DNA from: an uncultured Thermoleophilia bacterium
GTDB taxonomy: Bacteria; Actinomycetota; Thermoleophilia; UBA2241
DNA length: 64,000 nt
Assembly: GCA_963702475.1 (NCBI GenBank)
Contig: CAVPCT010000005.1
Span: forward strand, 544,001 to 608,000
Direction of reading: 5' to 3'
Each line of letters opens with the position of its first letter. Within the stretch, counting starts at the first letter, position 1. This document shows positions 1 through 64,000 of this stretch, piece by piece. The translations under genes and the position numbers were made by a program. The notes under the pieces are model-generated. The model was not told where the DNA came from, ran no database searches, and saw nothing but the letters and a program-made list of their open reading frames with translations.

Positions 1-722
1 CCGAGACGTTGCAGCAGGAGGAGAGCCTGCGCAAGGAGAGCGTCGCCGACCTTGCGCACGAGCTGCGCACGCCGGTGATGGGCCTGCTGGCGCGCATCGA
101 GGCCGCCCAGGACGGCGTGCTCGCCGACGAGGCCGCCAACCTGTCGGCCATGCACGACGAGGCGCTCCGCCTGGCGCGGCTGCTCGACGACCTCTCGTCC
201 CTGGCCGAGGCGCAGCGTCCCGGATTGCTCCTCGACCTGGTGGATGTGGACCTCGCCGCTGTGGCCCGCAGGCAGGCGGCGGCCTTCGCGCCGCGCTTCG
301 CCGAGAAGGGCATCTCGTTCGACGAGGACCTCGAAGAGGCGCTCGTGGAGGGCGAGCCCAAGCGGCTCGAGCAGATCCTCGCCAACCTGTTCTCCAACGC
401 GCTTCGCTACACAGACCCCGGTGGGCGCGTGACGGTGCACGTGGCGCCGGTGGACGGCCACGCCGAGCTGGCCGTCCGGGACACGGGCATCGGCATCGCC
501 CAGGCCGACCTCCAGAACGTGTTCACGCGCTTCTGGCGCGGCGAGAAGTCGCGGTCCCGGGCCACCGGAGGAGCCGGCATCGGGCTCTCCATCGTGAAGG
601 AGCTGGTGCGCGCCCACGGCGGCGACGTGGCCGTGGAGAGCGTGCCGGGCGAGGGCTCGCTGTTCAGGGTCACCCTGCCCCTGGCCGCAGTGCCGGCGCC
701 GAAGGCACGGCGCCCGGCCTGA
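1..722 (+). CDS. Sensor histidine kinase, C-terminal part (5' truncated by window)
   Basis: H-box LAHELRTP, N-box ILANLFSNALRY, G1 DTGIGI, F-box FTRFWR, G2 GGAGIGLSIV. Confidence 0.93.
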   Translation, partial: ETLQQEESLRKESVADLAHELRTPVMGLLARIEAAQDGVLADEAANLSAMHDEALRLARLLDDLSSLAEAQRPGLLLDLVDVDLAAVARRQAAAFAPRFAEKGISFDEDLEEALVEGEPKRLEQILANLFSNALRYTDPGGRVTVHVAPVDGHAELAVRDTGIGIAQADLQNVFTRFWRGEKSRSRATGGAGIGLSIVKELVRAHGGDVAVESVPGEGSLFRVTLPLAAVPAPKARRPA

Positions 723-765
723 CGGGGGCGGGCGCCGCGAGCCCGGGCCGGCGGCCGGCAGCGCC

Positions 766-1818
766 TCAGCGGCCCGCGTCCGACAGCAGCCTGGCCGTCC
801 AGCGCGAGAGCGCGCGCTGCCACTTGGCGGCGCCCGAGTGCAGCAGGTGGTTGATGTCGTAGAAGTCCGCGCTTGTCAGGTCGGGCGCCACCGCGAAGTC
901 GAGAAACCGCACGTGGAGCTCGCGGGCCGCGCGGCCGACGCCCCGGGAGACCGCGCGTCGCTCGGCCGCCAGCTGGTCGCCGACCACCTCATCGTTCAAC
1001 GGCAGCTGCACGAACACCGGCCGCAGGCCGTGTTCGCGGCAGGCGCTCACAAGCTTGGCGAGCGCCCGGAGGTTGGCCGCCCTGTGCTTGCGGAACTTGC
1101 CGGCGCGGGAGCCATCCCAGTGGGTCACGCGGGCCAGCTTCGCCTCTTCCGGCTTCGGCGGCCGCTGGTCGTAGTAGTGCCTCACCCAACGGCCGAGCCG
1201 GGGCGACGCACCCGGCGCGAAGGTGGCCGGCCGCCCCAGTGGACCGCGCACCGGACGCTCGACGAAGCGGCTGAGGCCCACGCCGATGAACGCCAGGCCG
1301 CCGCCCAGCTCCGGCATCTCCTCGACGAACCGGCGGTCGATGCGAAAGGTCTGGTCGTGGCTCGCGAGCGTGAACGTCCGTGCCTGCACACCGAGGTCGC
1401 GCAGTTGCCGGGCCCAGGCGGCGTCGCTGACCAGCGACTCCCGCGCCGTCGAGTCGCCGAAGTAGAGGACGACGGGCACGCGCGGCGGACGGGCTCGCAG
1501 CAGCCCGACCACCTGCCAGGCGTGACGCCACTCGCCGACTCTGAGCGTCGGGTCGACCAGCGCGCCCGGCTTGGACGACGGCGCGCCGGACGGCGACGCT
1601 CCGGCCGGCGCCCTGCCGCCGGCAGGCCCGGCCGCCCGCGAGCCGACGACGCCGGACCCCGCCGCCGGAGATGCGGAGGCGGCGCGCTCGCCGGCCGCGC
1701 CCCCGCCGCACCCGGTGAGCGCGAGAGCCGCCAGGATCAGCAGCGCTGCCGACGCCGCGCCGAGAAGGCCGGACGCGGCGCGACGGCGCCGCCGTGCGTG
1801 GGACGGACGAGGGGTCAT
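766..1818 (-). CDS. SGNH/GDSL-like hydrolase lipoprotein
   Basis: Arg-rich N-terminus, lipobox LALTGC, block I YFGDST, C-terminal DxxH (FYDINHL); ATG 1818 lies 6 nt after a TATCAT -10 hexamer. Confidence 0.7.
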   Translation of the reverse strand: MTPRPSHARRRRRAASGLLGAASAALLILAALALTGCGGGAAGERAASASPAAGSGVVGSRAAGPAGGRAPAGASPSGAPSSKPGALVDPTLRVGEWRHAWQVVGLLRARPPRVPVVLYFGDSTARESLVSDAAWARQLRDLGVQARTFTLASHDQTFRIDRRFVEEMPELGGGLAFIGVGLSRFVERPVRGPLGRPATFAPGASPRLGRWVRHYYDQRPPKPEEAKLARVTHWDGSRAGKFRKHRAANLRALAKLVSACREHGLRPVFVQLPLNDEVVGDQLAAERRAVSRGVGRAARELHVRFLDFAVAPDLTSADFYDINHLLHSGAAKWQRALSRWTARLLSDAGR

Positions 1819-1949
1819 GAGGCCATGATACGGAGTCACACGAGGGACGGTCACCCGCCCGGCAGCCGGCCAAACGCCGGCGCGGGGTCGCAGCTCCGCG
1901 CCCCGCCCCGCGTTGGACCGCCCCCGGCCACGCTGATACCGTGCCCCCC

Positions 1950-4679
1950 ATGAGCACCGTGCAGAACGCCGTGGCCGCCCCGCTGTCCGGCCTCACCGAC
2001 GAGGAGGCGGCACGCCGGCGCGCCGCCGGCCAGGGCAACGACGTCGTGGTCAGTGCCGGACGCACGTACTCGCAGATCGTCCGCGAGAACGTCTTCAACT
2101 ACCTCAACAACCTCTTCTACATCCTGGGCATCCTGCTGCTCGTCCTCGGCAAGCCGCTGGACGCCTTCGCGGTGGTGTTCGTGATCGGCGCCAACACCGT
2201 GATCAGCCTGTTCCAGGAGATCCGCGCCAAGCGCGTGATGGACAAGATGGCGATCCTCCTGCGGCCCAAGGCCGACGTGGTGCGGGGCGGCGCGGTCGTG
2301 GAGCTCGACCCGTCGCAAGTGGTCGTGGGCGACATCCTGCGCGTGCAGCCGGGCGACCAGGTGGTCGTGGACGGACCCATGGTCGGCGAGGGACGCATGG
2401 AGGTGGACGAGTCGCTGCTCACCGGCGAGTCGGACCTCGTGCGCAAACGCCCCGGCGACGAGCTCATGTCGGGCAGCTTCTGCGCCACCGGCGGCGGCTA
2501 CTACGAGGCGGCGCGGGTGGGGTTGGACAGCTACGCCAACAAGCTCACGGCGAAGGCCAAGGCCTTCAAGCGGGAGCGGACGCCGCTGCAGAAGCAGATC
2601 CTGCAGATCGTGCGGGTGCTGCTCATCGTGGTCATCGTCTTCATGGTGCTCGTGTGGGTGCGCAACGTGCTCGTCGACGTCCCGTTCGTGGAGAGCGTGC
2701 GCATGTCCACCGTGATCCTGGCGCTGATCCCCAACGGACTCGTGCTCTCGATCGCGCTCACGTACGCCCTCGGCGCCGTGCGGCTTCTCGGCAAGGACAT
2801 GCTGGTGCAGCAGTTCAACGCCGTGGAGAGCCTGAGCAATGTGGACGTGCTCTGCACCGACAAGACGGGGACGCTGACCTCGGGCGTCATCGAGTACGAG
2901 GAGCTTGATGCGCTGGGCGGTGACGCGGAGCGAGCGCAGGCAGTGCTGGGCGCGTTCGCGGCCAGCACCACCGACGCCAACAAGACGATCGAGGCGCTGC
3001 GCGCGGCGATTCCGGCGCAGGCGGTGAGGCCCGCGCACGAAGCGTTCTTCTCTTCGGAACGCAAGTGGAGCGGGCTGGCCTTCGACGCGGGTGAGGCGCG
3101 CGGTACGTACGTGCTCGGCGCGCCCGAGATCGTCGCCCGGGCGCTGCGCGCCGGGGCCGCCGACTGGCGCGAGCGCGCCGAGGAGTGGACGGCGCGCGGC
3201 CTGCGCGTCGTGCTGTTCGCCGGGCGGGCCGAGCCGCTCGCCTTCGGCGAGCCCGACGGCCCGCCCTCCCTGCCCCCCGACCTCGACCCCCTCGCCGTCG
3301 TCTGCCTGAGCGACGAGCTGCGCCCCGGCGTACGCCAGACCCTGCAGGAGTTCAGCGACGCCGGCATCGACGTCAAGATCATCTCCGGCGACAACCCGCG
3401 CACGGTCACGGCCCTGGCCATGCAGGCGGGCTTGCAGGACCTCAACCGCAAGGAGGGCGTGGACTCGTACTGCGACATGCTCCACGCCCGGCAGGCGGAG
3501 GCGCACACGGCGGCGGCGAGCGCGCCGGTCACCGGCGCAGGCGCCGCGGACGCCGGCGAGGCTGCTGACCCCGGCGCGCGGCCGACGGAGACCGCCGTGG
3601 CGGCCGGCGCGCCGGACCCCGCGGAGTCCGCGCCTCCCCGCGAGCTCGTCTCAGTCTCCGGCCAGGAGCTCGAGGCCATGTCGCCGGACGAGTTCGCGAC
3701 GGCGGCCGACGAAGCCAGCGTGTTCGGCCGCGTGACCCCCGAGCAGAAACAGGACCTCGTCGACGCCCTGCGCGACCGCGGCCGCTACGTGGCCATGATC
3801 GGCGACGGCGTCAACGACGTGATCGCCCTCAAGGAGGCCAACGTGGCCGTCGCCATGCAGGGCGGCAGCCAGGCGGCGCGCAGCGTCGGCGACCTCATCC
3901 TGATGAAGGACACGTTCGCGCCGCTGCCCTTCGCCTTCCGCGAAGGCCAGCGCATCATCAACGGCATGAACGACATCCTGCGCATCTTCATGGTGCGCAT
4001 CTTCTTCAAGGCCGCGATGATCGCCATCGTCACCGCCATCGGAGGATTCCCCTTCGCCCCCCGCCAGTCGGCCATGCTCTCGTTCTTCGGCGCCACCGTG
4101 CCGGCCATCGCCTTCGCGCTCTGGGCGCAGCCGGGGCCGACGCCCAAGGTCGGTCTGTTCCGGCTCCTGGCCCGGTTCGTCGTGCCCACCACCGCCCTGA
4201 TGGCGGCCATCGCCACCGGCGTCTACCTGGCGTGGAGCATCCCCGCCAAGAACAGTTACCTCGCCGCGCACCCCGGCGCGACCGAGGAGCAGCTCCTGGC
4301 CAACGCGTACCCCCAGGCGACCACGGCGCTCACGATCTTCGCCTGTTTCGCCGCCATCTTCCTCATCCTGCTCATCGTGCCGCCCAACGAGTGGTGGGCC
4401 GGAGGGGCCCCGGTGGTGCGCGGCGATTGGCGCATGGTGGGAGTGGTGGGGTTCCTGTTCGCCTCCATGGTCGTGATCCTCAGCGTGCCCCTGATCCGGA
4501 TCCTGTTCGAGATCACAGCGCTGCCGGTGTGGCAGTACTTCGTGCTGCTCGGGCTGGCGTTCGTGTGGAGCCAGCTCTGCCTGCTGATCTGGAAGTGGCG
4601 CCTGCTGGACCGCTGGTTGGGGACGGCGGAGGACCCCGGCAACCTGTGCGCCCGGGGGTTGGCACCGAAGCGGCCCTGA
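1950..4679 (+). CDS. P-type ATPase (cation-transporting, CtpE-like)
   Basis: TGES actuator motif, DKTGTLT phosphorylation site, SGDN, GDGVND hinge, multiple TM helices. Confidence 0.93.
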   Translation: MSTVQNAVAAPLSGLTDEEAARRRAAGQGNDVVVSAGRTYSQIVRENVFNYLNNLFYILGILLLVLGKPLDAFAVVFVIGANTVISLFQEIRAKRVMDKMAILLRPKADVVRGGAVVELDPSQVVVGDILRVQPGDQVVVDGPMVGEGRMEVDESLLTGESDLVRKRPGDELMSGSFCATGGGYYEAARVGLDSYANKLTAKAKAFKRERTPLQKQILQIVRVLLIVVIVFMVLVWVRNVLVDVPFVESVRMSTVILALIPNGLVLSIALTYALGAVRLLGKDMLVQQFNAVESLSNVDVLCTDKTGTLTSGVIEYEELDALGGDAERAQAVLGAFAASTTDANKTIEALRAAIPAQAVRPAHEAFFSSERKWSGLAFDAGEARGTYVLGAPEIVARALRAGAADWRERAEEWTARGLRVVLFAGRAEPLAFGEPDGPPSLPPDLDPLAVVCLSDELRPGVRQTLQEFSDAGIDVKIISGDNPRTVTALAMQAGLQDLNRKEGVDSYCDMLHARQAEAHTAAASAPVTGAGAADAGEAADPGARPTETAVAAGAPDPAESAPPRELVSVSGQELEAMSPDEFATAADEASVFGRVTPEQKQDLVDALRDRGRYVAMIGDGVNDVIALKEANVAVAMQGGSQAARSVGDLILMKDTFAPLPFAFREGQRIINGMNDILRIFMVRIFFKAAMIAIVTAIGGFPFAPRQSAMLSFFGATVPAIAFALWAQPGPTPKVGLFRLLARFVVPTTALMAAIATGVYLAWSIPAKNSYLAAHPGATEEQLLANAYPQATTALTIFACFAAIFLILLIVPPNEWWAGGAPVVRGDWRMVGVVGFLFASMVVILSVPLIRILFEITALPVWQYFVLLGLAFVWSQLCLLIWKWRLLDRWLGTAEDPGNLCARGLAPKRP

Positions 4680-4715
4680 GTGCCGGGCGCCGCCCTCAGC
4701 TCGCCGGTCGCGCGC

Positions 4716-5390
4716 TCACACCAGCCCGGCCGACGGGCACATGCCGGCGAGCGGGCACTCCCCGCAGGCGGGCCGCCGCGCGTGGCAGATGCGGCGGCCG
4801 TGCCGCACGAAGTCCACGTGCGCGGCGTACACCTGCGCCGTGTCCTCCGGTCCGGCCAGCTCGGTGAGCAGCGGGTGCGCCTGCTCCGCCGTCACCTTCT
4901 CGCCGATGACGCCGAGCCGCCGCGCCACACGGTGCACGTGCGTGTCGACCGGCATGACCGGCCGCTCCAGCGAGAACAGCAGCACGCAGGCGGCGGTCTT
5001 GGGGCCCACCCCCGGCAGGCCGGTGAGGTAGTCCTGCGCCTCCCCGTCGGCGAGGTCGTCGAGGACCGCCAGGTCGGGCTCGCCGGTGCGCGCGCTGATC
5101 GCCTCCAGGATGCTCTTGATGCGCGGCGCCTTGGTGTGCGCCAGGCCGCCGAGCGCGATGGCCTCCTCGATCTCCTCCGGCGTCGCGTCGCGGCAGGCCT
5201 TCCACTCCGGAAAGCGCGCCTTGAGCGCGGCGAAGGTGCGCTCGGTGTTGACGTCGGCGGTGTTCTGCGAAAGCACGGTGAACACGAGCTCGTCCACCGG
5301 CGGATAGCGCGGCGAGAGCACGGGCCGGCCGTAGAAGTCGTCCAGCAGCCGGACGGCGTCGGCGAGCTGCTGCCGTGGTGAGGTCGTCAT
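4716..5390 (-). CDS. nth: Endonuclease III family DNA glycosylase (HhH-GPD, 4Fe-4S)
   Basis: VLSQNT, LPGVGPKTA HhH motif, PVDTHVHR, C-terminal CHARRPACGECPLAGMC. Confidence 0.88.
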   Translation of the reverse strand: MTTSPRQQLADAVRLLDDFYGRPVLSPRYPPVDELVFTVLSQNTADVNTERTFAALKARFPEWKACRDATPEEIEEAIALGGLAHTKAPRIKSILEAISARTGEPDLAVLDDLADGEAQDYLTGLPGVGPKTAACVLLFSLERPVMPVDTHVHRVARRLGVIGEKVTAEQAHPLLTELAGPEDTAQVYAAHVDFVRHGRRICHARRPACGECPLAGMCPSAGLV

Positions 5391-5574
5391 CGGCGGCAGC
5401 CTATCACCCCGGCAGGAGCCGCACTGACCGGACGGGCTGAGCCTCGCCGGTGCCGCGGCGGCCGGCCCAGCGGGACGTCGCGCCTACAACGTCCACCGCC
5501 CCTCACGGTTCCACCAGGAGCACCCTTGGGAACCACTACGGTGAGACGTGTCCACGGCAAGGGGGGTGAGCACC

Positions 5575-5889
5575 GTGAAAGGCATCCTCGTCTTCGGCGG
5601 TTCCGGGCCGCTGCTCATCGTCAGCTCCTACCCCGCCGTCGACGACCCGCGCCTCATCGCGCGCCTGAGAGCAAAGGGGCTGCAGAAGTTCATGGCCTGG
5701 GAGATCCCCATCGACCGCTGCCGAGACCTGTACGGGTTCACCTACCGCGACATCGTGGAGGACCTCCAGTCGCACGACGACCTGCGCGTGCTGGACTTCG
5801 ACGGCCACCGCATCTTCCTCAACTTCTCGCTGCGGGACCTGCACGACGGCGTGATCTACGAGGACGGACGCATGAGCGTGGCGGCCTGA
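5575..5889 (+). CDS. Small hypothetical cytosolic protein
   Basis: GC3-rich ORF (MKGILVFGGSGPLLIV...LRVLDFDGHRIF), purine-rich SD upstream of GTG 5575. Confidence 0.75.
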   Translation: MKGILVFGGSGPLLIVSSYPAVDDPRLIARLRAKGLQKFMAWEIPIDRCRDLYGFTYRDIVEDLQSHDDLRVLDFDGHRIFLNFSLRDLHDGVIYEDGRMSVAA

Positions 5890-5984
5890 CGGCCGCGAAG
5901 CGAGCGCCGGCCGGGAGCGGGACGCCGGGTGCGAGGTGGTAGCCTGAAGCGCATGCGAAGGCCCACCCCGCACAGTCCGGCCGC

Positions 5985-8900
5985 GTGACCGGCTGGCGCT
6001 TCTGGATCGACCGCGGCGGCACGTTCACCGACGTGGTCGCACGGCGGCCCGACGGCACACTCGCCGTGCGCAAGCTCCTGTCCGCCGATCCGCACTACGA
6101 CGACGCCGCCGTGCAAGGCGTGCGCGACCTGCTGGGGCTGGGCGCCGGCGACCCTCTTCCGGCCGGCGCCGTGGCCGAGGTGCGCATGGGCACCACGGTC
6201 GCCACGAACGCCCTGCTGGAGCGTCGCGGCGAGCCGACCGTGCTCGTGACGACGCGCGGCTTCGGAGACGCCCTGCGCATCGGCTACCAGGACCGGCCCG
6301 ACATCTTCGCCCTGGACATCCGGCTGCCGAAGCCCGCCTACGAGCGCGTGGTCGAGGTCGACGAACGGGTCGGCGCCGACGGGAACGTGGTGCGCGCGCT
6401 GGACGAGGAGGGCGCGCGCCGGGCGCTCGAGGAGGCGCGCGCCGGCTTCACCTCCGTGGCGATCGCCTTCATGCACGGCTACCGGTACCCGGAGCACGAG
6501 CGGCGCGTGGCGGAGCTGGCGCGGGCCGCCGGCTTCACGCAGGTCTCGCGCGTCGCACGAGGCCGTGCCGCTCATGAAGCTCGTGAGCCGCGGAGAGACC
6601 ACGGTGGTCGACGCCTACCTCTCCCCCATCCTGCGGCGCTACGTGGACGGTGTGGCCGCGCAGCTTCCCGTGCGCCTGCGCTTCATGCAGTCGCACGGGG
6701 GGCTCACCGACGCGCACCTGTTCCGCGGCAAGGACAGCATCCTCTCGGGCCCGGCGGGCGGCATCGTCGGCGCGGTCCACACCGCCCACCGCGCCGGGTT
6801 CGACCGGCTCGTCACGTTCGACATGGGGGGCACCTCCACCGACGTCGCGCACTACGCCGGCGAGTACGAGCGGAGCTTCGAGAGCGTCGTCGGAGGCGTA
6901 CGTCTGCGGGCGCCCATGCTGCGCATCCACACCGTGGCCGCCGGCGGCGGCTCCGTGTGCTCCTTCGAGGACGGCCGCTACCGGGTCGGCCCGCGCAGCG
7001 CCGGGGCCGATCCCGGGCCGGCCTGCTACGGCCGCGGCGGCCCGCTGGCCGTCACCGACTGCAACCTGGTGGCCGGCAAGGTGCATCCGTCGTTCTTCCC
7101 GGCCGTCTTCGGGCCGGACGGCGACGCGCCCGTCGACCCCGAGGCGGCGCGCGCGGCGCTCGCCGGGGTGGCCGCGGCGATGAGGGCCGCCGGGGTCGAG
7201 CCGCCGGCGCAGGAGCAGCTCGCCGACGACTTCATCCGGGTCGCCTGCGACACGATGGCCCGCGCCATCAAGCGCATCTCCACGCAGCGCGGGCACGACA
7301 TCAGCGGCGCCGTACTGGTCTGCTTCGGCGGCGCCGCCGGCCAGCACGCCTGCCTCGTCGCCGACGCCCTCGGCGTCGACGGGGTGCTGCTCCACCCGCT
7401 GGCCGGCGTGCTCAGCGCCTACGGCATGGGCCTCGCGGACGTGCGTGCGCTGCGCCAGCGCACCGTCGAGATGCCGCTCACGGAGACCGCCGGTGATAAC
7501 GAGTCCGAGGCCGGCGACCCGGAGCCGGTCGCGCACGCTCCGGCCCCGGAGCTGGACGCCGCCCTCGCCGACCTCGAGCGCGAGGCCGTGGCCGAGCTCG
7601 CAGCACAGGGCTTCGCGGCCGCCGACGTCACGCTGGAGCGGCGCGCTCACGTCAAGTACGCGGGGACGGACGTGTCGCTGCCGGTCCACTGGGGACCGGG
7701 ACCGGCGATGGCCGCCGCGTTCACGGCCCTGCACCGGCAGCGCTACGGCTTCGTGATGCCGGGCCGCGGCCTGACGATCGAGGCCCTGGCCGTCGAGGCC
7801 GTCGGAAGCGGGGAGGATCGCAAGGGCGATGTGGAAGCCGGCCGGCCCGGCGACACGTGGCGCGGCGGCGACGCGGCCGGTGAGGCCGCCCCGGTCCCGC
7901 GCGGAGCCGGCCCGGGCGCAGGCCCTGCAGCCGCGCGCCCGCCGCTTCCGACGCCCTCCGAGCGCGTCCGGCTCTTCACTTCCGGAGCGTGGCGCGAGGC
8001 CCCGGTCCACCCTCGCGCCTCGCTGCCGCCGGGGACGGCCCTCGAGGGCCCGGCGATCGTCACCGAGCCCACGAGCACGACCGTCGTCGAGCCCGGCTGG
8101 CGCGCGAGGGTCCTGGCCGGCGGGGAGCTGCTCCTGCGGCGCACCTCCCCGCCTCCTCCCCCCTCCGCCGACCCGTCGCAGCGTTCCCCCCTGCTCCTCG
8201 AGGTCTTCAACAACCTGTTCATGTCCATCGCCGAGCAGATGGGCGCGACCCTCCAGAACACGGCCTGCTCGGTGAACATCAAGGAACGGCTGGACTTCAG
8301 CTGCGCCGTGTTCGACGGCGACGGCGGGCTCGTGGCCAACGCCCCCCACCTGCCCGTGCACCTGGGCTCCATGGGCGCGTCGGTGCAGGCCGTACTGGCG
8401 CGGCACCGCGACGAGCTGCGGCCCGGCGACGCGTACCTGCTCAACTCGCCGTACGCCGGCGGCACCCACCTGCCCGACCTCACGGTGGTGACCCCCGTGT
8501 TCGCGGACGGCGCGGGGGACGCTGACGGCGCGGGGACCGCCGGCGCCTCCGGCGCCGGCTCAGCCCGCGAGCCGCTGTTCTTCGTCGCCTCGCGCGCCCA
8601 CCACGCCGACATCGGCGGCATCACTCCGGGCTCCATGCCGCCCGACAGCCGGCGCATCGAGGACGAGGGCGTGCTCATCGAGGACTTCCGCCTCGTGGAG
8701 GGCGGCGAGTTGCGCGAGGCGGAGGCGGCCGCCCTGCTCTCGGGCGGACCCCACCCCGTGCGCGACCTCGCCCAGAACCTCGCCGACCTGCGCGCCCAGG
8801 TCGCGGCCAACGCGCGAGGCGCCGCGGAGCTCGCGCGCATGGTCGGCGAGTTCGGCCTGCCGGTGGTGGCCGCCTACATGCGGCACGTGCAGGACAACGC

Positions 8901-9767
8901 CGAGGAGGCCGTGCGTCGCGTCCTCGACAGACTCGGCGACGGGAGCTTTCGCCAGGAGATGGACGACGGCAGCGTGATCGCCGTGCGCGTGCAGGTCGAC
9001 CGCACCCGGCGCGAGGCCACCGTGGACTTCACCGGCACGTCTACCCAGCGCGCCGACAACTTCAACGCGCCTGCGGCGGTCTGCACGGCGGCGGTCCTCT
9101 ACGTGTTCCGCACCCTCGTGGACGCCGACATCCCGCTCAACGCCGGCTGCCTCAAGCCGCTGCGCATCGTGATCCCCCCGGGCTCGCTGCTGGACCCGGC
9201 CTACCCGGCCGCCGTCGCGGCCGGCAACGTGGAGACGTCCCAGGCCATCACCAACGCCCTGTTCGGGGCGCTCGGCGTGGTCGCCGCCTCGCAGGGGACC
9301 ATGAACAACGTGACCTTCGGCGACGAGCGGTACCAGTACTACGAGACGGTCTGCGGCGGGGCCGGCGCAGGGCCCGGCTTCGACGGCTGCAGCGCGGTGC
9401 ACACCCACATGACCAACTCGCGCCTCACCGACCCGGAGGTGCTGGAGTGGCGGTACCCCCTGCGCGTGGAGGAGTTCTGCCGTGCGGGCCGGCAGCGGAG
9501 GCGATGGGCGGCGGCGCGGCGGCGACGGGGTGGTCCGCCGCCTGCGGTTCCTCGAGCCGCTCACGGCGGCCGTGGTCTCGAGCAGCCGCCGGGTGCCGCC
9601 CTACGGGCTCGGCGGCGGCCTCTCCGGCGCGACCGGGCCGCAACGCGGTGGAGCGCGCCGGCGGCGAGGTCGAGGAGCTGCCCGGCGTGTGCCGGGTCGA
9701 GATGACGCCGGGCGACGTGCTCGTGGTGGAGACGCCCGGCGGGGGAGGCTACGGGGCGCCGGCCTGA
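5985..9767 (+). CDS. 5-oxoprolinase / fused hydantoinase A+B family protein (apparent frameshifts near 6550, 9480, 9638)
   Basis: [86 protein letters not shown], spread over successive frames. Confidence 0.9.
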
Positions 9768-9874
9768 CGGCTGCGCGGCGCGGGCTGACGCCCGCCGCAG
9801 GGCACCGCGGCGACACGGCATCGCGCCGGATCGTCACGGCGATGGCCGCGCCGCGCCGGGCCGGCAGCAGGCGG

Positions 9875-10162
9875 TCAGTACGCGGCGGCCTTGCTCCTCA
9901 TCTCGCGACGCTTCCTGCGCCGCAGGATCGCGCTGAGACCGAAGCCGACCAGGAACCCAACGAGCGAGCCACAGGATCAGCATCAGCCAGGCCGGCAGCG
10001 AGATCCACCAGAAGAAGAAGTGGAAGCGCCACGACTCCTTGGTGTTCTGCAGGATGAGGATCAGGATGAGGATCCCGACACGCCGACGGCTATGAGCTTG
10101 CCGTTGACCCGCCGCCGCCTCGCTGGCTGCGCTGACACCTGCACTTCAGGGTTGGTGCTCAT
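9875..10162 (-). CDS. LapA/DUF1049-like small membrane protein (two apparent frameshifts; absent from ORF track)
   Basis: Manual translation MSTNPEVQ...ILILILQNTKESWRFHFFFWWISLPAWLML...LVGFLVGFGLSAILRRRKRR; TM-QN-x-F-TM-basic tail pattern; GAGGGGGG SD. Confidence 0.65.
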
Positions 10163-10346
10163 GCATACCCCCCTCGACTGTCCCTTGCGGGTTAGGTTCG
10201 CCGCCCGTGGCGTCTACCCTTGCGTGCCTCGCGCCGGGCACAGCGGACGGGAGCCGGAGAGCGGGAGGAGAGCCGCGCGGTCGCCCGCGCGGCTCTCCTC
10301 GGACCTGCGGGGGGCGGGCCGCCTCGGCCGCCGCCCCCGCGACACC

Positions 10347-11635
10347 TCACTGCTTCGCGTACGCCGCCAGTGCCCGCTCGATGGTGGCCACCACGGCGTC
10401 CAGCTGCGCCTCGCTGATGACGAGCGGCGGCTGGATGCGCAGCACCGATCCGAAGTTGCCGCCCACGCCGATGAGCACCTTGTTCTCGAGGCAGTACTGG
10501 CGTGTGAAGGCCGCCGCCGCGGTGCCGTAGGCCTTGGTGGCCCGGTCGGCGACCAGCTCGACGCCGACCATGAGGCCGCGGCCGCGCACCTCGCCGATGA
10601 GCGGCTGCGTCTGCTGCAGCTCGCGCAGGGCGGCCATGAGGCGCGCGCCCTTGCGCGGCGCTCTGCCCGGCGAGGTCCTGCTCCTCAGTGGAAGCGGATG
10701 TTGGCGAGGGCCGCGGCGCAGGACACGGGGTTGCCGCCGAAGGTGGAGAGGTGGTCGCCGACCTGGAAGGCGTCGGCGATCTCGGCGGTGGTCGTGAAGG
10801 CGCCCAGCGGCCAGCCGTTGGCGATGCCCTTGGCCTGGCAGATGATGTCGGGCGTGACGCCGTAGTGCTCGATCGCGAACATCCTGCCGGTGCGCCCGTA
10901 GCCCGACTGCACCTCGTCGCAGATGAAGAGCACGCCCTCCTCGTCGAGCCACTCCTTGACCACGCGGAAGTAGTCGTCGGGGGGCACGATGATGCCGCCC
11001 TCGCCGAGGACCGGCTCGGCGATGAAGGCGGCCACATCGCCGGAGAGCGCGAGACGCGCGGTCTCGGCGACGCGGCGCGCGCAGGCCATGCCGCAGCTCT
11101 CGACCTCGAGGTTCAGGGGGCAGCGGTAGCAGTAGGGCGTGGGGGCGAAGGCGACGCCGGGCATGTAGGGGCCGCCGCCCTTCTTGCGCCCCGAGTTGCC
11201 GGTCAGCGAGAGAGTCGCGTAGGTGCGCCCGTGGAAGCTCGACTCGAGGGCCACGAACTCGCGCCTGCCGGAGTAGCGCTTGGCGAGCCGCAGGGCGCCC
11301 TCGATGGCCTCGGCCCCGGAGTTGGCGAAGAAGGTCTTCTGCAGGCGCCCGGGGGTGATCTCGGCGAGCTTCTCGGCGAGGTCGGCGGCCGACTCCACGT
11401 GGTAGACGTAAGTACAGGCGTGCACGAGCTTCTCGGCCTGCGCCTTGGCGGCCGCGATGACGGCGCGGTTGCCGTGGCCGGCGTTGGTCACGCTGATGCC
11501 GGCGAAGCAGTCGATGTACTCATCGCCGCCGGCGTCGTAGAGCAGGGCGCCCTCGCCGTGGTCGGCGACGATGGGCTCGATGCGTTTCACGAACCCGCTG
11601 ATGATGTAGTCACGGTATTTCTGTTCCACACCCAT
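10347..11635 (-). CDS. Class III PLP aminotransferase (GabT/putrescine aminotransferase-like; apparent frameshifts near 10655-10690)
   Basis: NSGAEAIEGALRLA, FHGRT, AEPVLGEGG, DEVQSGYGRTG, AKGIANG, STFGGNP, VRGRGLMVG, LRIQPPL. Confidence 0.9.
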
Positions 11636-11791
11636 GCTATCGACCACCCTTCGGCGACCACGCGCGTAGACAACGGACAAATGGGGTGCTGCCGAAGCCT
11701 ATCAGACAGGCGGGAAGGCGAAGCCGTGACGGACGTCCGACGCGACAGCGTGGAGCAGGACAGACGGGCCACCGGGCAGACCCGCCGGCGC

Positions 11792-13649
11792 TCAGACCTC
11801 GTCGACGCGGCCGGCCGCGCGCCGCCGCAGCAGCCACCACACCAGCACGCCGGCGACCACCACGACGGCGATCGAGACGCCGGCGATGGTCTCCGTGCTC
11901 CCGCCGCCGCCCTGCGCCGTCTCGGGGGCGGCCTTCGGCCCGACGCTGAGGTAGCTCTGGATCATCCCGTTGTAGAACACGGGGCCGTCCTCGTCGTAGT
12001 ACGGCGTCCAGCCCTCCCACTTCCGCGTGTTCACTGCCTGCAGGTAGTCGAAGTACGTGAGCACGTTCTGCGGGTTCTCGGCGTACATGACCTCCTGCAT
12101 GCGCCAGATCTGCTCGGCGCGTCTCTGCGGGTCGAGCTCCCGCCCCTGCTGCTCGCAGAGCTCGTCGTACTCGGCGTTGGACCAGTAGACCTCGTTCCAC
12201 CACCCGATCTGGCTGGTCGTGAAGCACTGCAGCGTCGAGCCGGGGTCGTAGTAGCCGTCCCAGAACCAGAGGATCATGTCGTAGTCCGGCGCCGGTGAGT
12301 CGCCCTTCCAGGCGTACATCGCGTCGCTGGCGACGCCGTTGTCCACGACCTCGAACGTGATCTTGAGGCCGATGCTCTCGAACCAGCCGGCGAGGAGCTT
12401 GCCCTCGCCCTGGGTCGAGGTGGACTCGGCCAGCGCCCACAGGCGCAGGGAGATGGGCTTGCCCTGCTTGTCCTCGCGCACGCCGTCGCCGTCGGTGTCC
12501 TTGTACCCGGCGGCGTCCAGCAACTGCTTGGCCTTCTCGGGGTCGAACGACCGCTGCACGCCCTCGGGCGGCTCCCAGTGGAAGTCCGGGTCACGCCAGG
12601 TGTCCGAGGTGATCATCGAGTAGCCGGCCTTGGCGCGACCGTTGTAGACGAGCTGGATGATGCGCTCGCGGTCGATGGCGTGGTCGAGCGCCACCCGGAA
12701 CGCCGGGTCGCGCAGCACGGGGTTCCCCCCGAGTCCGGGCCCTCGTAGCAGTTGAAGTCGACGTAGTCCCAGTTGATGTAGTTGTAGGCGATGGCCTTGA
12801 TGCCCGGGGCGCCCTGCAGGCCGGAGAACTGCGCAGAGGGCACGCCCTGGGCCGCGTCGATGGCGCCCGTGCGCAGGTCCTGCGCCATCGTGTCGGGGTT
12901 GGTGTACGCCTGGAAGATGATCTCGTCGACCTTGGGAGCGCCCCAGCCGGGCACGTCGTTGCCCCAGTAGTCCGGGTTGCGCACAAGCTTGGTGTAGTCG
13001 CCGCGCTTGTAGTACGTGATCTGGAAGGGGCCGCTGCCGACAATGGGCGTCTCGTTGGCGCTACTGCGCTCCAGCGCGGTCGGCTTGATCTTGCCCCACA
13101 CATGCTCGGGCAGGACGTACACGATCACGTAGAGCATGTCGGCCTTGGGAGACGACATGGTGAACCGCACGGTGGTGTCGTCGACCGCCTCGACGCGCTC
13201 GATGTCCTTGACCGCCTGCAGGTACGAGGTGAGCTCGTTGTCGATGATCAGGTTGTAGGTGAACGCCACATCCGCGGCGGTGAGGGGCTCACCGTCCTGC
13301 CACTTCACTCCCGGGCGCAGGTGGACCGTCCAGGTGAGGCCATCGGCCGAGATGCCGCCGTTCTCCTGCGTGGGCAGTTCGGTGGCGAGCTGCGGGATGG
13401 GCTTGCCCTCGAGGCCGAACCCGAAGAGCCGGTCGTACGTGAGGTACAGCACCTCTGCCGTGGCCGTCTCGACCCCGGTGAACGGGCTCAGGTTGTCGGG
13501 GTCAGCGGTCCAGCCGATGCGCAGCGTGACCTTGTCCGCGGGCAGACGCGGCCGGCGACGACGCACGCGACGTGGCGACGGCCGCGCACAGGCAGGCCGG
13601 TGACGGCCAGGACGGCCAGGGTGAGCATGGTCGCGGCGCGTGTGGTCAT
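11792..13649 (-). CDS. ABC family 5 (peptide/nickel-type) substrate-binding protein with C-terminal membrane anchor (apparent frameshifts near 12725 and 13550)
   Basis: DPDNLSPF, SADGLTWTVHLRPGVKWQDGEPLTAADVAFT, VGSGPF, DPAFRVALDHAIDRE, AKQLLDAAGYKDTDGDG; C-terminal hydrophobic helix + RRR. Confidence 0.87.
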
Positions 13650-13702
13650 CGTGTCCCCCCGGACGACGTTGCCCGGCGCGGGCCAAGGCGATCGCGCCGG
13701 CA

Positions 13703-13714
13703 CAAAACGATTTG
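13703..13714. promoter_or_regulatory. LacI-type operator CAAAACGATTTG (copy 1)
   Basis: Imperfect palindrome with central CG between the divergent SBP and LacI genes; identical copy at 16522-16533. Confidence 0.7.
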
Positions 13715-13790
13715 GGCACGCTCGTAACGATGCTATACACTCCACCCGTCCGCGGCAATCCCGTCCGCCGCGATCCCGTCCGCCGGAGCC

Positions 13791-14795
13791 GTGCCCAGGA
13801 ACGTCACCATCAGCGACGTCGCCCGCCTGGCGGGCGTGTCCACCACCACGGTGTGTCACGCCCTCGGAGGGCAGCGACCGGTGTCCCCGGCCACGCGCGA
13901 GAAGGTGCTTCACGCCGCGCACCGGCTGGGATACCGGCCGCACCCCGGCGCGCGCAGCCTCAAGGCGGCAGCCACCGGGGTGCTGGCGTTGTGCGTCACC
14001 AACGTCACGGGCGGCCCCCTGCCGCTCGCCGACATGGAGTACTACGTGCGCGTGATCAACGCGGCCACCCAGGCCGCGGTCGAGGAGCGGCTGGCGCTCG
14101 TGGTGGTGCCCGAGAGCGACGCCGAGCTGTACTGGGACCGTCTGCTGCTCGACGGCGCCATCGTGGTCGACCCAGTCTGCGGGGACCCCGCCGTGCGTGC
14201 GCTCGAGACCCGCGGCCTGCCGTACGTCACCGTCGGGCGCCGGCCCGACGCGCCAGACGAGGGCTATTGGGTGGACAACGACGCGGGCGCGGCGACCAGG
14301 CTTTGCCTCGACCATCTGGCCTCACGCGGAGCGACGGACATCGCAGCCGTGACATGGATGACCACCGACCACTGGACGCACGAGTGCGTACGCACCTACC
14401 ACGAGTGGTGCCGCGAGCAGCGCCGCCGCATCCGCGTGCAGGTCGTCGCGCGCGACGACGATGAAGCCCTCCGCGGCGCAGCCGAACGTCTGCTGACCGC
14501 GGACCGGCGGCCGGACGCCATCTGGTGCCTCGCCGAGCTGCCCGCCCTGTGGGTCCTGCGTGTGGCCGCGGAGCGCGGCGTGCGCGTGCCCGAGGACCTC
14601 ATGGTGACGGGGACCACCGACTTCGGCCTCGGCGCCACCAGCGAGCCGCCGCTCACATCGCTCGACTATCGAGCCGCCGAGCTCGGCCGCGAGGCGGCGC
14701 GGCTGCTCATCGGTCTGGTGCGCGGCAGCCCGCCGGCCGTGCCGCGTCTGGTCGTCCCGGCCACGCTCATCGAACGGCGCTCGACGGCGCGCTAG
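13791..14795 (+). CDS. LacI family transcriptional regulator
   Basis: N-terminal HTH VTISDVARLAGVSTTTV, GYRPHPGARSL, VPEDLMVTG, PPLTSL, LIERRST. Confidence 0.93.
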   Translation: MPRNVTISDVARLAGVSTTTVCHALGGQRPVSPATREKVLHAAHRLGYRPHPGARSLKAAATGVLALCVTNVTGGPLPLADMEYYVRVINAATQAAVEERLALVVVPESDAELYWDRLLLDGAIVVDPVCGDPAVRALETRGLPYVTVGRRPDAPDEGYWVDNDAGAATRLCLDHLASRGATDIAAVTWMTTDHWTHECVRTYHEWCREQRRRIRVQVVARDDDEALRGAAERLLTADRRPDAIWCLAELPALWVLRVAAERGVRVPEDLMVTGTTDFGLGATSEPPLTSLDYRAAELGREAARLLIGLVRGSPPAVPRLVVPATLIERRSTAR

Positions 14796-14855
14796 ATCCG
14801 CCCCCGGCGCGCCCTGGCGCGGCGCGACCGCCACCCCGGCCCGCGGGCTCGGCCG

Positions 14856-16505
14856 CTACACCAGGCCACGGTACTCCGCAGCCGCGTACACCGCGGCGCC
14901 GCGGAAGAGGGTCAGACGCACCTCCGCCTCGTGGATGCGCTCGGGGGGCAGCCGCAGGATGTCCTCACTGAGCACCACCACGTCGGCCGACTTGCCCGGC
15001 GTCAGAGTGCCGGTCTCGTTCTCGAGGAAGTTGGCCCTGGCGCCGTTGACAGTGAAGGCGGCGACGAGCTCCGGCACGCTCGCCGCCTCCTCGGGCCAGA
15101 GCTGCGAGCTGGTCTCCGGCGCCAGCGGGTCGTAGCGCAGGGCGCCACGCTGGATGGCGAGCAGCGGGTCGGGCGGGGGCGACACAGGGTAGTCGCTCGC
15201 CCCCGCCACGAGCACGCCGTGGCGCAGCAGGCTCCCAAGGGGATACTGGCACGCGGCGCGGCGCTCACCCAGCAGCGGCCGATACAGCTGCGCATCGTAG
15301 GATGCGTCCTTGGCGAACCAGTACGGCTGCACGGCGGCCGTCACGCCGAGCGCGGCCATGCGCGCGTAGTCGGCGGGGTCCACGAGCTGCAGGTGGGTGA
15401 GGATGTCGCGGGCATCGTGTTCCCAACCGCGCGGGCGGACGGCGGCCACGGCGTCGAGACTCATCGAGACGGCGGCGTCTCCGATGGAGTGATAGTGCAG
15501 CTGGAAGCCGGCGGCCGCGGCGGCCGCGGAGACCTTCACGAGCTCCTCCGGCGCCCACAACGGCACGCCCCGGTCACCGGGGCGATCGACGTACGGCTCC
15601 TTCAGATAACCGGTGTGAGACTCGATCACGCCGTCCGCGAACAGCTTGACGGCGGCGGTGCGCACCAGCGGGCCCGTGTCGCGGGCCCGCTCCTCCACCG
15701 CCGCCTCCACCAGCTCCGCCGCCGGCCGGAGCGGGTCGAACTCGACCGAGAGACAGTACCGCGCCGTCAACTCGCCGGCCTCCTCCAGCGTGCGGTAGAC
15801 GCCGAACATCGCCTCGCCGGGCACAAGTCCGGCTTCGTGGAGCAGCGTGAGCCCGTACCGGGCCGCGACCTCGTCCTGGAAGCGCCGCAAGGCCGCAGCG
15901 ATGGCGGCGGCGTCGTACTGCGGCAGCGCCGCCTCCACCCACGGCCAGGCCTCGCGGAGCACACCTGAAGGCGCGCCGTCGGCGAGCCGCTCCACGACCG
16001 CCCCCTCCCAGCCAGGCTCGTCTGCACCGAGACCCAGCAGCCGAAGCGTCGCGCCGTTCACCCACTGCGTGTGCTGGCTGTCGTCGAACAGCGAGACGGG
16101 GCGGTCGGGCACCACGGCGTCGAGCACGGCCGCGGTCATGTCCGCCTCGCTGACCTGGGTCGGATACCACCCGTACCCGCGGACCACCGGGAGCTCCGGG
16201 TGCGCCGACGCGAAGCGCGCCACGGCACCGGCGCAGGCCGTGACCGACAGGCACCCCGAGAGATCCACCTCGTAGGCTGCACAGGTGCAGTACTTGGGGT
16301 GCAGGTGCGCATCGCAGAAGCCGGGCAGCACCAGGCGGCCGCCCAGGTCGACGACCGTCGTGCCGGCGTCGCGCAGCCTGCCCACCTCGTCCCGCGTCCC
16401 GACCGCCGCGATCCTGCCCCGCGTCACCGCGACGGCCTCGCACTCCGGCAGCGCCGGATCCTGCGTGCACACCCGGCCGTTCGTGAGGATCAGGTCGACG
16501 CCCAA
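14856..16505 (-). CDS. Amidohydrolase (YtcJ-like, Amidohydro_3)
   Basis: DLGGRLVLPGFCDAHLH, VKLFADG, HSIGDAAV, ASDYPV, GTLTPGKSADVVVL; TTG start at 16505 with GGAGG SD. Confidence 0.9.
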   Translation of the reverse strand: MGVDLILTNGRVCTQDPALPECEAVAVTRGRIAAVGTRDEVGRLRDAGTTVVDLGGRLVLPGFCDAHLHPKYCTCAAYEVDLSGCLSVTACAGAVARFASAHPELPVVRGYGWYPTQVSEADMTAAVLDAVVPDRPVSLFDDSQHTQWVNGATLRLLGLGADEPGWEGAVVERLADGAPSGVLREAWPWVEAALPQYDAAAIAAALRRFQDEVAARYGLTLLHEAGLVPGEAMFGVYRTLEEAGELTARYCLSVEFDPLRPAAELVEAAVEERARDTGPLVRTAAVKLFADGVIESHTGYLKEPYVDRPGDRGVPLWAPEELVKVSAAAAAAGFQLHYHSIGDAAVSMSLDAVAAVRPRGWEHDARDILTHLQLVDPADYARMAALGVTAAVQPYWFAKDASYDAQLYRPLLGERRAACQYPLGSLLRHGVLVAGASDYPVSPPPDPLLAIQRGALRYDPLAPETSSQLWPEEAASVPELVAAFTVNGARANFLENETGTLTPGKSADVVVLSEDILRLPPERIHEAEVRLTLFRGAAVYAAAEYRGLV

Positions 16506-16521
16506 GGAGCAACCTCCCGCA

Positions 16522-16533
16522 CAAATCGTTTTG
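16522..16533. promoter_or_regulatory. LacI-type operator (copy 2, reverse complement CAAATCGTTTTG)
   Basis: Exact reverse complement of 13703-13714, just upstream of the amidohydrolase SD. Confidence 0.7.
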
Positions 16534-16772
16534 CCTACTGCGGCAGACCCTACCATGACCCGCCGGTATGTACTCTGAAGCCGTCGTGTCTTGGCTATTC
16601 CGTCCACCCATGCCCGCCGCAGCGCCTCGCCGGCCATCGCGCCGAGACGCCTCCGGCGGTCGATCCGGCTCTCAACACCGGTCCCATCCCGGCCTTCAGC
16701 CCCCGTTCGTTGGCCGCCGTGGCCCGGTCGCGCCGTCCGGTTTGTCCTGACCGGCGCATTTCGATTGACGGC

Positions 16773-16805
16773 GTGTGGACGCGTGCACAAGCGGGCGTCT
16801 ATACT
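16773..16805 (+). promoter_or_regulatory. Rex-like operator overlapping the hdrA operon promoter
   Basis: TGTGGACGCGTGCACA (16774-16789) resembles the Rex consensus TTGTGAA-N4-TTCACAA; -10 TATACT at 16800-16805. Confidence 0.6.
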
Positions 16806-16882
16806 TGCGGGACCAAAGCGGGCTTTCGTCTGTTGCTGCCCACTTTTCTGTCGGACCTGCCGCGTATCGCAAAGGAGTGCGT

Positions 16883-19800
16883 ATGTCGGGTTCACCACCC
16901 AAGTCCACCGGAGCTGCGCTCGTCGTGGGGGGCGGCGTCGCGGGCATCCAGTGTTCGCTTGACCTCGCCGAAGGTGGATACAAGGTCTATCTCGTCGAGA
17001 AAGCCCCCGCCCTGGGCGGCCACATGGCCCAGCTCGACAAGACCTTCCCCACCAATGACTGTGCCATGTGCACCCTGTCTCCCAAGCTCGTCGAGGCAGG
17101 TCGTCACCTCAACATCGACGTGGTCACGAACTCCGAGCTCATCGGCCTCGAGGGCGAGCCCGGCAACTTCACCGCGAAGGTCTTCCACCGCGCGCGCTTC
17201 GTCGACCCTGACAAGTGCACGAGTTGCGGCGAGTGCGCGCCGAAGTGCCCGGTGAAGGTGCCCGACAGCTACAACGAGGACCTCAACGAGCGCAAGGCCA
17301 TCTACAAGCTCTACCCGCAGGCCATCCCCAACACCTACGCCGTCACCAAGAAGGGGCATAGCCCCTGCAAGCGTGCATGCGCCGTGCACACGAGCGCGCA
17401 GGGCTACGTCGCGCTCATCGCCGACGAGCGCTTCGCCGAGGCGTACACGGTGGCCAGCGAACCCAACCCCTTCCCCGCCGTCTGCGGGCGCGTCTGCACG
17501 CACAAGTGCGAGACCGACTGCACGCGCGGGCAGATCGAGGCGCCCATCGCCATCGCCGGCCTCAAGCGTTTCGTGAGCGACTACGCCTACGACAACGTGC
17601 CGCTGCCCGACAAGGTCGAGGTCACGTTCAAGGAGAAGGTCGCCGTCGTCGGCGCCGGCCCCAGCGGCCTCACCGCCGCCCGCGACCTGGCGCTGCTCGG
17701 CTACGCCGTCACCGTGCTCGAGAGCAAGCCCGAGCCCGGCGGCATGCTGCGCTTCGGCATCCCCGAGTACCGCCTCCCCAAGGCCGCCCTGCAGCAGGAC
17801 ATCGACCGCGTCACCGCGCTTGGCGTCGACCTGCAGTGCGGCAAGACCGCCGGCGTGGACTTCACGGTCGACGGCCTCATGAAGAAGGACGGCGGCGGCT
17901 ACAAGGCCGTGTACCTCGCCGTCGGCCTCCAGGGCGGCCGCACGCTGCCCGTCCCCGGCGCGGACGCCAAGGGCGTCTTCGACGCGGTCGGCCTGCTCAA
18001 GGCCGCCACGCTGGGCGAGAGCGTCGACATGGGCAAGAACGTCGTCGTCATCGGCGGCGGCGACGTGGCCTTCGACGCCGGCCGCACGGCTCTGCGTCTG
18101 GGCGCCGAGAAGGTCACCATCAACTGCATCGAGGACGACCAGAGCGTGCCGGCGTCCGACGACGAGCTCACGGAGGGCCTGGACGAGGGCATCGCCTTCA
18201 ACTGTTCCTGCATGCCCTCGCAGATCATCACCGACGCCGACGGCCGCGCCTGCAAGGTCGAGTTCCTGGCCTGCTCGCTGGGCGAGCCCGACGCGCGCGG
18301 CTGGCGCCCGCCGGTGGCCATCACCGGCTCCGAGCACGAGCTGGACTGCGACACAGTCATCTTCGCCATCGGCCAGAGCATGGTCGAGGACTTCGTCGAG
18401 GGCGCCAAGGAGCTCAAGGTCGAGCGCGGCCAGATCCTCACCGACAAGGCCACCCTCGGCACCGGCGAGAAGGGCGTGTTCGCCGGCGGCGACTGCGCGG
18501 CTTCCGGCCCGTGGACGGCCATCGAGGCCGTCGCCGCGGGCCGCCGCGCCGCGCGCAGCATCCACAACTTCCTGCGCGGCGAGGACCTGCTCCCCCTCGA
18601 CGACTCCATGCTGGACGAGGCCAAGCCCGAGGACGCCATCCTCGAGCAGACCGCCGTCATGGCCCGCATGCAGATGCCGCACCTCCCCGGCGCCGCCCGT
18701 AAGATCACCTGGGACGAGGTCAACACCGGCTTCACCACCGAGCAGGCCGTCGCCGAGGCCAAGCGCTGCCTCGACTGCGCCATCTGCTCCGAGTGCATGG
18801 AGTGCGTCCGCGCCTGCGGCCCGGGCGCCCTGCTCCACGACGAGCGTGACGCCGAGTACACCTACGACGTCGGCGCCGTGGTCATGGCCACCGGCTACGA
18901 CCTCTACGACCCCGGTGAGAACAGCGAGTACGGCTACCGCCGCTACCCCAACATCTTCTCGTCACTCGAGTACGAGCGCATGCTGAGCGCCAGCGGCCCC
19001 ACCATCGGCGCCGTCAAGCGCCCGAGCGACGGCGCGCACCCCAAGAAGATCGCCTTCATCCAGTGCGTCGGCTCGCGCGACCAGGAGCACGAGTACTGCT
19101 CGAGCGTGTGCTGCACCTACGCCAACAAGCAGGCCATGCTCACCATCGACCACGAGCCGGACTGCGAACCCACCGTGTTCCTCATGGACATGCGCGCCCA
19201 GGGCAAGGGCTTCGACGCCTTCTACCAGCGCGCCCTCGACAAGGGCGTCAAGTTCGTGCGCTCGCGCCCGTCCTACATCAAGGAAGACCCGCTCACCAAC
19301 GACCTGCTGATCAGCTGGGAGGACGAGGGCGGCACGCTGCACGAGACGCGGTACGACCTCGTCGTGCTGTCGGCCGGCCTGGAGCCTGCGCGCAAGGCGC
19401 AGGAGGCGGCCGGCCACGTGGGCGTGGCCCTCAACCGCCACGGCTTCTGCCAGCTGCACGAGTTCAACCCGCTCGAGACCAGCCGCAAGGGCGTGTTCGT
19501 GGTGGGCCCGTTCGGCGAGCCCAAGGACATCCCCGACAGCGTGGCCAACGCCTCGGCCGCCGCGGCCCAGGTCATGACCGGCCTCGCCGACTCGCGCGGC
19601 ACGCTCACCGTGGACAAGGAGTACCCGGCCGAGAAGAACGTGGTCGGCGAAGAGCCGCGCGTGGGCGTCTTCGTGTGCCACTGCGGCAGCAACATCGCCG
19701 GCGTCATCGGCGTGGAGAGCGTGGCCGAGTACGCCGGCACGCTCCCCGGCGTGGAGTTCTCCACCGACACCATCTACACGTGCTCCTCGGACAGCCTCTC

Positions 19801-21331
19801 GCTCATCCGCGAGAAGATCGAGGAGCACAACCTCAACCGGGTCGTGGTCGCCAGCTGCACGCCGCGCACGCACGAGCCCATCTTCCAGGACACCCTGCGT
19901 GAGGCGGGCCTCAACCCGTTCCTCTTCGAGATGGCCAACATCCGCGACCAGGCGAGCTGGGTGCACGCCAAGGAGCCGGAGAAGGCCACGCAGAAGGCCA
20001 AGGAGCTCATCCAGATGAGCGTGGCCAGGGCCCGGCTCCTCGAGCCGCTGTTCAAGGTGGACGTACCGCTCACGCACGCCGCCGTCGTGGTGGGTGGCGG
20101 CGTGGCCGGCATGACGGCCGCCTCAGCGCTCGGTGAGATGGGCCACGAGGTCCACCTGGTGGAGCGCACCGGCAAGCTCGGCGGCCACGTGCTCGAGCTC
20201 GGCCACACCATCAAGAGCAACGACCCGGCCGAGCTGGTCAAGGACCTCGAGCAGCGTCTGGTCGACAACCCCAACGTCAAGATCCACCTCGACGCCGAGC
20301 TCGCCGACTTCCACGGCTTCATCGGCAACTTCTCGAGCACCATCGTCGAGGGCGACGGCAAGCGCACACCGGTCGATCACGGCGTGGTCATCGTGGCCAC
20401 CGGTGGCGTGGAGGACCGGCCGGAGGAGCTCTACGGCCTCGGCGCCAGCCCCAAGGTCATCACCGGCATGGACCTCGAGCGCATGCTCAAGGAGGACGAC
20501 CCGGCGCTCGCCGCCGTCAAGTCGGTCGGCTTCATCCTCTGCGCCAACTCGCTCGACGAGAGCCACCCCTACTGCTCGCGCACCTGCTGCCAGCAGAGCA
20601 TCAAGAACGCCATCGCGCTCAAGGAGAAGGACCCCAGGCGCAAGGTCTACGTGTGGTTCAAGGAGGTCCGTACCTTCGGCTTCCTCGAGGAGTACTACAC
20701 CAGGGCGCGCGAGCTGGGAGTCATCTTCACGCGCTACGACAACGACACCCTGCCCCAGGTCTCGGCCAACGGCAGCGTGAGCGTCAAGGCCCGCGACCCG
20801 TACCTGCGTCGCGACGTCGAGCTGCCGCTCGACTGCCTGGTGCTGGCCACGGCCACCACCGGCGCCGAGGGTGCGTCCGACCTCAGCAAGATGCTCAAGG
20901 TGCCGCTCACGGCCGACGGCTTCTACCTCGAGGCCCACGTCAAGCTGCGCCCGGTGGACTTCGGGTCCGAGGGCATCTTCCTCTGCGGCTCTGCCCACTA
21001 CCCCAAGAGCATCGAGGAGACCATCAGCCAGGCCTACGCCGCGGCCGGCCGCGCCGCCGCCATTCTCGCCAAGCCGGTCATCAAGGCCGGCGGCGTGGTG
21101 GCCGAGGTCGACCAGGACAAGTGCGCCGCCTGCCTCACCTGCGTCCGCATCTGCCCCTACGAGGTGCCGATCATCGATGTCGAGGCCAAGAAGGCCAAGA
21201 TCGAGGCGGCGGCCTGCCAGGGCTGCGGCGTGTGCGTCAGCGAGTGCCCCGTGAAGGCCATCACCCTGCACCACTACACCGACGCGCAGATCTTCGCGAA
21301 GGAAGAAGCGCTCTTCATGGAGGTGAGCTGA
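16883..21331 (+). CDS. hdrA: Large heterodisulfide reductase subunit A with inserted GltD-like NAD(P)/FAD module and second HdrA module (about 1482 aa)
   Basis: VVGGGVAG, LDKTFPTNDCAMC, CTSCGECAPKCP, GltD-like NPFPAVCGRVC/VGAGPSG/GIPEYRLP, IQCVGSR-YCSSVCC, FVCHCGSNI, SCTPRTHE, YCSRTCC, C-terminal 2x[4Fe-4S]; AAGGAG SD. Confidence 0.93.
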   Translation: MSGSPPKSTGAALVVGGGVAGIQCSLDLAEGGYKVYLVEKAPALGGHMAQLDKTFPTNDCAMCTLSPKLVEAGRHLNIDVVTNSELIGLEGEPGNFTAKVFHRARFVDPDKCTSCGECAPKCPVKVPDSYNEDLNERKAIYKLYPQAIPNTYAVTKKGHSPCKRACAVHTSAQGYVALIADERFAEAYTVASEPNPFPAVCGRVCTHKCETDCTRGQIEAPIAIAGLKRFVSDYAYDNVPLPDKVEVTFKEKVAVVGAGPSGLTAARDLALLGYAVTVLESKPEPGGMLRFGIPEYRLPKAALQQDIDRVTALGVDLQCGKTAGVDFTVDGLMKKDGGGYKAVYLAVGLQGGRTLPVPGADAKGVFDAVGLLKAATLGESVDMGKNVVVIGGGDVAFDAGRTALRLGAEKVTINCIEDDQSVPASDDELTEGLDEGIAFNCSCMPSQIITDADGRACKVEFLACSLGEPDARGWRPPVAITGSEHELDCDTVIFAIGQSMVEDFVEGAKELKVERGQILTDKATLGTGEKGVFAGGDCAASGPWTAIEAVAAGRRAARSIHNFLRGEDLLPLDDSMLDEAKPEDAILEQTAVMARMQMPHLPGAARKITWDEVNTGFTTEQAVAEAKRCLDCAICSECMECVRACGPGALLHDERDAEYTYDVGAVVMATGYDLYDPGENSEYGYRRYPNIFSSLEYERMLSASGPTIGAVKRPSDGAHPKKIAFIQCVGSRDQEHEYCSSVCCTYANKQAMLTIDHEPDCEPTVFLMDMRAQGKGFDAFYQRALDKGVKFVRSRPSYIKEDPLTNDLLISWEDEGGTLHETRYDLVVLSAGLEPARKAQEAAGHVGVALNRHGFCQLHEFNPLETSRKGVFVVGPFGEPKDIPDSVANASAAAAQVMTGLADSRGTLTVDKEYPAEKNVVGEEPRVGVFVCHCGSNIAGVIGVESVAEYAGTLPGVEFSTDTIYTCSSDSLSLIREKIEEHNLNRVVVASCTPRTHEPIFQDTLREAGLNPFLFEMANIRDQASWVHAKEPEKATQKAKELIQMSVARARLLEPLFKVDVPLTHAAVVVGGGVAGMTAASALGEMGHEVHLVERTGKLGGHVLELGHTIKSNDPAELVKDLEQRLVDNPNVKIHLDAELADFHGFIGNFSSTIVEGDGKRTPVDHGVVIVATGGVEDRPEELYGLGASPKVITGMDLERMLKEDDPALAAVKSVGFILCANSLDESHPYCSRTCCQQSIKNAIALKEKDPRRKVYVWFKEVRTFGFLEEYYTRARELGVIFTRYDNDTLPQVSANGSVSVKARDPYLRRDVELPLDCLVLATATTGAEGASDLSKMLKVPLTADGFYLEAHVKLRPVDFGSEGIFLCGSAHYPKSIEETISQAYAAAGRAAAILAKPVIKAGGVVAEVDQDKCAACLTCVRICPYEVPIIDVEAKKAKIEAAACQGCGVCVSECPVKAITLHHYTDAQIFAKEEALFMEVS

Positions 21332-21332
21332 C

Positions 21333-21911
21333 ATGGCCGAGTCCGCGGCCGCCGTCGCGACGGCTGAGGCCGAGGCCGAAGCCCCGAAGAGAACGGTGGA
21401 CCCCGACTTCGAGCCCGAGGTCATCACGTTCGCGTGTCACTATTGCGCCTATGCGGCGGCCGACCTGGCCGGCAGCATGCGTCTGCAGTACCCGTCGAAC
21501 ATCCGCATGGTCAAACTGCCGTGCACGGGCAAGCTCGAGACGATCCACCTGCTCAAGGCCATCCAGGCCGGCGCCGACGGGGTATACGCCGCCGGCTGCC
21601 TCGAGGGCGAGTGCCACTACCTCAAGGGCAACCTGTGGGCGCGCCAGCGCGTCAACCACGTCAAGGAGCTCCTCAGCGAGCTCGGCATCGAGCCCGAGCG
21701 CGTGGAGATGTACAACATGTCGTCAGCCATGGGCGCCAAGTTCGCCGAGGTCGCGACCGAGTTCGTGAACCGCATCAAGGAGCTTGGCCCCAACCCCGTG
21801 AAGCGTGAGGGCGTGGACGTGCACGCCGCGGCCCGCGAGGCCGTCGGCGATGTGGCCATGCCGGACGACGCCGCCTCACCCGCCACCGTCCAGGAAGGAA
21901 CCGCAGAATGA
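21333..21911 (+). CDS. mvhD: MvhD/FlpD [2Fe-2S] subunit
   Basis: FACHYCAYAAADLAG, LPCTGK, GADGVYAAGCLEGECHY. Confidence 0.93.
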   Translation: MAESAAAVATAEAEAEAPKRTVDPDFEPEVITFACHYCAYAAADLAGSMRLQYPSNIRMVKLPCTGKLETIHLLKAIQAGADGVYAAGCLEGECHYLKGNLWARQRVNHVKELLSELGIEPERVEMYNMSSAMGAKFAEVATEFVNRIKELGPNPVKREGVDVHAAAREAVGDVAMPDDAASPATVQEGTAE

Positions 21912-22591
21912 TCACCGCCGAACGCAAACCCTTCGACGAGATCGTCGAGCTCGTCGGCGACAGGAAGAAGGTCCTCGTGGCCGGCTGCGACACCTGTGTC
22001 GCGATCTGCCTCACCGGCGGCGAGAAAGAAGCTGAGGTCCTGGCCAGCGAGCTCAAGATCAAGGCCGAGATGGACGGCCGCGAGCTCGCCATCGAGCACA
22101 CCGCCGCCATCCGCCAGTGCGAGTGGGAGTACCTCGACATGATCGCCGCCAAGGTCGAGGAGGCCGACGTGGTGCTCAGCATGGCGTGCGGCATCGGCAT
22201 CCAGAGCATGGCCGAGAAGTTCGCGCCCAAGGTGGTACTGCCGGCGGTGAACACCAACATGCTCGGCATGCCGCAGGAGCACGCCGTGTGGCTCGAGCGC
22301 TGCGGCGCCTGCGGCGACTGCGTCATCGGCGAGACCGCCGGCATCTGCCCCGTGGTCCGCTGCAGCAAGAGCCTCATGAACGGCCCGTGCGGCGGCTCGC
22401 ACGACGGCTTCTGCGAGGTCACCACTCCCGAGAAGGAGAACCTCGACTGCGCCTGGCACCTCATCTGGGACCGCCTCAAGGCGCAGGGCCGCGAAGAGCT
22501 GATGATCAAGAACCGCCCGCCGAAGAACTGGGGCGCGAGCAGCTCCGGTGGCCCGCGGAAGATGGTGCGTGAGGAGGCGAAGCCGGTATGA
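21908..22591 (+). CDS. metV: Methylene-THF reductase small Fe-S/Zn subunit MetV
   Basis: GCDTCVAIC, CGIGIQ, CGACGDC, GICPVVRCSKSLMNGPCGG, CAW; start overlaps mvhD stop. Confidence 0.92.
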   Translation: MITAERKPFDEIVELVGDRKKVLVAGCDTCVAICLTGGEKEAEVLASELKIKAEMDGRELAIEHTAAIRQCEWEYLDMIAAKVEEADVVLSMACGIGIQSMAEKFAPKVVLPAVNTNMLGMPQEHAVWLERCGACGDCVIGETAGICPVVRCSKSLMNGPCGGSHDGFCEVTTPEKENLDCAWHLIWDRLKAQGREELMIKNRPPKNWGASSSGGPRKMVREEAKPV

Positions 22592-23532
22592 CCGCGACCG
22601 AGTACAAGGCTGGCACGAATCTCGAGAAGGTCTTCAGCGAGGGCAAGTTCGCCGTCACCGGCGAGTGCGGCCCGCCCAAGAGCGCCGACGGCAGCGTCAT
22701 CGCCGGCAAGGCCGACATGCTCAAGGGCTACGTGGATGCGGTCAACATCACCGACAACCAGACCGCCGTCGTCCGCATCGCCTCCCTCCCGTCCGCCGTC
22801 ACCGTGCAGCAGCACGGGCTCGAGGCGATCATGCAGATGACCTGCCGGGACAGGAACCGCCTCGCCATGCAGGCCGACATGCTCGGCGCCCACACCCTGG
22901 GCGTCCACAACATCCTCTGCCTCACCGGCGACCACATGAGCTTCGGCAACCACCCGCAGGCCAAGGGCGTGCACGACCTCGACTCCATCAACCTGATCGC
23001 CATGCTCAAGAGCATGCGCGACGACGCCAAGTTCGAGTGCGGCGAGGAGATGGCGGTCGCGCCCAAGTTCTACATCGGTTGCGCCGAGAACCCCTTCGGC
23101 GACCCCTTCGAGTACCGCAGCATCCGGCTCAAGAAGAAGATCCTGGCCGGCGCCGACTTCATGCAGACCCAGTGCATCTTCAACGTCCCCAAGTTCAAGA
23201 CGTGGATGGAGGAGGTCCGCGCCGAGGGCCTGCACCAGGAGATCAAGATCATGGCCGGCCTCACGCCGCTCAAGGGCGTCGGCGGCGCGCGCTACATGAA
23301 GAACTTCGTGCCGGGCATGGACGTGCCCGACGACATCGTCGACCGCATGGCCGGCGTCGAGAAGGGCCCGGCCTCGCACGCCGAGGGCAAGAAGCTCGCC
23401 GTCGAGATGATCAAGGAGCTGGCCGAGGTCGAGGGCGTCGCCGGCGTGCACATCATGGCCGTCGAGTGGGAAGAGGCGGTGCCGGAGATCGTCGAGATGG
23501 CCGGCCTCCTGCCTCGTCCCACCGTGGCGTAA
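22588..23532 (+). CDS. metF: Methylenetetrahydrofolate reductase MetF
   Basis: ECGPPK, DAVNITDNQTA, MQMTCRDRNRLAMQ, LCLTGDH, KKILAGADFMQTQ, GVHIMA. Confidence 0.94.
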   Translation: MTATEYKAGTNLEKVFSEGKFAVTGECGPPKSADGSVIAGKADMLKGYVDAVNITDNQTAVVRIASLPSAVTVQQHGLEAIMQMTCRDRNRLAMQADMLGAHTLGVHNILCLTGDHMSFGNHPQAKGVHDLDSINLIAMLKSMRDDAKFECGEEMAVAPKFYIGCAENPFGDPFEYRSIRLKKKILAGADFMQTQCIFNVPKFKTWMEEVRAEGLHQEIKIMAGLTPLKGVGGARYMKNFVPGMDVPDDIVDRMAGVEKGPASHAEGKKLAVEMIKELAEVEGVAGVHIMAVEWEEAVPEIVEMAGLLPRPTVA

Positions 23533-23543
23533 GGAGGCAGGGT

Positions 23544-24129
23544 ATGACCACCTGCACCCCGAGCCCGCTGCTCGCCGAGAACGTCGGCACGGGCTGCGGC
23601 GAGAACGCGTACAAGTGCTACCAGTGCAAACGCTGCACGTCGGGCTGTCCGGTGGCGCGGTACGCGGACATGCACCCCGCCATGATCATGCGCGCCGTGC
23701 AGCTCGGCCAGCTCGACATGGTGTTCGACGACCGCTTCATCTGGCTGTGCACCGGGTGCGAGACCTGCACCACCCGGTGCCCCCAGGGCATCGACATCGC
23801 CGCCGTCATGGACGAGCTCAAGATCATCGCCCGGCGCCAGGGCCGCATCCCCGCGGACACGCCGTCGGCCGAACATGCTCAAGCTCAACTACGACTCGTT
23901 CGTGCGCTGGGGCCGCATGTGGGAGGTCGAGCTGATCACCCGCGACGTGCTCAAGCGCCCGGGCAGCGCCAGGAACTGGTTCACGCTCGGCCCCAAGATG
24001 ATGCTCAAGGGCAAGATCAACCCCACGCTCAAGAAGGGCGACGCCCTCGCCATGAAGCGCATGGTCGCGACCGCCGAGAGCATCACCAAGGCGCGCATGG
24101 CGCAGCAGAAGAAGGAGGCGCGGTCATGA
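23544..24129 (+). CDS. hdrC: Heterodisulfide reductase subunit C (apparent frameshift near 23870)
   Basis: CYQCKRCTSGCP and WLCTGCETCTTRCPQGID; continues in ORF 23875..24129 (SFVRWGRMWE); AAGGAGG SD. Confidence 0.88.
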
Positions 24130-24992
24130 GCGCCACCATGGCCTACTACCCCGGCTGCTCCCTGCACGGCACCTCGGGCGAGTTCGACGCCAGCTTCAAG
24201 GCGACGGCCCGGGCGCTCGACATCACCCTGCAGGAGATCCCCGGCTGGGAGTGCTGCGGCAACACCGCGGCGCACTCCATCAACCGCCTGCTCTCCGTGG
24301 CCCTGCCGGTCAACGAGCTGGCCAAGGTGGAGCAGGACATGCGCCTCGACAGCGTGGCCGTGCCGTGCGCGGCCTGCTACAGCCGCTTCAAGATCGGCCC
24401 GTACGAGGTCGCCGAGAGCGTGCAGACCGCGGCCGACGTACGTGCCGTGGTCGGCCGCCCGTACAACGGCGGCGTCGAGGTCCAGAACCTCATCGACGTG
24501 TACCACGACACCGTGGGCCTCGAGGCGCTCAAGGCGCGCGTCACGCGCCCGTTCCGCGGCCTCAAGGTGGCCTGCTACTACGGCTGCCTGCTCACGCGGC
24601 CGCCCAAGGCCACGCTGGCCGACGACCCCGAGTACCCCATGCACATGGACGAGGTCGTCAAGGCGCTCGGCTGCGAGGCCGTGCAGTGGAACTACAAGAC
24701 CGACTGCTGCGGCGCCTCGCTGGCGCTCACGGAGCAGGGCATCGTGGACGACCTCGTGGGCCGCATCGTCACCGACGCGCACCAGTGCGGCGCCGAGGCG
24801 ATCGTGGTGTCCTGCCCGCTCTGCCAGGTCAACCTGGACGGCCGGCAGCTCATGATCGTCAAACAGCACCCCGACTGGCACCACGTGCCGGTCGTGTTCC
24901 TGAGCCAGCTGGTCGGCCGCGCCATCGGCATCGACGACAAGACGCTGGGGCTGCAGAAGCACCTCGTCGACGTCGCCGCCGTGATGGCGTAA
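24126..24992 (+). CDS. hdrB: Heterodisulfide reductase subunit B
   Basis: Two CCG domains: YYPGCSL, WECCG, PCAACY, YYGCLL, DCCGAS, SCPLCQ. Confidence 0.93.
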   Translation: MSATMAYYPGCSLHGTSGEFDASFKATARALDITLQEIPGWECCGNTAAHSINRLLSVALPVNELAKVEQDMRLDSVAVPCAACYSRFKIGPYEVAESVQTAADVRAVVGRPYNGGVEVQNLIDVYHDTVGLEALKARVTRPFRGLKVACYYGCLLTRPPKATLADDPEYPMHMDEVVKALGCEAVQWNYKTDCCGASLALTEQGIVDDLVGRIVTDAHQCGAEAIVVSCPLCQVNLDGRQLMIVKQHPDWHHVPVVFLSQLVGRAIGIDDKTLGLQKHLVDVAAVMA

Positions 24993-25016
24993 GCGAGCGT
25001 CACAGAGCCATCGCTC

Positions 25017-25052
25017 GAAAGGGCGGCGGGCCTTGCGGCCCGCCGCCCTTTC
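25017..25052. terminator. Intrinsic terminator after hdrB
   Basis: 16-bp perfect stem GAAAGGGCGGCGGGCC-TTGC-GGCCCGCCGCCCTTTC followed by TCTT. Confidence 0.8.
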
Positions 25053-25176
25053 TCTTGGCGCGACCGCGGCGCCGGCGGCGGCCGCAGCCCGACGCCCCGC
25101 CGCGAGCCCCCTCGCGAGGCGTGACCTGAGGTGCCCTGCCACGTACAGTGCTGGTGCCGACGACGAAGGAGGGACC

Positions 25177-25803
25177 ATGGGCACTGTTCCGGAGACGGCC
25201 GGCGCCGGCCGGGTGCTGCTCGTGTACGCCACGCGGCACGGGTCGACGAGGGAGGTGGCCCAGGCGGTGGCGGAGGAACTGCGCCGGGCCGGCGCCGAGG
25301 TCGAGCTGTGCGAGGCCTCATCGGCGCCGGCGCCGGACGGCTACGACGCCGTGGTGCTCGGCGCGCCGATGATCATGGGCTGGCACAAGGAGGCGCGCAG
25401 GTACGTCAAGGCGCACCGGCAGGCGCTCGCCCGCCTGCCGTGGGCGCTGTTCGTGACGGCGGCCTCGCTCACCGAGGACGGTCAAGCCGCCGTGCGCGGC
25501 GTGCCGGTCGCCAAGGACCCGTGGCTCGTGAAGCAGCCCCGCGACTCGGGCCGGCTGGGTCGCAAGGAGCGGTACGCGCTGCCGTCGCATTACCTCGGCG
25601 ACATCATGGACGAGTGCTCACCGGCCCAGCCCCTTCAGACGGCCTTCTTCGCAGGCTCGCTCGACCTCACGACCATGAACATCTTCGAGAAGCTCTTCGT
25701 GCTGCTCGCGGTCGGGGCGACGCCGGGCGACGGCCGCCACTTCGACTACGTGCGCGAGTGGGCGCGCGGGCTGCCTGCGGTGCTGCGCACGCAGCGCGGC
25801 TGA
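25177..25803 (+). CDS. Flavodoxin-domain protein (Flavodoxin_5 / HemG-like)
   Basis: LLVYATRHGSTREVA FMN loop, YDAVVLGAP, FFAGSLD; AAGGAGG SD. Confidence 0.85.
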   Translation: MGTVPETAGAGRVLLVYATRHGSTREVAQAVAEELRRAGAEVELCEASSAPAPDGYDAVVLGAPMIMGWHKEARRYVKAHRQALARLPWALFVTAASLTEDGQAAVRGVPVAKDPWLVKQPRDSGRLGRKERYALPSHYLGDIMDECSPAQPLQTAFFAGSLDLTTMNIFEKLFVLLAVGATPGDGRHFDYVREWARGLPAVLRTQRG

Positions 25804-25876
25804 CGCACCTGAGCGCAGGCCCGGGGGCTGAGCGCGGCTCTCGTGTCCACGGCGCCGCCGCCGTGGCGCGGCGCCA

Positions 25877-26242
25877 TCATTTGAGCTCGGTCGCCACGTA
25901 GCGGCTCACGGCCTGGATCTGCTCCGCCGTGAGCTGATCGCCGTAGCCCGGCATGCCCGAGGCGCCGTCTGTGACGACGCGGGCGATCTCCGCGGCGTCG
26001 TCCTCGCCGGCGATGACGACCGAGCCGCGTCCGTCGGAGCCGTGACAGCCGGAGCAGAACTGGACGTACAGGCTGTCGGGGTCGGTGGCCGGCGACAGGT
26101 CGGCCCCGGAGGACTCGGCGGGCGTGGCGGCCGAGGACTCCACCGGCGCGGTCGACGGTCCCTGGTCGGTGGAGCCGCCGCAGGCGGCGACGGTCGCCAC
26201 CATGGCGAGGGACAGGACCAGGACGAGGGCTGAACGACGCAT
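25877..26242 (-). CDS. Monoheme cytochrome c lipoprotein
   Basis: Lipobox VAAC, CSGCH heme motif, distal Met (SGMPGY), LTAEQIQAV helix. Confidence 0.88.
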   Translation of the reverse strand: MRRSALVLVLSLAMVATVAACGGSTDQGPSTAPVESSAATPAESSGADLSPATDPDSLYVQFCSGCHGSDGRGSVVIAGEDDAAEIARVVTDGASGMPGYGDQLTAEQIQAVSRYVATELK

Positions 26243-26402
26243 GCGGGCTCCATTCGCGAGACGTGGACGTTGTTCCGGTACCCCAGATACCGTCCAGCGT
26301 ATCGCACAGCCGCCCGCACGCGGGCGACGCAGGTGTGCCGCTCCCCATAGAATGCGCCCTGCGCATCACTCACCAAGCTCACCGAGAGGAGAGGGACGGT
26401 CG

Positions 26403-27053
26403 ATGACTACCGTTGATGAACTGGTCGGCGCGGTGCAGGCGGGCGACGCATCCCAGGCCGCCGACCTCGCCGCAAAGGCGCTGCAGGACGGCGCCGACGC
26501 AACCGCCATGGTCGGATCGCTGTCGGCCGCCATGCGCGCCGTGGGCGACCGCTTCGGCACGGGCGAGATCTTCCTGCCGGAGCTCATGCTGTCGGCGCGC
26601 GCGATGCAGAAGGCCATGGAGGTGATCCAGCCGGCCCTGCTGGACTCAGCCGGCGCGGCCGCGAAGCAGGGCGTCGTCGTGCTCGGCACCGTGCGCGGCG
26701 ACGTGCACGAGATCGGCAAGGACATCGCCATCACCATGCTGCGGGCCTCGGGATTCGAGGTCGTGGACCTCGGCCGCGACGTCGATCCGCTCGACTTCAT
26801 CAAGCGCGCCGAAGAGGTGAAGGCCGACATCATCGGCGCGTCCGCGCTGATGACCACCACCATGCCCGCGCAGAGGGAGCTGGTCGACATCCTCGTGGCC
26901 AAAGGCCTGCGCGAGAAGTACCACGTGATCCTCGGCGGCGCCCCCGTCACGGCCGAGTGGGTGGCCGAGACGGGCGCCGACAGCTGGGGCGAGGACGCCG
27001 GCAAAGCCGTCAAGGTCCTCGAGCAGTACATGGCCGCCAAGAAGGGGGCGTGA
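26403..27053 (+). CDS. Methyltransferase cognate corrinoid protein (MtmC/MtbC-like)
   Basis: VGDRFGTGEIFLPEL cap domain, GDVHEIGK (DxHxxG), SALMTTTM, GGAPVT. Confidence 0.93.
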   Translation: MTTVDELVGAVQAGDASQAADLAAKALQDGADATAMVGSLSAAMRAVGDRFGTGEIFLPELMLSARAMQKAMEVIQPALLDSAGAAAKQGVVVLGTVRGDVHEIGKDIAITMLRASGFEVVDLGRDVDPLDFIKRAEEVKADIIGASALMTTTMPAQRELVDILVAKGLREKYHVILGGAPVTAEWVAETGADSWGEDAGKAVKVLEQYMAAKKGA

Positions 27054-27054
27054 C

Positions 27055-28434
27055 GTGTCGCACCTGAAGCTGTGGGAGATCATGGAGCGGGCCGCCGAAG
27101 GTCCGTACTGCGAGGACGACGAGTTCCTCTACGACCTCTTTCTGCCGAAGATGCAGGAGGTGCTGCGCAAGTACGAGATCAAGTTCGACCCCGCGCAGCC
27201 GGTGCCGGCCGACGATGACCTGGCCGACCGGATCTGGAAGGCCGCGGTGGAGCTCTTCCTGCACGTGGGCGTGCATAACGTCGACACGCACCGTCGCATC
27301 CTCATCACCGAGGACGAGCTGAACGAGGCACTCTATCTGGCGCCGAAGGTGCACCAGGTCGGCGCCGGTCACGAGACGCGCTGGTGGATGCCGCGCAAAG
27401 TGGAGGACGAGCGCGGCCCGTTCGTCATCTTCAGCCCCGACATCACCTACGACGAGGAGATCTTCCTGCAGGCCTCCCTTGCCTACGTGCAGGAGCCCCT
27501 CGCCGACGGCGTCTGCGGGCCGATCCTGGAGGAGTCCATCGGCCGCACCATCCACTCCGGCACTCCCACCGAGATGGCCGGCGTGATGGAGCACGCCATG
27601 CAGCTCCGCAACGCGGCCAGGCTGGTCGGCCGCCCGGGCCTCTTCCTCGTGGCCGTGGGCACGGCGCAGTCGGACGTCGGCCAGATCGCCGTGAGCAACA
27701 ACGAGTGGGGCGTGCGCAGCACCGACGGCCGCCTCATCGGGGTGCTCACCGAGATGAAGACCGACAACGAGCTGCTCAACAAGGTCACGCACTGCAAGCA
27801 GTTCGGCTGCGCCATCGGCTGCCTCACCGGCGCCATCTACGGCGGCTACGCCGGCGGCGCCGAAGGCACGGCGGTGCTGGAGGTGGCTCACCACCTGGTC
27901 GGCCTCACCGTGTACCAGCACAACTTCAACAACAGCTTCCCGTTCCATATGCAGTACACGTCCAACAGCGGACGGGAGATGCTCTGGCTGGTCAGCTTGG
28001 TGCACCAGGCGCTGGCCCGTAACAGCCGTATCCTCAGCACCAGCAACGGCTTCTTCAACGCCGGGCCGGGTACGGAGATGCTGTTCCGCGAGGCCTCGGC
28101 GCACGCCATCGCCAGCGTCGTGAGCGGCGGCGACCTGTGGACTTCGGCGCCGCGCCACAACAAGTACCGCAACTACGCCACGCCGCTCGAGGCGCGCCTG
28201 GCGGCCGAGTGCGGTCACGCCGTCGCCAACCAGGGCATGACCCGGGCGCAGGCCTGCGAGGTAGTCGACACGCTGCTCAAGAAGTACGAGGCGGAGATCC
28301 CCACGGCCCCCGAGGGCAAGCCCATCCAGGAGTGCTACGACCTCATGAAGGTCAAGCCGCAGGGCTGGTACCTGGACATGTACAAGGCCGCACGCGAGGA
28401 GCTCGCCGGGCTCGGCGTGCAGTTCCCGTACTGA
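27055..28434 (+). CDS. mtmB: Monomethylamine:corrinoid methyltransferase (MtmB) family protein without pyrrolysine
   Basis: 459 aa; VPADDDLADRIWKA, NVDTHRRI, SGTPTEM, GRPG, YGGYAGGAEG, GPGTEM, TPLEAR, APEGKPIQECYD; open frame with no amber codon. Confidence 0.88.
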   Translation: MSHLKLWEIMERAAEGPYCEDDEFLYDLFLPKMQEVLRKYEIKFDPAQPVPADDDLADRIWKAAVELFLHVGVHNVDTHRRILITEDELNEALYLAPKVHQVGAGHETRWWMPRKVEDERGPFVIFSPDITYDEEIFLQASLAYVQEPLADGVCGPILEESIGRTIHSGTPTEMAGVMEHAMQLRNAARLVGRPGLFLVAVGTAQSDVGQIAVSNNEWGVRSTDGRLIGVLTEMKTDNELLNKVTHCKQFGCAIGCLTGAIYGGYAGGAEGTAVLEVAHHLVGLTVYQHNFNNSFPFHMQYTSNSGREMLWLVSLVHQALARNSRILSTSNGFFNAGPGTEMLFREASAHAIASVVSGGDLWTSAPRHNKYRNYATPLEARLAAECGHAVANQGMTRAQACEVVDTLLKKYEAEIPTAPEGKPIQECYDLMKVKPQGWYLDMYKAAREELAGLGVQFPY

Positions 28435-28468
28435 GACCCCGTCGCGGCGCGAGCCGCGGCCGCGGGAC

Positions 28469-28511
28469 GAGACGCAGACGGGGCGCCCAGCGGGCGCCCC
28501 GTCTGCGTCTC
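28469..28511. terminator. Perfect 20-bp hairpin between convergent units (probable bidirectional terminator)
   Basis: GAGACGCAGACGGGGCGCCC-AGC-GGGCGCCCCGTCTGCGTCTC. Confidence 0.75.
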
Positions 28512-28569
28512 CGGCCGGCCGCGGCCGGCCCCCTGCGATGTCACGCGCCGACACGCGGCGCGGGCTGCG

Positions 28570-28816
28570 TCAGCTCTGCTCCTCCTGCTCGGCCAGCTGC
28601 TGGTACAGCTTGTCGAGGCCGAGGGCGAGAGCCTTGCGGCGCAGCGTCACCGCTCAGCGGCACACCTGCCCGTCGCTGTGCACCGGAAAGGTGGCCTCGC
28701 GCTCGGCCGGGCTCATGGCCGCGACGCGCGCCGAGAATGCCGCCCCATCCGTGGGCAGCTGCTCGGTACGCGGCCGCCGCTGCGGCCCGCCGCGCCTCTC
28801 GTCCTTCGTCCTGCAT
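28570..28816 (-). CDS. Candidate small selenoprotein (in-frame TGA at 28654-28656, C-R-U); possible frameshift near 28768
   Basis: ...MSPAEREATFPVHSDGQVCR[TGA]AVTLRRKALALGLDKLYQQLAEQEEQS*; 26 of 27 post-TGA codons end in G/C; AGGAG SD before ATG 28816. Confidence 0.5.
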
Positions 28817-28836
28817 ACGCTCTTTCTCCTGATCCG

Positions 28837-29265
28837 TCACGGAAGGGGTTCCCGGTCCCACTCCGAGGGCGTGAACGCGCACCCCGGCTCGCCTCCTACG
28901 GCGAGCAGCGCGGTACCCGGCTCGAGCGCAATGGCGCCCCTCTGGCTCTTCGGGTCGGGCACGTAGACGAACGTGCCGGCCTTGGCGTCGAACTCCTCGC
29001 CGTCCACCTTGAAGCGGGCGCTGCCCGTCACGACCAGGTACAGCTCCTCGTGGTGCGTGCCCGACTCCGGGTCCTCGGTGTGGTCCTCGGTGAGGATGTC
29101 GCCGGCCTTGGGCGCCCGGAACAGGTTGGTGCCGAAGGAGCCGATGCCGAAGAACCGGCGGATGGGTCTCCACTCCGTCTCCGGCGCCCACTCGTACGGG
29201 ATCGTGGGGATGTCGTCCATGGGCGCGGCCACGTAGCGGGCCGCGCCCTCCGCGCTCTCGCTCAT
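28837..29265 (-). CDS. Cupin domain protein
   Basis: HTE...HEELYLVVTGSARFKVDGEEFDAKAGTFVYV cupin motifs; GGAGG SD. Confidence 0.85.
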   Translation of the reverse strand: MSESAEGAARYVAAPMDDIPTIPYEWAPETEWRPIRRFFGIGSFGTNLFRAPKAGDILTEDHTEDPESGTHHEELYLVVTGSARFKVDGEEFDAKAGTFVYVPDPKSQRGAIALEPGTALLAVGGEPGCAFTPSEWDREPLP

Positions 29266-29391
29266 GCCTGTTCCTCCCTGACGTCGCCTGGGGTGCAGCT
29301 TACCCGCGCGAGGGAGGAGTCACCCCCTCGCGCGGCCGGGCTGGGCCGGGGGCGCCGGTGCCGGCCGGAGAGGCTCCGCATCCGGCCCGCG

Positions 29392-30129
29392 TCAGACCTC
29401 GGCCGGCGCGCAGCCGCAACCGCAGGCCTCACACACGACAGGGTTCGGCGGCGTCTCCGGCGCCGGCTCGGAGCCGCCCATCTCCCAGAAGATGTCCTCG
29501 CCGAGCGTCTCGCCCGGCTCCACGACGATGAACTCGTCGTCGTGCGGGCCGCGGATGAGCTTCTCGAGCAGGCGCAGCGAGCCGTCGAGCTGGACGACCG
29601 GCAGGTCGTAGAACTTCGACACCGTGTCCACGTAGTCGTGAGCCTTCTCGAGGTCGTACGTGCCGGTGTCGATCACGGCGATGCGCGTGTACGACTCCAT
29701 GATCATAAGAGCGACCATGCGCGCCTTCTCCTCGCCCATGCGGGGGACGACCTTGAGGTACTCGCGGTACGGGTCCTCCAGCTCCTCGATCCAGCCGCGA
29801 GTGTAATAGTACGTGCCCGGGTGCTCGTTGAACTCGCGCATGTAGGCGCGGCGCGAGCCGAGCAGCAGCGAGATGCAGTCGTCGCAGGCCGGCAGGACCA
29901 GGCGGTGCGTGCCGGCCTTCAGGTCCGCGGCGCCGTTGGAGCAGCGCCCGTAGGCCAGCAGGATCGTGCAGTCGCCGGGCGTGGTGTCGATGCGCTCCTG
30001 GATCTTCTCGCGCAGCACGTCCGGGGTGTCGTGCAGGAAGCCTTCGAGGTAGTCCACCGGGATGTCTCCGCGCAGCGCCTCCACCTCGTCGCGGATGGTG
30101 CTGCAGGCGATGATCTTGTAGTCCGTCAT
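29392..30129 (-). CDS. DUF1638 domain protein
   Basis: IIACSTI, FLHDTP, LLAYGRCSNG, DDCISLLLGS, GTYYYTRGW, YTRIAVIDTG. Confidence 0.85.
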   Translation of the reverse strand: MTDYKIIACSTIRDEVEALRGDIPVDYLEGFLHDTPDVLREKIQERIDTTPGDCTILLAYGRCSNGAADLKAGTHRLVLPACDDCISLLLGSRRAYMREFNEHPGTYYYTRGWIEELEDPYREYLKVVPRMGEEKARMVALMIMESYTRIAVIDTGTYDLEKAHDYVDTVSKFYDLPVVQLDGSLRLLEKLIRGPHDDEFIVVEPGETLGEDIFWEMGGSEPAPETPPNPVVCEACGCGCAPAEV

Positions 30130-30288
30130 GGTCGCCGTTGCCTTTCGGTCGAGCGCAGGGGTCCGTCGGCCAAGTGTAGGGCATGGGCGCGGGAATGTCA
30201 GGCCGATTCCGTCCTGATTGTGGTCAAGCCGTCGGCTGTGCCGGCGCGGGCGCGGCGTGAGCCTGCGGCCGCGCCGCCCCCCGTACAC

Positions 30289-30329
30289 GGCGGGGGCGGG
30301 GCGCCCGTGCCGGGCGCCCCGCCCCCGCC
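30289..30329. terminator. Perfect 19-bp GC hairpin downstream of the Ig-fold protein gene
   Basis: GGCGGGGGCGGGGCGCCCG-TGC-CGGGCGCCCCGCCCCCGCC. Confidence 0.65.
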
Positions 30330-30379
30330 TCTCCGCGGCTCGCTCACGCGGGCCGCGTCAGCGATTCAGTGAGCTCGTT

Positions 30380-31942
30380 TCACTTGGTGACGGTGAAGGA
30401 GTCGTTGTCCTGCGAGGACTGCTTGTTGCCGGCCGAGTCGGTCGCGAAGACCTTGACCTTGTAGTTGCCGGGCGCGAGATTGGCGGTGAAGCTCTTGGAG
30501 TAGGTCTTGTTGGAGTCCTGCGTGCCCAGGTTGAAGCTCTTGGCCACGGACCCATTCGACTTGTAGATCTTCATCTGCGCGGTGCACTGCGGGGTGATGC
30601 TGTCGCACTCGTACTTGATCTTGATGGACTTGCCCTTCTTGACGCTGGCGGGCGCGATGCAGCTCGTCGACGGACCGGTGGTGCAGATGTTGACGGTCAC
30701 CGCTTTCGGCGGCACTTCGTTGTTGCCGCACTTGTCCATGGAGTAGACCTGGACCAGCTGCGGGCCCTGAGGGGCGCCGCTACCGGCCGGCACCGTGATG
30801 GTGCTGCCCGCGAGGGCGATCGACGGCGGGATGCCGATGCCGTAGTAGGTGGTCTGGACGCCCGGGCCGCCCACGTCGGTCACCGACACGGTGAGGACGA
30901 CGGGCTGGTTGTGCCAGTTGTCATCGGCGCCGCTGATGGAGCTGACCGGCGCCGTGGTGTCGGCCTGCAGCGTGAACGCCACGGTGTTGGTCGGCTGCTG
31001 CCCGGCGCCGTTACGCACCGAGATGTTGAGCGTGCCGGGGGCGGCGATGTCGGCAGCCGTGAGCTGCACGGTGATCTGGGTCGGGCTCACGTAGGTGGAG
31101 GCGTGCACGACTCCGTTGACCAGCACCTGCGAGTTGCTCGTGAAGTTCGTACCGGTGAGCGTGAGCTGGTACGGCTGGAAGTACCTGGCGAAGCCGCTCG
31201 TCGGGTTCACGCCGGAGAGGGTGGGCAGGAGGGCCGTGACGGCGAACGGCACGGCGTTGGAGGTCGTGACGACCGGAGGCAACGACGACGTGGCGTTCTG
31301 GACGCTGATGGCGGCCGTGGTCGGACTGGCCACGAGGGCCGCAGGGACCACCGCCGACAGCTGCGTGCTGGAGATCGCGGTCGTAGAAAGGGCGGTGTTG
31401 TTCCAGTAGACCGTCGAAGTCACGCCGATGCCGGTGGCGAAGTTGGAGCCGTAGACGATCATCTGGAACCCGCCGGAACCGGCATCCTTGCTCTTCGGCG
31501 AGACCGAGGCGATGGTCGGGTGTGTCACGGGCGAGGTGCCGGTGACGGTGAACGAGTTGTAGGTGTAGGTGTCGGGCCAGAGCTGGCCGAAACGGGTGTA
31601 CCCGGAGACGCTCACCGTATAGCTGCCGGCGGACTCGCCGTACGTGTTGATGTAGCAGCTGATGTAGTCGCCGCCCAGCATGTTCACGATCGTCGGGTAG
31701 CTGCCGTGGATGCTGTCGTAGGGGGCCGACGCCTGGTCGAGCGTGACGTCCACGTCGCCGATGAAGTCACCGAAGTTCTGGCCGAAGATCTTGAGCTCAT
31801 AGGAACCAAAGGTGCTGTTGCTGCCGCTCGTCGGGCTCAGGCCCGTGAGGGACGGAGCCGCCGACGCGACGGCGGCCGTGGACAGGCACAACATGAGCAC
31901 CACGGCGATGACGACCATCACTCCCAGACTGCGTTTCTTCAT
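30380..31942 (-). CDS. Secreted protein with IPT/TIG (Ig-like) repeats
   Basis: Signal peptide ending ASA, repeats PSLTGLSP..G.NF, PTIASVSP..GSNF, PTLSGVNP..GTNF, DTTAP module; Ser/Thr-rich; GAGGAGG SD. Confidence 0.85.
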   Translation of the reverse strand: MKKRSLGVMVVIAVVLMLCLSTAAVASAAPSLTGLSPTSGSNSTFGSYELKIFGQNFGDFIGDVDVTLDQASAPYDSIHGSYPTIVNMLGGDYISCYINTYGESAGSYTVSVSGYTRFGQLWPDTYTYNSFTVTGTSPVTHPTIASVSPKSKDAGSGGFQMIVYGSNFATGIGVTSTVYWNNTALSTTAISSTQLSAVVPAALVASPTTAAISVQNATSSLPPVVTTSNAVPFAVTALLPTLSGVNPTSGFARYFQPYQLTLTGTNFTSNSQVLVNGVVHASTYVSPTQITVQLTAADIAAPGTLNISVRNGAGQQPTNTVAFTLQADTTAPVSSISGADDNWHNQPVVLTVSVTDVGGPGVQTTYYGIGIPPSIALAGSTITVPAGSGAPQGPQLVQVYSMDKCGNNEVPPKAVTVNICTTGPSTSCIAPASVKKGKSIKIKYECDSITPQCTAQMKIYKSNGSVAKSFNLGTQDSNKTYSKSFTANLAPGNYKVKVFATDSAGNKQSSQDNDSFTVTK

Positions 31943-31948
31943 TGTCAC

Positions 31949-32155
31949 CCTCCTCTTTGGCTACAGGCCACGTGCGTTGACGACGAATGCTCGTAACGGA
32001 GATAGCTTCGCTGCGGGACTCCTCTCCCCTCTCGCCACAGGCGTTCGCCCCCGGCTTCTCAGGCTGTTATCGGCACGCGAGGTCCAGCCTGTAACTCCCC
32101 CACCTCGCGCAGCCTTCACCGAGAAGGAACGTCCGCCTCAAACGAGAGCTTACGT
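31949..32155 (-). ncRNA. Candidate structured 5' leader RNA (riboswitch-like, family unassigned)
   Basis: Four nested helices 32042-32131 and a 10-bp loop-to-SD-proximal complementarity; promoter TTGTCC-N17-CATGAT at 32190-32162. Confidence 0.45.
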
Positions 32156-32398
32156 AGAGCCATCATGCACCCTGTTGCCACAGCGGACAACACCCGCGAG
32201 GGTACGGAGCGGCGCCCACCAGGAACCCATGTCGGCCGGCAGCAGCGTCGGCGCGCGGGCGGTGGCGATCGCGGTCGCACGCAGGTCGCGGCGCGTGCCC
32301 GTGAAGGCGGGCGCGCGGGCGCGGGCGGGGACCCCATGCCGGCGTCCGCGCCCCGCACCCTGCTCCCGCTCGCGGCAGGCGCGCTGGATCGATCGGGC

Positions 32399-32600
32399 TC
32401 AGGTGACCCCGAAGGAGTCCGACTTCATGGCGCTCTGCGCCTTGCCCGCGGCGTCGGTGTGATGCTGTTGGCGCGGTAGCTGAACTTGAGGGTCTTGCCG
32501 CGCTTCACGCTGCTCGGCGCGGAGGCGGGGGTGGCGGTCAACGGCGACGCCTCCACGTTGCCCAGGGTCGACGGCCGTCACCGTGAGCGTCACCGGCCCG
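32399..32600 (-). pseudogene. Internally deleted remnant of a paralog of the Ig-fold protein C-terminus
   Basis: PVTLTVTAVD / GNVEASP / APSSVKRGKTLKFSYRANSITP / TDAAGKAQSAMKSDSFGVT* match PVVLTVSVTD / GNNEVPP / APASVKKGKSIKIKYECDSITP / TDSAGNKQSSQDNDSFTVTK* in order. Confidence 0.75.
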
Positions 32601-32670
32601 CCGAGGCGCACAGGCAGGCGCCGGAGGCATGGCTCCCCTCAGCGGTCCCCTCACCCCGCCCGCGAGCGGT

Positions 32671-34038
32671 TCAGTCCCTGCGCCGCTCGCGCACGAAGAC
32701 GAGCAGGACAAGCGAGGCGGCGGCGCAAGCCGCCAGAGCCCACCACGCCGGCGAGTACTCGCCGGTCCTGTCGACGATCAGGCCGAACAGGGGCGGCCCG
32801 AGGAAGATCCCGACGTTGAAGAACGCCGCCGAGACCCCGGCGGCGGCGCCGGCGGCCACGGGGCCGCCAGTCTCGCCGGCGAGGGTGCCCATGAGGCCGC
32901 CCCACCCCACGGCGCCGAACCCGAGGACGAAGAGGACGACCCACAGCAGCCACGTCTGACCGGGCTGCAGGAGCGCCAGAGCGACGCACGAGAGTCCGGC
33001 CAGGATCCCCATACCGAGGAGGGCCGGCACGCGGCGACGGTGCAGGAGGCGGTCGCTCACGAGCCCGCTGAGCGGCTTGCCGAGGGCGCCGGCGAACTGG
33101 CAGAAGGCCAGCATGCCGGCGGCGACCGCCACCGCGTAGCCCCAGGCGGTGTCCAGGAACAGCACGAGGTGCGCGAGCGCCGCGAACTCCACCATGCCGA
33201 GAAAGAGCGCGGCGAGCCCCATCAGCAGGATGTCGCGGGACTTCAGAACGGCGATGAATCCGGACTCCAGCGCCGCACGGTCGGTCCGCTCGTCGCCGGT
33301 CACCGAGGGCAGGCCCTGGTCTATCTCGACGAACGTGAGCGGCGCCTCGGACGCGGTCGGCGCCGGCGCCGCGTCCCGGGCCTCCTCCCCGCCCGCGTCC
33401 TGAGCCGGCGGCGGGGTGCCCGCACCCGCGGGGTCGCGGTACAGCGCGGCGGCGAGGCCGCACACCACGAAAGCCAGGGCCGCGGCGAACACGAAGCCGG
33501 CCTGCCAGCCGTAGGCCACGGCCAGACCGGGCATGATCGCCGCCCCCAACATGCCGCTGACGTTGACCGCCGACTGGTTCACGCCCACGGCGGTCGCCCG
33601 CTCCTGCGGCGGGAACCACAACATGATGGCCTTGACGGCGGTCGGATAGATGAACCCGCAGCCGAGCCCGGAGGCGCCAAGCAGCAGCAGCATGGTGCCG
33701 TAACTGGGGGCCAGGGCGACCAGACCGATGCACACGCCGGTGACGGCGGTGCCGATGAGCAGCGCCCGCCGGACCCCGATGCGGTCGACCAGCCACCCGG
33801 CGAAGATCAGCGTGGGCGCGTAGGCGACGGCGGTGGCGCTGGTGAGCCCGCCGATCTGCGCGTTGTCCAGGTCGAAGGCGCTCTTGAGGAACGGCGCCAG
33901 CGGCCCCACGCACAGCCGTGACAGAAAGACGATGAGATACGCGCTCCACACCACGGCAAGCGCGACGAAGCGGTAGCGCGAGAGCGGGGTGGCCGTGACT
34001 GGGCCGGCCGCTCCCGAGGCGGCGGCGGACGGGGTCAT
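32671..34038 (-). CDS. MFS transporter
   Basis: About 12 TM helices, motif A GWLVDRIGVRR and GLVSDRLL, WFPPQERATA. Confidence 0.92.
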   Translation of the reverse strand: MTPSAAASGAAGPVTATPLSRYRFVALAVVWSAYLIVFLSRLCVGPLAPFLKSAFDLDNAQIGGLTSATAVAYAPTLIFAGWLVDRIGVRRALLIGTAVTGVCIGLVALAPSYGTMLLLLGASGLGCGFIYPTAVKAIMLWFPPQERATAVGVNQSAVNVSGMLGAAIMPGLAVAYGWQAGFVFAAALAFVVCGLAAALYRDPAGAGTPPPAQDAGGEEARDAAPAPTASEAPLTFVEIDQGLPSVTGDERTDRAALESGFIAVLKSRDILLMGLAALFLGMVEFAALAHLVLFLDTAWGYAVAVAAGMLAFCQFAGALGKPLSGLVSDRLLHRRRVPALLGMGILAGLSCVALALLQPGQTWLLWVVLFVLGFGAVGWGGLMGTLAGETGGPVAAGAAAGVSAAFFNVGIFLGPPLFGLIVDRTGEYSPAWWALAACAAASLVLLVFVRERRRD

Positions 34039-34122
34039 GCCCGGAGTCTATCGGCTTGCGCCCCGCTGCGCCGGGCCGCGGCCCGACCTGCGGAAGACGG
34101 CCGTTCCTCGAGCGACGAGGGT

Positions 34123-34162
34123 TTGAGAGAGCGATACCTTGGTGATATCATATCAGTATCGC
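34123..34162 (+). promoter_or_regulatory. Sigma70-type promoter with overlapping palindromic operator
   Basis: TTGAGA-N17-TATCAT with TGn extension; TGATAT-C-ATATCA (34143-34155) nested in GCGATAC...GTATCGC. Confidence 0.65.
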
Positions 34163-34237
34163 ATGACAGAGGCATCGCGACGCCACACGGGCGGGCACGG
34201 GGCTCGCCGGCGCCACGGACCGATGGAGGTGGGAGTC

Positions 34238-35275
34238 ATGAGCACGGCAGTCACCAAGGTCCCGACCCAGGAGCGCGAGAGGCGGGTGATGAGCGGCTGG
34301 GGCATGCTCGCCCTCACCCTGGCCCTGTACGTCGCCTGCCCTGTGCTCATCACGTACGCGTTCCTCAGCGGCACGGAGTACGCCAGCGGCGCCGCTCGAC
34401 CGGTCTGGTGGATGTTCGTCACCGGCCTCGTCGCCCTGGGCGTGGCCATCCTCCTCTCCCCCGGGTTCTTCACCCTGCAGCCCAACGAGGCGCGCGTCCT
34501 GATCCTGTTCGGGAGCTACAAAGGCACCTGCAAGCAGGGAGGCTTCCGCTGGGGAAACCCGTTCTACGCCAACGGCCCGACCGGGCAGACGGGCGGCACG
34601 TCGATCTGGACGCAGTCCAAGAACAAGGGTGAAGGCGAGGCGTCGCAGAGCGCCCCCAAACGGCTCAAGCGCTACAAGGTCAGCCTGCGGGCCCGTACCC
34701 TGAACGGCGAGAGGCTGAAGGTGAACGACAAGCGTGGCAACCCGGTCGACATCGCCGCGGTGGTGGTGTGGCGCGTGGAGGACACCGCCAAGGCCGTGTT
34801 CGACGTGGACGACTACGAGTCGTACGTGGCCACCCAGAGCGAGACCGCGGTGCGGCACCTGGCCAGCAGCTACCCGTACGACTCGGGCGAGACCTTCGCC
34901 GACACCGACGACGAGGTGACGTTGCGGGGCAACGTGGACGAGGTCTCGGAGGCGCTGCGCGTGGAGCTCGGGGAGCGGCTCGGGCAGGCCGGCGTGACCG
35001 TGGAGCAGGCGCGCCTCACGCACCTGGCCTACGCGCCCGAGATCGCCCAGGCGATGCTGCGCCGGCAGCAGGCCGAGGCCGTCATCGCCGCGCGCCGCAA
35101 GATCGTGACCGGCGCGGTCAGCATGGTCGAGATGGCGCTCGGTGAGTTCGCCCAGCACGGCACCGTGGACTTCGACGAGGAGCGCAAGGCCGCCATGGTG
35201 AGCAACCTCATGGTCGTGCTGTGCGGAGAGAGCCAGGTCACCCCGGTCGTCAACACGGGCACGCTCTACCAGTGA
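34238..35275 (+). CDS. SPFH/Band 7 domain membrane protein
   Basis: Two TM helices, LKVNDKRGNPVDIAAVVVW, QSETAVRHLA, LAYAPEIAQAMLRRQQA, AAMVSNLMVVLC. Confidence 0.9.
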   Translation: MSTAVTKVPTQERERRVMSGWGMLALTLALYVACPVLITYAFLSGTEYASGAARPVWWMFVTGLVALGVAILLSPGFFTLQPNEARVLILFGSYKGTCKQGGFRWGNPFYANGPTGQTGGTSIWTQSKNKGEGEASQSAPKRLKRYKVSLRARTLNGERLKVNDKRGNPVDIAAVVVWRVEDTAKAVFDVDDYESYVATQSETAVRHLASSYPYDSGETFADTDDEVTLRGNVDEVSEALRVELGERLGQAGVTVEQARLTHLAYAPEIAQAMLRRQQAEAVIAARRKIVTGAVSMVEMALGEFAQHGTVDFDEERKAAMVSNLMVVLCGESQVTPVVNTGTLYQ

Positions 35276-35343
35276 GGCCGGCCCGGCTCCTGGTGAGCGG
35301 CGGGCACCGCACGCGAGGTCCTGCGAGCGAGGACGGTTGAGCC

Positions 35344-35535
35344 GTGGCACAGCGCAAACAGTACCTGCTGCGTATCGACCCCGAGCTGTGGCGTGAGGTC
35401 GAGAAGTGGGCGGCGGACGAGCTGCGCAGCGTCAACGCCCAGATCGAGTACGTGCTGCGCGAGGCCGTGCGCAAGCGGACTGGGCGCTCGCCCGGCGCAC
35501 CGCGGGAGCGGCGCGCGGGCGAGGGCGACGGCTGA
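35344..35535 (+). CDS. Ribbon-helix-helix (Arc-like) DNA-binding protein
   Basis: [37 protein letters not shown] pattern; adjacent to SPFH gene. Confidence 0.85.
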
Positions 35536-35610
35536 GGCCGCCAAGGGTTCGGGCGACGCCGGAGCGGAGAGGCGAGGCCGCCCACGGTTCGGCCGACGCC
35601 GGAGCGGAGA
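35534..35610. repeat. Two 37-bp direct repeats with 40-bp period
   Basis: GAGGCCGCCAAGGGTTCGGGCGACGCCGGAGCGGAGA and GAGGCCGCCCACGGTTCGGCCGACGCCGGAGCGGAGA. Confidence 0.8.
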
Positions 35611-35679
35611 TGCTGGGTGCTGGAGACTCGGCGCGGCGCGGCGACGCCGCCGCGCCGGCCCGCAGCGAAGGAGGTCGCC

Positions 35680-36363
35680 ATGCGCCGGCTGACAGAGCGG
35701 ATCCTCACCTGGTCCGCGCCGCACCCCGAGTACAGGCCGCGGGCGGAAGAGGTCGCGAGCTACGCGCTCCGCGACGGCGGCGCCCTGGCGCTCGTCGACC
35801 CGCTGCTCCCCGCCGACCCGGCGCGGCGCGACGACGTGCTCGGCGAGCTCGACGCGCTCGCCGTCGGCGCGGACCACGTCGAGGTGCTGGTCACCATCCC
35901 GTACCACACCCGCAGCGCCGAGGAGCTGCTGCGGCGGTACGCGAAGGACCGGCCGGCGCGGCTGTGGGGCCACGCCAACGTGCGCAAGCGGCTGCGCGAC
36001 CCCGGCCTGCTCACGGAGGTACCTCAGGCCGCCGCGGGCGAGGCCGCCGAGGTCGCGGACGGCCTCGCCTTGGCGTACACCATCGGCCGCCCGCGGCGCA
36101 GCGAGCACCCATATTTCTTCCCCGCGCTGCGCGCCGTGGTCTTCGGCGACGCCGTGGTCGGCGCTCAGGGAGGCGTGCGGTTCTGGAACCAGAGCTCCGG
36201 CACCGGCGCGGCGTGGTACAGAGACGTGTTCGCGCCGACGCTCGCGCCGCTGGCGGCGCGGGATATCGAGCACGTGCTCGTCACCCACGGACCGCCGGTG
36301 CTGGGCGACGGGCGGCGAGCGCTCGCAGAGTGCCTCGCCGCCCCGCCGGTCGACATGTACTGA
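35680..36363 (+). CDS. Metallo-beta-lactamase-fold-like protein (degenerate metal motif)
   Basis: LVDPLL, VTIPYHTRSA, VFGDAV, LVTHG; AAGGAGG SD. Confidence 0.7.
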   Translation: MRRLTERILTWSAPHPEYRPRAEEVASYALRDGGALALVDPLLPADPARRDDVLGELDALAVGADHVEVLVTIPYHTRSAEELLRRYAKDRPARLWGHANVRKRLRDPGLLTEVPQAAAGEAAEVADGLALAYTIGRPRRSEHPYFFPALRAVVFGDAVVGAQGGVRFWNQSSGTGAAWYRDVFAPTLAPLAARDIEHVLVTHGPPVLGDGRRALAECLAAPPVDMY

Positions 36364-36392
36364 ACCGGCGCCGGCTGGGCCCCGGCCGGGCC

Positions 36393-38111
36393 TCACACCG
36401 TCTCGCGCCGCGCCTGCCTCCACTTGCGGTACTCGGCGCGCACGAGGCGCACCAGCAGCCACGCGACGCTCACCAGAGCGGCGACGAGCACGATGCGCGC
36501 CCCGAACTGCTCGATGGGCGACAGCCCGACGCTCCCGACCAGGAACGCACCTCCGATGATGAGGGCCGACACGATGAGCGCGTAGGCGAGCAGCGTGAAC
36601 CCCGTCTGCAGCCGCTCCATGAACTCGCGGTACTCAGTCGGCCGTACCGAGATGCGGAACTCGCCCTCGCCGGCGCGGCGCAGCACGCGCGTGGCCTGCA
36701 CCGGCAGGTCGTCGAAGAAGCGCGCGTAGGCGCGCGCCGAGCGCAGCGTGGCCTTGAAGAGGCGGTCGGGTCCGAATTCCTGCGGCACAAGGTGACGGGC
36801 GAACGGCTTGGCGGCGTCCACCATGCGAAAGGACGGGTCGAGCTGCGCCGCCACACCGTCGAGCATCCCGAGCGTGGTCAACAGGACGGTGAGCTCCGTG
36901 GGCAGGTGGAGGTGGTGCTCCCGCACGAGCGTGAGCAGGCGCTGCATGAGGTCCTCGAGACCGCCGCCGGTGTTCTGGCTGCGCCGGTACAGCGCGACCA
37001 GACGTCCGAGCTCGACCTCGAGCCTGGCCACGTCCACCTCGGGCGGCATGCCGGTCATGGTGAGCACGGCCTCGGTGGCGGCGCGCGGGTCGTCGTCGAA
37101 CACCGCGAGCAGCATGTCGAACACGGCGTCGCGGTTGCGGCGCGAGACGGTCGACGTGCGCCCGAAGTCGACGAAGGCGATGCACCCGTCGGCCATGGCG
37201 AACAGATTCCCGGCGTGCGGGTCGGCGTGGTAGAAACCAAGGTCGAAGATCATCCTGAAGTAGACGCCTACGCCGTCCTGGACCACGTGCTCGCGGGACA
37301 CGCCGGGCACATCCTCCTCCTCCAGCTTCGTGCCGGGCACGCCGTCGATGAACGACATGGTGAGCACGCGGCTGGTGGAGTGGTCCCAGAAGACCTCGGG
37401 GAAGACCACGGTCTTGTCGCCGGCGAACGCCTCGCGAAACCGGTCCATGGACCGGCCCTCGTGGGTGTAGTCCAGCTCGGAGCGAAGTACATCGGCGAAC
37501 TCCTGCGTGAGCGCCGAGACGTCGTAGTCCTTGCCCCACTGCGTGTGCGCGGTGACCTTGCGGCCCAGGTCGACGAGGATCTCGAGGTCGATCCCCATGG
37601 TCTCGGTGACGCCGGGGCGCTGCACCTTGACGGCCACCGGAGTGCCGTCCGGCAGCGCCGCCCTGTAGACCTGGCCTATGCTGGCCGCGGCGATGGGCGT
37701 GGTGTCGAACTCGGCGAAGAGCTCGCCGACGGGCGCACCCAGCTCCTCCTCGATGCGCGGGCGCATCTCCTCCCACGGCAGGGTGGGCACATCGTCCTGC
37801 AGCTTGGCGAGCTCGACGGCCAGGTCGGGCGTGACGAGGTCGCGGCGGGTCGCCAGGATCTGGCCCACCTTGATGAAGGCCGGGCCCAGGCGCTCGAGGG
37901 CGCGACGGATGCGCACGGCGCGCGGCAGGTCCTTCTCGGGGACGGACTCCTCCCCCTCGAGCTGCGCGCCCTCGGGCACGTGCTCCTCGAGCCCCGAGCC
38001 GCGCAGCACGTTGAAGACGCGCTCCTCCCAGAGCACCTTGGCGATCTCACGGTAGCGGGCGCGGCGGCGGGCGCCGCGGCTCCCCGCCGGGTGCGCGTGC
38101 GCGCTCGGCAT
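36393..38111 (-). CDS. ABC1/UbiB/AarF family atypical kinase
   Basis: LGPAFIKVGQ, IAAASIGQVY, VAVKVQRPG, ELDY, HADPHAGN, DFG; C-terminal TM helices. Confidence 0.93.
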   Translation of the reverse strand: MPSAHAHPAGSRGARRRARYREIAKVLWEERVFNVLRGSGLEEHVPEGAQLEGEESVPEKDLPRAVRIRRALERLGPAFIKVGQILATRRDLVTPDLAVELAKLQDDVPTLPWEEMRPRIEEELGAPVGELFAEFDTTPIAAASIGQVYRAALPDGTPVAVKVQRPGVTETMGIDLEILVDLGRKVTAHTQWGKDYDVSALTQEFADVLRSELDYTHEGRSMDRFREAFAGDKTVVFPEVFWDHSTSRVLTMSFIDGVPGTKLEEEDVPGVSREHVVQDGVGVYFRMIFDLGFYHADPHAGNLFAMADGCIAFVDFGRTSTVSRRNRDAVFDMLLAVFDDDPRAATEAVLTMTGMPPEVDVARLEVELGRLVALYRRSQNTGGGLEDLMQRLLTLVREHHLHLPTELTVLLTTLGMLDGVAAQLDPSFRMVDAAKPFARHLVPQEFGPDRLFKATLRSARAYARFFDDLPVQATRVLRRAGEGEFRISVRPTEYREFMERLQTGFTLLAYALIVSALIIGGAFLVGSVGLSPIEQFGARIVLVAALVSVAWLLVRLVRAEYRKWRQARRETV

Positions 38112-38202
38112 GCGTCCTCCCTTCAGGCGCGGCCGTGCCGCGCGTGTCGGGACCGTATTCCCCGCCCGCGGCTGCGGTCCCTGCCGGCGACCCTCGCGCG
38201 CC

Positions 38203-38246
38203 GTTCAGAGGACTCTCAGCCAGTTCTCAGCGAAGCGGCGTATCAT
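38203..38246 (+). promoter_or_regulatory. OmpR-family tandem binding site and -10 upstream of the response regulator
   Basis: TCTCAGC-N4-TCTCAGC (38214-38231), weaker third half-site 11 bp upstream, TATCAT at 38241. Confidence 0.7.
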
Positions 38247-38285
38247 GCCCACAGAGCCCGGGACGGAGCACACAGAGGGGGCAGC

Positions 38286-38993
38286 ATGACCGACCAGAGC
38301 GATCCCGCGGGGACCCGCGTCCTCGTCGTGGACGACGAACAGAGCATCACCGACCTCCTGGCGATGGCCCTGCGCTACGAGCACTTCACCGTGCAGGTGG
38401 CGCACGGCGGGCGCGAGGCCCTGGACGCGGTCGAGACCTTCGACCCCGACCTGCTCGTGCTCGACATCATGATGCCGGGCATCGACGGCTTCGAGGTCGC
38501 GAGGCGCCTGCGCAACGCCGAACGGCACGTGCCCATCCTCTTCCTGACCGCCCGCGACACGACCGAGGACAAGGTGCGCGGCCTCACGCTGGGCGGCGAC
38601 GACTACATGACCAAGCCGTTCAGCGTGGAGGAGCTGGTGGCGCGCATCCGTGCCGTCCTGCGGCGCGTGCAGCCCTCCCAGGTCGCCAGGAGCAGGCTCG
38701 TCGTGGCCGACCTGGAGCTGGACGAGGACACCCACGAGGTGATGCGCGCCGGGCAGGAGGTCGAGCTCACGGCGACCGAGTTCAAGCTGCTTCGCTACCT
38801 GATGCTCAACCCGCGCCGGGTGCTCAGCAAGGACCAGATCCTCGATCACGTGTGGAACTACGACTTCGGCGGCAACGCCAACATCGTCGAGACCTACGTG
38901 AGCTACCTGCGGCGCAAGGTCGATTCGCTCGGACCGCCGCTCATCCACACCGTGCGCGGCGTGGGGTACACCGTGCGCCCGCCGCGGGACTGA
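38286..38993 (+). CDS. OmpR/PhoP family response regulator
   Basis: VLVVDDE, LDIMMP, FLTARD, DDYMTKPF, LTATEFKLL, VETYVSYLRRK, IHTVRGVGY. Confidence 0.95.
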   Translation: MTDQSDPAGTRVLVVDDEQSITDLLAMALRYEHFTVQVAHGGREALDAVETFDPDLLVLDIMMPGIDGFEVARRLRNAERHVPILFLTARDTTEDKVRGLTLGGDDYMTKPFSVEELVARIRAVLRRVQPSQVARSRLVVADLELDEDTHEVMRAGQEVELTATEFKLLRYLMLNPRRVLSKDQILDHVWNYDFGGNANIVETYVSYLRRKVDSLGPPLIHTVRGVGYTVRPPRD

Positions 38994-39009
38994 GCCCCCG
39001 AGTCTCGCC

Positions 39010-40467
39010 GTGACGCTCCGTACCCGCCTGCTGCTCGCGCTGCTCGGCCTCATGGCCGCCGGCCTCGTCGTCGCCGGGCTCGTGACGTACTCGTCCCTGC
39101 GCTCGTTCCTGCTCGAGCGCGTGGACGCGCAGCTCCGCGACGCACGCAGCCAGGTCGCGTACGCCCTCACCAACGGCGCCCAGGCCCTGCCCGGCCAGCT
39201 CCCCGCCGCCGGCCAGGCCAGCCTGCCGCCGGGCACCTACGGGGAGCTGCGCACCAGCGACGGGCAGGTCCTCAACCGCGTCACGTTCGCCTACGGCAAC
39301 GAGACGCAGCCGGTGCCCGACCTGCCCAGCCCGCTGCCCGGCGCCTCCGGCGAGAGCGGCGCCATCAGCGAGCTCGTCGCCGGCGCGAGCAGCGGTTCCA
39401 CCCGCTTCCGCGTGCTCGTCCAGTCGTTCCCCGACGTGAACCGGGTGCTCATCGTGGCCGAGCCGCTCACCGAGACGTACCAGACGCTCGGGCGGCTGCT
39501 CGTCCTCGAGCTCATCGTGTTCGGACTGGTACTCGCCGGCCTCGGCGTGGCCGCATGGCTCATCATCAAGCGCGACCTGCACCCGCTCGAGGACATGGCC
39601 GACACCGCAGGTCGCATCGCCGCCGGCGACCTCACGCAGCGCGTGGAGCCGGCCGAGGACCGCACCGAGGTCGGCCGGCTCGGCCTGAGCCTCAACGTCA
39701 TGCTCGACCAGATCGAGACGGCGTTCGCGGAGCGCACCCGCTCCGAGGACAAGCTGCGGCGCTTCCTCGCCGACGCCTCACACGAGCTGCGCACCCCGCT
39801 CACCAGCATCCGCGGCTACTCCGAGCTGTTCGAGCGCGCCAAGGACGAGCCCGAGGACCTCGCGACCGCCATGCGCCGCATCGAGGAAGAGAGCAAACGT
39901 ATGGGCGTGATGGTCGACGAGCTGCTGTTGCTCGCCCGGCTCGGCGAGAGCCGCACGCCCGAACGCGCGCCCGTGGACCTTGCGCGCGTCGTGAGCGACG
40001 CCGTCGCCGACGCGCGCGCCGCCGACCCCGGTCGTCCGCTCACCCTGGACGCCCCGGCCGAGCTCCTGGTGACCGGCGACGACCTGCAACTCCGCCAGGT
40101 CGTCGCCAACCTGCTCGCCAACGCGCGCAAGCACACGCCCGTCGGCACGCCGGTGCGCGTGAGCCTGCGCGCGGAGGACGAGCACGTGGCCGCCGGGCGA
40201 CCGCGCGGCGGCCACGCCGTGCTCACCGTCGACGACGACGGCCCCGGCATGGAGCCCGACGTGGCCGCGAGGGTGTTCGAGCCCTTCTACCGCGCCGACA
40301 AGTCGCGGGCGCGGCAGTCAGGCGGCGCCGGTCTGGGCCTGGCCATCGTCGCCGCTATCGTGGAGGCGCACGACGGCTCGGTGCGGCTGGACACGGCGCC
40401 CGGCGCCGGCGCCGGCTTCACCGTGAGCCTCCCGCTGGCGCCCGCCGCCCCCGCTCGAGCCCGGTGA
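39010..40467 (+). CDS. Sensor histidine kinase with HAMP domain
   Basis: Two TM helices, HAMP, DASHELRTPLT, NLLANARKH, DDGPG, GGAGLGLAI. Confidence 0.95.
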   Translation: MTLRTRLLLALLGLMAAGLVVAGLVTYSSLRSFLLERVDAQLRDARSQVAYALTNGAQALPGQLPAAGQASLPPGTYGELRTSDGQVLNRVTFAYGNETQPVPDLPSPLPGASGESGAISELVAGASSGSTRFRVLVQSFPDVNRVLIVAEPLTETYQTLGRLLVLELIVFGLVLAGLGVAAWLIIKRDLHPLEDMADTAGRIAAGDLTQRVEPAEDRTEVGRLGLSLNVMLDQIETAFAERTRSEDKLRRFLADASHELRTPLTSIRGYSELFERAKDEPEDLATAMRRIEEESKRMGVMVDELLLLARLGESRTPERAPVDLARVVSDAVADARAADPGRPLTLDAPAELLVTGDDLQLRQVVANLLANARKHTPVGTPVRVSLRAEDEHVAAGRPRGGHAVLTVDDDGPGMEPDVAARVFEPFYRADKSRARQSGGAGLGLAIVAAIVEAHDGSVRLDTAPGAGAGFTVSLPLAPAAPARAR

Positions 40468-40473
40468 GCGCCC

Positions 40474-41329
40474 TCACACCTCGACGATCCGCCCGCGCCG
40501 CACGCGAACGCGGGCACGGTCGAGGCTGGGTTCGGCCAGGCCGCGCCGCACGTTGTAGGCGACGAACGGCGTGAAGACCCTCCAGTCGGCCGGCGAGCGC
40601 ACGGCGCCGACCGGACAGCGCAGGGCGCACTCAAGACAGGCGAGGCAGTCGCGGCCCCACGACGGGACGGCCCTGCGCTCCCGCTGCGTGACGTTGCCCA
40701 CCGGACACGCGCGGACGCAGACGCCGCAGCCGTCGCACACCGCGGCGTCCGCCGAGAACCGCGGCGCGTACAGGCGAGTCACCAGCGGCGGCCAGAGACA
40801 GGCCCGCTCGAGCGCGTACATCCAGTGCGTGGGCCCGTCCGGCCGCGGGACGGGCCCGAGACCGCGCGCGGCGCACGCCGCCCAGTCCTCCGCCGCCGCC
40901 AGCTCGCGCTCCTCGGGGTGGCCCGTTGAGAACTGGTAGCCGCGCCGGGCGTACGGCAGTAGCGGCGCCGTGCAGACGGTGGTAGCCGCTCTGGGCGGCG
41001 CCGCGCTCGCGCAGAAGCCGCCGCAGTTGGTCGCCGGCCGCGCCCACGTAGGTGCCGTGCATCACGAACGCGAGCGTCCGCACGCCGTCCAGCCGAGGCA
41101 GGCCACGGACCCACTCGCTCACGTTAGCCGGGAGCCGGATGTAGTGCGTCGGCGCACCGACGACGAGCAGATCCACATCGGGCGGGACGGCGGGGCCGTC
41201 CTGCGCCCGGCGGAGTTCCGCCACGTCGGCCGTGACGCCGCCGCGCCGCAGGCCGCGAGCGACGCGTTCGGCCGTCTGACGCGTGGTGCCCGTGATCGAG
41301 AAGTACACCACCAGCGCGTTCGGCATCAC
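40474..41329 (-). CDS. Flavodoxin-ferredoxin fusion (EFR1-like; apparent frameshift near 40960)
   Basis: VYFSITGTT flavodoxin loop; C-terminal CDGCGVCVRACP and CLACLECALRCP. Confidence 0.82.
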
Positions 41330-41464
41330 GACTCCCCAGGTCCCGTTCCCGCACGGACCGTAGCACCACGATCACTCGTCGAACGCTTGAGCAACGTCAA
41401 GCCTGAGCCTCAGGATCCGGTGGTACCATCCGCTCAGCGATAATCCCAACCAATGGAGTCGGGT

Positions 41465-42957
41465 ATGACCACCACGCCACAAGCGCCGCTCACCCTCACC
41501 CCCAAGACCACCGTGCACACCCTCCTCAAGCAGTACCCCTTCCTGCTCGACTACCTGGCGGGCTACCACCCGGAGTTCAAGAAACTCACGAACCCCGTGC
41601 TGCGCCGCACCATGGGGCGCATGGCGACCATGGACACCGTGGCGGAGCTCGGCAACCTGCCGCTCAACAAGCTCATCGACGACCTCGCCACTGAGGTCGA
41701 GCGGCAGACCGGCACGCGTCCACCCATCGCGGACATCGCCGACGCCGACACCATGGACCCGGCGCGCCTCGAGGCCCTGCACCAGATCGTCAAGGATCTG
41801 CATGCAGGCAAGACGGTGGAGGAGGTGAAGCCGGCGTTCGAGGAGCTCATCGCCGACGTCGAGGCCACCGAGATCGCCGCCATGGAGCAGAAGCTCATCG
41901 AGGGCGGCGTGCCCGACAGCGAGGTCAAGCGCCTCTGCGACGTGCACGTGCAGGTGTTCGCCGATGCGCTCGAGGGCCACGAGCCCATCAGCGCGCCGCC
42001 GGGACACCCCATCGACACCTTCCAGCGCGAGAACCAGGCCGTGATGCAGGTGACGGCCTCGCTGCGCAAGGTGGCCGAGGCCGTGGGCGAGCCCCCGGAC
42101 GGAGCCGTGTGGGCCCGCCTCAAGGACGCGCTCGCCGGCACCGTGGAGCGCCTCGCCGAGGTCGAGAAGCACTACCTGCGCAAGGAGAACCAGCTCTTCC
42201 CGTTCCTCGAGGAGCACGGCGTCGAGGGCCCGAGCAAGGTGATGTGGGCCATCCACGACGACATCCGCGCGCTCATCAAGCAGGCGCGGCAGACCATCGC
42301 CGACGACGACGCGGCCATGGCCGTGAGCACCTGCCTCGCCCTGGCCAAGATGGTGGACGACATGGTGAGCCAAGGAAGAGAAGGTGTTGCACCCCATGTC
42401 GTTCGACACGCTGAGCGACAGCTGAGTGGGCGCAGATCCGCGCCGGCGAGGGCGACATCGGCTACGCCTTCATCGTCGACGTGCCGGCGTGGCCGGCCGC
42501 GGCGCCCGGCGTCGACGGCGCGGATGCCGCCCAGGCCGGGCCGGCTTCGCCCGCCGGCCTCCTCTCCCTGGACCGCGGCGACCTCTCTCTCGAGCAGCTC
42601 AAGCTCATCCTCGGGGCACTGCCCATCGACTTCCAGTACGTGGACGAGCACGACCGCGTGCGCTTCTACAGCGAGGGGCACCGCGTCTTCCCCCGCAGCC
42701 CCGGGGTGATCGGCCGCAAAGTGCAGAACTGCCACCCGCCGGCGAGCGTGCACAAGGTGCAGCAGATCATCGACGCCTTCCGCTCCGGCGAGAAGGACAC
42801 GGCCGAGTTCTGGATCGAGATGCAGGGCAAGTTCCTGCACATCCGCTACTTCGCCCTGCGCGACGAGGGCGGCAACTACCGCGGCGTGCTGGAGACGGTG
42901 CAGGACGTCGCGCACGTCCGCGCTCTGCAGGGCCAGCGCAGGCTGCTGGACTGGTGA
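41465..42957 (+). CDS. DUF438/DUF1858 hemerythrin-PAS domain protein (apparent frameshifts near 42370-42420)
   Basis: FKKLTNPVLRRT, EIAAMEQKLI, RLCDVH, GHPIDTF, HYLRKENQLFP, VMWAIHDDIR; PAS part IGRKVQNCHPP. Confidence 0.85.
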
Positions 42958-43072
42958 GCGCGCCCTCCGACCCGTCGGCGATCCCGGTCCGTCCCGCCGC
43001 GCCTCGCGGAGGCGCATCCGGCGAGGTACGATGGGCTCCGGTCACGGACCCGAAAAGGACAGGCGGTCGCCC

Positions 43073-43465
43073 ATGTACTTCCAGCGAGGCGCACTCACGC
43101 CCGAACAGGTGAAGCTCGTCCTGCGCGAGCTGCCGGTGGACATCAGCTTCGCCGACGAGAACGACGTGCTCGTCTACTGGAGCGGAGACACCTACAAGAC
43201 CTGCGACGCGCGCTACATCGGCCGCGACATCCGGGACTGCCACCCCGAGGAGTCGCTGGCCTGCCTGGAGGAGATCCTGCGCGCGTTCAAGGCCGGTGAG
43301 AAGGACACCGCGGAGGGCTGGCACCAGGAGGGCGACCACTTCACCCACACCCGGTACAGGGCCGTCCGCGACCGGACCGGCGCCTACAAGGGCATCCTCG
43401 AGGTCAATCAGGAGCTCTCGGATCTGCGCGCGCTGGAGGGCGAGCAGTCCCTCCCGGGCTGGTGA
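43073..43465 (+). CDS. Stand-alone PAS domain protein, paralog of the upstream C-terminal domain
   Basis: LPVDISFADEND, IGRDIRDCHP, YRAVRD..GAYKGILEV. Confidence 0.85.
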   Translation: MYFQRGALTPEQVKLVLRELPVDISFADENDVLVYWSGDTYKTCDARYIGRDIRDCHPEESLACLEEILRAFKAGEKDTAEGWHQEGDHFTHTRYRAVRDRTGAYKGILEVNQELSDLRALEGEQSLPGW

Positions 43466-43752
43466 GCCGGGTGCCCGGCCTCCCCACCGCCTTCATCCTC
43501 ATCGCGGCCGTCACCTGGTCGGCGGTCCTCCTCCTGATCGTGACCATGGCCGGCGTGCTGCTGACGACCCACCTGGTGCGCACCCACCTCTTCGGCGACA
43601 AGAGCGGCAAGAACGCGCAGCGGCGGGCGACGGGCCGCACGTGGTCGTCGGTGAAGAACGACGCGGTGACGAGCGCGAAGCGGCGCAAACCGTCGGCCGC
43701 TGCCGGCAAGCGGCAGCCGGCGGCAGGGCGCAAGAAGACGAAGAAGCGGTAG
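43462..43752 (+). CDS. Hypothetical small membrane protein with basic tail
   Basis: GTGA overlap with PAS gene, hydrophobic N-terminus, Lys/Arg-rich C-terminus, GC3-rich. Confidence 0.55.
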   Translation: MSRVPGLPTAFILIAAVTWSAVLLLIVTMAGVLLTTHLVRTHLFGDKSGKNAQRRATGRTWSSVKNDAVTSAKRRKPSAAAGKRQPAAGRKKTKKR

Positions 43753-43800
43753 GCCGGCCGAGGCGCCGGGCGAGCCGGCGGTGGACGGCCGGGGGCGCCC

Positions 43801-45636
43801 TCACCTCCGCACGAAGCGACCGTCGCGGCCGTCGAAGTCGAGGAGTACGAGCTTCACCGCGACGGCCCGACCGTCACGCACGGTGAACACGGCGGCCGTG
43901 TTCGAGGCGGGCTCCCGCCAGGAGTCGCCGTCCCACGGCACGTAGCGCAGCACCTCGCCGCGGCCCAGCTTGACGTCGAGGCCGGCGCCGGGCGCGGCGC
44001 TCACGCGGACCTGCCCGTAGTACTCGTTCGCGTACACGCCGCCGTACACGGCCTTCGCCCGCGGCGGCGCAGCGTCCGGCGGCCGCTCCTCCGGCAGGTG
44101 CCGGTACGGGTCGAGGACGGATCCCTTCATGGCCTCGGCCAGAGCAGCCTGCTCGGTGGCCAGCCAGTCCTGCCGCACCGACCCGGTCATGTACAGGTCG
44201 TACAACGTGTGCCGGAGCGCCGACGCCAGCGCATGGCCCTCGGGAAAGGCGTTGGTCAGCACGACGAGGCCGACAGCGTCGTCCGGGACCATGCTCGCCA
44301 GCGTGCTGACTCCCTCGGAGAAGTCGCCGCCGTGCTCGACGACGCGGCGGCCCTCGTACGTGAGCGTCTTCCAGCCCAGGCCGTAGGCCACGGTGCCCTT
44401 CTCATCCGCCGTGATCACGGTGATCGGCGAGTGAGTCGCGGCGAGCGCTTCGGCCGAGGCCACCTGCACGCTCGCCAGCGCCCCGCCGTTCAGCTGCATG
44501 CGCAGGTACGGTACCAGGTCGGCGATCGTGGAGCTCACGGCACCGGCCGGCGCGAAGAGGTCGTCGTCGTCCGGCGTCTGGGGCTCCATCGTGCCGTCGA
44601 CAAGGATGTGCGAAGACGAGCGGTCGGATGCTTCCAGGTAGGCGCGGTACGAAAGGACCGTGGACTCCATGCCGAGCGGGTCGAGCACGCGCTCCTGCAC
44701 GAGCCCGCGCCACGAGCGACCGGTGGCGTGGGACGCGGTCATGGCCGCGGCCGTGGGCAGCGCGTTCTGGTAGGCGTACACGGCGCGAAAGCCGGCGACC
44801 GGCTCGAGGTAGCGCAGGCGGCGCATGACCTCGGCGCGACCGTACCCGAACCGCTCGAGCTCGTCGCCGGCGTACTCCGGCAGGCCGCTGCGCATGGCCA
44901 TGAGGTCGCGCACGGTGACCCGCTCGCTCACCCACGGGTCCCACAGGGAGAACGCCGGCCAGTACGTGCGCACCGTATCGTCCCAGCCCAGCTCTCGGCG
45001 ACTGACCAGAGAGGCCAGCATCGTCGCGGTGAAGCTCTTGGTGACCGAGGCCAGCTGGAAGACCGTGCGCTCGTCCACACGCTCGGGGCGGCCGGCCTCG
45101 CGCACGCCGAACGTGTCCACGTACACGGCGCCGTCGCCGGCCACCACGGCGAGGGCCGCACCGGGCACACCGCTGCGTGCGAAGATCTCCTGGGCCCGGT
45201 CGTAGAACTCCGGCAGCACGGCCTCGACGGCCGCCGCGGCGGCGGCTTTGCGCTCCGCAGCGGACGGCGTTGCCGTGGACTCCACAGACCCGGTCGGGAG
45301 GGCCGGGTCCGGCGGCGGGGCCGCGGACGGGTCCGCGTCGGCGGACAGCGGCGCGGATGGTGCCGGTGCAGTCACCGCCGGAACGCTGTTCGACGGCGCC
45401 GGGGTCTCCGCCGCACCCCCGGCGAACGCCGAGGCGGCCCGCCCCCCGGAGAAGACGGGGCTGGGCGGCGGCGGGGCGACCGAGACCGCCGACGAGGCGG
45501 CCCGCGGGACCGGCGACCCCGCCACGGGGCTCGCGGCCTGAGCCAGGCCGGGCTGGGAGACCCTGACACCGGCGGCGGCCGCGAGGATGACGGCCGCCAC
45601 TGCCGCCGCGACGAGCACGGCAGGGAACGTCTTCAC
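43801..45636 (-). CDS. Secreted serine hydrolase (beta-lactamase class C/AmpC-like family)
   Basis: Signal peptide, Pro/Ala linker, SVTK (SxxK), YQN (YxN), LDPLGM, HGG; GGAGG SD before GTG 45636. Confidence 0.88.
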   Translation of the reverse strand: MKTFPAVLVAAAVAAVILAAAAGVRVSQPGLAQAASPVAGSPVPRAASSAVSVAPPPPSPVFSGGRAASAFAGGAAETPAPSNSVPAVTAPAPSAPLSADADPSAAPPPDPALPTGSVESTATPSAAERKAAAAAAVEAVLPEFYDRAQEIFARSGVPGAALAVVAGDGAVYVDTFGVREAGRPERVDERTVFQLASVTKSFTATMLASLVSRRELGWDDTVRTYWPAFSLWDPWVSERVTVRDLMAMRSGLPEYAGDELERFGYGRAEVMRRLRYLEPVAGFRAVYAYQNALPTAAAMTASHATGRSWRGLVQERVLDPLGMESTVLSYRAYLEASDRSSSHILVDGTMEPQTPDDDDLFAPAGAVSSTIADLVPYLRMQLNGGALASVQVASAEALAATHSPITVITADEKGTVAYGLGWKTLTYEGRRVVEHGGDFSEGVSTLASMVPDDAVGLVVLTNAFPEGHALASALRHTLYDLYMTGSVRQDWLATEQAALAEAMKGSVLDPYRHLPEERPPDAAPPRAKAVYGGVYANEYYGQVRVSAAPGAGLDVKLGRGEVLRYVPWDGDSWREPASNTAAVFTVRDGRAVAVKLVLLDFDGRDGRFVRR

Positions 45637-45786
45637 CGGCAGTCCTCCATGGTCCAGTGTTCGCCGCGCGGCCGTGCATCCCCCCCGTCTTGCGGCGCAG
45701 CCGATGTACACTGCGGGCGGCGCGCCGGACCCCCCTTTCCCCAGCGGTCCGGGACGCTCCGAAGGACGCCCGACGACGGAGGAAGC

Positions 45787-47388
45787 ATGACGACCGGCAG
45801 CGTCACGGCGGCGGCAACCGAAGCCGCGCGCGCGCAGTGCACACCGCGCGTGGACGACGAGTTCCTCGCGCGCCTGGCCGCGCGCGCGGCCGTCGCCGAC
45901 ACGCGCGCCACGTTCCCGGTGGAGGCGCCGTTCACCGGCGAGATCGTCGCGCACGTGCCTGAGGGCACGCCCGGCGACATCGCCGCCGCCGCCGACGCGG
46001 CCCGGCAGGCCCAGCAAGCCTGGGCCCGGACGTCCTTCGCGGAGAGGGGACGCATCCTCCTGCGCTACCACGACCTGCTCTTCGCCCGACGCGAGGAAGT
46101 CATGGACGTCGATCAGCTGGAGACGGGCAAGGCCCGGCGACACGCGTTCGAGGAAGTCATGGACCTCGCCATCTGGTCCCGCTACTACGCGCACACCGGC
46201 GAGCGTTTCCTCCGGCCCCGCCGCCGCCAGGGCGTGATCCCCGCGGTCACCTCCGTATGGGAGCTGCACCGCCCGCGCGGCGTGATCGGGTTCGTGACGC
46301 CGTGGAACTACCCGCTCACCATGGCGCTCTCGGATGCGGTGGCCGCACTCATGGCCGGCAACGGCGTGGTCGTCAAGCCCGACTCCCAGACGCCCCTCAC
46401 CTGCCTGTGGGGAGCGCGGCTGCTGGAGGAGGCGGGCTTGCCGAAGGGTCTCCTCCAGATAGTGCCGGGCCGCGGCTCAAGGCTCGGAGAGCCTCTGATC
46501 GCCGCGGCCGACTACCTCATGCTGACCGGGTCGACGGCGACCGGCCGCGTGGTCGCCGGTCACGCCGCCGCGCAGCTCAAGGACTGCTCCATGGAGCTCG
46601 GAGGCAAGAACCCCATGCTCGTGCTCCCCGACGCCGATCTCCGCCGGACGGTCGCCGGGGCAGTCCGCGGCATCATCGCCAATAGCGGGCAGCAGTGCGT
46701 GCACACCGAGCGCGTGTACGTCCACCACCACCTGTTCGAGCGCTTCTGCGGCGAGCTCTCCGCTGCGCTGCGCCGCGTGAGGCTCGAGGCGGGGTTCGCG
46801 TTCGCCGCCGACATGGGATCGCTGTCCAGCGCGGCTCAGCTGAGCCATGTGTCACAGCACGTGGACGACGCGAGATGCAAGGGCGCAAGGGTCCTCGCCG
46901 GCGGACGCCCGCGGCCGGACCTGGGGCCGTACTTCTACGAGCCCACGCTGCTGACGGGCGTCGACGAGACCATGGAGGCGTGCCGCGCCGAGACCTTCGG
47001 ACCCGTCGCGGCGGTCTACCCCTGCTCCTCCGTCGACGACATGGTACGGCGCGCCAACGACTCCGAGTACGGTCTGAACGCCAGCGTGTGGACGCGCGAC
47101 ACGCGCCTGGGACAGGCCGTGGCGGCCCGACTGCAGGCCGGCACCGTGAATGTCAATGAAGCGTACGCGGCCGCGTTCGCCTCGGCCGGACCACAGGGCG
47201 GATTCAAGCAGTCCGGCATGGGTCGCCGGCACGCGCGTCAGGGCATCGTCAAGTACACCGAGGCGCAGACGGTGGCGGTGGAGCACCTCGTGGCCATCGA
47301 TACCCCGCCCTTCCTCTCGCACGCCCAGTACGCGGACGTCCTGCCGCGGCTCCTGCTGCTCCTGCGGCGCCTGCCCTGGATCGCCTGA
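45787..47388 (+). CDS. Aldehyde dehydrogenase (succinate-semialdehyde dehydrogenase-like)
   Basis: PWNYP, TGSTATG, MELGGKNP, NSGQQC, ETFGPV, YGLNASVW, GGFKQSG. Confidence 0.92.
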   Translation: MTTGSVTAAATEAARAQCTPRVDDEFLARLAARAAVADTRATFPVEAPFTGEIVAHVPEGTPGDIAAAADAARQAQQAWARTSFAERGRILLRYHDLLFARREEVMDVDQLETGKARRHAFEEVMDLAIWSRYYAHTGERFLRPRRRQGVIPAVTSVWELHRPRGVIGFVTPWNYPLTMALSDAVAALMAGNGVVVKPDSQTPLTCLWGARLLEEAGLPKGLLQIVPGRGSRLGEPLIAAADYLMLTGSTATGRVVAGHAAAQLKDCSMELGGKNPMLVLPDADLRRTVAGAVRGIIANSGQQCVHTERVYVHHHLFERFCGELSAALRRVRLEAGFAFAADMGSLSSAAQLSHVSQHVDDARCKGARVLAGGRPRPDLGPYFYEPTLLTGVDETMEACRAETFGPVAAVYPCSSVDDMVRRANDSEYGLNASVWTRDTRLGQAVAARLQAGTVNVNEAYAAAFASAGPQGGFKQSGMGRRHARQGIVKYTEAQTVAVEHLVAIDTPPFLSHAQYADVLPRLLLLLRRLPWIA

Positions 47389-47446
47389 CCGGCGGAGCGG
47401 GAACGACGAGAGGCGCGCCGCAGAGGGCGCCTCCCCGTGAGAGGGC

Positions 47447-48148
47447 TCAGAGCGCGAACTCGTGCCGGCAGAAAGAGTCGCCGGCGCTGAGCGCATGGGT
47501 CTGGCGGTGCGCCGACGCCGGCACGCCGAGCATCCCGCAGAGGGTGCCGCGGTCGAACGGGCACACGATATCGGGGAACTCATGCGCCAGCTCGCTGTAC
47601 ACGCAGTTGCGGATCTCGATGACGGCCGTGGACGGCCCGGCGCTCACCGCGACGTTGTACCCGCTCTCGTCCATCCAGGCCGCCACGGCGTGCGGCGCCA
47701 GACGCACCGGTGTGTGCGCGTGGTCGCCGGCGATGGCAGCGGCCATCTCTTCGCCGTAGGCGCGGCCGAGCGTGAAGGCGGCCGCTTCGGCGGCGGTGGG
47801 ATCGAGTTCGGCGGCGATGAGCCGGAGGAGGCTGCGTGACAGCCGCTCGTAGCGCCGCGGAGGCAGCATGACCTCGAGCCGCTCATCGCTGATCGCATAG
47901 GTCTTCGCGGGACGGCCGCCACCCGCTCTGCGTCTCGTGCCCGTGACGAGGAGCCCGACCTCCCCGAGCTTCTCCAGATGGGCGCGTGCGACCGTGCGGT
48001 GAAGGCCGAACTCGTCCGCCACCTCGGTGGCCGTGAGCGGCTTCCCATCGCGGCGCAGGTACATGAAGATGCCGCGACGCGTAGGATCGCCGAACACGTC
48101 GGCGAGCCTGCTCAGGTACGCGCCATCACTGTCGTACGATACGCCCAC
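47447..48148 (-). CDS. ArsR-like HTH regulator with Cys-containing C-terminal sensor domain
   Basis: DPTRRGI, LHRTVARAHLEKL, GGRPAKTY, NCVY, IVCPF, FCRHEF. Confidence 0.85.
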   Translation of the reverse strand: MGVSYDSDGAYLSRLADVFGDPTRRGIFMYLRRDGKPLTATEVADEFGLHRTVARAHLEKLGEVGLLVTGTRRRAGGGRPAKTYAISDERLEVMLPPRRYERLSRSLLRLIAAELDPTAAEAAAFTLGRAYGEEMAAAIAGDHAHTPVRLAPHAVAAWMDESGYNVAVSAGPSTAVIEIRNCVYSELAHEFPDIVCPFDRGTLCGMLGVPASAHRQTHALSAGDSFCRHEFAL

Positions 48149-48355
48149 AGGTGCACACTATCGCATCGGGTCTCCGTGTCCAAGGGTACGGAGCATCACA
48201 ATACACACAAGCTGGGCGTCCTCCTCGCCTGTCGACGGCGGTCTCGGCGCCTCAGTCTCACGCCGCCTCCGCATGGAAGGCCCGGCGCGTGGGAAAGGAG
48301 CAGTCACCGGCGGGCGGAGCGTGCGGCGCCCGCCATGACTGCGAGGGAGGACACG

Positions 48356-48565
48356 ATGATCAAGGTGAAGACGTTCGCGACGCCCATCCAGATCTTCGCG
48401 ACCATCAAAGAGCTGCAGGAGCTGGACGAACGCGTGACTCAGTTCCTCAACGACGAGCACGCCGGCACGGTGTACTCGGTGAGCGACACCACCACCACCG
48501 GCGACAAGGGCGAGACCATCGGCCTCATCCGCGCCGTGGCCTACAGCACCGCGACCGAGCGTTAG
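48356..48565 (+). CDS. Small hypothetical protein (69 aa)
   Basis: GGAGG SD, MIKVKTF...ELQELDERVTQFL...GETIGLIRAVAY, GC3-rich. Confidence 0.75.
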   Translation: MIKVKTFATPIQIFATIKELQELDERVTQFLNDEHAGTVYSVSDTTTTGDKGETIGLIRAVAYSTATER

Positions 48566-48636
48566 TGGTCCCGGCGCGCGACAGCGGAGCGTCTGCGGGG
48601 AGCAGCACGGGCGGCACCGGCGCGAACGCGTCAGCT

Positions 48637-49485
48637 ATGCCGCCCGAGGCGCTGCGGGCCAACCTGCGCCTGTGGAACGCGTGGACGGCCATCCACGAGA
48701 CGTCCGAGTTCTACGACGTGGAGGGGTTCAAGGCCGGCGGCACCTCTCTGCTGCCCCTCGAGCTCGGGGAGCTCGGGCCGCTGGTGACCGAGGGCACGAC
48801 GCTGCTCCACCTGCAGTGCCACTTCGGGCTGGACACGCTGAGCTGGGCCAGGCGGGGCGCCACGGTGGTCGGCCTCGACCTGTCCGACGAGGCTGTCTCC
48901 CTGGCGCGGCGCCTGACCACCGAGACGGGCCTGGACGGGCGCGCCGAGTTCGTGTGCGCCGACGTCTACGACGCCGACGCGCATCTCGGGCGGCGCGCCT
49001 TCGACGTGGTGTTCGTGAGCTGGGGCGCCATCGAGTGGCTGCCGGACCTCGAGCGGTGGGCGGGCGTCGTCGCCCGGCACCTGCGACCCGGCGGCACGTT
49101 CTACATGGCCGAGATCCACCCGTTCGCCTACGCCCTCGACGAGGTCCCGGGCGAGCACGACGTGCAGGTGAAGTACCGGCTGCTGCCGGCGCCGGACCGG
49201 CCTGACGTGGAGCCGGTGCAGGGCAGCTACGCCGACATGGACGCCGACACCGAGGGGCTCGTCTCCTTCGGCTGGTCGCACAGCCTGGCGGAGATCCTCG
49301 GCGCCCTCACCGGCGCCGGCCTGCGCCTGGAGCACCTGCACGAGTTCCCCAGGTCGCCGGCACCGTTCTGGGACTGGATGGTGCGCGATGAGGACCGCTG
49401 GTGGTGGCTTCCGGCCGCGGATGGCGGCCTGCGGCGCGACCTGCCCTTCAGCTACTCGCTGCGCGCGACGCGCCCGCGGTCCTGA
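48637..49485 (+). CDS. Class I SAM-dependent methyltransferase (paralog 1; start could be GTG 48565)
   Basis: LLHLQCHFGLDTLSWA, GLDLS, FDVVF, WLPDL, LRPGG, EIHP. Confidence 0.88.
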   Translation: MPPEALRANLRLWNAWTAIHETSEFYDVEGFKAGGTSLLPLELGELGPLVTEGTTLLHLQCHFGLDTLSWARRGATVVGLDLSDEAVSLARRLTTETGLDGRAEFVCADVYDADAHLGRRAFDVVFVSWGAIEWLPDLERWAGVVARHLRPGGTFYMAEIHPFAYALDEVPGEHDVQVKYRLLPAPDRPDVEPVQGSYADMDADTEGLVSFGWSHSLAEILGALTGAGLRLEHLHEFPRSPAPFWDWMVRDEDRWWWLPAADGGLRRDLPFSYSLRATRPRS

Positions 49486-49496
49486 GGAGGCCGGCC

Positions 49497-50327
49497 GTGC
49501 TCGACGAGTTCCTCAAAGCCAACCTCGCCAGCTGGGACGAGTCCGTGGTGCTGCACGTGGCCTCCGAGCTCTACGACGTGGAGAGCTTCAGGGCCGGCAG
49601 GAGCTCCCTCAGCGCCCTCGAGCTCGGGGAGCTCGGCTCCTCGGTGAGCGAGGGCACCAGGCTCCTGCACCTGCAGTGCCACTTCGGGCTGGACACGCTG
49701 AGCTGGGCGCGGCGCGGCGCCGTCGTCACGGGGGTGGACTTCTCCGGCGAGGGCATCGCCGCGGCGCGCGCCCTGGCCGACGACGTCGGCCTCTCGGCGC
49801 GCGCCACCTTCGTACACAGCGACATCGAGTCGCTTCCCGAGGCGCTCGAGGGGCGCTTCGACGTCGTGTACACGTCCTGGGGCGCCCTCATCTGGCTCGG
49901 CGACCTGGAGCGCTGGGCCGAGGTGGTGGCCCACTTCCTCGCGCCGGGAGGCGTCTTCTACGTCGCGGAGTTCCACCCGTACGCCTACCTGCTCGCGGAC
50001 GACTCCACCCAAGACTCGCTTCGCGTCGGGTACCCCTACTTCCAGTACGGGGAGCCACAGCGGTTCGACGAGGAGGGCGACTACGCGGATCCGACCGCCA
50101 GGCCACGCCACACCGTCACCTACGAGTGGAACCACGGGTTCGCCGAGATCCTCGACCCGCTGCTGCGCCGCGGCCTGCGGCTGAGGTTCCTGCACGAGTT
50201 CCCGTACACGATCCCGGGCCTGCCCTTCCCGTTCCTCGAACGCTGCGAAGACGGACTGCTGCGCGTCAAGGGCCACCACGACGACGTGCCCCTCAGCTTC
50301 TCGCTGCTGATGACCAAGGAGCCCTGA
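49497..50327 (+). CDS. Class I SAM-dependent methyltransferase (paralog 2)
   Basis: LLHLQCHFGLDTLSWA, GVDFS, FDVVY, LAPGG, EFHP; GAGGAGG SD. Confidence 0.9.
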   Translation: MLDEFLKANLASWDESVVLHVASELYDVESFRAGRSSLSALELGELGSSVSEGTRLLHLQCHFGLDTLSWARRGAVVTGVDFSGEGIAAARALADDVGLSARATFVHSDIESLPEALEGRFDVVYTSWGALIWLGDLERWAEVVAHFLAPGGVFYVAEFHPYAYLLADDSTQDSLRVGYPYFQYGEPQRFDEEGDYADPTARPRHTVTYEWNHGFAEILDPLLRRGLRLRFLHEFPYTIPGLPFPFLERCEDGLLRVKGHHDDVPLSFSLLMTKEP

Positions 50328-50329
50328 CC

Positions 50330-50623
50330 ATGGCAGACGATCAGCTCGACGACCGGAGCCTCGACGAGCAGGCCGAGGGACCGGACGCCGACGGCGTCAT
50401 CGGCGACGCCGGACTGCTGCAGATCCTGGAGGCGGCGATGGAGGACGAGCGCGCCGCCCAGGAGAACTACCGGCGCGGGCGCGACGGCTGCGCCGACCCG
50501 CAGGCGCGCAGCCTCTTCGACCAGCTGCTGCGCGAGGAGGAGGCGCACGAGCGCGCCCTCTCCCGCCGCTACGCCGAGGTCAAGAAGCGCATCGGGCTCA
50601 GCGGGGCCGGGCGCGGCGACTGA
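50330..50623 (+). CDS. Small ferritin/rubrerythrin-like protein
   Basis: AMEDERAAQENY...LFDQLLREEEAH (E...ExxH half-diiron pattern). Confidence 0.75.
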   Translation: MADDQLDDRSLDEQAEGPDADGVIGDAGLLQILEAAMEDERAAQENYRRGRDGCADPQARSLFDQLLREEEAHERALSRRYAEVKKRIGLSGAGRGD

Positions 50624-50865
50624 CGTGCCGGGCGCCGGTCGCGGCGCGCCGGCTGCTGCGACTGACGGCCGGGGCCCGGGTCCCGGCGCCCGGCCGTCGT
50701 CGCGGCGAACTCCGATCGACCGGGGAACGTCTCGGCCTCCTGACGGCGCAGCTCGCGCCGGCCGTCCCTCCGCAGCCGGACTGACTCCGGCCCGCCGACG
50801 GCGTAGGATGACCGGCGGGCGTACGGAGGCACGTGCGCGCGAGGCCACATCACGGGGAGGACCAC

Positions 50866-53304
50866 ATGAGGAAGCTCTACGCCACGTACGTGCGCGCGCT
50901 CACCCTGGGCGCGGTGTTCGCCCTCACCGTAGCAGTCCTCGCGCTCGGCGCCGCCGCCGTTCCGGCGGCCCCCGCCGAGCCGACCATGAGCGTCACCGAG
51001 CTGCAGGACATCCTCGATGCGTCGCCCACCGGCACCGTGGAGGGCTACTTCAAGACGGTGCTCAAGGGCGCCGCGGTCACCAGCATCCCCGTCACCGTGC
51101 AGGCCGTCGTGCCCAACTACATCCCCCAGGGCGCGCTCATCATGTTCGCGGCCGGCGGCCCGGACATCGAGCAGATCGGCGGCATCGCGCAGGGCATGAG
51201 CGGCAGTCCCCTGTTCGTCCCCGCACACGGCGTCGACAAGCTCGTCGGCGCCGTGTCGTACGGGGACTCGTTCACCACCGGCTATCTCGGCCTCGCGACC
51301 CCGGTGGAGTACATGGCCTCCATGGAAGACACCTTTCTGCCGGCCGGCGCCATGACCTCGCTGCCTCGCGCGGTCGCCGTCGCCGGCCGCACCGTCGATC
51401 AGCTGATCATCGCGCCGTCCGTGAGCGCAGCGCGCGCAGCACGGCCCGCGGCCGGCACGTCCGTGATGACGCCGCTCGCCACCATGTCGGTGGTCGGGCT
51501 GCCATCCCGCAGCGCGATCTACAAGGACCTCGTGCGGCGCCTCGAGGCGCACGGCGTCACCGTGGCGCCGGCCGGCGCCGGCCTCATCGGTCAGGCGGTC
51601 CGCAGCGAGACGTCCCTCGATGGCGGCGCGGCGCTGGCCGTGCTCTTCGCACGGGGCGACATCCTGTACGGCGCCGCCGGCACCGTCACCTGGAACGACG
51701 GGGGCCGCGTGGTCGCGTTCGGCCACCCCCTGCTTGGGATCGGCAGCGTGGAGGCGTACCTGCTCGACGCGGCCGTGCACGGGGTCTGGTCCAGCGCCAT
51801 GATCCCCTACAAGGTCGTCTCGCCCGGCAACCTGCGCGGCAGCGTGTTGCAGGACCGCGGCACGGGCGTGGCCGGCAAGACGGGGAGCACACCCGCCGAG
51901 GTCCCCGTCACCGCCGCCGTCACCCTCCTGCCGCAGAACGTGGTCGGCACGGCCAACTCCTACGTGCCGCGCTGGGTGGTCACCAGCATGCCCGGCGGCG
52001 ACGGGCCGTACCTCACCGCAGCCGCCACCGGCGCCGCCGGCTACAACGCCAGCGACAACGCCATGATGCCCGGCAGTGCCTCCACCACGACCACCGTCGT
52101 CGTCGAGGACGCGGCCGGACAGCGCTACACCGTGGCGCGCAGCAACACCTGGGACGACGGCTTCGACGTGCTCGGCCTGCTCTCGTCAGACACCGCCCTC
52201 ATGCTCAGCACCATCGTCAGCGACCCGGACGGCGTCGCCCCGGCCACCGTGATCTCGGTCGACATGAGCGGACAGGCGTCGCCGGCGCGGAGCTCCGCGC
52301 GGATCGTCGACCTGCGCTTTCCGGCGGGGGTGAAGCCGGGCCACCGCGTGCCCTTCCAGGTGGTGCTCAACCTGTACGGCCAGACCAGCCCGCTGCTGCT
52401 CAGCGGGTCGCTGGACGTACCGGCGGGGGCGTCGGCCACCGGCACCGTCAGCGTGTACCCAGCCACATCCGCCCCGGAGGGTGAAGAGGGCATCCCGCCG
52501 GTCGGATCGGACACGTCGGGCGACGGGCGCGACACCGTCGCCGAGCGTGTCGCCGCCGTCAAGGCCCTGCCCACCAACGACCAGCTCCTGGTGCAGTTCG
52601 TACCCGACAGCATGGACTCGAGCGTCGACACGCCCGCCAAGGGGCGAAGCGCCGTACAGGCGGGGTCACTCGACGCCACGCTCACAGTGTCCGGCAGGTT
52701 CGTGACCGGCGGCCTGCAGCGCCGCACCGGCAACGTCACCATCAAGGCGACCCCGCGGTCGACCGCGTACAACGGCTCCTGCACGGTCAGCGGCGCCATC
52801 GCCGAGACCGACGGCGACACCAGCGTCGACATCTACGTGCAGCCCTACGGCACCGCCGAGCCGAGCAGGGTCGCCACCGTCCCGGCGCGCGCGGACGGCT
52901 CGGGCGGCGCCGCCTTCAGCTACGTCGTCACCGGGCTCAAGAAGAACACCGTGATCACCGCGGACTGGCGCGGCGACGCCCGCGCTCTGGGAGCCTCGGC
53001 AGGCACGCGCGTGGCAGTGGGTCAGGCGGTCAAGCTGTCGGCCGCTTCCGCAGGCGGCGGCAAGGTCAAGCTCACAGCGAGGGTACTGCCGGGCAAGACA
53101 GGCCAGACGGTCCGCTTTCAGCACCGCTCCGGCGGATCCTGGGTGACCGTCGGCACGGTCAAGGCGGGCCGCGCATCGGCCGGCGGCTGCACGGCCATGC
53201 TCACCTGGGCCGCGCCGGCCGGCACGAGCACGGTGCGCGCCGTCGCGCCGGCCACGACAGCCAACAGCGCCGGCACGAGCAAGCCGGTCGCCGTGAGGCG
53301 CTGA
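50866..53304 (+). CDS. Secreted SpoIVB-like (S55) peptidase domain protein
   Basis: Signal peptide, GYFKTV, GGIAQGMSGSP, LVGAVSY, VAFGHP; C-terminal beta-rich modules; GGAGG SD. Confidence 0.82.
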   Translation: MRKLYATYVRALTLGAVFALTVAVLALGAAAVPAAPAEPTMSVTELQDILDASPTGTVEGYFKTVLKGAAVTSIPVTVQAVVPNYIPQGALIMFAAGGPDIEQIGGIAQGMSGSPLFVPAHGVDKLVGAVSYGDSFTTGYLGLATPVEYMASMEDTFLPAGAMTSLPRAVAVAGRTVDQLIIAPSVSAARAARPAAGTSVMTPLATMSVVGLPSRSAIYKDLVRRLEAHGVTVAPAGAGLIGQAVRSETSLDGGAALAVLFARGDILYGAAGTVTWNDGGRVVAFGHPLLGIGSVEAYLLDAAVHGVWSSAMIPYKVVSPGNLRGSVLQDRGTGVAGKTGSTPAEVPVTAAVTLLPQNVVGTANSYVPRWVVTSMPGGDGPYLTAAATGAAGYNASDNAMMPGSASTTTTVVVEDAAGQRYTVARSNTWDDGFDVLGLLSSDTALMLSTIVSDPDGVAPATVISVDMSGQASPARSSARIVDLRFPAGVKPGHRVPFQVVLNLYGQTSPLLLSGSLDVPAGASATGTVSVYPATSAPEGEEGIPPVGSDTSGDGRDTVAERVAAVKALPTNDQLLVQFVPDSMDSSVDTPAKGRSAVQAGSLDATLTVSGRFVTGGLQRRTGNVTIKATPRSTAYNGSCTVSGAIAETDGDTSVDIYVQPYGTAEPSRVATVPARADGSGGAAFSYVVTGLKKNTVITADWRGDARALGASAGTRVAVGQAVKLSAASAGGGKVKLTARVLPGKTGQTVRFQHRSGGSWVTVGTVKAGRASAGGCTAMLTWAAPAGTSTVRAVAPATTANSAGTSKPVAVRR

Positions 53305-53352
53305 CGCCGCGCTCGGCACGGGGCCGAACGACCCGCGGAGCCGAACGACCGA

Positions 53353-53383
53353 CGGGCCCCGGCGGCAAAGCCGCCGGGGCCCG
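53353..53383. terminator. 14-bp hairpin after the S55 peptidase gene
   Basis: CGGGCCCCGGCGGC-AAA-GCCGCCGGGGCCCG. Confidence 0.7.
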
Positions 53384-53391
53384 CGTCACGC

Positions 53392-53420
53392 TTGACCGAC
53401 TGGCCACACGAGCGTAAGCT
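53392..53420 (+). promoter_or_regulatory. Near-consensus sigma70 promoter with no downstream protein gene
   Basis: TTGACC-N17-TAAGCT. Confidence 0.7.
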
Positions 53421-53424
53421 TTCT

Positions 53425-53550
53425 GTGCGTTTTCATAGTCTATATCTATGAACGCGCGTCCCGTCAGGGGGACGAATGTGGCGCCCGTCCCACCGGGCGC
53501 CCGGGCCCTCGAAGGCGGCGCCACCCCTCCAGGCGCCGCCTTCGGCCTGT
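53425..53550 (+). ncRNA. Candidate small RNA with four hairpins and C-rich loops
   Basis: Stems 53432-53452, 53458-53473, 53480-53501 (loop TCCCAC), 53511-53543 (loop ACCCCTCCA) directly after the promoter. Confidence 0.55.
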
Positions 53551-53585
53551 GTGGACTCAGCGTCCGCTTCTGCCTGTCCCGGCGC

Positions 53586-54452
53586 TCAGCGCTCGGGCGG
53601 TGCGCCCGCCAGCGCCCTGAACAGCTCCGGCAGCTCGGCTCTCGGCACGATCAGATCGGCGGCTGCCCGCACGTCGGCCGCCGCCTCCGCGACGGCCACG
53701 CCCAGCCCGGCCCAGCGCAGCATGTCCACGTCGTTGTGGCCGTCGCCGCACGCCACCGTCCGCGCCCGCGGCACGCCCAGCTCCGCGCACAGCCACGCCA
53801 GCGTGCCGCTCTTGCTCACGCCGCGATCGGCGATCTCGATGTACGAGGCCTGCGAGCGCACGACGTACAGGCGGTCGCCCCAGAGCCGCTGGAGCCGGGG
53901 TAACAGCTCGTCCACATCCGCCGGCTCGCTGAGGATCACGAACTTGGTCGGTGGCCGTTCCCGCACGAGGGTCTCCAGATCGACGACGCCTGCGACGCCC
54001 ACCTCGACGTACTCGGCGTAGCGCCGCGCCCACGCGTCCATCTCCTCCACGTACAGGCCGTCGTCGACGTAGGCGTTCAGATGTCGCCCGAGCCGGCGGA
54101 CCTGCCGCACCACCTCCACGGCCATGTCGGAGTCCATGCGCTGGTGCCGCAGCACCGCGCCGTCGGCAAGGTCGGCGACCATGCCGCCCTGATAGCAGAT
54201 GATGGGACCGTCCAGCAGGCCGAGGCGCGCTGCCACGCGCCGCGCGCTCACGAACATGCGCCCCGTGCACACGACGACCGTCGTCCCCGCGGCGCGCAGC
54301 ACGTCGAGCGACTCGCGCAGGCCGGAGGGAAACTCGAGCTGTGGGGACAGCAGTGTGCCGTCGAGGTCGCACGCCACGAGCGCCGCACGGCTGAGACGCT
54401 GACCCGGTCCCGGGGGGAGCGCTCCGTGGCGCCGCTGCATCGGGCCGCTCAC
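53586..54452 (-). CDS. Cof-type HAD-IIB hydrolase
   Basis: CDLDGTL, CTGR, VSKSG, GDGHNDVDML; exact start uncertain. Confidence 0.9.
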   Translation of the reverse strand: MSGPMQRRHGALPPGPGQRLSRAALVACDLDGTLLSPQLEFPSGLRESLDVLRAAGTTVVVCTGRMFVSARRVAARLGLLDGPIICYQGGMVADLADGAVLRHQRMDSDMAVEVVRQVRRLGRHLNAYVDDGLYVEEMDAWARRYAEYVEVGVAGVVDLETLVRERPPTKFVILSEPADVDELLPRLQRLWGDRLYVVRSQASYIEIADRGVSKSGTLAWLCAELGVPRARTVACGDGHNDVDMLRWAGLGVAVAEAAADVRAAADLIVPRAELPELFRALAGAPPER

Positions 54453-54495
54453 GCGGCGGTCCGCGCGCAGTGACGCCCGGCCGAGAAGCTGCGCC

Positions 54496-55098
54496 TCACC
54501 GGCGCCCGGCAGCCCCCGCGCCCTGCCCCGCCGGGGTGGCGGCGGGCTTCGCGGCGGTGCCGGTGACGCCGCTCACGACCAGGTCGACACCCTCGAGCCT
54601 CACGCCTCCGAGACGGTCGAGGTCGTCCCGCAACAGCAGGGTGACGCGCTCCTGCACGCCGAGGAGGTCGCGCCCGGGCAGCCTCGCCTCGACGCGCACG
54701 AACCAGCCGCCCGCCTCCTTGCTGAGCGCGACGCGGCAGGCCGCCGCGCCCTCGACGTGCTCGCGCACGCTACGCTGCAGTGCCTTCTCGAGGGCGTGCA
54801 CGTCCAGCCGCGCCCGCCCGTCGGCGCCGCCGAACTCGATGACCGGCCGCTTGGAGGAGCCGAGACGAAGCTGGCGGACGGCGAGGATGACGAGCACCAC
54901 GGCGACCACGGCCGTGACGCCGGCGGCGATGCTCGTGGCCAGGCTGGACCCGGCCGTGACGGTGGTCCACCACACTGGGCCCGACCACTCAAGGCCGGGC
55001 TCGGCGGCCACCACCGCCGCGCGCACCAGTGCGGCCATGCCCACGACGAGCCCGACGATCCCGACGACGACGGCGATGAAGCGTGCGGCGGGCGTCAC
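54496..55098 (-). CDS. AmaP-like membrane anchor protein
   Basis: Two TM helices plus Asp23-like beta domain; GTGA overlap; in Asp23 cluster. Confidence 0.65.
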   Translation of the reverse strand: MTPAARFIAVVVGIVGLVVGMAALVRAAVVAAEPGLEWSGPVWWTTVTAGSSLATSIAAGVTAVVAVVLVILAVRQLRLGSSKRPVIEFGGADGRARLDVHALEKALQRSVREHVEGAAACRVALSKEAGGWFVRVEARLPGRDLLGVQERVTLLLRDDLDRLGGVRLEGVDLVVSGVTGTAAKPAATPAGQGAGAAGRR

Positions 55099-55580
55099 GG
55101 CAGGTACCTCTTGAGCTCCGGCACCGTGAGGATGCGCGGCTTGACGGTGACCGCCGCGGGGTCGGCGCCGGTGACCACGAACAGACGGCGGACCACGAGG
55201 GGCTCGACCTCGGCGGCCAGGCGTGCGGGGTCGGCCAGCGGCCGCCCGTACACGCGCACCACGCCGCCGAGCCTGCCGCCCGAGGCCTTGACCTGCGCCT
55301 CGGCGCGCACCACCTCCGGGTGGCGCGCCGCGGCCTGCTCGACGAGCCGCTGCAGCGCGGTCACCGGGACGAGCACGCCGCCGGCGTCGTGCGGCAGCCA
55401 GACCGTCGGCTCGCCGTGCCGCATCACGAGCCACACGAGCAGGCCGACGACCGCCACGCCCGCGACGAGCAGCCAGGCGACCGTACCTTGGTCCTGCGGA
55501 AGGTACAGGTACGGGAAAGGTGAGAAGCCGCAGTCGAATGCCACGGCGACGAGCCGCATGGCGAAGAGCAGCGCGACCAC
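55095..55580 (-). CDS. Membrane protein of the Asp23/AmaP cluster (true start probably near 55660 with a frameshift)
   Basis: Two hydrophobic segments and soluble C-terminal domain; the frame stays open upstream of 55580. Confidence 0.6.
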   Translation of the reverse strand: MVALLFAMRLVAVAFDCGFSPFPYLYLPQDQGTVAWLLVAGVAVVGLLVWLVMRHGEPTVWLPHDAGGVLVPVTALQRLVEQAAARHPEVVRAEAQVKASGGRLGGVVRVYGRPLADPARLAAEVEPLVVRRLFVVTGADPAAVTVKPRILTVPELKRYLP

Positions 55581-55656
55581 GCCGCCGGCGAGCAGCAGGG
55601 CGAAGGTCGCGTACCGTGTGGAGGCCGGCGCCGCTACCCACGCCGGACGGCGCCTG

Positions 55657-56040
55657 TCACCCGTCGGAGCCAGCCTGCTCCTCCGGGAACACGACGTCCG
55701 TGACCATGACGTTGACCGCCCGGACCCTGAGGCCGGTCGTGGCCTCGACCTGCTCGGTGACGGCCTTGCGGCACGCCTCGGCGACGGCCGGGACGCTGGC
55801 CCCGAAGACGATGCTCATGGTGACGTCGATGTCGACGCTGCCGTCACGAAGGTCGACGCTGATGCCGGGCGTACCCTTGTCGCCGCGCAGGCCGGCCAGA
55901 GCGCGAGCGCTTCCGCCGCCCAGGGCGTGGATACCCTCGACGCCGTGGCAGGCCTTGTACGCGACCTTGGCGACCACATTGTCCGAGATCGTGACACCGC
56001 TGGTCGGAGCCGAGCCCTCCGGCTTGGGGGCGTCAGTCAT
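55657..56040 (-). CDS. Asp23/Gls24 family envelope stress protein
   Basis: GVTISDNVVAKVA, VEGI, FGASVPAVA, VEATTGLRVRAVNVMVTDV; GGAGG SD. Confidence 0.92.
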   Translation of the reverse strand: MTDAPKPEGSAPTSGVTISDNVVAKVAYKACHGVEGIHALGGGSARALAGLRGDKGTPGISVDLRDGSVDIDVTMSIVFGASVPAVAEACRKAVTEQVEATTGLRVRAVNVMVTDVVFPEEQAGSDG

Positions 56041-56163
56041 CGCGGTCCTCCCCTTCTCGTCTGTGGACCGCCGCGCGGTGCGAGGGCGGCGGCTCCTTCA
56101 CCGCCTACTGTACCCGTCCGAGAGGGTCGGCTGCACGCCGGCGGGCCGGCCGCCGTCAGCGGG

Positions 56164-59100
56164 CTAGCTGCACTTGGAATAGCTGCACCCCGGATCGTTG
56201 CACACCAGGCAGCCGCCCTCGTGACGCATGGCGCCGCCGCAGTCGGGGCAGGCGCCCTGGGCGAGCTCGACCAGCGAGAGCTGCGGCTCGGGCTCCTTGG
56301 CCGAGGCCGCCGCGGCCCCGCGCACGTAGCGCCGCTCCAGCGCCTTGCCGATGGCGTCGGCGCAGCTCAGCGTGGCGTTGGGGCCGAGGCCGTAGGGCGC
56401 ATGGCAGCGGATGCCCTTGAGCTGCTCGGTGACCTCCTCGGCGCTGGCGCCCTTCTTGAGCGCCAGCGAGATGAGCCGGCCCAGCGCCTCGGTGTTGCTG
56501 GAGGCGCAGCCGCCGGCCTTGCCCATGTTGGCGAACACCTCGCGCGGCCCGAACTCGTCGTCGTTCATGATGACGAAGAGCTTGCCGCAGCCCGTCTCCA
56601 TGCGCTGCGTCTCGCCGCTGAGCAGCTGCGGGCGCGAGGGACGCGTGGTGGCGATGCCGACGCCCGGCACGCCCGCCTCGCGCTTCTTCTTGCTCTGGCC
56701 GACGTTGAGCACCTGCTCGTCGCGGCTGCCGTCGCGGTAGATGGTGACGCCCTTGCAGCCGGACCTGTAGGCCAGCGTGTAGACCTTCTCGACGTCGTCG
56801 ACGGTGGCCTCGTTGGCGAAGTTGACCGTCTTGGAGACGGCGTTGTCGGTCCCCTTCTGGAAGGCCGCCTGCAGCTTGATGTGCCACTCCGGTGTGATGT
56901 CGTGGGCGGTGGCGAACACGTGCTGCACGTCGCCCGGCACCCCGTCGAGGTGGCGCACCGAGCCGACGTCGGCGATCTTCTTCATGAGCTCGTCGCTGTA
57001 GAAGCCGCGCTGGCGGGCGACGTGCTCGAAGTACGGCTGCACTTCGACCATGCGGTCGTCGTCGAGCACGTTGGCCCGCACGTAGCTGATGGCGAACAGC
57101 GGCTCGATGCCGCTGGAGCAGCCGGCGATGATGCTGATGGTGCCGGTGGGGGCCACGGTGGTGACCGTGGCGTTGCGCACGCGCGCGCCGGCCGGCGTGT
57201 CGAAGATGGAGCCCTCGAAGTTGGGGAACACGCCGCGTTCGCGCGCGAGGTCTTCGCTGGCCGCGCGCGCCTCGTCGTGGACGAAGCTCATGACCTCGCC
57301 GGCGATGCGCACGGCCTCGTCGGAGTCGTAGGGCACCTGCAGCTGCAGCAGCATGTCGGCGAAGCCCATGACGCCCAGGCCGATCTTGCGGTTGCCCTTG
57401 GTCATCTGCTCGATCTCGGGCAGCGGGTAGCGGTTGACGTCGATGACATCGTCGAGGAAGCGCACGGCGGTGCGCACGGTGTTGCCCAGCTTGCCGTAGT
57501 CGATATGGCCGTCGGGCACGACCTTGGAGAGGTTGATGGAGCCCAGGTTGCAGCTCTCGTAGGGCAGCAGGGGCTGTTCGCCGCAGTTGTGGACGACGAG
57601 TCCGTTGGCCACGAACGAGTGCGTGACGGGCTCGGTGACGTCGTACACCATCTCCATGCCGTCGGGCTCGAGGGCGCGGAAGCGCGCCGTGAACGGCTGC
57701 CGGTACGGGCCGCGGCGGTAGCCGTCGAGGAGCGCGAGCAGCTTGGCCTGTTTGGCCTCGCTGAGGAAGCCGATCTCGGCGGCGAACCGCGCCAGCCCAC
57801 CACGCGACACGGCCAGCTCGTGGTACTCCTTGCAGGCGTACGCGGCGAGTCCGCCGTGGCCGTCCGGCAGTTGCCGCAGCCCCTCTGGCCTGCGGCCCTC
57901 GTAGATGCGCGACGGGATGCCGAAGTTGAGCAGCACCCGCTGCACGTCGCGCAAGAGGCCGCGGCTGATGGAGGTGAGCCGGACGGTGGCACCCTTCTCG
58001 AGCGACCCGCTCACGTGCCCGTCGGCGGTGAACAGCGCCGTGAGGAACCCGCGCTGCATGTCTTCGGACCCGGTGAGCACGCTCTCAGGTACGCGGTGCT
58101 TGCCGCCCGGCCGCAGGCCGTGCTCCTCGGCGACGCGCCAGAAGCGCTCGGACTTGATGCGGTGCTCGTCGCGTCCGGAGACCGCGTAGCCGTTCAGCGT
58201 GTAGGAGCGGTCGAGCAGCTGGCTGCCGTCGACCTCCTCCTGCATCAGCCCGGCGAAGACCGGTGCGAGCTCCTGCTTCTCGTCGCCGAAGAAGGACAGG
58301 ACGACCTCGGTGGCCTTCATGGTGCCGTCGCCGACGAGCCAGCCGAGCAGCATGCCGAGGCGGCGCGAGCCGGTCGCGCCGAACCCGCCCTTGCGGTCGA
58401 GGATGTGGATGCGGTCGCCCTCGACGAGCTCGCTCGCCGGCACCCACCCTCGCGAGGTCTGCACGCGGTGGTCGGCCGTGAGGCGCAGCTCGTAACCCTC
58501 CACGGTCGTGAGCCGGAAGACTGGCTTGATGCCGCTGGCCACGACCTGGGTGGCCCTGGCGCGTGCGCGGTCGGCGGCCATGCGACTGTCGAGCACGAGC
58601 TCGGGACGGCGCCGCGACTCGTACAGGTCGACGATGCGCCTGAGCCCCTGCCCCGTGGAGACCAGCGTCTCGCCGGTGACGCACGGGTTGGTGCTCTCGA
58701 TCTCGCCCACGTGCGGCGTGGGGTTGTCGGCGTTGATGCGGTCGATGAACACGATGCCGGGGTCGCCGTTCTTCCAGGCCAGGTTGACCATGTTCTTGAA
58801 CACCCTGCGGGCGTTCAGGGTCTTGACCGTGTCGCCGGAGCGCGGGTTGACCAGCGCGTACTCCTCGTCGGCGTCGACGGCGCGCATGAAGGCGTCGGTG
58901 ACGGCCACGGAGATGTTGAAGTTGTTGAGGCGGTCGTCGTCCTCCTTGGCGTGGATGAACTCGATGATGTCGGGGTGGTCGACGCGCATGATGCCCATGT
59001 TGGCGCCGCGCCGCGTGCCGCCCTGCTTGATGGTCTCGGTGGCGGCGTCGAACACGCTCATGAACGACAGCGGTCCGCTGGAGACGCCCTTGGTGCTCAG

Positions 59101-59514
59101 CACCACGTCGTTCTGCGGGCGCACGCGCGAGAAGGAGAAGCCGGTGCCGCCGCCGCTCTTGTGGATGAGGGCGGTGTTCTTGATGGCCTCGAAGATGGAC
59201 TCCATGGAGTCGCCGACGGGGAGCACGAAGCAGGCGGACAGCTGACCCAGCTCGCGGCCGGCGTTCATGAGCGTGGGGCTGTTGGGCAGGAACTCGAGCG
59301 TGGTCATGAGCCGGTAGAAGGTGTCTTCCCACTCCTCCACCGCGGCGGCGGGGTTGTAGAGGCGCTCGGCCTGCGAGACGGCTCTGGCGACGCGCCTGAA
59401 CATGGCCTCGGGCGTCTCCAGGACCTCGCCGTTCTCCCCCTTCTTGAGGTATCTGCGCTCGAGGACCTTGAGCGCGTTGGGCGAGAGATCGATGACTGCC
59501 TTCGTGTCTGTCAT
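56164..59514 (-). CDS. nrdJ: Class II (B12-dependent) ribonucleotide reductase with intein and C-terminal Zn-ribbon
   Basis: FLPNSPTLMNAG, LSACFV, GGGTGF, QGGTRRGANM, TNP|intein|CGEQPL, IGLGVMG, TVAPTGT, AVSKTVN, KGVTIYRDGSR, CPDCG...C..C. Confidence 0.95.
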   Translation of the reverse strand: MTDTKAVIDLSPNALKVLERRYLKKGENGEVLETPEAMFRRVARAVSQAERLYNPAAAVEEWEDTFYRLMTTLEFLPNSPTLMNAGRELGQLSACFVLPVGDSMESIFEAIKNTALIHKSGGGTGFSFSRVRPQNDVVLSTKGVSSGPLSFMSVFDAATETIKQGGTRRGANMGIMRVDHPDIIEFIHAKEDDDRLNNFNISVAVTDAFMRAVDADEEYALVNPRSGDTVKTLNARRVFKNMVNLAWKNGDPGIVFIDRINADNPTPHVGEIESTNPCVTGETLVSTGQGLRRIVDLYESRRRPELVLDSRMAADRARARATQVVASGIKPVFRLTTVEGYELRLTADHRVQTSRGWVPASELVEGDRIHILDRKGGFGATGSRRLGMLLGWLVGDGTMKATEVVLSFFGDEKQELAPVFAGLMQEEVDGSQLLDRSYTLNGYAVSGRDEHRIKSERFWRVAEEHGLRPGGKHRVPESVLTGSEDMQRGFLTALFTADGHVSGSLEKGATVRLTSISRGLLRDVQRVLLNFGIPSRIYEGRRPEGLRQLPDGHGGLAAYACKEYHELAVSRGGLARFAAEIGFLSEAKQAKLLALLDGYRRGPYRQPFTARFRALEPDGMEMVYDVTEPVTHSFVANGLVVHNCGEQPLLPYESCNLGSINLSKVVPDGHIDYGKLGNTVRTAVRFLDDVIDVNRYPLPEIEQMTKGNRKIGLGVMGFADMLLQLQVPYDSDEAVRIAGEVMSFVHDEARAASEDLARERGVFPNFEGSIFDTPAGARVRNATVTTVAPTGTISIIAGCSSGIEPLFAISYVRANVLDDDRMVEVQPYFEHVARQRGFYSDELMKKIADVGSVRHLDGVPGDVQHVFATAHDITPEWHIKLQAAFQKGTDNAVSKTVNFANEATVDDVEKVYTLAYRSGCKGVTIYRDGSRDEQVLNVGQSKKKREAGVPGVGIATTRPSRPQLLSGETQRMETGCGKLFVIMNDDEFGPREVFANMGKAGGCASSNTEALGRLISLALKKGASAEEVTEQLKGIRCHAPYGLGPNATLSCADAIGKALERRYVRGAAAASAKEPEPQLSLVELAQGACPDCGGAMRHEGGCLVCNDPGCSYSKCS
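57586..58683 (-). mobile_element. Intein (366 aa) with LAGLIDADG homing endonuclease
   Basis: Starts CVTGET, block B LTADH, LLGWLVGDG and FLTALFTADG, block F VYDVTEP, ends VVHN before Cys+1. Confidence 0.95.
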
Positions 59515-60083
59515 GCCCGTTGATCCCCCCATGTGGTGCCGTCCGCCGACGGCCCGTTGAAGACTGGTGTCAGGATGTCGTCGTCCGCGTCCAGGCCGGG
59601 AAGAGGCTCCTCGCCCGGCAGGGGGCCGGCCCCGGCCAGCTCGAGGCGCACGAGCTCGCGCTGGAACTCCTCGATGGTCTCGAACTGGCGGTACACGGAC
59701 GCGAAGCGGATGTACGCGACCTTGTCGATGGCCCGGAGCTGGTGAAGGGCTCGCTCGCCCACCAGGTGACTGCTGACCCTGCGTCCCGCGACGCGTTCCA
59801 GCTCGCGCTCGATGGCGTCCACGGCCTGCTCCAGACGCTCCACCGGGATGTCGCGCTTCTCCGTGGCGCGCAGCAGCCCGTTGAGCACCTTGCGGCGCGA
59901 GAAGACCTCCTCGCGGGCGTCGCGCTTGACCACCACGAGCGGGACCTCCTCGACGCGCTCGTAGGTGGTGTAGCGGCGCTCGCAGGCCAGACACTCGCGC
60001 CGGCGGCGCACGCTGTCGCCGGCCTCCGAATCGCGGGAGTCGACGACCTTGCTCTCATCGCTGTTGCAGAAGGGACAACGCAC
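59511..60083 (-). CDS. nrdR: Transcriptional repressor NrdR
   Basis: MRCPFC, VVDSR, RRRRECLAC, TTYE, ATP cone, VAYIRFASVY. Confidence 0.96.
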   Translation of the reverse strand: MRCPFCNSDESKVVDSRDSEAGDSVRRRRECLACERRYTTYERVEEVPLVVVKRDAREEVFSRRKVLNGLLRATEKRDIPVERLEQAVDAIERELERVAGRRVSSHLVGERALHQLRAIDKVAYIRFASVYRQFETIEEFQRELVRLELAGAGPLPGEEPLPGLDADDDILTPVFNGPSADGTTWGDQRA

Positions 60084-60098
60084 AGGAGACTGGCCTCA

Positions 60099-60146
60099 CC
60101 ACAAGATGTTGTGTGCAGGACGGAACGGGACACCACTATAGAGTAT
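60099..60146. promoter_or_regulatory. Tandem NrdR boxes overlapping the nrdR-nrdJ promoter
   Basis: CCACAAGATGTTGTGT (60099-60114) and weaker CACCACTATAGAGTAT (60131-60146), 32 bp apart; minus-strand TTGTCA-N16-TATAGT. Confidence 0.8.
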
Positions 60147-60437
60147 TCATTGGCGCTGACAAGCCACCTTCCTGCCCGTCGCCAGACTGGTTTACGCGTG
60201 GAACCTTTACCCTCAACTTGAGACTGAGAGTTACTCCCTCGAGCGGTGCCGGAGACCAGCGCGGAAGGCAGCATACCCCGCGCCGGGGACGGACGTGCGT
60301 GCGCCGCCGTTGGCGGCATTACCCGGCGCCGGTCGGGAGGCGTCTGAGAGCGCCGGCGGGACCCCGCGGTGGCGCGCACGTCCCGCGGGCCCGCCCCCGG
60401 GGGCGCGAGCGGGCCCAGGCTCGATATACTCAGGGGC

Positions 60438-61163
60438 ATGAACATCGTCGTCCTCCCCACCTACAACGAGCGCGAGAACCTGCGTCACGCGCTGGCGCGC
60501 ATCCGTGAGGTGGCCGACGGCCACGGGTTGCGACTGCACACCCTGATCGTGGACGACAACTCGCCCGACGGCACCGGCGAGCTGGCCGACGACCTGGCCT
60601 GCACCTTGCCGGACTGCTCCGTGATGCACCGCGCCGGCAAGGAGGGCCTCGGCAAGGCGTACATCGCCGGGTTCAAGCAGGCCCTCGACATGGGCGCCAC
60701 GCGCATCTTCGAGATGGACGCCGACCTCAGCCACGACGCCACCTACCTGCCCCACTTCCTGCGCCTCGTCGATCAGGGCGCCGACGTGGTACTGGGCTCG
60801 CGCTACGTGAAGGGCGGCGGCGTGGAGAACTGGAGCCTCTCCCGCAAGGTCATCAGCCGCGGCGGCTGCCTGTACGCGCAGACCATCCTCGGCCTCCCGC
60901 TCAGGGACCTCACGGGAGGCTTCAAGTGCTTCCGCGACACGGTGCTGCGCACCATCGACCTGGACTCCGTGGACACCAAGGGGTACGGCTTCCAGATCGA
61001 GATGACGTACCGCGCCTACAAGCTCGGTTTCGAGGTCGTCGAGCTGCCCATCATCTTCGTCGACCGCAAGGTGGGCGAGAGCAAGATGAGCAACGACATC
61101 GTGCTCGAGGCCATGAAGAACGTGTGGAAGCTCCGCTTCAGCGGCGTGCCCACGCGGCGGTGA
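60438..61163 (+). CDS. Polyprenol monophosphomannose synthase (GT2)
   Basis: VLPTYNEREN, VDDNSPDGTG, GKEGLGKAY, EMDADLSH, GSRY, DLTGGF, GYGFQIEM. Confidence 0.93.
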   Translation: MNIVVLPTYNERENLRHALARIREVADGHGLRLHTLIVDDNSPDGTGELADDLACTLPDCSVMHRAGKEGLGKAYIAGFKQALDMGATRIFEMDADLSHDATYLPHFLRLVDQGADVVLGSRYVKGGGVENWSLSRKVISRGGCLYAQTILGLPLRDLTGGFKCFRDTVLRTIDLDSVDTKGYGFQIEMTYRAYKLGFEVVELPIIFVDRKVGESKMSNDIVLEAMKNVWKLRFSGVPTRR

Positions 61164-62356
61164 GCGCCGGCGACGCGAGGCCGGCCGGCGGACCGCGCGA
61201 GGGCGGCGCCGCTCGGGGGGCGAGCGGCGCCGGCGCAGTCCGGGACGGGAGCGACCGCGGCGACGGCCGGCAGACGGCGGGCATCCTCGCGGTCGACGTG
61301 GGCACGGGCACGGCGGACGTGCTGCTCACCGTGCCCGGGCAGCCGCTCGAGAACGCCGTCAAGCTCGTGGTGCCGTCGCGTACGCAGGTGGTGGCGGCGC
61401 AGATACGCGCAGCGACGCAGCGCCGCCAGACCGTGCTCTTCGGCGGCCCGGTGATGGGCGGCGGGCCGGACGGGGCGGCGATGAAGGACCACCTCGCCGC
61501 CGGCCTCGCTTTCGTCGCCACCGAGGAGGCCGCCCTCACCTTCGCCGACGACCTGGACAAGGTGCGCGCCCGCGGCGTGCGGGTGGTGGGCGACGGCGCG
61601 CTCGACGAACTGCGGCGGCGGCTGCCCGAAGGCTCGGCCGCCGACGTCCGCTCCGGCGACCTGGACACGGCGGCGCTGCGCGCCGCCCTCACGCTGCTGG
61701 GCGTGGAGCCGGCGTTCGACGCCGCGGCCGTGGCCGTGCAGGACCACGGCTTCAGCCCCGGCGGGTCCAACCGGGTCTTCCGCTTCGGCTTCTGGCGGGC
61801 GGCCGTGCAGGAGGCACGCCCGCTAAGCGAGCTCTTCTACGACGCCGCGGCGGTGCCGGCGGAGTTCACGCGCCTGCGCGCCGCCGCCGGCCTGGCCCGC
61901 GAGCTGGCCGGCTCCGGGCCGGCACTCGTGGCCGACACCGGCCCCGCGGCGCTGTACGGGGCTTTGCCGGCCGGCGTGACCGACGCCGTGCTGGTCAACG
62001 CCGGTAACGGTCACACCATCTGCGTCGTCGCCCGCGGCGGCCGCCTGACCGGCGTGTTCGAGCACCACACGCGGATGCTCGACGGCCAGCGCCTGCAGGA
62101 CTACCTGCGCCGCTTTCTGGCCGGGGAGCTGGCCGACGACGAGGTCCGCGACCAGGGCGGCCACGGCGCCGTGCTGGCCGCCGGCGACGCCACCGGCCTG
62201 CCGGTGATCGTCACGGGACCGCGCCGCGCGCTCCTCACGGGCAGCGACCTGCCGCTGGAGTTCGCGGCCCCGCACGGCGACATGATGCTCACCGGCTGCT
62301 ACGGGCTGCTGCGCGCGTTCGCCGATCGCGGGATGGTGCGGACGGACGACGGGTGA
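61160..62356 (+). CDS. DUF1786 family (actin-like ATPase fold) protein
   Basis: LAVDVGTGT, MGGG, AVQDHG, SNR, DTGPAA, NAGNGHT, FEHHT, GGHG, PHGDMMLTGCYG. Confidence 0.8.
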   Translation: MSAGDARPAGGPREGGAARGASGAGAVRDGSDRGDGRQTAGILAVDVGTGTADVLLTVPGQPLENAVKLVVPSRTQVVAAQIRAATQRRQTVLFGGPVMGGGPDGAAMKDHLAAGLAFVATEEAALTFADDLDKVRARGVRVVGDGALDELRRRLPEGSAADVRSGDLDTAALRAALTLLGVEPAFDAAAVAVQDHGFSPGGSNRVFRFGFWRAAVQEARPLSELFYDAAAVPAEFTRLRAAAGLARELAGSGPALVADTGPAALYGALPAGVTDAVLVNAGNGHTICVVARGGRLTGVFEHHTRMLDGQRLQDYLRRFLAGELADDEVRDQGGHGAVLAAGDATGLPVIVTGPRRALLTGSDLPLEFAAPHGDMMLTGCYGLLRAFADRGMVRTDDG

Positions 62357-62384
62357 GCGGCAGGCGAGCGATCACGAGGAGGAC

Positions 62385-63335
62385 GTGATGGGGGACGAGA
62401 CAGGGGTGCGGCGCGTCGCCGTCGTGGGCACAGGGCTCATCGGCGCGCGCTGGGCCGCGCACTTCCTCGCGCACGGGCTCGACGTCACGGCCACCGACCC
62501 GGCGCCAGGTGCGGAGCCGGCCCTGCGCGACACCGTCGCGCGCTGCTGGCCGGCCCTCGAGCGCCTGGGGCTCTCCCCCGGCGCCTCGCGAGAGCGCCTG
62601 ACCTTCGCGCCTTCGCTCGAGGAGGCCGTGTGCGACGCGGACTTCGTCCAGGAGAACGCTCCCGACGACGAGGAGCTCAAGATGGAGCTGCTCGCCGCCG
62701 TGGACGCCGCCTGCCCGCCGGCCGCCGTGATCGCCTCGAGCACGTCGGGCATCCTGCCCACCATGCTGCAGTCGCGCTGCGCCCGGCCCGAGCGCGTGCT
62801 CGCCGGCCACCCCTCCAATCCGGCCCACATCCTGCCGCTGGTGGAGGTGGTCGCCGGCGCGCGCACCTCTCCCGAGGCGGTCGACAGGGCGATGGCCTTC
62901 TACCGGGCGGTCGGCAAGCGCCCGCTGCGCGTGCGCCGCGAGGCCCCGGGATTCGTGATGAACCGCCTGCAGGAGGCCGTGTGGCGCGAGATGTTCCACC
63001 TGGTGGACGACGACATCGCGACCTGCGCGGAGCTGGACGCGTCGGTCACGGACGGCTGCGGTATGCGCTGGGCCCTGTTCGGTCCCGCCTTCGTCTACCT
63101 GTTGCAGGGCGGACCCGGGGGCATGGCCTGGGCCCTCGACCAGTTCGATCCGGAACGCATCCCGGACTGGTCGCACAACTTCTACCCCCAGATCACACCG
63201 GAGCTGAGGGAGCGCCTCGTCGCGCAGACGCGCGAGCAGGCAGACGGACGTACGCTCGAGGAGTGGGAGGCGCTGCGCGACGAGTTCCTGGTGCGCGTAG
63301 TGGAGCTGAAGCGCGAGCTGCTCGGTGGGGACTGA
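62385..63335 (+). CDS. 3-hydroxyacyl-CoA dehydrogenase family, L-carnitine dehydrogenase-like
   Basis: VGTGLIG Rossmann motif, FVQENAP, SSTSG, HPSNP..LPLVE, GFVMNRLQEA, GMRWA. Confidence 0.85.
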   Translation: MMGDETGVRRVAVVGTGLIGARWAAHFLAHGLDVTATDPAPGAEPALRDTVARCWPALERLGLSPGASRERLTFAPSLEEAVCDADFVQENAPDDEELKMELLAAVDAACPPAAVIASSTSGILPTMLQSRCARPERVLAGHPSNPAHILPLVEVVAGARTSPEAVDRAMAFYRAVGKRPLRVRREAPGFVMNRLQEAVWREMFHLVDDDIATCAELDASVTDGCGMRWALFGPAFVYLLQGGPGGMAWALDQFDPERIPDWSHNFYPQITPELRERLVAQTREQADGRTLEEWEALRDEFLVRVVELKRELLGGD

Positions 63336-63397
63336 GGAGCCGGGCGGAGCGTGGACCTCGGCGCCTGCGCCGGCGCGCGTTACGAGCCGGGCGCGCG

Positions 63398-64000
63398 TTA
63401 CGGGCGCGCCTCCAGGTCGCGCACGGCGGGCACACCGGCAAGCCCCGTGGCCGTGCGCACGGAGGCGAGCACGGCCTGCGCGAGGGCGGTGGCCGCGGCG
63501 GACCCCACCGTGGTGACGTCGGCGGCCACGCCCGAGGCGCCCGTCGCCAGCGCGAACACGGTGTCGCCGTCCAGCATGGTGTGCACCGGGTCGATCGTGC
63601 GGGCGAGGCCGTCGTGGGCCATGCGCGCCACCTTGACGGCCTCCGGCTTGGTGAGCACCGCGTCGGTGGCCACGACGGCGAGAGTGGTGTTCGCGCCGAT
63701 CTGCAGCCCGGGAGCGTGCTCGCGCAGCCACTCCGTGGTGCGCACGAAGCCCCCCTCGGGCCGCCGCGGCCCGGCGAGCACGCCGCCGGTCGCCGGGTCG
63801 ATCACGTCGCCGCACGCGTTGACGGCCACGAGCGCGCCCACCGTGACGCCGCCGGCCAGCCGCAGGCTGGCCGACCCGAGGCCCGTCTTCGTGACCCTGT
63901 CGAAGCCCAGCATCTTGCCCACGGTGGCGCCGGTGCCGGCGCCGATCGAGCCCTGCGGCACCGGCGCCGTGGACGCCGCCTCGCAGGCGGCCTCGCCGGC
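63398..64000 (-). CDS. P1/S58 (DmpA-like) peptidase, 5' truncated by window
   Basis: GSIGAGTGATVGK, VNACGDV, NTTLAVVATD, AHDGLAR, HTMLDGDTVF. Confidence 0.9.
   Translation of the reverse strand, partial: AGEAACEAASTAPVPQGSIGAGTGATVGKMLGFDRVTKTGLGSASLRLAGGVTVGALVAVNACGDVIDPATGGVLAGPRRPEGGFVRTTEWLREHAPGLQIGANTTLAVVATDAVLTKPEAVKVARMAHDGLARTIDPVHTMLDGDTVFALATGASGVAADVTTVGSAAATALAQAVLASVRTATGLAGVPAVRDLEARP

Follow-up and report, generated by a model that had tools for sequence, protein, structure and literature searches.

Can a TGA codon within a short open reading frame (ORF) on the minus strand of this DNA be read as selenocysteine (Sec), and if so, which RNA signal would direct its recoding? 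The ORF was found in a stretch of 64,000 nucleotides, the whole of which is referred to as the window. Its frame reads ...MSPAEREATFPVHSDGQVCR-TGA(28656-28654)-AVTLRRKALALGLDKLYQQLAEQEEQS-TGA(28572-28570). According to textbooks and current reviews, bacterial SECIS elements have to be located directly behind the UGA and inside the coding sequence, a rule which is also built into search programs such as bSECISearch. A preliminary description of the locus had proposed a novel selenoprotein of 48-81 aa encoded next to a corrinoid methyltransferase, with an in-frame UGA in a C-R-U motif followed by TGA, and had chosen a GCC-GCAA-GGC hairpin as the SECIS-like element. The minus-strand sequence bears out the motif and its in-frame UGA as well as the position of the ORF 3' of a cupin gene (cupin stop at 28839-28837), and the selenoprotein itself is supported by the comparative, entirely computational evidence given below; the choice of the hairpin did not hold. 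The features of the locus are compiled in Table 1.

Table 1. Coordinates of genes, signals and RNA structures at the locus (positions of the window)
Feature	Position	Strand	Evidence or remark
Predicted small selenoprotein gene	28570..28816	-	ATG 28816 to stop TGA 28572-28570
Shine-Dalgarno site AGGAG	28826..28830	-	9 nt upstream of ATG 28816
Extra base, CC versus single C in relatives	28765..28766	-	Puts ATG 28816 out of frame
Predicted selenocysteine codon TGA, C-R-U motif	28654..28656	-	Homolog column and contigs of four runs
Predicted helix, 5' strand CUGCGCCG, +12..+19 after U of Sec UGA	28637..28644	-	RNAalifold, pair counts, MFE
Predicted helix, 3' strand UGACGCAG, includes stop UGA	28565..28572	-	RNAalifold, pair counts, MFE
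SECIS-like hairpin CGCGCCG-CGUGU-CGGCGCG, 3' UTR	28544..28562	-	Present in 16/16 close Sec forms
Perfect 20-bp hairpin, 3-nt loop, between convergent genes	28469..28511	-	Terminator-like, without U tract
Upstream cupin gene, 142 aa	28837..29265	-	Pfam Cupin_2, E 4.5e-6
DUF1638 gene, listed ORF	29392..30288	-	Pfam PF07796, E 5.9e-42
Convergent MtmB-family methyltransferase gene	27055..28434	+	Pfam MtmB, 308.5 bits; without in-frame TAG
Corrinoid (B12-binding) protein gene, listed ORF	26085..27053	+	Pfam B12-binding and B12-binding_2

Reading frame, homologs and the in-frame TGA

In the window as assembled, ATG 28816 is shifted by one base relative to the frame of the remaining ORF. The AGGAG Shine-Dalgarno site previously placed before this ATG, one frameshift away from the ORF, was verified, and the frameshift is explained by a single extra C. 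A word-indexed search of 5.8 billion proteins yielded nine short proteins (52-62 aa), all of which end at ...VCR. One of them, P0003, agrees with the window protein except at ...AAAAAAY-EQLPTDG, reads ...AAAAAAYEQLPTDG and supplies the in-frame N-terminus; since it does not have the extra base and is identical elsewhere, the window has a surplus C at 28765/28766. Over 28300-29300, contigs from four public runs were compared with the window, and that of run X2, which is about 97% alike, has one base fewer at 28765. The extra C probably reflects a mistake of the assembly, the alternative being a frameshift peculiar to the strain. Its removal results in a product of 81 aa, MQDEGREARRAAAAAAY-EQLPTDG...HSDGQVCR-U-AVTLRRKALALGLDKLYQQLAEQEEQS, i.e., the full length lies at the upper end of the size range originally proposed. 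AGGAG, GGGAG or AAGGAG occupies the same place in homologs, and all eight complete homologs checked combine a Shine-Dalgarno site, an ATG and the in-frame TGA.

A six-frame search of 60 relatives revealed the gene in eight genomes of the same genus, with a TGA within each match; upon translation, these homologs display the TGA at one and the same column, and both flanks are conserved. A profile search across 89 genomes of the family detected the gene in 14, of which 12 contain TGA and two (G090 and G110, representing other genera) contain TGT (Cys). Further loci were retrieved by degenerate-pattern scans of genome and metagenome collections, which contributed two and eight additional distinct close Sec forms, respectively. 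After removal of duplicates and of five chance matches (L070, L079, L081, L088 and L095, dropped before counting, which do not possess the A-V-x-[W/L]-R continuation), and with a degenerate copy in G080 (L068) kept outside the count, 29 distinct homologous genes were available. The Sec column is occupied by TGA in 20 and by TGT or TGC (Cys) in nine of them, and the motif H-S-D-G-x-V-C-x-[U/C]-A-V-x-W-R is kept on either side. A HMMER search of 1.84 billion proteins (representatives) returned 24 matches, comprising 18 full-length C-R-C forms, five Sec forms truncated at the Sec column, and a single questionable repeat protein. Pairing of Sec with Cys forms together with conservation on both flanks is an accepted selenoprotein signature. 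TGA 28656-28654 was found without difference in the metagenome contigs of all four runs.

The window's genome (4.3 Mb, 70% GC, nine contigs) harbours selA, selB, selD and tRNA-Sec. The tRNA scored 68.3 bits (Rfam; ARAGORN anticodon tca), while SelA, SelB and SelD scored 427.9, 309.6 and 350.6 bits, respectively, the latter with one TGA. Indeed, selD (C3:145461-146408, plus strand) codes for a selenoprotein itself (SGU-AAKLGPCD). The genomes of the Cys forms G090 and G110 likewise have selA. G022 contains a TGA form with a local hairpin (L030), but searches for selD (E up to 1e-30) and selA (E up to 1e-20) came back empty at 90% completeness. This is one point against the selenoprotein reading; in the window's genome selD, selA and selB are neighbours, so that a single gap in the assembly of G022 could conceal all of them. 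A GC3-based scan of the window's genome for other in-frame TGAs produced 38 candidates, mostly gene junctions, missed selD and fdhA, and yielded no wider SECIS consensus. The degenerate copy L068 (G080:C12:33694-33795) has kept the TGA and the C-terminal part; the H-S-D-G motif is absent, and a change in the 3' arm of the hairpin described below breaks its pairing. It probably represents a decaying gene.

The checks proposed in the preliminary description thus all came out in favour of its small selenoprotein, with respect to homologs (TGA or Cys at this column, conservation on both sides), Sec machinery and contigs; only its choice of SECIS did not hold, as detailed in the next section. Judged from sequence comparison, TGA 28656-28654 is very probably a Sec codon and the gene that of a selenoprotein.

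The 81-aa protein appears to represent an unnamed family, which the supplements of PMC13188914 and of the selenoproteome surveys cited there might list under another label. Its conserved core, H-S-D-G-x-V-C-x-[Sec/Cys]-A-V-x-W-R-x-x-x-L-x-R-G-L, comprises about 24 residues, with G, V, C, [U/C], A, R and G invariant and H, D, V and R nearly so. Sec follows the invariant Cys at a distance of two residues and occupies the N-terminal end of a predicted helix: AlphaFold2 (26 sequences, mean pLDDT 71.6) predicted a disordered N-terminus followed by four helices, with Sec54 opening helix 53-65. NCBIfam 20.0 returned no family for any of nine members at E up to 1. No Pfam cut-off was reached by the window protein or by 18 Cys forms; DUF1488, the candidate noted for the window protein, was rejected (E 0.095, under the family cut-off). 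PDB sequence search, Foldseek against PDB and ESM Atlas provided nothing usable for the small protein. The spacing of Cys-x-Sec and the position of Sec at a helix start resemble the C-x-U/C-x-C redox motifs (thioredoxin-like Sec.1, ferredoxin-thioredoxin reductase) in the table of PMC13188914; however, no similarity to them in sequence or fold was found for the small protein (Pfam, NCBIfam, PDB and Foldseek negative). The records of the family are named "hypothetical protein" or not at all in their sources, and those naming an organism are MAGs labelled Thermoleophilia or Actinomycetota. Within 401 genomes drawn from the class, 10 of the 79 further members of the window's family yielded the gene, compared with 0 of 321 genomes from outside this family. 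Among the genomes searched, the protein family is limited to one family of Thermoleophilia-like Actinomycetota.

Structures behind the two UGA codons

Reviews place the bacterial SECIS directly behind the UGA (PMC13188914, PMC8659212). The bSECIS model, as given in the legend to Fig. 2 of PMC13188914, comprises a loop of 3-9 nt, an upper stem of 4-16 bp, a spacing of 16-37 nt and an MFE of -7.5 kcal/mol or lower. In the 66 nt behind the UGA at the present locus, structures differ from homolog to homolog, and their consensus is weak (-5.7 kcal/mol). [quoted passage not shown] A local hairpin passed it in none of the 16 close Sec forms, defined by a C-terminal tail of 26-28 aa, in all four distant Sec forms and in three of the nine Cys forms; with three Cys forms passing, the test is not very specific, and because it takes no bulges, an irregular local SECIS could be missed. 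The distant Sec forms possess a strong local hairpin at +14, GCGCGAG-CUGACC-CUCGCGC, and their region +9..+47 folds at -16 to -23 kcal/mol. Two Cys forms (L083:476-664 and L091:865-1053), which are kin of the Sec form L097, keep a 6-bp hairpin at the local SECIS position, which may be left over from a recent change from Sec to Cys or may be a by-product of the R-E..L-A codons.

The GCC-GCAA-GGC hairpin of the preliminary description does exist in the window. It was rejected as SECIS, as its stem measures 3 bp, is broken in the nearest homologs (L023-L025) and lies outside the RNAalifold consensus, i.e., it is not conserved. A gathering scan of the window with Rfam gave no matches. At lower stringency (E-value scan of 28480-28720), hya RNA (RF02992) appeared at 28603-28677 on the minus strand, spanning the Sec codon, with 23.9 bits and E 0.035 versus a gathering threshold of 56.8; 10 homologous loci gave no hya match at E up to 1, and the hit was treated as chance.

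Behind the stop codon, the alignment shows the stretch TGACGC-N5-CGCGCCG-CGTGN-CGGCGCG to be better conserved than the protein, with a mean pairwise difference per site of 0.10 for the 29-nt 3' element versus 0.23-0.35 for the coding regions. It includes an almost invariant 19-nt hairpin situated 7 nt past the stop codon, with a loop that begins 14 nt past the stop UGA and, in the window, 98 nt past the Sec UGA (95-101 nt among close Sec forms). Every one of the 16 close Sec forms has this hairpin, compared with none of the four distant ones (V-C-G-U) and none of the nine Cys forms; since all hairpin-bearing genes belong to one clade, this distribution does not fully separate "Sec-specific" from "clade-specific". 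All stem cells are paired (100%), with one compensatory change from C-G to U-A (L084) and a U-G wobble in L027, and in the loop CGUG is fixed and the fifth base free (A, C, G or U). Stem and loop agree with the bSECIS model (7 bp and 5 nt in 15/15 sequences, within an upper stem of 4-16 bp and a loop of 3-9 nt), as do the order of loop bases (CGUGN in 16/16, i.e., G within the first two bases, then usually G/U) and the folding energy (-10.0 to -12.7 kcal/mol, compared to -7.5 kcal/mol or lower). The spacing does not, as the loop lies 95-101 nt away from the Sec codon and 14 nt away from the stop UGA.

The selD SECIS, GGGUC-CGUGC-GACCU, does not vary among the five genomes of the genus examined, and thus the hairpin shares its CGUG loop with a bona fide SECIS of this lineage. 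The fdhA SECIS of the genome, GGUGGCC-GGUCU-GGCCGCC, starts at +14. The hairpin sequence has a single exact match in the genome; a genome-wide repeat was discarded, as only this locus is exact and matches with 1-3 mismatches look like GC-rich noise. The 20-bp hairpin previously reported after the ORF was recovered as a perfect one. Between it and the SECIS-like hairpin resides a GC-only palindrome, GGCCGGCC-GC-GGCCGGCC (28513-28530, minus strand). A metatranscriptome contig (X18) spans 28533-28741, meaning a contig in an RNA library, which is not proof of transcription. The start of a DNA contig of X1 (28535) is about 2 nt off, and the end shared with X18 is therefore probably an assembly break; the contigs of X1 and X18 end at 28533-28535, about 3-5 nt from the palindrome.

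For the close Sec forms, RNAalifold predicted an 8-bp helix between +12..+19 and the stop-codon region, using 15 of the 16 sequences (alignment A2; L094, cut at its 3' end and near-identical to L085, was left out). The sequence TGACGC is invariant in all 16. In a fixed-structure count, 91.7% of the cells of the long-range helix were paired, and sliding of the partner strand reduced pairing to 19-60%. Two adjacent helix pairs are changed on both sides, exclusively in two sequences with Leu CUG for Trp UGG, where CGCC is replaced by CGCAG; as these two sequences are related, both changes count as one evolutionary event. The remaining pairs are invariant or vary on one side only, and the first strand is doubly constrained, as it also contains the Trp-Arg-Arg codons. 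Only the part between +12 and the 3' end of the hairpin was folded, as the remainder is covered by a ribosome at the UGA. Under this restriction, the MFE structure contained helix plus hairpin in 15/15 sequences, with core pair probabilities of 0.86-1.0. As a control, the fraction of +12..+19 paired to the stop region was calculated, amounting to 0.67-0.96 in close Sec forms, to 0, 0.62 (L065), 0 and 0 in distant Sec forms, and to 0 in seven Cys forms, 0.01 in another and 0.57 in L091. TGACGCC also follows the stop in three distant forms (L083, L091 and L097), two of which are Cys forms. The control is thus good but not clean.

Proposed Sec insertion from a distance and its alternatives

Sequence invariance, thermodynamic predictions and a single compensatory event for each helix point, with a somewhat better than even chance, to a SECIS acting from a remote position. 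Sec insertion via such a remote or discontinuous SECIS is the best available explanation of the locus at the same guarded level of confidence. With the Sec UGA in the A site, the predicted helix would start at +12, where canonical SECIS stems start. By pairing +12..+19 with the stop region (UGACGC..), these 8 bp would close off the last ~68 nt of the coding sequence and bring the 7-bp CGUGN hairpin to the normal start of a bacterial SECIS. With the hairpin 2 nt past the helix's 3' strand, the distance to be covered between UGA and loop would amount to 9 + 2 + 7 = 18 nt, equal to that of fdhA (11 + 7) and close to that of selD (16). The 3' hairpin would then be bound by SelB. Once the ribosome reached the stop UGA, the helix would already be unwound and the loop would be 14 nt away; this spacing is below the bSECIS range and would thus favour termination, which would win at this codon. 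No bacterial SelB is known that works via a junction of this type.

It is conceivable, if rather unlikely, that the gene codes for a genuine selenoprotein with an irregular or weak SECIS directly behind the UGA, and that the 3' hairpin serves mRNA stability, termination/attenuation or regulator binding. Each sequence has local folds (-5 to -16 kcal/mol), the local test took no bulges, the hairpin resides in an intergenic region where terminators are expected, and reviews (PMC13188914) place bacterial SECIS elements immediately downstream of the UGA and include some that are off-consensus. However, no local structure is common to the close Sec forms, and in local folding energy they have no advantage over the Cys forms. 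Moreover, a separate, larger terminator-like hairpin follows further 3' in L022-L025, and a plain terminator or stabiliser needs no invariant CGUG loop, no fixed 7-nt spacing from the stop and no invariant TGACGC pairing with +12..+19.

The two other readings considered are improbable to differing degrees. Taking the hairpin for an ordinary SECIS of the second UGA (28572-28570), which would then be read as Sec to give a C-terminally extended protein, is improbable: the hairpin begins 7 nt and its loop 14 nt past this codon, and the stop context UGA-C is invariant, yet the frame past the hairpin is unconserved, runs for 52 to >195 codons through terminator hairpins and is antisense to the neighbour gene. 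Furthermore, a spacing of 14 nt falls short of the range of 16-37 nt given for bSECIS elements (PMC13188914, legend to Fig. 2), and the first, clearly coding UGA would be left without any SECIS. That this first TGA is a true stop, or the gene a pseudogene, so that the downstream similarity would reflect RNA or DNA structure and not translation, is more improbable still. Nine homologs have a Cys codon there and form one uninterrupted ORF, and variation by codon position is highest at third positions downstream of the TGA (0.35 vs 0.23-0.27). The frameshift near the start of the window copy, which would fit a pseudogene, is absent from P0003 and the run X2 contig; a degenerate copy in G080 and gene callers ending the protein at the TGA also speak for such a reading.

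Returning to the remote SECIS, a partial literature search surfaced no natural bacterial distant SECIS docked by pairing. The 3' hairpin resembles the canonical bacterial SECIS of the E. coli fdhF type in being GC-rich, with a 7-bp stem and a 5-nt loop with G-U at loop positions 2-3. It differs in position, as the canonical loop is 16-37 nt from the Sec UGA, whereas here it is 95-101 nt away in the 3' UTR and joined to the codon by the predicted helix only. In E. coli, a bacterial SECIS moved behind the stop reportedly worked when pairing brought it near the UGA (Su, Li and Gladyshev, Nucleic Acids Res 2005). The same logic would apply here, with the difference that theirs was an artificial construct, whereas the present case would be natural and conserved. 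Archaeal and eukaryotic 3'-UTR SECIS elements share with it a position outside the coding region and downstream of the stop. In contrast to them, the machinery is bacterial (SelA, and SelB with C-terminal extension), the hairpin has no GAA_A or kink-turn features, and proximity would apparently be achieved by RNA pairing, with no extra factors. The UXX-star, KCU-star and CU-COOH families, as presented in PMC13188914, also have their SECIS behind the stop, yet directly behind the Sec codon, whereas 26-28 codons plus the stop separate Sec codon and hairpin here; the NCBIfam models of these families gave no match to the small protein.

Gene neighbourhood and implications

Upstream of the small gene, the order DUF1638 - cupin - small gene is observed, and the cupin of the window is 78-92% identical to those of six homologous loci. 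Downstream, the window and its nearest relatives have a convergent MtmB-family gene, and others a corrinoid protein gene or different genes. Among the Cys forms, L063 is also located 3' of a cupin gene, L083 and L091 directly follow DUF1638, and L092 lies upstream of a DUF1638-like gene; the H-G-D-G subgroup has a different gene context. Two of the listed ORFs are probably too long at their 5' ends: the true start of DUF1638 is probably the internal Met of MTDYKIIACS, and that of the corrinoid protein is probably later as well, since its B12-binding domains are at aa 111-309. The DUF1638 protein of the window has a Cys-rich C-terminal tail, CEACGCGC (29392-29460, minus strand); tails in these operons are CEACGCGC, CAGCGDCGC and CAVCGCGC, and other DUF1638 proteins end in DPELEAC(S/P)G. 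The Cys-rich tail may be a partner site for the C-x-U protein.

Besides Sec, pyrrolysine is in evidence in the genome and at one related locus. One MtmB gene of the genome has an in-frame TAG (658.6 bits), and tRNA-Pyl is found at C3:641046-641118. Four MtmB-family paralogs contain no stop at all (221-308 bits), one of which adjoins the small gene. The MtmB genes map to C9:301399-302748, C4:65316-66659, C9:248475-249818 and C2:42577-43938, in addition to 27055-28434 (+) of the window. In G018, an mtbB-type pyrrolysine insertion sequence (Rfam PYLIS_2, 87.7 bits) at L028:239-338 (+) is located about 1.2 kb from the small selenoprotein gene, placing Sec and Pyl recoding in one gene cluster.

DUF1638 is genetically tied to RamA-dependent cobalamin reactivation (PMC5764234, PMC12478193). 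From this link we infer that the small protein may act in corrinoid (re)activation, assisting the co-transcribed DUF1638 and cupin in corrinoid methyltransferase clusters through thiol/selenol redox chemistry or metal binding. Chances appear about even that the locus represents the first natural bacterial "discontinuous" SECIS, i.e., a SelB hairpin in the 3' UTR that is docked at the mRNA entrance of the ribosome via the gene's own stop codon, with unwinding shielding the stop, in a new C-x-U family tied to DUF1638-linked corrinoid reactivation. If the remote SECIS is true, the distance rule for bacterial SECIS elements would be spatial and not linear, which would explain why such genes escape SECIS-based searches, and the locus would provide a natural template for selenoprotein expression without constraining the sequence behind Sec. 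The small protein would add an unnamed Sec/Cys family to the selenoproteome and, for DUF1638, a new partner that can be tested.
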